Assembly: GCF_002310835.1 (NCBI RefSeq)
Contig: NZ_CP011042.1
Location: forward strand, 450,001-482,000
Reading direction: 5' to 3'
DNA: 32,000 nt
Source: Pseudoalteromonas tetraodonis
Lineage (GTDB): Bacteria; Pseudomonadota; Gammaproteobacteria; Enterobacterales; Alteromonadaceae
Under the pieces are notes generated by a model. It was not told the DNA's origin, did not search any database, and saw only the letters and a program-made list of their open reading frames with translations. Position numbers and translations under genes: made by a program. Shown here in pieces: positions 1 through 32,000 of the stretch (the stretch's first letter is position 1; each line of letters begins with the position of its first letter).

Positions 1-849
1 TTTTTACGTTCAGCTTTAATTGACCAGCAAACACAGTGTCGTTCATTTGACTTAGGTGATGTGCGCGTAATACCGCATTTATTACACGATAAATACTTAA
101 ACGAGGCAACAATTACCAATTGCCAAAAAGCGCTTTATGGCAATGACAATAACGATCATTTCGTAAGTCCACTGTCTATTACCGAAGATGTATGTGACAG
201 CTTTTATGCAACATTCCAAGATAAAGGCATTTTTGGCATTGGTGGCGATCATTCTATTAGTTACCCGCTGACAAAAGCGTATTTAAAAGCCAAACGCGAG
301 CAAGGTAAACGTACGGCAATTATTCATTTTGATGCTCACACCGACTTACTCGTAGAGCGTTTGGGTATCGATTTATGTTTTGGCTCTTGGTGTACCCATA
401 TTTTAGAATTTTTACCCGCGCCACATCATTTAATTCAATTTGGTATTCGCTCAAGTGGTAAGCCTAAATCACATTGGGAAAGTACCTTTGGCGTTAAACA
501 GCACTGGGCTGCTGAAATTATTGAGCGTGGCGCAGCCGCTGTTGCTGCCGATACAATCGCGCAACTAAAGGCTGACAAGGTTGATGAAGTGTATGTAAGC
601 TTTGATATTGACGCACTAGATGCTCAATTTGCTTCAGCAACAGGTACACCTGAAGAAAATGGATTAACACCACAGCATGCGCTTGATATTTTGTCAGCCA
701 TTGCCGATGAGTTTCCAATAACCGGTGCAGATATGATGGAAATCGCGCCGTTTACCGACAGCTCATTAGTGGGTCAATCAAGCTCAGAGACGACGCTTAG
801 AGAAGGCGCTAAAATTTCAGCATTCTTAATTGCAGCAATGAATCGTTAA
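1..849 (+). CDS. Arginase/agmatinase/formimidoylglutamase-family (ureohydrolase) Mn-hydrolase, 5' end outside the window
   Basis: Frame 1 is open from base 1 (FLRSALIDQQTQCRSFDLGD precedes the GTG at 61), so the gene most likely starts upstream of the window. Ureohydrolase signatures are present: GGDHSISYP, IIHFDAHTDL, SFDIDALD, ADMMEIAP. The exact substrate cannot be assigned from sequence. Confidence 0.85.
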   Translation, partial: FLRSALIDQQTQCRSFDLGDVRVIPHLLHDKYLNEATITNCQKALYGNDNNDHFVSPLSITEDVCDSFYATFQDKGIFGIGGDHSISYPLTKAYLKAKREQGKRTAIIHFDAHTDLLVERLGIDLCFGSWCTHILEFLPAPHHLIQFGIRSSGKPKSHWESTFGVKQHWAAEIIERGAAAVAADTIAQLKADKVDEVYVSFDIDALDAQFASATGTPEENGLTPQHALDILSAIADEFPITGADMMEIAPFTDSSLVGQSSSETTLREGAKISAFLIAAMNR

Positions 850-946
850 TCCTAAAGGTCAAAATTGGCTATTTGTAAATAATCCGCTATATTAAATTTG
901 CTTTAATCAAAAAAGTAACATCTTAAATTTTATATAGTGGGTTATT

Positions 947-1648
947 GTGACTAAGTGGTATTGTGTATTATTGTTCATTGTAAGTCATCATTGTGCGGCT
1001 AAACTTACTGTTGTAACAGAGAACTTTGCGCCTGCGCAGTATCTGGACGCGAATAACAATTTAGTAGGTGATGCTGCCGATAAAGTCCGATTAGTGCTTG
1101 ATAGCGCAGGTATTGATTATTCAATTTCTGTAAATGATTGGAGTATGGCTTACAATATTGCACTGAGAGATCCCCAAACCTGTATATTTTCTATTTCTCG
1201 TTCGCCTGAGCGGGAACATAATTTTATTTGGTTTGCTAAGCTTGCCCAATTTGACACTAATTTTTACTCCCTTAAAAGCAAAGGTATTTCCTTAACTAAT
1301 TTAGAGCAGGCAAAGCAATACCGTATTGCGGTTTTAAAAGATAACTACAGCCATCATTACTTACTTTCAAAGGGCTTTAAAGAAAACGAAAATTTAATGC
1401 TGTTTAGTAGTTTTGATAATATTTTTAAGATAATCCAAACCCGAAGTTCGAGTATTGATTTAGTTGTTATACCAGCGCAGCGAATAAACCATGAACAATC
1501 TCATTTATTAAATAAATTACAACTCGAATTACTTATGCCCATCAATGCCCATCAAGCCCCTTTATATTTCGCCTGTAATAAAAATCTACCCGATAACGTA
1601 AAGCAACAACTTAGCGCGGCTTTTTCTTCATATGAGTCTAAACTATAA
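947..1648 (+). CDS. Periplasmic solute-binding protein (family 3, amino-acid-type fold), orphan with no adjacent ABC permease or ATPase
   Basis: GTG start followed by a signal peptide (MTKWYCVLLFIVSHHCAA). Mature part starts KLTVVTENFAPAQY, and the ~230 aa length is typical of orphan SBP_bac_3-like proteins of marine gammaproteobacteria. Confidence 0.7.
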   Translation: MTKWYCVLLFIVSHHCAAKLTVVTENFAPAQYLDANNNLVGDAADKVRLVLDSAGIDYSISVNDWSMAYNIALRDPQTCIFSISRSPEREHNFIWFAKLAQFDTNFYSLKSKGISLTNLEQAKQYRIAVLKDNYSHHYLLSKGFKENENLMLFSSFDNIFKIIQTRSSSIDLVVIPAQRINHEQSHLLNKLQLELLMPINAHQAPLYFACNKNLPDNVKQQLSAAFSSYESKL

Positions 1649-1768
1649 ATATTAAGCTTTTGATTTTTATTAGTTATTAATATTATTTAAATATCAATTG
1701 CCCTGTCTATAAAAGCGTCTATAATCCAGCTGCTTTTGCTTGTAAAAGCGATTATTTTGGAGTTATAA

Positions 1769-3058
1769 ATGGGTGATTTAATCGGGATTGCGTTATTAAT
1801 CTTGATGAGTGCGTTATTTGCGATGTCAGAAATTTCGATTGCCGCTTCACGCAAAATTAAGTTAAGAGTAATGGCGGACGAGGGCAATGTGCACGCTTTG
1901 GCGGTTTTAAAGCTGCAAGAGCAGCCTGGGGCTTTTTTCGCCATGATCCAAATTACGCTCAATGCGATTGCGATATTAGGCGGGATTGTTGGCGAGCAAG
2001 CATTGTCTCCTTACATGCAAGAAATACTACAGCTGTTTTATCAAGGTCCATTACTTGGGCAAATTAGCTTTGTATTATCGTTTTTAATTATTACCTCGTT
2101 ATTTATTTTATTTGCCGATTTACTACCAAAGCGTTTAGCGATGATTTTACCTGAGGCCGTTGCCGTGAGGGTGGTGACAATTATGCGCTGGGTTACTTTT
2201 GCGCTCACGCCACTGGTATTATTTTTTAATGGCTTAACCAATATTGTTTTACGGGTGTTTAAAGTGCCCAGTGAACGTGAAGATATTGTGACCACTGAAG
2301 ATATTGTTGCGATGATGGATGCTGGTGCTGAATATGGCAGTTTACAGCAACAAGAGTATGATTTAATAGGAAATGTATTTGATTTAGAAGCGCGTTTCTT
2401 ATCAAGCGTTATGTCACCGCGTGAGCAAATTGTTTATTTTGATATTGATGAATCTAGCGACGATATAGCAAATAAAATTATAGATCACCCGCACAATCAC
2501 TTTTTAGTGTGCAAAGGCAATCTTGATAAGTTAATTGGCTCTGTTGAGTCTAAAGATATTTTACGCCAAGTACTCAAAGGTGAGGCGGCAAATATTAACG
2601 ATGACATGCTTGATAAAGATATTTTTTACTTGCCCGAAACATTGAGTTTATCTGAAGCGTTAAATGCGTTTAAAACCGCTGTGCATCCTTTTGCGGTGGT
2701 AGTTAATGAGTATGCTTTGGTGGTTGGGATTGTTACGGTTAAAGATTTAATGAAAGGTTTTATGGGCGATTTAATTACTCATCAAAGTGAAGAGTTAATT
2801 ATTGAACGCGACGCGAGTTCTTGGTTAGTGGATGGCTTAACCCCGATTGTTGAGCTGGCGAAGGTACTTGAAATTGATGAATTTCCTGATCAAAATCATT
2901 ATGAAACCGTGGCCGGATATTTAATTTATACCATGAAACATATTCCTAAACGCGCAGAGTTTGTTTTATTTGCAGGTTTTAAATTTGAAGTTGTGGACGT
3001 GGAAGGAATTCGTATTGAGCAGTTACTAGTATCTAGAGTTAATACTGACAACGAATAA
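1769..3058 (+). CDS. HlyC/CorC-family membrane protein (DUF21/CNNM transmembrane domain + CBS pair + CorC_HlyC C-terminal domain)
   Basis: 429 aa with an N-terminal multi-TM region (LLILMSALFAMSEISIAASR, typical DUF21 start). A central CBS-pair region and a C-terminal transporter-associated domain (ETVAGYLIY...FEVVDVEGIRIEQLLV) follow. GGAG lies upstream of the ATG. Confidence 0.9.
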   Translation: MGDLIGIALLILMSALFAMSEISIAASRKIKLRVMADEGNVHALAVLKLQEQPGAFFAMIQITLNAIAILGGIVGEQALSPYMQEILQLFYQGPLLGQISFVLSFLIITSLFILFADLLPKRLAMILPEAVAVRVVTIMRWVTFALTPLVLFFNGLTNIVLRVFKVPSEREDIVTTEDIVAMMDAGAEYGSLQQQEYDLIGNVFDLEARFLSSVMSPREQIVYFDIDESSDDIANKIIDHPHNHFLVCKGNLDKLIGSVESKDILRQVLKGEAANINDDMLDKDIFYLPETLSLSEALNAFKTAVHPFAVVVNEYALVVGIVTVKDLMKGFMGDLITHQSEELIIERDASSWLVDGLTPIVELAKVLEIDEFPDQNHYETVAGYLIYTMKHIPKRAEFVLFAGFKFEVVDVEGIRIEQLLVSRVNTDNE

Positions 3059-3080
3059 TGACAGCCAACATAGCTTAAGA

Positions 3081-3112
3081 GCAGCCAATGAAAGTTCATT
3101 GGCTGCTTTTTT
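3081..3112 (+). terminator. Rho-independent terminator after the HlyC/CorC gene
   Basis: Perfect 11 bp stem GCAGCCAATGA / TCATTGGCTGC (3081-3091 / 3096-3106) with a 4 nt loop, followed by T6 (3107-3112). Confidence 0.85.
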
Positions 3113-3224
3113 ATGGGTGTCGCTTAAATAACTCAGCTATTGTTTGTGTTATTTGTGTTACTTATCTATTCAATTGTAAAAATGTGTAAATGTTGCTCAG
3201 TGGCTATTTTTAATTGCTGTACTA

Positions 3225-3254
3225 TAGTTTAGAATGATCGTTCATTCTAAACTA
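3225..3254. promoter_or_regulatory. Perfect 13-4-13 palindrome just upstream of the RND operon (candidate TetR operator or 5'-leader hairpin)
   Basis: TAGTTTAGAATGA tcgt TCATTCTAAACTA, with every arm position complementary. It ends 13 nt before the ATG at 3268 and just before the AAAGG Shine-Dalgarno-like sequence. Confidence 0.5.
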
Positions 3255-3267
3255 AAAGGTATTTGAC

Positions 3268-4431
3268 ATGCAGCGTTCCCGCATCGCTTTTTTTGTATTT
3301 TCGGCCCTCGTTGGTTCTGTTGCTCTAAGTGGTTGTGATCAGGTAGCTGAACAACCTAAGGCTTCTGCTCCTGCAGCGACACCTGTTGGTGTGGTCACTT
3401 TAACAAGCCAAGCTATTACACTTAAAAAAGAATTACCAGGGCGTGTTAGTGCGTTTCAAATTGCTGAAATTCGTCCTCAAGTCAGTGGCATTGTTCAATC
3501 TCGGTTATTTGAAGAAGGCACACAGGTTGAGCAAGGCCAAGCGCTTTATCAAATTAATCCTGACATTTTTGAAGCAGAACTCGCAGCCAGCAAAGCGGCC
3601 GTTGCGCGCGCAGAGGCTAGTATTGCAAGCAGTAAATCTAAAGCGTCGCGTTATAAAGAATTACTAGAAATTAAAGCGGTAAGCCAGCAAGACTTTGATG
3701 AAGCAGATGCAGCATACAAGCAAGCATCTGCAGAACTATTAACGGCGAAAGCACAGTTACAAAGCGCGCAAATTAATCTTGATTATAGCCATGTTTCTTC
3801 GCCAATTAGCGGCCAAATTAGTAAATCAAGTGTCACTGTCGGGGCACTAGTCAGCGCAGCTCAAACCACAGCATTGGCAACCGTTACTCAGCTTGATCCA
3901 ATTTATGTAGATTTAACCCAATCAAGCAATGAACTAACCAAGCTAAAAAGAGCATTGGCATCGGGTTCTTTAGGGGTTGATTCAACCACGCAAACAGATG
4001 TTGAACTTATTATGGAAGATGGCTCTGCGTATCCCCATAAGGGAACATTACAGTTCTCTGAAGTGACGGTTGACCCAAGTACGGGTTCGGTAACGTTACG
4101 CGCGAAGTTTCCAAACCCTGAAAAACTATTGCTACCTGGTATGTATGTACGTGCTGAGGTTGTTGAAGGGGTGAAATCTAATGCAATTCTCGCTCCTCAA
4201 CGCGGCGTTAGCCGCAATACTAAAGGCGAACCTACTGCTATGGTTGTTAGCAAAAACAATACCGTTGAAAGCCGTGTATTAAAGGTAGAGCGTACTTTGG
4301 GCGCTAACTGGTTGGTAACCGACGGTTTAGCTGATGGCGATCAATTGATTGTGGAAGGGCTACAGAAAATTCGCCCAGGCGCACCGGTTGCTGCATCACA
4401 AGTACAGTCATCAGCAAATAACAGCCAATAA
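3268..4431 (+). CDS. RND efflux periplasmic adaptor (membrane fusion protein, AcrA/MexA type), lipoprotein
   Basis: Lipobox LSGC followed by D at +2. MFP signatures are present ([19 protein letters not shown], coiled-coil hairpin region, [25 protein letters not shown]). It sits 11 nt upstream of the pump gene. Confidence 0.95.
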
Positions 4432-4442
4432 CGGAGAATTTC

Positions 4443-7400
4443 ATGTCACGATTTTTTATCGACAGGCCTATTTTTGCATGGGTACTGGCTATTGTGGTGA
4501 TGCTTGCAGGTATTATTGCGGTTAAAAGTTTACCCGTTGCTCAGTATCCGTCTATTGCACCGCCTGCTATTACGATTACTGCTAACTACCCAGGTGCTTC
4601 TGCGCGTACTTTAGAGGACTCGGTGACCCAGGTTATTGAGCAAAAAATGAAAGGTTTAGATGGCTTGTTGTATATGTCATCGACCTCTGAATCAAGTGGT
4701 TCAGCAACATTGACTCTTACCTTTGATGCAGAAACTAACCCTGATATTGCACAAGTGCAAGTGCAAAATAAACTAGCAACAGCTACGCCATTATTACCTG
4801 AAGAAGTGCAACGACAGGGCGTTGTGGTTGCTAAGTCATCGTCTAGTTTTTTACTCGTTGTTGGTTTTGTATCGCAAGATGGCAGTATGACCAACATTGA
4901 CATTGGTGATTATGTGTCATCAAACGTGCAAGATATTGTTGCGCGTGTTGATGGGGTGGGCGAAGTACAATTGTTCGGCTCTCAATATGCAATGCGTATT
5001 TGGCTCGATCCGGCTAAGTTACAAAGCTATAAACTAACGCCAAACGATATCTCTGCGGCAATAAAAGCACAAAATGCGCAAGTGTCGGCAGGTCAGCTCG
5101 GGGGCATGCCGTCATTGGCAGGTCAACAGCTTAATGCAACGGTAACGGCTCAAAGCCGATTACAAACACCTGAGCAGTTTAAAGATATTTTAGTTAAAAC
5201 CAACAGCGATGGCTCGGTAGTGCGTTTACAAGATGTTGCTGATGTGGAACTCGGTGGTGAAAACTACGGTGTTGTAGCGCGCTTTAATGGTAAACCGGCA
5301 TCGGGTTTAGGGGTTAAATTAGCCAGTGGCGCAAACGCTTTGGATACAGCACAAGGTGTAAAAGATGCACTTGAAGAACTTAAACCATTTTTTCCAGAAG
5401 GTTTAGAGGCGGTTGTGCCTTATGACACCACTCCTTTTGTTGCATTATCAATCGAAAAAGTAGTACATACCCTAATCGAAGCGGTTGTTTTGGTATTTGT
5501 TGTAATGTACTTATTTTTACAAAACTTCAGAGCAACTATTATTCCAACCATTGCGGTGCCTGTCGTATTGCTAGGTACGTTTGGTATTCTATTTACCTTT
5601 GGGTATTCCATTAATACCCTCACGATGTTTGCGATGGTACTGGCCATTGGTTTACTCGTAGATGATGCGATTGTTGTTGTCGAAAACGTTGAGCGTTTAA
5701 TGACCGAAGAAAAGCTCTCTGCGGTTGAAGCAACGCGAAAATCGATGGATGAAATTAAAGGAGCACTGGTAGGTATTGCGATGGTGCTGTCGGCTGTATT
5801 TATTCCGATGGCATTCTTTAGTGGCTCTACTGGGGTTATTTATCGTCAGTTCTCTATTACCTTAGTGTCGGCGATGGGGCTGTCGGTACTGGTTGCGCTT
5901 ATTTTAACTCCCGCACTGTGTGCTACGTTATTAAAGCCTAGCCATGTTCACACCGATGGTAGCTTTATTGGTCGTTTTTTCTCAGGCTTTAACCGTGGTT
6001 TTGATAAAACCAATAAAGGTGCGCAAGGTTTTGTTGGCCGCATGATCAAACATTCTAAGCGCTACCTGCTTAGCTATGCATTAATTGTAGGCGGCATGGT
6101 GGCTATTTTTTCAAACTTACCAACGGCATTTCTACCCGATGAAGACCAAGGTATTTTGTTTAACCAAGTAATGCTTCCTGCAGGCTCTACTACAGAGCAA
6201 ACGCTTGAAGTGGTTAAAAAAGTTGAAAACCATTATTTAGAAGATCAATCTGAAGCCGTTAGTTCAATTTTTACGGTAACAGGTTTTAGTTTTGCAGGCT
6301 CTGGACAAAACTCAGCAATTGGCTTTGTTAGCTTAAAGCACTGGGATGAGCGCCAACGTGACGACCTATCAGTGGGCGCCGTTGCAGGAAAAGGCATGGG
6401 GTATTTTTCAACGATTAAAGAGGCATTTGTATTTGCATTTCCACCTCCGGCGATTGTTGAACTTGGAACCGCAAATGGCTTTAATATGTTTTTACAAGAC
6501 CGTGTCGGTTTAGGTCATGATGAGCTATTAAAAGCGCGTAATCAGTTATTAGGTATGGCGAGTCAAAGTCCAATATTGGCAGGTGTTCGCCCTAATGGGC
6601 AAGAAGATATGCCTGAGTTACAGCTGGATATTGATCTTGCAAAAGCAGAAGCGCTTGGTGTGTCGCAAGGTGATATTAATAGTACGCTTTCGACGGCGTG
6701 GGGTAGTAGTTATGTAAATGACTTTATCGACCGTGGTCGCGTGAAAAAAGTATACCTGCAAGGTCAAGCCGATGCGAGAATGGTGCCTGAGGACTTAAAC
6801 AAATGGTATGTGCGTAATAAAAACGGCGATATGGTGCCATTTTCAGCATTTGCTAGTTCTTATTGGTCTTATGGTTCGCCTCGCTTGGAAAGGTATAACG
6901 GCTTTTCAGCAATGGAAATCCAAGGCAGTGCAGCGCCAGGCTACAGTACAGGTCAAGCCATGGATGAAATGGAGCGTTTAGTTAAGCAGTTACCACAAGG
7001 TATTGCTTCTGAATGGACTGGTATTTCATATCAAGAGCGATCAAGTGGCGGTCAAGCGCCGTTGTTATATGGATTATCACTGTTATTTGTATTTTTATGT
7101 TTAGCTGCGCTTTATGAAAGTTGGTCAGTACCATTTGCAGTAATGATGATTGTGCCACTGGGGATTTTTGGTGCGATTGTAGCCGCCTTTATGGGTAACT
7201 TATCAAACGATATTTACTTACAAGTGGGTTTATTAACCACCATAGGTTTAGCCTCTAAAAATGCCATTTTAATCGTTGAGTTTGCGATTCATAAAATGGA
7301 AGAAGGCTTAAGCTTAGTTGACTCGGCGATTGCCGCTGTACGCCTTCGCTTACGTCCTATTTTAATGACCTCAATGGCCTTTGTGTGTGGTGTGCTTCCA

Positions 7401-7574
7401 TTAGCTATTGCCTCAAGTGCTGGTTCAGGTGCACAAAATGCATTAGGTATTTCAATTATTGGTGGAACACTTGCCGCCTCGTCATTGGTTGTTATTTTTG
7501 TACCGTTGTTTTTTGTTTTAGTACGTAGACTGTTTTCAGGAAAGGCTAAAACCACCTCCGAGGAGGAAGTATAA
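4443..7574 (+). CDS. RND multidrug efflux pump, HAE1 family (AcrB/MexB type)
   Basis: 1043 aa, near-colinear with remembered AcrB blocks: [102 protein letters not shown] lies upstream of the start. Confidence 0.97.
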
Positions 7575-8983
7575 TGAGTTTAAGAGCAATCAGTTTTAGT
7601 GCTTTTACTTTAGCAATTTTATCTGGATGTCAGTTAGCTCCTCAACAAGAAGCGCTAAATTTACCTGTCCCTGATGCGTATGCATCAGAGACAGGGGATG
7701 AGCAGGTGTCCTCGTTACAATGGCAGCAGTTTTTTAATGATGAAAAACTTAAAACACTGATATCACAAAGTCTTGAACATAATAAAGACCTACAAATAGC
7801 TGCTTTAAATGTTCAGCGCGTGCGTGGTTTGTATCAGATTGAAGATTCAGCGTTATATCCATCACTGGATTTTAATGCATCAGGAAGTCGTCAGCGTTTA
7901 CCCAGCGATTTATCAGCAAGTGGTCAACCACAAATAAGTTCTCAATACAGTGCAACGGTAGGCATGACGGCTTACGAGTTAGATTTATGGGGTAAAGTAC
8001 GCAATCAGTCAGAGCAAGCATTACAAACGCTTTATTCAACTCAGCTGAGCCAATACACCATGCAAGTGTCGTTAATTACAGAGCTTGCTAATGCATGGTT
8101 AAATTACGCGACAGATCAACAGTTGTTAGCGTTGGCACAAGAGACGTTATCATCGCAGCAAGCATCCTTATCATTAACCCAAAAAAGTGTTGATTTAGGT
8201 GCCGCTTCTAAAATTACGCTGGAACAGCTTAAAAGTACGGTAGCCACAGCGAAAGTTGATATTGCTAAATACCAACGTTTAGTGAAACGCGATAAAAACG
8301 CGCTTGATTTATTAGTAGGTAAAACGGTAGGTGAGGATTTACTGCCAAGTAAGTCATTAAATTATTTATTAGACTTGCCTAGTGTGCCTGTGGGTTTACC
8401 TTCTGATTTACTAACGCAGCGACCAGATATAAAAGCAGCAGAGCATCAGCTGTTAGCCGCTAACGCTAACATTGGTATTGCCCGTGCAGCGTTTTACCCG
8501 AGCATTAGTTTAACTGCCAATGCAGGAACTGCATCACGTGATTTAAGTAATTTATTTGATGCAGGCTCAGGCACATGGAGCTTCATGCCATCGGTAAATT
8601 TACCTATTTTTAATATGGGTCGAAATCAAGCAAATTTAGATGTCGCTAACGCAGAGCAACAAGTTGCTGTAGCAACGTACCAGCAAAAAATACAGCAAGC
8701 ATTTCGTGAAGTTGCTGATGTACTTGCGGATAGAGAAGGCTATAACGCACAGTTAATGGCTCTTGAGGAGTTATTACAAAGCCGAAAGACAACCTTTGAA
8801 TTATCGCAGGCGCGCTACGACAAAGGGGTTGATAGCTTTTTACAAGTGCTTGACGCTCAGCGAACTTGGTATAGCGCAAGGCAGCAATTGATCACGGGCC
8901 AACAAGCTGTGCTTGCAAGCCAAATCAATTTATACAAAGCGGTTGGCGGTGGCTGGCAGACCACTACTTCAACCGTTAAGTAA
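7574..8983 (+). CDS. Outer-membrane efflux factor lipoprotein (NodT/OprM family)
   Basis: Its start overlaps the pump stop by 1 nt (TAATG at 7572-7576). Lipobox LSGC, a duplicated OEP architecture and the motifs QRPDIKAAEHQL, FYPSISLTANAG and YKAVGGGW are present. Confidence 0.95.
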   Translation: MSLRAISFSAFTLAILSGCQLAPQQEALNLPVPDAYASETGDEQVSSLQWQQFFNDEKLKTLISQSLEHNKDLQIAALNVQRVRGLYQIEDSALYPSLDFNASGSRQRLPSDLSASGQPQISSQYSATVGMTAYELDLWGKVRNQSEQALQTLYSTQLSQYTMQVSLITELANAWLNYATDQQLLALAQETLSSQQASLSLTQKSVDLGAASKITLEQLKSTVATAKVDIAKYQRLVKRDKNALDLLVGKTVGEDLLPSKSLNYLLDLPSVPVGLPSDLLTQRPDIKAAEHQLLAANANIGIARAAFYPSISLTANAGTASRDLSNLFDAGSGTWSFMPSVNLPIFNMGRNQANLDVANAEQQVAVATYQQKIQQAFREVADVLADREGYNAQLMALEELLQSRKTTFELSQARYDKGVDSFLQVLDAQRTWYSARQQLITGQQAVLASQINLYKAVGGGWQTTTSTVK

Positions 8984-8989
8984 ATTAGT

Positions 8990-9027
8990 ACGCATAAAGC
9001 CTGTTAACAATAAAAGGTTTTATGCGT
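8990..9027 (+). terminator. Hairpin after the OMF gene (weak terminator or attenuator, no T-tract)
   Basis: 12 bp stem ACGCATAAAGCC / GGTTTTATGCGT with one G-U pair and a 14 nt loop. It is not followed by a U-run, so partial read-through into the TetR gene is plausible. Confidence 0.35.
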
Positions 9028-9044
9028 GATTAAAGTAATGCCCG

Positions 9045-9085
9045 TTTAGCGTTTATTTTTTGTGATCAAAGCAGTAAACGCTAAA
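9045..9085. promoter_or_regulatory. 11 bp perfect inverted repeat with 19 bp spacer upstream of the TetR gene
   Basis: TTTAGCGTTTA (9045-9055) and TAAACGCTAAA (9075-9085). It lies between the OMF stop and the probable TetR start at 9122. The GTG at 9062 proposed by the ORF track falls inside it. Confidence 0.4.
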
Positions 9086-9121
9086 TATTTCGAGTTGAGA
9101 GACTCGATACTGGAGTTTCAA

Positions 9122-9742
9122 ATGAAACCTAAAAATAAAAAACACCTAGATCCGGTGCAAGCACAAGCGCGTCGCGAGCAGGTATTAACCGCCGCTGCTG
9201 ATTGTTTTCGTCGCAAAGGCTACCATGGCGCAGGTATGGCAGAAATAGCTAAAACAGCCGGGATGAGTGCCGGCCATATTTATAATTACTTTGAAAGTAA
9301 AGAAGCCATAATTGAAAGTATTATTGAACAAGATATGGAAGAAATGTTTTCCATATTTCAAGAGTTTGAAGATCAACCTGGCGATATTTTAACAGTGTTA
9401 CTTGATGGCTTACACCATGGTGTGCAGCGTCATATGGACACGGGGGCCTGCGTAGTTGACTTAGACATGATGGCAGAGGCCAGTAGAAACAAAAAAGTCG
9501 CTTTATTACTACGCGAGGCTGATACGCAAGCACGTAACAGAATGCGTGATTTATTAGTCAATGAAAGTAGTTTAATAAAATCACATTCAGAGCAAGAACT
9601 CGAAAGCCGCATTAATGTGATTTTCTCAGTGATGGCGGGACTGCTATTACGAAAAATGTTATTTCCTGAATTGACCGAGGAAACTGTATTGATTGCACTG
9701 CGCCCAGCGATGAAAACATTACTTATGCCATTTGATAAATAA
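9122..9742 (+). CDS. TetR/AcrR-family transcriptional regulator
   Basis: N-terminal TetR HTH (RREQVLTAAADCFRRKGYHGAGMAEIAKTAGMSAGHIYNYFESKEAI). I prefer the ATG at 9122, which has GGAG 6 nt upstream (9112-9115), over the GTG at 9062. Confidence 0.9.
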   Translation: MKPKNKKHLDPVQAQARREQVLTAAADCFRRKGYHGAGMAEIAKTAGMSAGHIYNYFESKEAIIESIIEQDMEEMFSIFQEFEDQPGDILTVLLDGLHHGVQRHMDTGACVVDLDMMAEASRNKKVALLLREADTQARNRMRDLLVNESSLIKSHSEQELESRINVIFSVMAGLLLRKMLFPELTEETVLIALRPAMKTLLMPFDK

Positions 9743-10051
9743 TAAGTTGAAGCATTAAATAACTATGAATATTTGACTGATATTGTTGTAAATATGAAAG
9801 AGTTATATAAATTAAGCTGCTTTTATTTAAGCGTAATCAATAAAAACTGAGTACGATGTTTTAGCGTAAAGTTATTCCTTTTTTATATTAAAAAAGCATT
9901 GATTAACAGTGGGTTATAGCCAGTTGATGTGATATCAACGCCGGTGGCGAAACGACAACAAACAAGATAAATTGCTTTTTTGGCGTATTACTTGCAAATT
10001 AGGACTATATTAAAGGCGCTAATATGGCGCTGCCAACTTAAAGGAGAGCAC

Positions 10052-11674
10052 ATGTGGGCTGCAGTCAGTTATCTTGTAACAGCATTAGTATTTATAGTAC
10101 TGGGATTAAAGGTTAATTCTGTTTACTTCGCGGTTGCGTTTTTTTGGACGGCGCTGTCGCTGATATTGGTCAGCGGTGCTTATTTTTTTAATGCGGGAAA
10201 AATATTCAGAAAGCGAGAAAATGGCGTTATCCCTTTTTACATTCGTTGGGCATTTGTTCCTTTTTTGTTAGGTGCACAAATTTATAATGCATGGTCACGC
10301 AAACACGATAAGGTACCCCCAATTCAACAAATAAACGATAATTTATTTTTAGCATGTCGTTTGTTTCCCTCTGATATAGATACATTAAAAGAAAATGGCA
10401 TTACCGCTATTTTAGATGTGACTTGTGAATTTGATGGACTTGAGTGGACATCTACCCAAGAAAATATTAGTTATTTAAACATTCCTGTTCTTGATCATAG
10501 TGTGCCTACTCACTCGCAATTAAACCAGGCAATTAACTGGATCCATCACCATATAAAGAAAGACCGTCGTGTTGTGGTGCATTGTGCATTAGGTCGCGGA
10601 CGTTCGGTGTTTGTTATGGCAGCGTATTTATTGAGTCAAAATAAAGAAGCTGATGTACATGACATTCTTGCTCAAATCAAAGAAACACGTGAAACAGCCA
10701 ATCTTAATAAACGCCAATTACGCCATTTAGTTAAGCGTCATCGCAGGGGGGAGCTACTGATAAAAAATAAAGCATATTTAATTGCTAATCCTGTATCAGG
10801 CACTAAGTTATGGTCTGAAAAAGAGCATTTAATCGTTACACGTTTATCTGCTTATTATGATTTAACCATTTTAAAAACTACACCGGAACAAAACGGCATT
10901 ACATTGGCTAAACAAGCTATAGAGCACGAGCCTGATATTATAATTGCCTGCGGTGGAGATGGCACAGTCACTGAGGTTGCGAGTGTTTTAGTGGGTACGT
11001 CTTGTCGATTAGGAATTATACCGTTGGGGACAGCTAATGCGTTGGCCCATGTGCTGATGGGAATAAAATCTAAATTTATTCCTGTTGAGCAAGCGTGCGA
11101 TTTAATAATTGATGGTCAGACAAACCTGATCGATACCGCATATTGTAATAACGATTTGATGTTATTGCTAATTGGCATTGGCTTTGAGCATGCAATGATT
11201 GAAAAAGCAGATAGAGAGTCGAAAAATAAATCTGGCCAGCTTGCTTATTTAAATGGGTTTTTACATTCCTTTGGCGAGAATAAAGCGCAAAAGCTGATGG
11301 TTAAACTCGATGATAATGAGCCTGAAGCTATTAATACAAATAGCTTTATTGTCGCTAATGCTGCCCCATTTACAACCCTTTTAGCCCAAGGTGGGGGACA
11401 ACCCGACCACCGTGATGGATTATTAGACGTAAACTGGTTAACGCCAAACAAAGACAATGAAACCACAGTATTGAGTATTGCTGAGCTAATGTTTAGCAGT
11501 ATCACGCAAACACATTTTGCTATTAACTCGCATTATACTAACGCAAAACGTGTAGAGATAAGCGCAGATAAAACGCTAGATTATGTAATTGATGGTGAGG
11601 TTAAATCTGCCGATAAAGTGGTAGTGAATATTAACCCTGCTTCATTGAATGTAATATGCCAAGAACAAAACTAA
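10052..11674 (+). CDS. Membrane-anchored fusion protein: N-terminal TM segments + dual-specificity (CX5R) phosphatase domain + DAG-kinase-like (YegS/LCB5-type) lipid kinase domain
   Basis: Probable start is the ATG at 10052, preceded by AAGGAGAG (10041-10048). There are two to three hydrophobic helices in the first ~100 aa. The P-loop VHCALGRGRS is at 10580-10606 and the kinase motif ACGGDGTV (GGDGT at 10952-10966) is followed by GIIPLGTANA. Confidence 0.88.
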   Translation: MWAAVSYLVTALVFIVLGLKVNSVYFAVAFFWTALSLILVSGAYFFNAGKIFRKRENGVIPFYIRWAFVPFLLGAQIYNAWSRKHDKVPPIQQINDNLFLACRLFPSDIDTLKENGITAILDVTCEFDGLEWTSTQENISYLNIPVLDHSVPTHSQLNQAINWIHHHIKKDRRVVVHCALGRGRSVFVMAAYLLSQNKEADVHDILAQIKETRETANLNKRQLRHLVKRHRRGELLIKNKAYLIANPVSGTKLWSEKEHLIVTRLSAYYDLTILKTTPEQNGITLAKQAIEHEPDIIIACGGDGTVTEVASVLVGTSCRLGIIPLGTANALAHVLMGIKSKFIPVEQACDLIIDGQTNLIDTAYCNNDLMLLLIGIGFEHAMIEKADRESKNKSGQLAYLNGFLHSFGENKAQKLMVKLDDNEPEAINTNSFIVANAAPFTTLLAQGGGQPDHRDGLLDVNWLTPNKDNETTVLSIAELMFSSITQTHFAINSHYTNAKRVEISADKTLDYVIDGEVKSADKVVVNINPASLNVICQEQN

Positions 11675-11682
11675 CTGACTAA

Positions 11683-11707
11683 AAATGGCGTAAATATTAC
11701 GCCATTT
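11683..11707. terminator. Bidirectional hairpin terminator between convergent genes
   Basis: AAATGGCGTA / TACGCCATTT perfect stem with an AT-rich loop and A/T runs on both sides. Confidence 0.7.
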
Positions 11708-11716
11708 AGCACTCAT

Positions 11717-12031
11717 TTATTTTTTAATAGAGGGCCATACAAAATCTGATGTATCAGGTTGCGTGGGCTCTGTTGGTTTTGGTTTATTTCTGGGTTTTCG
11801 TAGCGGTTTATTACTCATGGTATGAATATAAAGTGCTTCTACTTTATCTCTTGCCCATGGGGTTTTACGTAAAAATTTTAAGCTTGATTTGATACTCGGA
11901 GAATCAGTAAAGCATTTTATGTTTACTTGTTCACCCATTGCTTTAAAGCCTAAACGTTGCTCTAGTTCTACAAGAATTTGCTCTAAAGTTATCCCATGTA
12001 GCGGGTTTTTTGGTTGATTATTCATAGTCAC
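11717..12031 (-). CDS. Small VF530/DUF2132-like putative DNA-binding protein with a basic Pro/Lys-rich tail
   Basis: NPLHGITLEQILVELEQRLGFKAMGEQVNIKCFTDSPSIKSSLKFLRKTPWARDKVEALY matches my memory of the DUF2132 four-helix family. The C-terminal tail is KPLRKPRNKPKPTEP. Confidence 0.65.
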   Translation of the reverse strand: MTMNNQPKNPLHGITLEQILVELEQRLGFKAMGEQVNIKCFTDSPSIKSSLKFLRKTPWARDKVEALYIHTMSNKPLRKPRNKPKPTEPTQPDTSDFVWPSIKK

Positions 12032-12122
12032 ACTGCTTTTTTAAACTGCATGTATTGTAACGTATCCCACCGCATCTTAATAGTTTGGAGATGGCTGGCA
12101 GATTCCAGATTGTTAATCTTGA

Positions 12123-12425
12123 TTAATTTACAGTAATAGTTGCAGGCTTCTTGGGGTAAATAAGGTTACCTTGCTTATCAAGCTTTAGCCAAATCAATTG
12201 ACTGTTGTTATGTTGGGGGTACTTTGCAGCACAAATAAGCGTAACTGAGTGAACCTGCAGTATAGCTCCTTCGCTGTAACGTTTATTATCATACCAGCAC
12301 TCAGTGTTAGTGTTTATAAGCTGGGTAGCATCAACAATAGGAAGCGTTTTTATTGTGCTAGCGAAGCTTAAAGCTGAAAAACACAAGCATAAAACAGTAA
12401 TAAACGAAGTAAAATAATAACGCAT
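12123..12425 (-). CDS. Small secreted protein, DUF1496-like
   Basis: I prefer the ATG at 12425 (GGAGG upstream on the minus strand), giving MRYYFTSFITVLCLCFSALSFAS as a signal peptide. The mature part contains the Cys-framed motif CWYDNKRYSEGAILQV...LIC, which I recall from DUF1496 proteins. Confidence 0.6.
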   Translation of the reverse strand: MRYYFTSFITVLCLCFSALSFASTIKTLPIVDATQLINTNTECWYDNKRYSEGAILQVHSVTLICAAKYPQHNNSQLIWLKLDKQGNLIYPKKPATITVN

Positions 12426-12527
12426 CAAAAACCTCCAGTGTTTAAAATAAGTACACTTAGCAAAAAACATGCTAGGGTAAGTAAGACAATATAAGTAAAA
12501 CACAGAACAATAAAAAGGTGAACTGAT

Positions 12528-12761
12528 ATGCTATTTAATCAAACCATGATTGACGAATTTACACTACTAGCAAAATTTCCACGCGAGAGCAAAATGCAGG
12601 GAATTAAACTTCATTCAGACGCTGAACCCGCCTTACTAAGCGCAGCACAACGTTTGTTCGATAAAGGGGTTATAGATAGCCCAGATGGCGGTTATTTAAC
12701 CGAACTGGGCTTAGATTTAATTGAGCATGTGACGGTAATACACAGTGCACTTAAAAGTTAA
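12528..12761 (+). CDS. Small conserved hypothetical protein (77 aa)
   Basis: AAGGTG lies upstream and the coding composition is clean. It may belong to the gammaproteobacterial TIGR02647-type family, but I cannot verify this. Its stop is 9 nt from the convergent maiA stop. Confidence 0.5.
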   Translation: MLFNQTMIDEFTLLAKFPRESKMQGIKLHSDAEPALLSAAQRLFDKGVIDSPDGGYLTELGLDLIEHVTVIHSALKS

Positions 12762-12770
12762 TTTACTCTA

Positions 12771-13400
12771 TTAGTTTGCATCAGGTTGATTTTCAGGGGC
12801 TGCATCAATAAAGGCTGCCAACTCATTACAACGCTGATATATGGCTGCTATTTTAGGGTAGGCAGCCATATCTACTTTAAAACGAATGGCATTAAATACC
12901 TGCGGTACTAAACATACATCAGCTAAGCTTGGCGACTCGCCTGCGCAAAATGTATTTTTACTATCGAGCATGCGTTCTATTTTTTCAAAACCCACTTCAA
13001 CCCAGTGGCGGTACCATTTATTTTTTGCTTCATCATCAACATTGAGTTCACTACTTAAATACTTAAGCACACGTAAATTATCAATCGGGTGAATATCACA
13101 CGCAATTGCATAACTTAAATTGCGAATATGTGCTTTTTGCCATGCATTACCAGGCAGTAATGGTGTTTCAGGGTATTGCTCTTCAAGGTACTCTAAAATT
13201 GCTAGAGATTGACCTAATACGCCGTCTTCCGTTTCTAAAGCAGGTAAAAGTCCTTGGGGGTTTTTCTGTAAGTAATCTGTGCTTTGTTGCTCTGATTTTA
13301 GTAAGTTTACCGGCACCAACTGGTGATCAATATTTTTTAGGTTTAATGCGATGCGCACACGATACGCTGCAGATGAGCGAAAATAAGTATAAAGCTTCAT
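12771..13400 (-). CDS. maiA: Maleylacetoacetate isomerase (zeta-class glutathione S-transferase)
   Basis: N-terminus MKLYTYFRSSAAYRVRIALNLKNI, then QKNPQGLLPAL and SLAILEYLEE. 209 aa, starting 7 nt downstream of hmgA. Confidence 0.92.
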   Translation of the reverse strand: MKLYTYFRSSAAYRVRIALNLKNIDHQLVPVNLLKSEQQSTDYLQKNPQGLLPALETEDGVLGQSLAILEYLEEQYPETPLLPGNAWQKAHIRNLSYAIACDIHPIDNLRVLKYLSSELNVDDEAKNKWYRHWVEVGFEKIERMLDSKNTFCAGESPSLADVCLVPQVFNAIRFKVDMAAYPKIAAIYQRCNELAAFIDAAPENQPDAN

Positions 13401-13407
13401 AATCTAA

Positions 13408-14709
13408 TTACCCTTGATTGCCGTTAAAGTGTTTTTTAATTGTGCGCCAGCAGTCAGTGTAATTAGCTTGACGCTCTTTACCTTCTAATGCGTATTTAGT
13501 TGGCGATATTACATAACGTGACTCAAACATAAACGCCAGCGTATTATCGTAGCGTTGTGGTTCTAAGTCCGCATTTGACGCTTTTTCAAATACATCCGCC
13601 TCAGGACCATGCGGCGACATACAGTTATGTAAGCTCATCCCTCCAGGTACAAAACCATGCTCTTTTGCATCATAAACGCCTTCGATTAAACCCATAAACT
13701 CACTCATAATATTACGGTGATAGTAAGGCGGGCGGAAGGTGTTTTCAGCCACCATCCAACGCGGTGGGAAAATAGCAAAATCGATATTTGCAACGCCTTC
13801 AGTGCCTGATGGCGAGGTTAGTACCGTGAAAATTGATGGATCGGGGTGATCAAAGCTAACGGTATTCATGACATTAAAGCGAGCTAAGTCGTATTTGTAA
13901 GGCGCACTATTGCCTGTCCAAGCAACAACATCAAGAGGAGAATGACCAATATCACAACGAAACATATTGCCATTAAATTTAGCAATCAGTTCAAATTCGC
14001 CTTCGATGTCTTCAAAAGCCGCTACTGGATATTGAAAGTCGCGGTCGTTAGCGTAACCATTTGCGCCAACAGGACCGCGCTCAGCAAGAACATAAGCATG
14101 GCCGTAGTTTTCACAAATGTACCCACGGGCTGTGTCAGTTAATAATTGAACCTGAAACTTAATGCCGCGCGGAATGACCGCAATTTCACCGGCTTTAATA
14201 CTTAAATGCCCACACTCAGTTTTAAGTAATAACTCGCCGTGTTGTGGTACAAATAACATTTCGCCATCGGCGTTATAAAAAAAGCGTTTGTCCATTGATT
14301 TGTTGGCGACATAAACATGAATGCCAATACCGGCTTGCCCATTGGCGCTGCCATTTGCAGCCATAGTGATTAAGCCATCAATAAAATCAGTAGGTGCTGC
14401 TGGTATATCAATGGGATCCCAACGAAGCATGGTGGGCGGCGTGGGCACTTCAGTAATAGGTGCTGTTCTAATTAAGCCATTGTCTATGGCTGTGTAATCG
14501 CCTTGTACAACTGATGGACGAATACGGTACATCCACGTGCGGCGGTTATCGGCGCGCGGAGCGGTAAATGCAGTGGTACTAAATTGCTCTGCGTATAAAT
14601 CGTATTTTACTTTTTGCGGGCTAAATTGCCCTATCGGTAATGCACCAGGCAGCGCTTCGGTTTCAAATTCATTACCAAAGCCGGTCATATAGTTTAATTG
14701 TGTCGCCAT
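13408..14709 (-). CDS. hmgA: Homogentisate 1,2-dioxygenase
   Basis: 433 aa with [26 protein letters not shown] at the N-terminus. The cupin core and C-terminal blocks ([28 protein letters not shown]) are characteristic. Confidence 0.96.
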
Positions 14710-14808
14710 TACTGACTCCTGTGAAAGTGGGGGAGTGTTATATTTTTGTTATTTACGCTAAGATACTCTCAAGTGAGACTAATATCAAACACACTGATTA
14801 TGACCCTT

Positions 14809-14855
14809 GTAAATAAAAGTGAACAAATAAAAGTCGTATGTAAATAAATAAGTGA
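14809..14855. repeat. Three tandem AAATAAA(A/ATA)AGT-type direct repeats in the hmgA / MarR divergent region
   Basis: GTAAATAAAAGTGA (14809-14822), ACAAATAAAAGTCG (14823-14836), GTAAATAAATAAGTGA (14840-14855). The last unit ends 6 nt before the MarR ATG. Confidence 0.45.
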
Positions 14856-14861
14856 TTCAAT

Positions 14862-15293
14862 ATGAAAATAGATTTAACGACATTTTTGCCTTACCAATTA
14901 ACACACTTAGCAACACAGGTAAGTAATGATTTTTCGAGTATTTATAAAAAAGAGTTTGATTTAACTATTCCTCAGTGGCGAATAATGGCTAATTTAGCGC
15001 AATCAGGCCAAAGCACAGCTAAGCAATTATGCATTCAAGCAGATATGGATAAGTCGACAGTATCAAGGGCAGTAAAAACGCTAATTGATGAAGGGCTTAT
15101 TTATAGCGAGTTAAATAAGCATGATAAGCGCGCTGCATTTTTGATGCTAAGTGATAAGGGCATGGCTTTATATGAAAAAATAACGCCACAAGCATTGCAG
15201 TGGGAGCGTGCATTATTAAGCTGCCTGTCGGATGCTGAACAGCATCAGCTAATCGCAATTTTTGATAAATTAAAAAATAAATTACAGGCATAA
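14862..15293 (+). CDS. MarR-family transcriptional regulator, divergent from hmgA-maiA
   Basis: 143 aa with the winged-helix core LTIPQWRIMANLAQSGQSTAKQLCIQADMDKSTVSRAVKTLIDEGLI...DKRA. Confidence 0.9.
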   Translation: MKIDLTTFLPYQLTHLATQVSNDFSSIYKKEFDLTIPQWRIMANLAQSGQSTAKQLCIQADMDKSTVSRAVKTLIDEGLIYSELNKHDKRAAFLMLSDKGMALYEKITPQALQWERALLSCLSDAEQHQLIAIFDKLKNKLQA

Positions 15294-15316
15294 AAAAGCC
15301 CACAAAGTGGGCTTTT
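15294..15316. terminator. Bidirectional rho-independent terminator
   Basis: AAAAGCCCAC aaa GTGGGCTTTT directly after the MarR stop and 25 nt from the convergent TonB-receptor stop. Confidence 0.85.
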
Positions 15317-15341
15317 AAATACACTAATTTAATCAATCAAA

Positions 15342-18300
15342 TTAGAACGTGTAACGAACACCTACACGCATTTCCCATAAAGACGCATCGCGTTGTACAG
15401 ACTGTTCAGCACTACGTGCACTGAAGTTTGAGTAAACGTATTGACCTTGGTCATTAATATTTACTTCAACCATCTTATTACCCACGAAAGAGCCTTTTCT
15501 TAATACACCCCAATCATCGTTTAACATATTCGTTAAGTTATCGATTACGAAGAATGCTTCACCTTTATGGCCATCCATAAAGCCAGGTACTTCTTGAGTG
15601 ATTTTAAAGTTAAATTTAACGAACCAATCAGAGTTCTGTTGGTTACGACCAGTGATTTCACCACGTTTAAGACCTTCAGATGCGATAAAGTCATTAAACT
15701 CATTGATTTCATCAGCACTCATGTTGTAGACAACGTTTGGATCATTTTCAAGTGGTACATACAATAATTGACGCGCGCCATTAGAGTTTCTATCACCAAA
15801 TTGAATATCGCCCGCACCCGTGTCGCGATTACTCTTGTAGGTAAAGCTATATGGTAAACCTTTGTATGCTTCACCAAATAGGTTAAAGCGGGTGTTATAA
15901 CCATCGAAGAACTCGTGTTTATAACCTAGGTTTAATGTAAAGCGATGTGGGATTTCGTAATCAGATGATGCCACGCCAGGGTTACCTGGGTTTGATGTTG
16001 CTAGGTTACCGTAGTTTGAGCTGGCTACAGAGCTAGTCATTGGGTTTACATCATCTGCATCAGTGTAAGCGTATGAGAACTGAACGCTAACGCCATTATC
16101 AAACGCTTTACTTACTGCAGCAGATATAATTGAAGACTCACCACTATCACCATTCACATTTGTTAGTAATAGTTCACCACTACGATATTTACCTGGATTT
16201 AATGGATCTTCTTTTCTTTCATAGATAGGACGACCATCAAAAGTAGTTTTACCAGAATCTTGTAAAGCAATATCTACAAGAGTCGCTGCATCTCGCTTCT
16301 TAGTGTAAAGGTAATCCAAAGCAATAACATAGTCGTTTTCTGTAGTATATGTAGCACCTAAAGAGTACTTCCACTCTGATGGGATTTCAAAGTTAGGATC
16401 TACCGCGTTTGTTGTAGCATCACCCGAACCAATTTCAGTATTTGCTACTTTATCAAACATATCTTGTGGAACGTCGTAACCTGGAGTACCACCATTTACA
16501 TTTGGCGTATCAAATAGGTCAACTAGAGTGACTTCATCATCACCAGAACCAACTTTATAAGAATTACTGATATCGCTGATATAAGCACCAATATTGGTGA
16601 TACCATCATTTGAATATGAGTTAGACAACCATACATTAGGGTTACCGCCTGAGAACAAACCAACACCCGCACGTACTTCTAGTGCATCGGTTGCATACCA
16701 CTCAAAACCTACGCGTGGTTGAATTAAATCAATACCGTCAAACGTTGACTGATTGCTAAAACCGTAACGATTAGTGAAATTCTGATTTAATGTTGGTTTG
16801 TCATCGCTTGAATAGCTGTCGTAACGAAGACCAAATGTTAATGATGCATCGATATCTGAAAAGCTGTATTCATCTTGTACATAAAATGTATTTTGTGAAT
16901 AAGCAAAGTTAGCAGCTGCATCATTTGGGTTATTCGTACTTGCAGAGTTATTATAATAAACTGCATTAGCAATCCCATTTCTGTATGCGTCAATCGAAGC
17001 AAAACGCCATTCACCTTCAGTATGTTGTACGAATTGGTTAAATACTTCTAACTTTTCATACTCAAAACCAGCGGTAATCGTGTGCTGATCAAGGTAGTAG
17101 GTACCTGAGAATTTAGCTGTTGTGGTATCGTAGTTTAAATCATTTGATTGACGAGAGTCATCAGGACCAACGTACACCGTGGCATTATCTGTGCTGATTT
17201 GGAACTCACCAAAACCGCTTGCTGCGTCTAAAGATTGAACGCGAGCGTCAAGCTCTGATTTACCTAAACGAACTTCAGTTGAAAAGTTGTCATTCCAATC
17301 AGAGTAAAGTGATGCAACGATTGAAGTGAACTCTGCGCCTTGCTCATAAAAGTGGCTGTCAAATGCGAGCTCATCACCATCTGCATCTGATTGCGATAAA
17401 GTAAAGCCATCATTGTAGTTATAAATTAGGTTAGCACGGTGGTCATCGTTGATGTTCCAATCTAGCTTCACTAAGATTTTTTCATCTTCTACTGGTGAGC
17501 TAGCTGGTGTTGCACCGGCTTCGTAACCATAAACATCACGTGTAATTTGTTTAATTTCATCAATTTCTGCAGAAGACACTAAAGATGAATAGTTAAACTG
17601 TTTAACACCTTCAAGTTTTTCGTAAGAAGTGAAAAGGAACAGCGTGTCATTAATTAGCGGTAAACCAACATTAAAGCCATAACGTTTTTCACTGTAATCG
17701 CCGTTATCAACGTCATTACCTTCAATCTTATCGCCTTTCATCGAATCGTTAGTGTAATCGTAGAATACACCACCGTGAATGTCGTTGCCGCCAGATTTGG
17801 TAACTGCATTGATGTTACATGATGTAAAACCACCATATTGAACATCAAAAGGGGCTAATTCTACCGCTACTTGCTCGATTGAATCAAAAGAGAACGGAGC
17901 GCGAATAGTAGGGTAACCGTTTGAGCTTAAACCAAAGTTATCGTTCATGCGAACGCCATCAAGGGTTAAGCTGTTAAAACGTGGATTACCACCACCACAG
18001 TTGATTGAACCACGGCTATCATCGATAGCAACGCGAGGGTCAATACGAATAATATCTTTTAAATCACGGTTAATAGCTGGTTGATTTTCAAGATCGCTTA
18101 ATGTGAATGTTGAAGCAGGACCCGTACCACCAGACATAGTGCTAATAGGACGACCAGTTACTACAATTTGTTCAACATCTGAGATATTTTCAAGTGAAGT
18201 ATTAACAGGGTAGTCGCTACCAATGTTCAAGATAATATTATTGAACTCTTGGTCAGCGTAGATGTCTGAGTCTACAATTACTTTGTAAGGGCCGCCAACG

Positions 18301-18530
18301 CGAAGACCTTTAGCAGTAAAGTAACCAGCGTCATTTACTTCAGTTGTTTTAACAGAGCCTGAAGGAACATGTAAAATAGTAATTTTAGTTCCTGCAGCAG
18401 GGTTACCGTTAGGACCCTTTATTTGACCTTTAATTGCAGAGGTTGTTTCGTTTGCAATTGCAGCACCACTCACACCAACACATGCTGCTATAGCAAGTGA
18501 TAGAGCTGTTTTGCGAAGTTGAATTTTCAT
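15342..18530 (-). CDS. TonB-dependent outer-membrane receptor, Oar-like (N-terminal carboxypeptidase-regulatory-like domain + plug + large barrel)
   Basis: 1062 aa with a signal peptide (...GAAIANE). An Ig-like domain (GQIKGPNGNPAAGTKITILH...GLRVGGPYKV) precedes the plug start EQIVVTGRP. NAVTKSGGN is present and the C-terminus is RVGVRYTF (terminal Phe). Confidence 0.93.
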   Translation of the reverse strand: MKIQLRKTALSLAIAACVGVSGAAIANETTSAIKGQIKGPNGNPAAGTKITILHVPSGSVKTTEVNDAGYFTAKGLRVGGPYKVIVDSDIYADQEFNNIILNIGSDYPVNTSLENISDVEQIVVTGRPISTMSGGTGPASTFTLSDLENQPAINRDLKDIIRIDPRVAIDDSRGSINCGGGNPRFNSLTLDGVRMNDNFGLSSNGYPTIRAPFSFDSIEQVAVELAPFDVQYGGFTSCNINAVTKSGGNDIHGGVFYDYTNDSMKGDKIEGNDVDNGDYSEKRYGFNVGLPLINDTLFLFTSYEKLEGVKQFNYSSLVSSAEIDEIKQITRDVYGYEAGATPASSPVEDEKILVKLDWNINDDHRANLIYNYNDGFTLSQSDADGDELAFDSHFYEQGAEFTSIVASLYSDWNDNFSTEVRLGKSELDARVQSLDAASGFGEFQISTDNATVYVGPDDSRQSNDLNYDTTTAKFSGTYYLDQHTITAGFEYEKLEVFNQFVQHTEGEWRFASIDAYRNGIANAVYYNNSASTNNPNDAAANFAYSQNTFYVQDEYSFSDIDASLTFGLRYDSYSSDDKPTLNQNFTNRYGFSNQSTFDGIDLIQPRVGFEWYATDALEVRAGVGLFSGGNPNVWLSNSYSNDGITNIGAYISDISNSYKVGSGDDEVTLVDLFDTPNVNGGTPGYDVPQDMFDKVANTEIGSGDATTNAVDPNFEIPSEWKYSLGATYTTENDYVIALDYLYTKKRDAATLVDIALQDSGKTTFDGRPIYERKEDPLNPGKYRSGELLLTNVNGDSGESSIISAAVSKAFDNGVSVQFSYAYTDADDVNPMTSSVASSNYGNLATSNPGNPGVASSDYEIPHRFTLNLGYKHEFFDGYNTRFNLFGEAYKGLPYSFTYKSNRDTGAGDIQFGDRNSNGARQLLYVPLENDPNVVYNMSADEINEFNDFIASEGLKRGEITGRNQQNSDWFVKFNFKITQEVPGFMDGHKGEAFFVIDNLTNMLNDDWGVLRKGSFVGNKMVEVNINDQGQYVYSNFSARSAEQSVQRDASLWEMRVGVRYTF

Positions 18531-18790
18531 TTTATTTTCCCGTGTAGTTAAATAAACTTTTAATAGCTTTTTTATTTTAATTTTGGATTAAGCGACCGCA
18601 AAATACACTTAACCCAAAATACTTACATAGTGTACCTCATTTGTTTGTTACAAATAAAATACAACTGTAATTTTTTTATTATAAAACACTTTATTTATGA
18701 AATTTAGCATTTTATCTATGTTTCAATATTTTACCGTGCAAATAGTAAGTAGTTTTTATGACAAACAGATGAAAAGTGATTTTTTCCATA

Positions 18791-18824
18791 AAAAAAGCCA
18801 TTACATTCATGTAATGGCTTTTTT
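18791..18824 (-). terminator. Rho-independent terminator of the upstream TonB-receptor gene
   Basis: GCCATTACA / TGTAATGGC stem flanked by A6 and T6, located 34 nt downstream (minus strand) of the stop at 18858. Confidence 0.85.
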
Positions 18825-18857
18825 AATTTTACGAGTTTTTGATGTACAGGCTATGTA

Positions 18858-21800
18858 TTAAAACTTATAGCTAACACCAATTTTAGCTTGCCAAGCTGAT
18901 GAGCTAGTTTGATATTGGCTATAGTTACGAACATCAGCGCCATTAAATCTGCTATCAATTATATAACGACCTTGATCGTCTAAGCCGCCAAAGTCGTAAA
19001 CTGCTTGGTCAGAGAAACCTAAGCGCTTTTCTACGCCCCAGTCACTGTTTAATAAGTTGGCAAAGTTATCAATCATAAAGTAAACCTCACCGCTATGACC
19101 TTTTGCAAAACCAGGGATCTCTTGTTTAACGCTAATATCCATAGTGGTAACCCATGGTTGCGTACCTGAGTTACGGTCTAAGATTTGGCCTCGCTCAGAA
19201 ATACCCGCTCTATTAAGTAGTGTCTCAAGTTCACTCCATGATAGCCCTGATTCATCCCAATTTACATTGGCATCATCTGCACCAGTTGGAATATACGCTA
19301 AATAAGCTGAGCTTGAATAAAAGTCACGCGTATCACCTAAGTCACTATCTTGATACATACCCATAGTATAGCTAAATGGACGACCAGAGCGACGTTCGAA
19401 ATACACATTAAACCTTGTGGCATAACCACTGAAGAACTCAGTGTTATACGCTAAATTAACTTTAAAGCTATGCTCTACTTCATACGCACCACGGGCAGCA
19501 AAGTCTTCATTTCGGCTCTTAGTGATATTGTACTGATAGTTGCTTTGTGCACGTGAAGAAGAACCTGAAGACGCTTCTGTTACATCTTGATGCGCATAGC
19601 TTGCTGAAATATAAAGGCCATTTTCCCACTCTTTAGCTAGTGCTGTTGTAATAATAACAGAACGACCATCATCAGTTGAGTTAGTCATTGCTATATCAAA
19701 GTTATCAGCTAAATCACCGCTGTAAATACTTTCATAGATGATACGCTCGCCGTCGGCCGCTACACCTACAGGTTTAATGGCGGTGTTATGCCACACAGCT
19801 TCGTTTTCTTTTTTGTGATAAGCAATTTCTGCTTGCCATTTAAAGCCTTCACCTAGTAATTCAGAATCAAAGTCGTACTCAAATCCAAGTTGTGCACGAA
19901 TACTTGACGGTAGTTCAAAGTTAGGATCAACATAGTTAGTGCTACCTGCACCTTGAACTAAAGAGCCTTTTATGGCATCTGGTACTTGAGTGATATCAGC
20001 TTGATTATTAGCATAATAATCGTTAATAGCACTTTGAGGTGCATCTACAAAAGTAATGCCATCGTTTTGGAATGAGTTATTGTACCAAACGTTAGGGATA
20101 CCACCTTGGAAACGACCTACACCACCGTTAACTGTTAATGCTTCTGTAGCGTAATACTTAAAGCCAATACGCGGTAGAATAATATCTAACCCATCGAGGT
20201 TTTCTTGATTGCTAAAGCCATAGGTGTTTAAAAAGTTTTCGTTGAGTGTTGGTTTATCATCAGAAGATAAACGCTCATAACGAACACCTGCCGTTACTTC
20301 TAAATCATCACCAACATAAAAAGTATCTTCAATGTAAAGTGCTAATTGATTACGGGTTGCGTCGTAAGCAGTGTCATTAGGGTTATTTGTAAAGGCATTG
20401 CTGTAGCTAAAATCGTACTTTCCTTTGTAGTTACCTACTTCACGATTTTCGAAACCATTAAAGTTATCAAATTCCCATGAACCGAGAGAGTTAGCTGCAA
20501 AAAGGTTGTATAAGTTTAACGACTCATATTGCATACCAAAGTTAATTTCATGCTCGTCCATTAAATAAGTGGCATCAAGAGAAAGTGTTAAATTTTCTGT
20601 TGCTGAGCTATTTGCATGGCGAAACTCATCGGTACCAAAGTTATAAGAAGGCCCGCGGAAGTATTCTTCAACTTTAACGCTACCAATATCAGAATTTGTT
20701 AAACTTCTCGATGATACATCTTTGTATGCAATACCGATTTCAGTTGAAAAGTCTTCATTCCAATCTGAATATAGCTTGGTAGCAAAGTTATTAAACTTGG
20801 TTGCGTAGGTATAACGACTTGATGCAAACTGAACTGATGTGCCACCAGTACCAAAGTTTGTTTCATCTTTGTCATCTTGCCACTGATAGGTAAAATCTAA
20901 GCGATGATCATCAGCAATGTTCCAGCTTAATTTTACAAGTAATGTTTCGTTGGTGTCTTTAGGGTCGCCTCCAAGAGAGTCTGTTAAGCCGTATTCGTTA
21001 TTTAGAATATTAAGGAAACGGTTATAGCTTTCTTCACTCACATCGTATTCGTTGGTTGCGCCTGAACCTTCAAAACCATAATCTAAATCTAGTTCACTCG
21101 ACCATTTGTTGTAGTTAACAAAGTAAAATAAGGTATCGTCTATAAGTGGGCCGCCAACATTAAAACCGTAGCGTTTTTCAGTTTGATTAGGTTCTACTTG
21201 TTCAACAATGTATGTGCGGTGACCATCGTCATCTAAAACAGGGCGGTTATCAGCAAACACTTGAGATATGCTGTCTACATCGCCAGCAATATCTGGTGTC
21301 GATGTTTCGTAAAAACCAGAAAACTTAAGTTCGTTAGTACCTGACTTAGTTACCGCGTTAATAGTACCACCACCAAAGTTGCCTTTAGAGGCTGAAAATG
21401 GAGAAACATCAACAGATATTTGCTCAATCGCATCAAGGGCTACAGGGGGCTGCGAAGTAGGGTAGCCGCCGTAACTTAAACCAAAGTCGTCATTTTGGCC
21501 AATACCATCTACAGTTAAACCATTTGTACGTGGGTTGCTACCGGCAAAGGTTAGCTCGCCGCTACCATTAATACTAGCAAGTGGGTTTAAACGTGCGATG
21601 TCTTTAATGTCACGATTAAAGCTAGGCATATTATTGATAGTATCTTCGCCAAACGTACTACTAGAGCCACCTGACTGTTGTACAATTTTATAACCAGAGA
21701 CTTCAATCTTTTCAATGTTTAGCGGCGCTAATTGCGATGTTAATCTGTAAGTTTCGCCAAGGTTTAAAAAGATGTTTTCAACGGTGGTATCGTTAAACGT

Positions 21801-22064
21801 ATCAGAGTCGATGATCACAGTGTAAGGTCCACCAACACGCAAACCATTCGCAATGAAAGTACCACTTTCATTGGTCGTTAGTTCACTAATTGTGCCAGTT
21901 GGTTGATGAACAACCTTAATTTTAACGTTTGCAGCGCTCGCACCTGAAGGTGTGGTTATTTTACCACGCATTGCAGATGAAGTGTCAGCAGCCATAGCGC
22001 TTGTTGAAACTCCTAGAGCTAGAATTACAGCCCCAGTTAATTTCGAAAGGCGAAGCTTAGTCAT
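18858..22064 (-). CDS. TonB-dependent outer-membrane receptor, Oar-like, paralogue of 15342-18530
   Basis: 1068 aa with the same architecture (GKITTPSGASAANVKIKVVH...GLRVGGPYTV, EKIEVSGYK, NAVTKSGTN, C-terminal KIGVSYKF). A long block is shared with the paralogue (DDKPTLNENFLNTYGFSNQ...PRIGFKYYATEAL...NVWYNNSFQNDGIT). Confidence 0.93.
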   Translation of the reverse strand: MTKLRLSKLTGAVILALGVSTSAMAADTSSAMRGKITTPSGASAANVKIKVVHQPTGTISELTTNESGTFIANGLRVGGPYTVIIDSDTFNDTTVENIFLNLGETYRLTSQLAPLNIEKIEVSGYKIVQQSGGSSSTFGEDTINNMPSFNRDIKDIARLNPLASINGSGELTFAGSNPRTNGLTVDGIGQNDDFGLSYGGYPTSQPPVALDAIEQISVDVSPFSASKGNFGGGTINAVTKSGTNELKFSGFYETSTPDIAGDVDSISQVFADNRPVLDDDGHRTYIVEQVEPNQTEKRYGFNVGGPLIDDTLFYFVNYNKWSSELDLDYGFEGSGATNEYDVSEESYNRFLNILNNEYGLTDSLGGDPKDTNETLLVKLSWNIADDHRLDFTYQWQDDKDETNFGTGGTSVQFASSRYTYATKFNNFATKLYSDWNEDFSTEIGIAYKDVSSRSLTNSDIGSVKVEEYFRGPSYNFGTDEFRHANSSATENLTLSLDATYLMDEHEINFGMQYESLNLYNLFAANSLGSWEFDNFNGFENREVGNYKGKYDFSYSNAFTNNPNDTAYDATRNQLALYIEDTFYVGDDLEVTAGVRYERLSSDDKPTLNENFLNTYGFSNQENLDGLDIILPRIGFKYYATEALTVNGGVGRFQGGIPNVWYNNSFQNDGITFVDAPQSAINDYYANNQADITQVPDAIKGSLVQGAGSTNYVDPNFELPSSIRAQLGFEYDFDSELLGEGFKWQAEIAYHKKENEAVWHNTAIKPVGVAADGERIIYESIYSGDLADNFDIAMTNSTDDGRSVIITTALAKEWENGLYISASYAHQDVTEASSGSSSRAQSNYQYNITKSRNEDFAARGAYEVEHSFKVNLAYNTEFFSGYATRFNVYFERRSGRPFSYTMGMYQDSDLGDTRDFYSSSAYLAYIPTGADDANVNWDESGLSWSELETLLNRAGISERGQILDRNSGTQPWVTTMDISVKQEIPGFAKGHSGEVYFMIDNFANLLNSDWGVEKRLGFSDQAVYDFGGLDDQGRYIIDSRFNGADVRNYSQYQTSSSAWQAKIGVSYKF

Positions 22065-22107
22065 AATGTTGATTTCCCATGTAGATGATTTAAGTTAGAA
22101 ACTAAAT

Positions 22108-22962
22108 TTATTTTTGTGTTTGCTGTGTTAAGGCCATTTTTGATTGCGTGTTAGCAGGATCAAATAATGTATTTAACAATCCAGCCAAGCGAATTCCCGC
22201 TTGTTGCAAGCGTGTTTTCACAATAGGGGTGTTGTTGTAGATATAGTCGTAGCTAATCTGTTCTTCTGTTGAGTCATATATTTTTAGGGCTAAGTTGTGC
22301 GACTCTTCAAGCCAGCTTGCTGGTGTACTTTGTAAATATTCACTAATTAGCTCGCTGTTGTTGGTATTTATAAACTGAGCGTATTCAGTAAAAGATAAGT
22401 TTTCGTTTTCTACTAACTTGGTATCCCATAAGCTATGAAGATTGGTTTGTTGGTTAAAAAAAGAAACCTTAACGCGATTGCCGCCTCTATCTTCTGCTCT
22501 TCCTGCATGAAATGGTTGATGGCTGTCGCCGACTAAGTGCACCAAAAAACGCAAGCTAAACTGTTTGGCCGCAAGGCTTGATTTATCATCTTTCAACACG
22601 CGGATAGAGTAGTGAATGCCTTCTAATATGTTTGTTACTGATTCTTTGTGTTTAGTGTGGTCGTGGTCAAAACTAAAGGTCGCGTTGTCATCAGCATTAA
22701 TGTAATGCCAACGAGATGATTTTTTTTGCCAAAAGTCACCTGGTGCAGATCGCATTTCGTCAGGCCATGTTGAAATCTGAGCTAAAGATTCGCCGTTGAG
22801 ATAGGGGATAAGTGCAGTCTTAGTAGTTTCGCTTATGTGCGACTCTGCAATTTTACCCACTACACGATGCCCGTTTTGGCCCCAAGCATTACAATCTGTG
22901 CTTGCAAATATTGCACTAATTAAAAGTGTTAAAGAAAGCGAATATTTTACATTTTTGTACAT
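22108..22962 (-). CDS. Secreted S1/P1-family zinc nuclease
   Basis: Signal peptide ending ...TDCNA, then mature N-terminus WGQNGHRVVG (N-terminal Trp is a Zn ligand in this family). WPDEMR, WHYIN, HLVGDSHQPFH, GGN and NLHSLWD are all present. Its stop is only 43 nt upstream of the TonB-receptor ATG, with no hairpin between. Confidence 0.92.
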   Translation of the reverse strand: MYKNVKYSLSLTLLISAIFASTDCNAWGQNGHRVVGKIAESHISETTKTALIPYLNGESLAQISTWPDEMRSAPGDFWQKKSSRWHYINADDNATFSFDHDHTKHKESVTNILEGIHYSIRVLKDDKSSLAAKQFSLRFLVHLVGDSHQPFHAGRAEDRGGNRVKVSFFNQQTNLHSLWDTKLVENENLSFTEYAQFINTNNSELISEYLQSTPASWLEESHNLALKIYDSTEEQISYDYIYNNTPIVKTRLQQAGIRLAGLLNTLFDPANTQSKMALTQQTQK

Positions 22963-23100
22963 TGAAGCATCCTAGTTAGTGTGACATTTATTTTGTAAAC
23001 GCTGATAAGGTCAATTGTCCTCATTTTTTTGGTTGATAGAAAGGACTCAATAAAATTCATATTTTCTTGTTTAAAATTGTTTTTATTCAATGGCTTGGGT

Positions 23101-23129
23101 TTGACAGGTAAAATTACCTGTTGTAATAA
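23101..23129 (+). promoter_or_regulatory. Consensus -35 (TTGACA) overlapped by an 18 bp perfect palindrome, with a weak -10-like TAATAA 17 bp downstream
   Basis: TTGACA at 23101-23106. ACAGGTAAAATTACCTGT at 23104-23121 is a perfect palindrome. TGTAATAA lies at 23122-23129. The element is 19-45 nt upstream of the ATG at 23148. Confidence 0.4.
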
Positions 23130-23147
23130 GTAATTAAAATTGTTCAA

Positions 23148-24068
23148 ATGAGCTATTACTCTAATTTAAATGGGTGTTTTTTGAATATTAAGAAGTTAAT
23201 GTTGCATAAAACAGCGATTGTTATATTTATGTTTCTGGGCGTGTTGCTAAGTTGGTTTTCAGGTCAAGTTATTGTGGGCGAAGAAGATATAACATTCCCA
23301 GTGATAATAGAGACATCAACGACATGTCAAACAACGGCAACGGCTAATAAGAGTCAACTTATAGTATTTACCCCCTCAAAATACGTTGCTCAGTTACTTA
23401 CTCAAAATCTCTGTGGCGACAAAGTAGTGGCAAAACAGTATGGCTCTGTCATTGGCTATTGGGGATATAGAACCGTTGATAGCTTAGAGTTTGTAGGTAA
23501 AGGTATTGCAGATTTAATTTTAGCGAAAAATAATATCATGGATGCGTTTAAGGCTGAATCTACTTACAACTATCAGCCTGTGGTTGGCTTTTCTGATTAC
23601 ACTGCATTTTTTATCTCTTCAAAAGAAAAACCTAAGATCAGCAAACAATATTTTTTAGATAAAAAAATCGGTCTGTTAGATTATCCAACGAGTCGCTCAG
23701 GACACATTTTACCCAAGCAAGCCTTTAAAGAGCTAGGCCTAAACATTGCTCAGCTAAAAATAACCTATGCGAGTTCACACAATGAGTTGAGAGAATTATT
23801 GGCGAACGGGGAAGTAGACCTTATTGCCTCTTTTTGGAGAGAAAGTGACAGTCAGCGTTTTTCAAAAAATTATATTACGCCTATTAGTAGTAATGTGGCA
23901 GGCACCCGTTGGTACTTAAAAATGCAGCATAACAATACTGATTTACTCTGTGCTGTACAGTCTCACTTATTGAGTATGTCTAAGGAACAATCGTTTCAAT
24001 ATTATCAAGATGTTGAGCCATATTGGCAGTGCAATAGTTACCCCGTTACCTTTATAGGGGAGTCGTAA
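23148..24068 (+). CDS. Membrane-anchored periplasmic binding-protein-fold protein (PhnD / phosphonate-binding-like type 2 PBP domain)
   Basis: One N-terminal hydrophobic helix (AIVIFMFLGVLLSWF). The block KKIGLLDYPTSRSGHILPKQAFKELGLNIAQLKITYASSHNELRELLANGEVDLIASFW resembles the PhnD-type core (binding-loop TSxSG, then xGxxDxA). An alternative in-frame start is the ATG at 23199. Confidence 0.6.
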   Translation: MSYYSNLNGCFLNIKKLMLHKTAIVIFMFLGVLLSWFSGQVIVGEEDITFPVIIETSTTCQTTATANKSQLIVFTPSKYVAQLLTQNLCGDKVVAKQYGSVIGYWGYRTVDSLEFVGKGIADLILAKNNIMDAFKAESTYNYQPVVGFSDYTAFFISSKEKPKISKQYFLDKKIGLLDYPTSRSGHILPKQAFKELGLNIAQLKITYASSHNELRELLANGEVDLIASFWRESDSQRFSKNYITPISSNVAGTRWYLKMQHNNTDLLCAVQSHLLSMSKEQSFQYYQDVEPYWQCNSYPVTFIGES

Positions 24069-25015
24069 TGAATAGGTTAATATGGATAATATGCACAATT
24101 TTTTTATTCTTGGTTTTCTCGTCAGTATTTTATTTTTCGACAATACAAAAACAACAGCAAGTAAATAAATTACAAATAATACAAATAGAAAAACGAATCG
24201 CTTTAGACTTACCTTTGTTAGATTTATCAAATGAGCTGCTTAAACACTCAGGTAATAAAGCAGCTTTACTTAATTATATTCAAACCTTAAACACCTTTAT
24301 TGATAGTACCGGTATTGAGGTTGTAGCTATAACGCCAAAACATGAATTTGATGCTTCTTTAAAAACTTCCACAGAGTTTATTCGAGAGTTAAATAGTAAT
24401 AATGGTGTGGTGTTTATTGTTTTGTCTTTGAGGCAGCCGTATTTTACGCGTGATGTGATAGCTATTTATGGGATGCTTTTTATTCTTAGCATATTACTAA
24501 CATACCTAATAAAATTAGCATATATCAACAAAAATGATGATAAACAGGTTATTCACGCAGAATCAAATACTACAGAGTCAAAACCATTAACCCTGATTAT
24601 TGATTTAAAAAGTAAAACCTTATCTAGTAGCGTTTCTTTGGAGCACCAAGTGGCTTTGGCAAACAAACCTCTATGTTTTTATTTAGCGCTTGTTGAATAT
24701 TGCACTAACAATCCAGAGATCAAGCTTAATCATAACAAGAATGTACCCGAGGAATTGATAGAGCTTGCCAATAAGTATTTCTATCGTTTAGTTGAGCTTG
24801 GTCATACAGTAAGAAAACGTCCAAACTTTAATAACAGTCTAGAGAAAACATTAAGTGAAATTCGTGCGGCACTGGATGACGTGTTAAATGATTGCCCTGA
24901 ACAAAAGGGATTATACTACCCACCGAAAGCATTTGGAGAGGGCTCACGCTCACGAATGCACAGTTATGGGTTAGCAAATGTGGGTCAAGGAAATATAGAA
25001 ATAATAGGAAAGTAA
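24068..25015 (+). CDS. Two-TM membrane protein with a ~110 aa periplasmic domain and a C-terminal cytoplasmic winged-helix-like (OmpR/ToxR-type?) domain
   Basis: The ATG overlaps the upstream stop (TAATG at 24066-24070). TM1 is LIWIICTIFLFLVFSSVFYF and TM2 is VIAIYGMLFILSILLTYLIKLAY. The C-terminal region (24581-25012) follows the spacing pattern of Trans_reg_C domains: LIIDLKSKTL..., VALANKPLCFYLALVEYCTNNP, RKRPNFNNSLEKTLSEIRAALDDV, MHSYGL. The domain call is inference only. Confidence 0.6.
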   Translation: MNRLIWIICTIFLFLVFSSVFYFSTIQKQQQVNKLQIIQIEKRIALDLPLLDLSNELLKHSGNKAALLNYIQTLNTFIDSTGIEVVAITPKHEFDASLKTSTEFIRELNSNNGVVFIVLSLRQPYFTRDVIAIYGMLFILSILLTYLIKLAYINKNDDKQVIHAESNTTESKPLTLIIDLKSKTLSSSVSLEHQVALANKPLCFYLALVEYCTNNPEIKLNHNKNVPEELIELANKYFYRLVELGHTVRKRPNFNNSLEKTLSEIRAALDDVLNDCPEQKGLYYPPKAFGEGSRSRMHSYGLANVGQGNIEIIGK

Positions 25016-25088
25016 TCGTGCTTTGCTACTTAACCATAACTCTGATTAAGAGAGCTTAAATTGGTTTGGTTAGCACATAAACCTCAAC

Positions 25089-25122
25089 GATGAGTGTCAT
25101 GACTATATCAATGACACTCATC
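25089..25122. terminator. Hairpin between convergent genes (probable terminator)
   Basis: Perfect 12 bp stem GATGAGTGTCAT / ATGACACTCATC with a 10 nt loop. There is no strong U-tract. Confidence 0.5.
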
Positions 25123-25140
25123 ACTGTTCAATACAGATTA

Positions 25141-26760
25141 CTATTTAGGTGCAAACTCATGTGCATCAACAGGGCTGTGCTCTGCAAAAAATCGTTTTAA
25201 TGCCTGAGCGTCCGTTTCATCGGTGCTTACGAATCCTTTCATGTGAGTAATTTTAGGGTAACTATCGCCACCAGAAGCATTATATTCATTAATACTCATG
25301 CGGTATGTTTTGTTTATATCAAGCGGCTTGCCGGCGATGAACACGTTAGTTACTTGATCCTCTTTAAGCTCAAAGGCTAAGTTGTGGTATTGCATGTAGG
25401 CTCCAGAGTCTGGTGGGAAACGCGTCACGACATTTAAATAGGTTAAAATATCATTGCCTTTGAAATCGATATAAGCGACACGGTTTTTAAAAGGCTGTAC
25501 TTTGAGTATGTCTTTATAACTCACGTCACCCGCATTGATGCTATCGCGAACACCGCCACCACTGATAATGCCAAAATCGGCACCTACGGTATTCATTTGC
25601 GCTTGAATAATAACGCGGGCAAGGTTAGTTTGCTCAAAGCGTACTTTATTTCGATCTCCCTCGAGTCTGTCATTCACAAAGCCAATTTTACCTTCAATTT
25701 GCTTTGCCCCTTTTTGTTGGTATGCCGCTAAAAAGGTTTGCAGTGCTGGATCTGGTTTAATGTAATTTGCAGCAAGTACGGATTTTACGCTACCGTCTTT
25801 TTGCTTTTTATCTACGTATAAATTAACGGGCAATAATTGATAACTTAGCAGTGATAATTGACCGTTTTCTAATTTAAACTCCGCTTTACCCACATACTTA
25901 CCCCATTCATGGGCTTGCATTATCCAGGTTCCATTTTGTCGATCAGGTTTACAGGCTAAACCTGGCTTAAAATTCTCATCTGTGACATTTTCTGCAGCCA
26001 TACACACTGGCTCTTGGGAATGGCCACCAATAATCATATCAAGGGCATTTTTATCTAAAGAGCGGGCAAGTGTGACATCACCTGGGGCATTTATTCCATA
26101 ATTGGCATCTACATAATGCCCCATGTGCGTTACCGCAATGGTAATGTCAGGATTGTATTTTGCTTTTAATGTTTGGGTAAGTGAGGCGGTTATTTCAACC
26201 GGATCTTTAAAATCTAAATGGCCAATGTATTGCGGGTTACCAATTTTAGCGGTGTCTGTCGTTGTTAACCCAATTACAGCAATGGTTAAGCCGCCTTTGT
26301 TGAATATTTTATAACGTTCAAAGATAGTTTCATTAGTTTGTTTATCAAAGATATTAGCTGATAAAAGAGGGAAATTAGCCCATTGCTGTTGCTGTCTTAA
26401 TACACTTAATGGATTATCAAACTCGTGGTTACCTAGTGCCATTGCGTCATAGCCAATTTTCGACATGCCTTTGAAATCGGGCTCAGCAAATTGTAGATCT
26501 GATTCAGGGATACCGGTATTAATATCGCCACCTGATAATAATAAAACCTGATGCCCTTGTGCTTTTGCATCGGCTCTTAGCTGGTCGATTAGGGTTTTAC
26601 GCGCAGCCATACCATATTCGCCTTTTTCATTATGCCAAAAGCGACCATGATTATCATTGGTATGAAGAACAGTTAAATAGTGTGCTGCAGGTTTATTGAC
26701 TGAGTCACTGACACAGCCATATAAACCAAGAAATAAAATGAGAAAAACAAGAATACGCAT
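25141..26760 (-). CDS. ushA: 5'-nucleotidase / UDP-sugar hydrolase (UshA/NutA family), predicted lipoprotein
   Basis: Calcineurin-like phosphoesterase motifs are present: LHTNDNHGRF, LLSGGDINTG, LGNHEFD, VTHMG, IIGGHSQ. A C-terminal 5'-nucleotidase domain follows. I prefer the ATG at 26760, giving MRILVFLILFLGLYGC (lipobox LYGC), over the TTG at 26781. Confidence 0.92.
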   Translation of the reverse strand: MRILVFLILFLGLYGCVSDSVNKPAAHYLTVLHTNDNHGRFWHNEKGEYGMAARKTLIDQLRADAKAQGHQVLLLSGGDINTGIPESDLQFAEPDFKGMSKIGYDAMALGNHEFDNPLSVLRQQQQWANFPLLSANIFDKQTNETIFERYKIFNKGGLTIAVIGLTTTDTAKIGNPQYIGHLDFKDPVEITASLTQTLKAKYNPDITIAVTHMGHYVDANYGINAPGDVTLARSLDKNALDMIIGGHSQEPVCMAAENVTDENFKPGLACKPDRQNGTWIMQAHEWGKYVGKAEFKLENGQLSLLSYQLLPVNLYVDKKQKDGSVKSVLAANYIKPDPALQTFLAAYQQKGAKQIEGKIGFVNDRLEGDRNKVRFEQTNLARVIIQAQMNTVGADFGIISGGGVRDSINAGDVSYKDILKVQPFKNRVAYIDFKGNDILTYLNVVTRFPPDSGAYMQYHNLAFELKEDQVTNVFIAGKPLDINKTYRMSINEYNASGGDSYPKITHMKGFVSTDETDAQALKRFFAEHSPVDAHEFAPK

Positions 26761-26800
26761 AAAATACCTATCGATTAACAAAACTCAGTATAGTAGGCGG

Positions 26801-26814
26801 CTAGTTTAAACTAG
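26801..26814. promoter_or_regulatory. 14 bp perfect palindrome in the ushA upstream region
   Basis: CTAGTTTAAACTAG lies 41 nt upstream of the ushA ATG and 22 nt downstream of the preceding small gene. Its function is unknown. Confidence 0.25.
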
Positions 26815-26835
26815 TTCGAGGTTAAAAAAACGCAC

Positions 26836-27030
26836 TTATTCATATTTTTCAGCCAATGAGACTTCACGTTGCTGCTCTACAACCCGTTTTCTGCGTGCGA
26901 GCTCATCATGTGCGTATTGAGATTTTTGATGATTTACATCAATCATCCATTTCAAAAAGCTGACGGGAAGCTGGGTGTATGGTTCACCTTGGTGTAGCCC
27001 AAAGTCACAAATAGTCGTGTTGTTTGCCAT
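26836..27030 (-). CDS. Small protein (64 aa), DUF3820 / ExoX-C-terminal-like
   Basis: I prefer the ATG at 27030 (AGGAG upstream on the minus strand). The motif FGLHQGEPYTQLPVSFLKWM resembles the (F/K)GKxxGxxxxxxPxxYLxW motif I recall from that family. The family call is weak. Confidence 0.5.
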   Translation of the reverse strand: MANNTTICDFGLHQGEPYTQLPVSFLKWMIDVNHQKSQYAHDELARRKRVVEQQREVSLAEKYE

Positions 27031-27325
27031 TATATTTACTCCTATCACTGTGTAGGCTGATAATAACAAAAAAAGAGTGATTGATAAGGGGCTTTTTAAG
27101 TACCTTGCTAGGCTTAAAGTTAATTAAAAAAGAGTCACCGTGATGTACACCAAGGCACTCAGACAATTAACTCTCCATCACGTGTTTAAAATTAAAATGT
27201 AAACAGTTGTAACTACAGTGTAATTACTTTGATATGAATTGTAGCGTTAAGTGCTTATGTATCGATTTATAAAATGAATAACACTACTCTATGACGCCTA
27301 ATGACAATAAAAAATAGGAATAATA

Positions 27326-28069
27326 ATGAAGAAGCTTATCTTAGCGTCAATTTTAACTGCAGCGAGCTTTTCAAGCGCAGCAACCATAGTCGAAATGCAA
27401 ACGAGCCAAGGAACGATAGAAATTAACTTGTTTGATCAACAAACACCTAAAACAGTAGAAAACTTCCTAAGTTATGTTAATGATGCAGCGTATAACCAAA
27501 CAGTAATACACCGCTCTGTTGATAAGTTTGTCATTCAAGGAGGAGGTTTTACTTTTTCTGACAAAATGGATCCCATTACAATCAAGCCAGCGGTTATTAA
27601 CGAACCTGTTTACTCAAATGTAAAAGGCACAATTGCCATGGCAAAGCAGGGCGGCAACGAAAACAGCGCCACTAGCCAATGGTTTTTTAATATGAGTGAT
27701 AACAGCCAAAACTTAGATTTACAAAATGGTGGGTTTACCGTTTTCGGACAAATAACAGCACAAAGCCAAGAAACTTTAGATAAAATAGCGGCCTTAGTTC
27801 ATTGTGCAGAGGTACCATTGGTTGGTATTACTAAAGAGCAATGTTCAGATGAAAATGTGGTTATTAGTAATCAAAACTTAGTATCAATACAAACGGTGGT
27901 TGTGCTTGATGACGATCCTAATTCAGCACAAAATTTAACACCTAAAGAGAATACATTAATTGATAACGTAGAAGTGACACCACCACAAAGTTCAGACTCT
28001 AGTGGCAGTATGGCATGCTTATTAGGCGCACTATTGCTTGTAGCACCTAGGTTAAAACGCACTAAATAA
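27326..28069 (+). CDS. Secreted cyclophilin-type peptidyl-prolyl cis-trans isomerase with a C-terminal sorting-signal-like tail
   Basis: Signal peptide MKKLILASILTAASFSSAA. Cyclophilin blocks are HRSVDKFVIQGGGF, IAMAKQGGNENSATSQWFFN and FTVFGQI. A Ser-rich linker PPQSSDSSGS is followed by the hydrophobic stretch MACLLGALLLVAP and the basic end RLKRTK (28001-28066). Confidence 0.9.
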   Translation: MKKLILASILTAASFSSAATIVEMQTSQGTIEINLFDQQTPKTVENFLSYVNDAAYNQTVIHRSVDKFVIQGGGFTFSDKMDPITIKPAVINEPVYSNVKGTIAMAKQGGNENSATSQWFFNMSDNSQNLDLQNGGFTVFGQITAQSQETLDKIAALVHCAEVPLVGITKEQCSDENVVISNQNLVSIQTVVVLDDDPNSAQNLTPKENTLIDNVEVTPPQSSDSSGSMACLLGALLLVAPRLKRTK

Positions 28070-28074
28070 GCCGT

Positions 28075-28110
28075 AAAAATAACGGCGACTTATCATAGCC
28101 GCCGTTTTTT
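28075..28110. terminator. Rho-independent terminator, potentially bidirectional
   Basis: AACGGCG / CGCCGTT stem (28081-28087 / 28100-28106) with a 12 nt loop, preceded by AAAAAT and followed by T-rich TTTT(TT). Confidence 0.7.
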
Positions 28111-28113
28111 AGT

Positions 28114-28381
28114 TAGGGTCTGTTGATCTTTGCGGATTACAATTTGTTCAAACTAGGGGCGGTTTAATCGCTGCGCGAGGTTTGTAACCTAGTGGGCTAA
28201 GTAAAAACCGAGCAACAAAGAGTAAACCGCCCCTAGGCAGAACCCGAAGGGCACCGCCTGTTTGGCATTGATGCTGCGTTATCGCCTATTTATGGGGAAT
28301 AACCACACCACATAGGCTCAGCCTTGCCTAAATACCAAACAGACTGCTGCAAATTTAACCTTGAAAGGTCATCAGACCCTA
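28114..28381. mobile_element. MITE-like, GC-rich structured element: 264 bp core with imperfect terminal inverted repeats, flanked by TA on both sides
   Basis: Left end is TA|GGGTCTGTTGATC (28114-28128) and right end is GGTCATCAGACCC|TA (28367-28381), giving 15 nested pairs with one mismatch and one G-U. An internal perfect 14 bp inverted repeat is CTAGGGGCGGTTTA (28153-28166) / TAAACCGCCCCTAG (28223-28236). A further stem is CTGTTTGG (28258-28265) / CCAAACAG (28335-28342). It is visibly more GC-rich than the flanks and has no ORF. Confidence 0.45.
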
Positions 28382-28798
28382 GTTGTAAAGTACGCTCACC
28401 AGTAACATTACCCATATTACAAACACAGATAAGCAGCCTAGCAAAAATACTCTAAAACGGGCTCTTAAATGATTACTACCAAGGTGAATGAGGCTATGAA
28501 TAATGCGTGTCGCTACAAATATACACGCCAATACTGCAATAGGGACACTCGCCATATTAAGCTGTAAAGCAAGTAAACAACCCGCATAAAAAAGCACAGG
28601 TATTTCAAATTGATTGCTAAAATTACGATCAGCGACTCTGACATGATCGCCCGCATTATCAAGTCGCATAGCAGCAAAGTCACTTAACTGTATGTGTTTG
28701 TTTTTAGCCGCCGCAAAACGTCGTTTTCCCATTATTACCATCACAACTAATGAAAGTGTTACCTGAACGAACATGGCTATTATTATTATCTTTTCCAT
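28379..28798 (-). CDS. MAPEG-family membrane protein
   Basis: 139 aa with 3-4 TM helices. The motif RNFSNQFEIPVLFY and C-terminal HLGSNHLRARF resemble bacterial MAPEG proteins. The stop codon TAG (28379-28381) straddles the end of the repeat element. Confidence 0.8.
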   Translation of the reverse strand: MEKIIIIAMFVQVTLSLVVMVIMGKRRFAAAKNKHIQLSDFAAMRLDNAGDHVRVADRNFSNQFEIPVLFYAGCLLALQLNMASVPIAVLACIFVATRIIHSLIHLGSNHLRARFRVFLLGCLSVFVIWVMLLVSVLYN

Positions 28799-28936
28799 AA
28801 CTTACCTTATTATTTATATTAACTATTCACAATGTGTTACACAATTAAGTGCTAATTAGTAGCATAGTATTAATTGATAATGGTAGTTTATAAGTGATTT
28901 AGTCTTTTTATAACACTAAGCCCATATTTAACAGCA

Positions 28937-31834
28937 ATGGATATAACTAAAATGAAACACATCATCGGCTTAAGTGCAATTGCACTGGCAATATTAAGCG
29001 GTTGTTCGAATACCGCCACACTTACTCAATCACCACAAACGTCACTTTTATCACCAACGCTTGTTGTCAGTCCTAACGATAACCGTGAATATAAAACACT
29101 AACACTTGCCAATGATATTGAAGTGATTTTAGTTTCTGATCCAAGCGCAGAAAAATCGGCTGCTTCATTGAGTGTCGGCGTCGGCCTGCTGCACGACCCA
29201 ATGAGCCAGCAAGGTATGGCGCATTATTTAGAACATATGTTGTTTTTAGGCACTGAGCGCTACCCTGACACTAAAGGGTACTCTGATTTTATGACTAAAA
29301 ACGGCGGAGCGCATAATGCCTATACGTGGCTCGATATTACAAACTACATGTTTAAAATTAATAACGATGCGTTTGATGAAGGCTTAGACCGCTTTTCAGA
29401 CTTTTTTAAAGCCCCTAAGCTTTACCCAGAATACACAGAAAAAGAAAAAAACGCAGTGAATGCTGAGTGGTCAATGCGTCGTGAAATGGACTTTTTTGGC
29501 CAATTTAAACTTGCACGTAAAATGATGGGTGAACACCCAGCTAATCGATTCTTAATTGGTAACCTTGAAACGTTAGGCGATAAAGCTGATAGTTCATTAC
29601 ACAAAGAAACTGTTGATTTTTATAATAAATATTATTCATCAAATATTATGAAAGTGGCGTTAATTTCTAATTTACCGCTTAAAGAAATGCAGAAAAAAGC
29701 AGAAAAATACTTCGCTGATATTAAAAATAAAAATATTGAAAAGCCAAAAGTATCAGCCAAGCTAGATTTTGATAATGCCGGTGGTAAACGTGTTTTTTAC
29801 TCGCCAAACGAAGACGTTAAACAATTACAGCTCGACTTTACAATCACTAATAATCAAACTGAATTTGCAGTAAAACCTAATCGTTTTGTTGCCTATTTAC
29901 TTAGCAATGAAATGCCAGGTAGCCCAGCACAAATATTACGTGATAAAGGCTGGGTATCGCAGTTATCAGCATCTGCTTCACCAAATCAATATGGTAACTA
30001 TGGCTCTTTAAATGTGAACATAGAGCTGACTGATGAAGGCATGAAAAACCGCGAAGCCATTGTTGCGATTATTATGCAATATATTGATTTAATTAAACGT
30101 GAAGGTGTTAATAGTAAGTACTTTAATGAAATTCGTACCTCTTTGAATAACCAGTTTAAATTTTTAGAAAAAGGCGATGAGTTTAACTACGTCAGTGCGC
30201 TGACTCAAAGCATGCAAGATTATCCGTTAAATCATGCGATAAACGCACCATACTACTACGCTAAGTTTGATGCTGATGCGGTTAATAATGTACTAAAACA
30301 ACTTAACGCAGACACCTTACGTGTTTGGTATATTTCTCAACAAGAAGACACTGATTCACAATTACATTTTTATGATGGTAAATACCGAATTAGTGATATT
30401 AGCGACGCAGAAATTGCCAGCTGGGAAAAACCAAGTGAATTTAATTTAGCCTTACCAAGTGTTAACAACTTACTGCCAGAGAGTTTTGCAATTAAAACGC
30501 AGGCTTTTAAAGAGCAAAAACACCCAGAACTTAGCTATGATAAAAACGGTGTAAAAATTTGGCGCCAAGCAAGCCAGCAGTTTGCAGAGCAACCCAAAGG
30601 TTTAGTTGAGGTGTATATCAACACACAAACAGGGTTGCGTGATATTAACTCAACCGTCCTTTATTCTGTGTGGGCAGATTTATATAACACTCAATTAAGT
30701 CAGCTACGAACCGAAGCGGCTATTGCCGGTATGAATGTTAATTTAAGCTCAAGCAATGGCTTAGTTTTATCATTAAGTGGTTTTACCGATAAACAAGATA
30801 CCTTACTTAAACAAGCGTTAGCTGGATTTGACGATGAAATTTCAGCACAAGCATTTAATCAAGCGATTGACCGTTATCAACGTGATTTACTCAATCAGCA
30901 AAAACAGTTCCCGTATGCACAAGCGTTTAGTGAATATTCAAAACTGACTCGAACCGGTAGTTTTGATACTGACGCGCTTATTAAGGCAGCTCAATCACTG
31001 ACACTCGCTGATTTACAAGCATTAAAGCAAAGCACCTTAGCGAATAATAACTTACGCGTATTTAGCTATGGTAACTATAATCAAAAAGATATTGATGCCA
31101 TTGCTGCTGAATTAACGGCTATTTTACCAAATAATCATACAAAATCTGAGTTTGCTCGCAGTAAAGCTTGGTTACCACAACTAGGTGAAGCGCGCGTATT
31201 ACACAAAGATATTGATGTAGCTGATGTAGCCGTTGTCGATATGACCATTCACCCAACGCCAGGTTACAAACAAAAAGCGCAGGCGGCGGTTTTACAAGGA
31301 CACTTTAGAACAATCGCGTTTGACAAAATGCGTACCGAAGAACAACTAGCTTATGCGGTAGGGGCATTAGCGCGTCCTATTGAGGATTACTCTGGTATTG
31401 GATTGTTTATTCAAACGCCGGTTAAAGGGCCAAAAGAAATTCAAGTACGCTTTGATAAGTTCAAAAAAGAGTACGCTTCTGAGCTTAATGCCATGAGTGA
31501 AGAGACATTTGCACAGCTTAAAAATGCAACGTTGGTCTCGTTAAAAGAACAGCCAAAGAATTTAAGTGACGAAATGAGTCCATTGATTAACGATTGGTAC
31601 CGTGAAAACTTTGATTTTGATTCAAAACAAAAGCTAATTGCAGAAGTAGAAAAGGTCACCCTTGCTGATATTAAAGACTACTACCAGCAAACCATGTTAA
31701 ATCCACAAGCAGCCCGCTTAAATGTGCAATTACGTGGCAGTAAGTTTAGTGATAGCGAGTTTGCAGATTTGCCAAACCAAACTAAAGTGACGAGTTTAGA
31801 TGCTTACTACAGCGATATAAAATTGCAAAAGTAA
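28937..31834 (+). CDS. ptrA: M16-family zinc metallopeptidase, pitrilysin (protease III)-like, predicted lipoprotein
   Basis: 965 aa with the inverted zinc motif HYLEH. The downstream EKEKNAVNAEW block aligns with the remembered pitrilysin ERERNAVNAEL, which carries the third Zn ligand Glu. It is colinear with pitrilysin (GNLETL, YYSSNIMK, RTEEQLAYAV). The N-terminus has lipobox LSGC. The start is 28937 or the in-frame ATG at 28952. Confidence 0.9.
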   Translation: MDITKMKHIIGLSAIALAILSGCSNTATLTQSPQTSLLSPTLVVSPNDNREYKTLTLANDIEVILVSDPSAEKSAASLSVGVGLLHDPMSQQGMAHYLEHMLFLGTERYPDTKGYSDFMTKNGGAHNAYTWLDITNYMFKINNDAFDEGLDRFSDFFKAPKLYPEYTEKEKNAVNAEWSMRREMDFFGQFKLARKMMGEHPANRFLIGNLETLGDKADSSLHKETVDFYNKYYSSNIMKVALISNLPLKEMQKKAEKYFADIKNKNIEKPKVSAKLDFDNAGGKRVFYSPNEDVKQLQLDFTITNNQTEFAVKPNRFVAYLLSNEMPGSPAQILRDKGWVSQLSASASPNQYGNYGSLNVNIELTDEGMKNREAIVAIIMQYIDLIKREGVNSKYFNEIRTSLNNQFKFLEKGDEFNYVSALTQSMQDYPLNHAINAPYYYAKFDADAVNNVLKQLNADTLRVWYISQQEDTDSQLHFYDGKYRISDISDAEIASWEKPSEFNLALPSVNNLLPESFAIKTQAFKEQKHPELSYDKNGVKIWRQASQQFAEQPKGLVEVYINTQTGLRDINSTVLYSVWADLYNTQLSQLRTEAAIAGMNVNLSSSNGLVLSLSGFTDKQDTLLKQALAGFDDEISAQAFNQAIDRYQRDLLNQQKQFPYAQAFSEYSKLTRTGSFDTDALIKAAQSLTLADLQALKQSTLANNNLRVFSYGNYNQKDIDAIAAELTAILPNNHTKSEFARSKAWLPQLGEARVLHKDIDVADVAVVDMTIHPTPGYKQKAQAAVLQGHFRTIAFDKMRTEEQLAYAVGALARPIEDYSGIGLFIQTPVKGPKEIQVRFDKFKKEYASELNAMSEETFAQLKNATLVSLKEQPKNLSDEMSPLINDWYRENFDFDSKQKLIAEVEKVTLADIKDYYQQTMLNPQAARLNVQLRGSKFSDSEFADLPNQTKVTSLDAYYSDIKLQK

Positions 31835-31854
31835 GTTGAAATTACTCAAAAACT

Positions 31855-31891
31855 AAACAAAACCCAGCCATTGTTGACTGGGTTTTGTTTT
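31855..31891. terminator. Bidirectional rho-independent terminator
   Basis: Perfect 13 bp stem AAACAAAACCCAG / CTGGGTTTTGTTT with a 10 nt loop. A/T runs are built into both arms. Confidence 0.85.
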
Positions 31892-32000
31892 AACGGCGTT
31901 AATTATGGTTTTAGTAAAATGGCTACCATTGCCATGTTAGGCCATAAGTAAAAAGCCAATTATGGCAAAGCCTGCAGCAATTAAGGTATAAGGTAATTGC

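What the first reader, a model, noticed from the sequence alone, without database searches (positions are those of the whole stretch)
23148..25015. Translationally coupled pair: membrane-anchored PhnD-like binding protein plus a two-TM protein with a C-terminal winged-helix-like domain (inverted ToxR/ToxS-style co-component system?)
The two ORFs overlap by one base (TAATG at 24066-24070) and are noticeably AT-richer than their neighbours. The first has a single N-terminal helix followed by a type-2 periplasmic binding fold resembling phosphonate/phosphate-ester binding proteins. No ABC permease or ATPase is nearby, so a sensory role is more likely than a transport role. The second is predicted as TM1, a ~110 aa periplasmic domain, TM2, then a ~145 aa cytoplasmic tail. 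The tail follows the residue spacing of OmpR/ToxR-type wHTH domains (helix VALANKPLCFYLALVEYC, recognition-helix-like SLEKTLSEIRAALDDV, wing-like HSYGL). Known co-component systems (ToxR/ToxS, TcpP/TcpH, VtrA/VtrC) put the wHTH at the N-terminus with a single TM. An N-out-in, C-terminal wHTH version partnered with a PBP-fold sensor would be a different architecture. The pair shares a divergent control region with the nuclease-receptor operon and lies beside ushA, suggesting it senses nucleotides or phosphate esters and controls that locus.
Basis: inference. Interest (0 to 1): 0.72.

Follow-up and report, generated by a model that had tools for sequence, protein, structure and literature searches.

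The report
Membrane-bound regulator with binding-protein partner
Two overlapping genes in a marine Pseudoalteromonas most likely encode a periplasmic ligand sensor and a small membrane-bound DNA-binding regulator of an uncharacterised family, which always sit beside an outer-membrane receptor and nucleic-acid-scavenging genes that they probably switch on.

Summary
Two ORFs (23148/23199-24068 and 24068-25015) overlap at TAATG. The pair is inherited together: 79 of 80 related genome loci and the two most distant family members looked at.

ORF1 is a divergent PhnD/SsuA-type binding protein with no ABC transporter nearby. ORF2 matches no Pfam, NCBIfam or PDB sequence, and its family is small (93 clusters among 1.84 billion representatives).

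A confident AlphaFold model gives TM1, a small periplasmic domain, TM2 and a cytoplasmic C-terminal domain. The eight best PDB fold matches of that domain are all the Vibrio cholerae ToxR DNA-binding domain (probability up to 0.97, but E 0.045 and TM 0.37-0.50). Profile methods do not confirm homology (hhalign 4.7%).

A 145-bp intergenic block is conserved across genera. The constant neighbour is a divergent TonB-dependent receptor. Its companions are nuclease/UshA in Pseudoalteromonas, or nuclease, uridine kinase, NupC and phosphodiesterase in other genera.

Best reading: a minimal transmembrane transcription regulator with a binding-protein co-sensor that controls a nucleic-acid scavenging locus. 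ChiS/CBP and TfoS already show this layout with other DNA-binding domains, so it is a new variant of a known kind. DNA binding, ligand and topology are untested.

The parts
23011..23155 (.). Conserved intergenic control block shared with the divergent nuclease-receptor operon. Consensus blocks: TCAATTGTCC / AAAGGACTCAAT / GATTCATAAtTTCTTGTT / TCAAT / GTAAAaTTACC.aTTG.AA.AAGTAA / AATTG.TC.AAT.
   Evidence: An nhmmer profile hits exactly once in the window and in 78 of 80 loci, always just upstream of the binding-protein gene, with E <= 7e-20. It is missing only where the contig is cut. 55 of 148 columns carry >= 1.6 bits across genera. There is no Rfam match and no unusual RNA stability, z -0.77.
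23102..23130 (+). Candidate promoter of the pair: TTGACA, 17 nt, TAATAA. The perfect palindrome ACAGGTAA-AA-TTACCTGT (23104-23121) lies in the spacer.
   Evidence: Read from the sequence. The palindrome is reported. The core GTAAAATTAC is present in 48 of 79 loci. The tool's consensus scan does not list it because its -10 rule requires a final T. Function is inferred.
23199..24068 (+). ORF1: divergent PhnD/SsuA/transferrin-type class II binding protein, 289 aa from M18 (alternative starts 23148 and 23181). Four conserved Cys and a conserved YPTSRSGHILPK anion-loop motif.
   Evidence: Pfam PF12974 E 1.6e-5, below the gathering score. Many homologues carry PF12974 and NCBI names of the PhnD/SsuA/transferrin family. 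Alignment A5 gives the invariant columns. The only PDB sequence match is the phosphonate-binding protein 5jvb, E 0.48, with its STSSHLIPK aligned to TSRSGHILPK.
23208..23258 (+). N-terminal hydrophobic segment of ORF1: an uncleaved signal anchor or a signal peptide.
   Evidence: Kyte-Doolittle 19-residue windows > 1.5 starting at residues 16-26 of the 306-aa reading. The segment is conserved in homologues, and I saw no lipobox or obvious AXA site. Anchor versus cleavage is not resolved.
24057..24070 (+). Coupling junction: GGGGAG ribosome-binding site inside ORF1, then TAATG where the ORF1 stop and the ORF2 start overlap.
   Evidence: In related loci the two genes overlap by 1-14 nt or abut in nearly all cases: -8 in 21 loci, -11 in 19, and -1, -4 and -14 in 9 each (start sites chosen by heuristic).
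24068..25015 (+). ORF2: 315-aa two-TM protein of an uncharacterised family, proposed to be a transmembrane transcription regulator.
   Evidence: No Pfam, NCBIfam or PDB sequence match. 580 clusters at 90% identity match; the best 120 listed carry no Pfam domain and, where named, are called 'hypothetical protein' or 'membrane protein'. Only 93 representatives in 1.84 billion proteins. AF2 model mean pLDDT 92.6.
24077..24145 (+). TM1 of ORF2 (about aa 4-26). The helix continues into the conserved RIALDLP.L.L motif.
   Evidence: Hydropathy. Model helix 3-50. Conserved columns E41, A45-L48, L50, L53, N55.
24146..24448 (+). Periplasmic domain of ORF2 (about aa 27-127): small alpha/beta domain, variable in sequence, no recognisable relative.
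   Evidence: Model elements H64-81, E83-90, E103-110, E113-121. No meaningful fold match outside the C-terminal domain. Low conservation.
24449..24517 (+). TM2 of ORF2 (about aa 128-150).
   Evidence: Hydropathy 1.6-2.5. Model helix 128-167. Mean K+R is 2.85 in the 15 residues after TM2 against 1.1 before it, across 67 relatives.
24593..25012 (+). Cytoplasmic C-terminal domain (aa 176-315), nearly invariant in the family. Predicted order: beta-beta-beta, alpha1, alpha2, basic loop, alpha3, alpha4, long basic loop, beta. Resembles the ToxR-type winged helix-turn-helix.
   Evidence: Domain model pLDDT 89.3, pTM 0.85. The Foldseek PDB top 8 are all the ToxR DNA-binding domain: E 0.045-0.37, probability 0.97-0.44, TM 0.33-0.38 by query and 0.40-0.50 by target, 100-105 columns. 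The full-length model gives the same top two. The viral library gives only noise, probability <= 0.06. hhalign against OmpR/ToxR/CadC domains is in register but weak, P 0.0086, probability 4.7%.
24839..24883 (+). Predicted recognition helix (aa 258-272, LEKTLSEIRAALDDV).
   Evidence: Model helix 258-272. hhalign pairs it with ToxR SLTQAISTLRKML, and in alignment A4 CadC VVTQSISELRKSL occupies the same columns. K260, S263, E264 and R266 are invariant or nearly so. 33 of 61 best local alignments to an OmpR/ToxR profile land here, at noise-level scores.
25089..25122 (.). Perfect 12-bp stem with a 10-nt loop between the convergent ORF2 and ushA. Candidate bidirectional terminator.
   Evidence: It has no clear U-tract and was not picked up by the terminator scan.
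18858..22962 (-). Divergent operon, the proposed target: S1/P1 nuclease (22108-22962) and a TonB-dependent receptor with a CarboxypepD_reg domain (18858-22064).
   Evidence: Pfam. A receptor of this type is divergent from the pair in 78 of 80 loci, and the nuclease is present in 71 of 80.
25141..26781 (-). UshA-like 5'-nucleotidase, convergent with ORF2. Context only.
   Evidence: Pfam Metallophos + 5_nucleotid_C. Present in 73 of 80 loci.

Best explanation
The two genes form one operon that encodes a two-part envelope sensor-regulator.

ORF1 is exported. It is tethered by its N-terminal helix or released into the periplasm. There it binds a small anionic ligand in a PhnD-like cleft.

ORF2 spans the inner membrane twice. 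Its small periplasmic domain would read the ligand state of ORF1. Its cytoplasmic C-terminal domain, a very divergent ToxR/OmpR-class winged helix-turn-helix, would bind the conserved 145-bp region between the pair and the divergent operon while staying in the membrane. In this way it would control the nuclease and TonB-dependent receptor operon, and probably its own promoter.

The most likely signal is a nucleic-acid breakdown product that carries a phosphate ester (nucleotide or short oligonucleotide) and arrives through the receptor.

Shown here: the gene pair, its coupling, its co-inheritance, the conserved control block, the locus theme, the binding-protein family, the two hydrophobic segments and a confident fold model.

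Inferred: DNA binding, the ORF1-ORF2 contact, the target promoters, the sign of regulation and the ligand.
For: Pair and coupling: TAATG overlap with an upstream GGGGAG. Overlap or abutment in nearly all relatives. The binding-protein gene lies directly upstream in 79 of 80 loci, and in two members at 18-22% identity.

Sensor rather than transporter: PF12974-type protein with a conserved TSRSG loop and four conserved Cys. No ABC genes among the ORFs scanned in the 32-kb window.

Topology: two hydrophobic helices and positive-inside bias after TM2.

DNA-binding domain: the top 8 PDB fold matches are all ToxR DNA-binding domains, most of them DNA complexes, with probability up to 0.97. Everything else in the PDB and viral libraries is at probability <= 0.08. 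The profile alignment to OmpR/ToxR/CadC domains is in register, with SEIR against SELR/STLR on the recognition helix. This domain is the most conserved part of the protein.

Target: a 145-bp intergenic block is conserved across genera whose proteins are only 40-50% identical. It occurs once per locus and is not a structured RNA.

Theme: the receptor is the constant neighbour. Its partners are S1/P1 nuclease and UshA in one set of genera, and an EEP nuclease, uridine kinase, NupC and an NPP phosphodiesterase in the other.

Precedent: CBP controls the membrane-embedded DNA-binding ChiS, and TfoS has a C-terminal DNA-binding domain.
Against: No sequence or profile method links the C-terminal domain to Trans_reg_C. 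There are no Pfam hits in 43 members even at E <= 10. hhalign probability is 4.7%. hmmsearch scores are at noise level.

The Foldseek E-values (0.045 and above), TM 0.37-0.50 and rmsd about 5 A are borderline. Among OmpR-family structures only ToxR is matched well (MtrA follows at E 2.2).

The canonical beta-hairpin wing is replaced in the model by a helix plus a long, lower-confidence loop.

The structure is a prediction. No binding site can be assigned within the conserved block, whose clearest symmetric element is a palindrome rather than the direct repeats usual for this class.

There are no expression, topology or ligand data. In two distant members on short contigs no receptor is seen nearby.
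Confidence: 0.55

Rival explanations
1. The pair is a signalling module, but ORF2 does not bind DNA. Its conserved cytoplasmic domain acts through protein contacts, for example by holding or activating a soluble regulator or RNA polymerase (like an anti-sigma or co-activator), or by binding a nucleotide second messenger.
For: No profile-level homology to any DNA-binding family. Fold similarity is only borderline, and the wing is atypical. The net charge of the domain is only about +0.7.
Against: No sigma factor or other partner gene is conserved next to the pair. The receptor matched no Pfam family other than CarboxypepD_reg, OMP_b-brl_4 and the TonB-receptor barrel, so no FecA-type N-terminal signalling domain was detected. 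The only meaningful fold matches are DNA-bound ToxR domains. A strongly conserved cis block travels with the pair.
Confidence: 0.17
2. The pair serves uptake rather than regulation. ORF1 captures the substrate released by the TonB-dependent receptor in the periplasm. ORF2 is a membrane dock or scaffold that hands it to degradative enzymes or to an inner-membrane carrier such as NupC.
For: ORF1 belongs to a transport-protein family. The pair always sits beside a receptor, and in some genera beside NupC and periplasmic or secreted hydrolases.
Against: Two TM helices cannot form a permease. No ABC, TRAP or TTT membrane component is in the locus. The most conserved part of ORF2 is a 140-aa cytoplasmic domain, which a periplasmic dock would not need. 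The ToxR-like fold and the conserved cis block are left unexplained.
Confidence: 0.12
3. ORF1 is an orphan binding protein of an ABC phosphonate or phosphate-ester transporter encoded elsewhere, and ORF2 is an unrelated membrane protein that happens to be adjacent.
For: The Pfam family name, and some source annotations that call homologues ABC-type phosphonate transport binding proteins.
Against: Strict co-inheritance with overlapping reading frames across the whole family, down to 18% identity. Both families have a narrow, matching distribution.
Confidence: 0.03

Closest known systems
ToxR/ToxS, TcpP/TcpH, VtrA/VtrC and CadC (ToxR-like transmembrane transcription regulators)
   Same: A membrane-anchored regulator with a ToxR-like winged-helix fold: the best solved matches are ToxR-DNA complexes, and the recognition-helix pattern resembles SELR/STLR. 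It is encoded next to a co-transcribed periplasmic partner. No phosphorelay domains are present. It would act on a nearby promoter.
   Different: The order is inverted. The wHTH-like domain is C-terminal after two TM helices, instead of N-terminal before one. The partner is a PhnD-type binding protein encoded upstream, not a ToxS/VtrC-type protein. There is no Pfam Trans_reg_C match. The wing is replaced by a helix and a long basic loop.
Vibrio cholerae ChiS with chitin-binding protein CBP (bioRxiv 10.1101/2020.01.10.902320; PMC12704726)
   Same: A periplasmic binding protein controls a membrane-embedded regulator. That regulator has two TM helices, a periplasmic domain and a cytoplasmic C-terminal DNA-binding domain, and it binds DNA while in the membrane. 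It controls a nutrient-polymer utilisation programme.
   Different: ChiS is a hybrid sensor kinase of more than 1,100 residues with kinase and receiver domains, and its DNA-binding domain is of a different type. ORF2 has 315 aa and none of those domains. The binding proteins belong to different families.
Vibrio cholerae TfoS
   Same: A transmembrane transcription regulator whose DNA-binding domain is at the C-terminus (residues 997-1,114; PMC13316777). It responds to a polymer breakdown product.
   Different: TfoS is much larger. From my own knowledge, its DNA-binding domain is AraC-type. No binding-protein partner is encoded with it.
Binding-protein co-sensors of two-component systems (LuxP/LuxQ cited; TorT/TorS and the PhnD-like arsenite sensor AioX/AioS from my own knowledge)
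   Same: A class I or II periplasmic binding protein is used for sensing instead of transport and is encoded next to its membrane signal transducer. AioX is a precedent for a PhnD-family sensor.
   Different: Those partners are histidine kinases that signal by phosphorylation to a separate response regulator. Here the membrane partner itself would carry the output domain.
PhnD phosphonate-binding proteins of ABC transporters (PF12974; PDB 5jvb)
   Same: Same binding-protein family by profile. The anion-binding loop aligns.
   Different: There are no phnC/phnE-type genes nearby. The match is very divergent (below the Pfam gathering score in this copy). There is an N-terminal hydrophobic segment that may be retained, and four family-specific conserved cysteines.

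Membership tests
OmpR/PhoB/ToxR-type winged helix-turn-helix (Pfam Trans_reg_C, PF00486) | Significant match to the family profile | tested here: not met
   No PF00486 hit for ORF2 at E <= 1, nor for any of 43 C-terminal domains at E <= 10. hhalign against a validated OmpR/PhoB/ToxR/CadC/TcpP alignment gives probability 4.7%, P 0.0086. hmmsearch scores run from about -1 to +3 bits.
OmpR/PhoB/ToxR-type winged helix-turn-helix (Pfam Trans_reg_C, PF00486) | Fold: N-terminal beta-sheet, then alpha1, alpha2, loop, alpha3 (recognition helix) | tested here: met
   The AF2 domain model (pLDDT 89.3) has E9-12, E17-20, E23-29, H32-47, H61-76, a 14-residue loop and H91-105. The top 8 PDB matches are all ToxR DNA-binding domains over 100-105 columns, probability up to 0.97, TM up to 0.50 by target. 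The statistics are borderline (E 0.045), and this is a predicted structure, not a solved one.
OmpR/PhoB/ToxR-type winged helix-turn-helix (Pfam Trans_reg_C, PF00486) | C-terminal beta-hairpin wing with the conserved G-Y motif | tested here: inconclusive
   The model shows helix 110-116, a long loop with pLDDT about 58 (GEGSRSR), single-residue strands and a final strand 143-146. A relaxed hhalign run pairs GEGSRS with the G.GY region. HSYGL could be the wing strand, but no hairpin is predicted.
OmpR/PhoB/ToxR-type winged helix-turn-helix (Pfam Trans_reg_C, PF00486) | Sequence-specific DNA binding | not testable with these tools
   Only indirect evidence: a conserved 145-bp block next to the genes.
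ToxR-like co-component transmembrane regulators (ToxRS, TcpPH, VtrAC, CadC) | N-terminal cytoplasmic wHTH, a single TM helix and a C-terminal periplasmic domain | tested here: not met
   ORF2 has two TM segments, and the wHTH-like domain is C-terminal.
ToxR-like co-component transmembrane regulators (ToxRS, TcpPH, VtrAC, CadC) | Adjacent co-transcribed gene for a periplasmic partner of ToxS/VtrC type | tested here: not met
   A partner gene is adjacent and overlapping, but it is a PF12974 binding protein encoded upstream.
PhnD/SsuA/transferrin-type binding proteins (PF12974) | Profile match at or above the curated threshold | tested here: inconclusive
   The window protein scores 24.8 bits against a gathering score of 27. 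Many homologues down to 47% identity carry precomputed PF12974. The family profile finds only PhnD 5jvb in the PDB, at E 0.48.
PhnD/SsuA/transferrin-type binding proteins (PF12974) | Encoded with ABC permease and ATPase genes (transport role) | tested here: not met
   None among the ORFs scanned in the window or in the neighbours examined in other genera.
ChiS/CBP-type binding-protein-controlled membrane regulators | Two TM helices, a periplasmic domain and a cytoplasmic C-terminal DNA-binding domain, with a binding-protein partner | tested here: inconclusive
   The layout and the adjacent partner gene are predicted. The ORF1-ORF2 interaction and DNA binding could not be tested.
ChiS/CBP-type binding-protein-controlled membrane regulators | Histidine kinase and receiver domains between the membrane and the DNA-binding domain | tested here: not met
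   No such Pfam domains, and only about 25 residues separate TM2 from the C-terminal domain.

The most novel reading that the evidence does not exclude
ORF2 founds an unrecognised family of minimal transmembrane one-component regulators. A ToxR-class DNA-binding domain has been moved to the C-terminus behind a two-helix sensor module and is obligatorily paired with a PhnD-like periplasmic receptor. Together they sense nucleotides or oligonucleotides imported by a TonB-dependent receptor. They directly switch on 'nucleic-acid utilisation loci' in marine Alteromonadales through a 145-bp divergent promoter conserved across genera.
Probability: 0.4. Interest if true: 0.75.

Novelty: new variant of a known kind. 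Interest (0 to 1): 0.64.

Why it matters
Transmembrane transcription regulators are few, are mostly known from Vibrio, and are described as understudied (PMC13316777).

A 315-aa member with the DNA-binding domain at the C-terminus and a binding-protein co-sensor would be the smallest system of this kind. It would be a convenient model for two questions: how a periplasmic ligand state is passed across two helices to DNA, and how a membrane-tethered protein reaches its promoter.

It would also identify the regulator of a conserved gene set in abundant marine heterotrophs. That set (receptor, nuclease, nucleotidase or phosphodiesterase, nucleoside carrier) appears to scavenge dissolved DNA or RNA. 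The regulator would also give a candidate biosensor for nucleotides. Finally, it would put names on two families that are currently annotated mostly as hypothetical proteins.

Tried and rejected
- Sequence searches of ORF2 and of its C-terminal domain found nothing usable. This covers Pfam, NCBIfam and PDB, as single sequences and as profiles. The weak PDB hits (ryanodine receptor, a Fab chain) are chance.
- Profile-profile comparison with OmpR/PhoB/ToxR/CadC/TcpP domains. The comparison gave an in-register but non-significant alignment, and changing alignment settings or using only ToxR/CadC/TcpP did not help.
- hmmsearch of that profile against 67 family members gave noise-level scores, only slightly above reversed and shuffled controls.
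- The viral structure library gave only noise.
- No similar DNA in the plasmid collection.
- The conserved intergenic block is not a known RNA family and does not fold unusually well, so I dropped a leader-RNA or riboswitch reading.
- The conserved motifs do not recur elsewhere in the window, apart from a probably chance palindrome inside an efflux gene. No wider local regulon could be defined.
- I looked by eye for a Pho box in the block and saw no convincing one. This was not tested formally.
- I could not assign which conserved block would be the regulator's site.
- An anti-sigma or FecR-like reading was rejected: there is no sigma factor gene nearby, and no Pfam match to a FecA-type signalling domain on the receptor.
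- Literature searches found no paper on these two families or on this locus.
Full report
**1. The observation**

The window carries ORF 23148..24068 (306 aa) and ORF 24068..25015 (315 aa) on the + strand. The sequence reads ...GGGGAGTCGTAATG..., with TAATG at 24066-24070. The ORF1 stop and the ORF2 start therefore share one base, and a Shine-Dalgarno-like GGGGAG lies 5 nt upstream.

GC content is 0.331 for ORF2 (0.293 in its N-terminal half) and 0.377 for ORF1. The flanking genes have 0.39-0.40 and the upstream intergenic region 0.271. The AT-richness is therefore clear for ORF2 and slight for ORF1.

ORF1 most likely starts at ATG 23199. Homologues are 289-298 aa. The ATG at 23148 lies in a conserved non-coding block where most relatives have no ATG.

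Best matches at 97% identity are from Pseudoalteromonas tetraodonis, P. issachenkonii and related strains.

**2. ORF1**

The window copy matches Pfam Phosphonate-bd (PF12974) at E 1.6e-5, just under the gathering score. Many homologues carry that domain and NCBI names of the PhnD/SsuA/transferrin family.

A 27-sequence alignment shows a conserved YPTSRSGHILPK motif and four conserved cysteines, which suggests an oxidising, periplasmic location. The family profile's only PDB match is a phosphonate-binding PhnD (5jvb, E 0.48), with its STSSHLIPK loop aligned to that motif.

There is one N-terminal hydrophobic segment. Whether it is cleaved is open. No ABC permease or ATPase gene was found among the ORFs scanned in the window.

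**3. ORF2**

ORF2 matches nothing in Pfam, NCBIfam or the PDB by sequence. Its 580 relatives at 90% clustering are, as far as listed, without Pfam domains and named 'hypothetical protein' where named.

A profile search of 1.84 billion representative proteins found only 93 relatives, nearly all 300-330 aa. This is a small, closed family.

Alignments show a variable N-terminal two-thirds and a nearly invariant last 140 residues.

AlphaFold with a 67-sequence alignment gave mean pLDDT 92.6. The model runs as follows:
- helix 3-50: TM1 plus an extension carrying the conserved RIALDL motif;
- a small alpha/beta domain;
- helix 128-167: TM2 plus an extension;
- a compact C-terminal domain.

Hydropathy supports both TM segments. 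Lys+Arg counts favour a cytoplasmic side after TM2: 2.85 after it against 1.1 before it.

**4. Is the C-terminal domain a winged helix?**

*For.*
- Foldseek of the full-length model against the PDB puts two ToxR-DNA complexes on top.
- The domain modelled alone (pLDDT 89.3, pTM 0.85) has ToxR DNA-binding-domain chains as its top eight hits. They come from five entries, with E 0.045-0.37, probability 0.97-0.44, TM 0.33-0.38 by query and 0.40-0.50 by target, over 100-105 columns. The OmpR-family regulator MtrA follows at E 2.2.
- All other hits there have probability <= 0.08. The viral library also gives only noise, at probability <= 0.06.
- The order of elements fits this class: three strands, alpha1, alpha2, a 14-residue basic loop (GHT.RKRP.F), then alpha3.
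- hhalign against nine OmpR/PhoB/ToxR/CadC/TcpP domains aligns the two profiles in register. L.IDL falls on the first strands and NSLEKTLSEIRAALD on the ToxR recognition helix SSLTQAISTLRKML, where CadC has VVTQSISELRKSL in the same alignment columns.

*Against.*
- The hhalign probability is only 4.7% (P 0.0086).
- No member hits Trans_reg_C in Pfam even at E <= 10.
- hmmsearch scores are at noise level, although 33 of 61 best alignments fall on the predicted recognition helix.
- The classical hairpin wing is replaced in the model by a short helix and a long basic loop (GEGSRSR) of lower confidence.

I put the chance that this is a DNA-binding wHTH of the ToxR/OmpR class at about 0.7. It is not a demonstrable member of PF00486.

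**5. Co-inheritance and context**

A scan of one genome per species found relatives in 225 species. The best 80 loci are Pseudoalteromonas plus Lacimicrobium, Bowmanella, Neptunicella, Algibacillus and Paraglaciecola.

| Feature | Loci (of 80) |
|---|---|
| Binding-protein gene directly upstream of ORF2 | 79 (the exception is cut by a contig end) |
| CarboxypepD_reg-type TonB-dependent receptor upstream on the opposite strand | 78 |
| S1/P1 nuclease | 71 |
| UshA | 73 |

The two reading frames overlap by 1-14 nt or abut in nearly all loci.

The two most distant ORF2 relatives I looked up (22% and 18% identity, on metagenome contigs) also have an abutting upstream gene of about 275 aa. One matches PF12974 at E 2e-5. 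The other matches the ORF1 family profile at P 3e-4.

In the seven Lacimicrobium, Bowmanella, Neptunicella and Paraglaciecola loci the nuclease and UshA are absent, but the theme persists. The order there is: EEP-family nuclease/phosphatase, then the receptor, then (divergent) the pair, then uridine kinase, a NupC nucleoside carrier, a 2OG-Fe(II) oxygenase and usually an NPP-type phosphodiesterase.

The constant core is therefore receptor plus pair. The variable shell is always nucleic-acid or nucleotide breakdown and nucleoside uptake.

**6. The control region**

The intergenic DNA next to ORF1 contains a 145-bp block (window 23011-23155) that aligns across genera.

A profile of it hits exactly once in the window and in 78 of 80 loci, always at that position, at E <= 7e-20. 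This includes 22 loci not used to build the profile. 55 of 148 columns carry at least 1.6 bits.

In the window it includes TTGACA-17-TAATAA, with the perfect palindrome ACAGGTAA-AA-TTACCTGT in the spacer, and an 11-nt direct repeat 63 bp apart.

It matches no Rfam family and does not fold better than shuffles. The motifs are not found upstream of other genes in the window.

Such conservation, alongside a near-invariant putative DNA-binding domain, fits a dedicated regulator-operator pair. I could not assign the site.

**7. Mechanism**

The best-supported model is a binding-protein co-sensor plus a minimal transmembrane transcription regulator. It would control the divergent receptor operon, and probably itself, in response to a periplasmic nucleic-acid-derived phosphate ester.

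| Element of the model | Confidence |
|---|---|
| Whole chain | about 0.55 |
| Pair and co-inheritance | > 0.95 |
| Binding-protein fold | about 0.9 |
| Topology | about 0.85 |
| DNA-binding fold | about 0.7 |
| Target operon | about 0.55 |
| Ligand class | about 0.35 |

The rivals are a signalling module that acts without DNA binding, an uptake scaffold, and chance adjacency.

**8. Comparison and novelty**

The domain resembles ToxR, but the architecture fails the ToxR-like definition. It has two TM helices, the output domain is C-terminal, and the partner is a binding protein.

The functional layout does have precedent. In V. cholerae the periplasmic binding protein CBP controls ChiS, a membrane-embedded regulator that binds DNA through a C-terminal domain (bioRxiv 10.1101/2020.01.10.902320; PMC12704726). 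TfoS also has its DNA-binding domain at residues 997-1,114 (PMC13316777). Those proteins are three to four times larger and use other DNA-binding domains, and ChiS also contains kinase and receiver modules.

I found no publication on this family or locus. I therefore rate it a new variant of a known kind. It is interesting to people who work on bacterial signalling and on marine dissolved-DNA turnover, but it rests entirely on prediction at the key step.

Noticed in passing
L043, L045, L059, L070, L074, L077, L079 (for example L074:367-11476): In Lacimicrobium, Bowmanella, Neptunicella and Paraglaciecola the pair and the receptor are flanked by a different gene set. It comprises an EEP-family nuclease/phosphatase, uridine kinase, a NupC nucleoside transporter, a 2OG-Fe(II) oxygenase and often an NPP phosphodiesterase. 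This looks like a second version of a nucleic-acid utilisation locus.
   Followed up: yes
window 15342-18530 and 18858-22064; loci L001-L080: The window has two tandem receptors of the same type that are only about 35% identical. Across species, either paralogue type can be the one next to the nuclease, so the receptor has been swapped or duplicated while the regulatory pair stayed.
   Followed up: partly
L074:8963-9802, L077:9200-10039, L081:2-502: A 2OG-Fe(II) oxygenase recurs near the pair, both in the outgroup genera and next to a very distant family member on a metagenome contig. Its role in a nucleotide-scavenging context is unclear.
   Followed up: no
L084:1-1373: Beside the most distant pair examined (18% identity), the divergent neighbours give weak matches to a phosphoribosyltransferase domain and to DprA (DNA_processg_A). 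These might be ComF/DprA-like DNA-uptake genes. The matches are at or below the curated thresholds.
   Followed up: no
window 26836-27069 (-): A 77-aa ORF just upstream of ushA, on the same strand, has no Pfam match but is conserved by tblastn in 63 of 80 loci.
   Followed up: partly
window 25089-25122: A perfect 12-bp inverted repeat with a 10-nt loop lies between the convergent ORF2 and ushA. It is probably a shared terminator, although it lacks a clear U-tract.
   Followed up: partly
window 8588-8609: GGTAAATTTACC, a palindrome close to the operator-like GGTAAAATTACC of the control region, lies inside the outer-membrane efflux gene. It is probably chance: 1 of 100 shuffles gave as many matches.
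   Followed up: no
window 947-1648 (+): Another small, weakly matching binding-protein-like ORF (SBP_bac_3, E 6e-5, below threshold) with no transporter genes beside it.
   Followed up: no
window 24068-24568: The part of ORF2 that encodes the TM helices and the periplasmic domain has GC 0.293, far below the 0.39 window average, and is the fastest-evolving part of the protein. The C-terminal domain has normal GC and is nearly invariant.
   Followed up: partly
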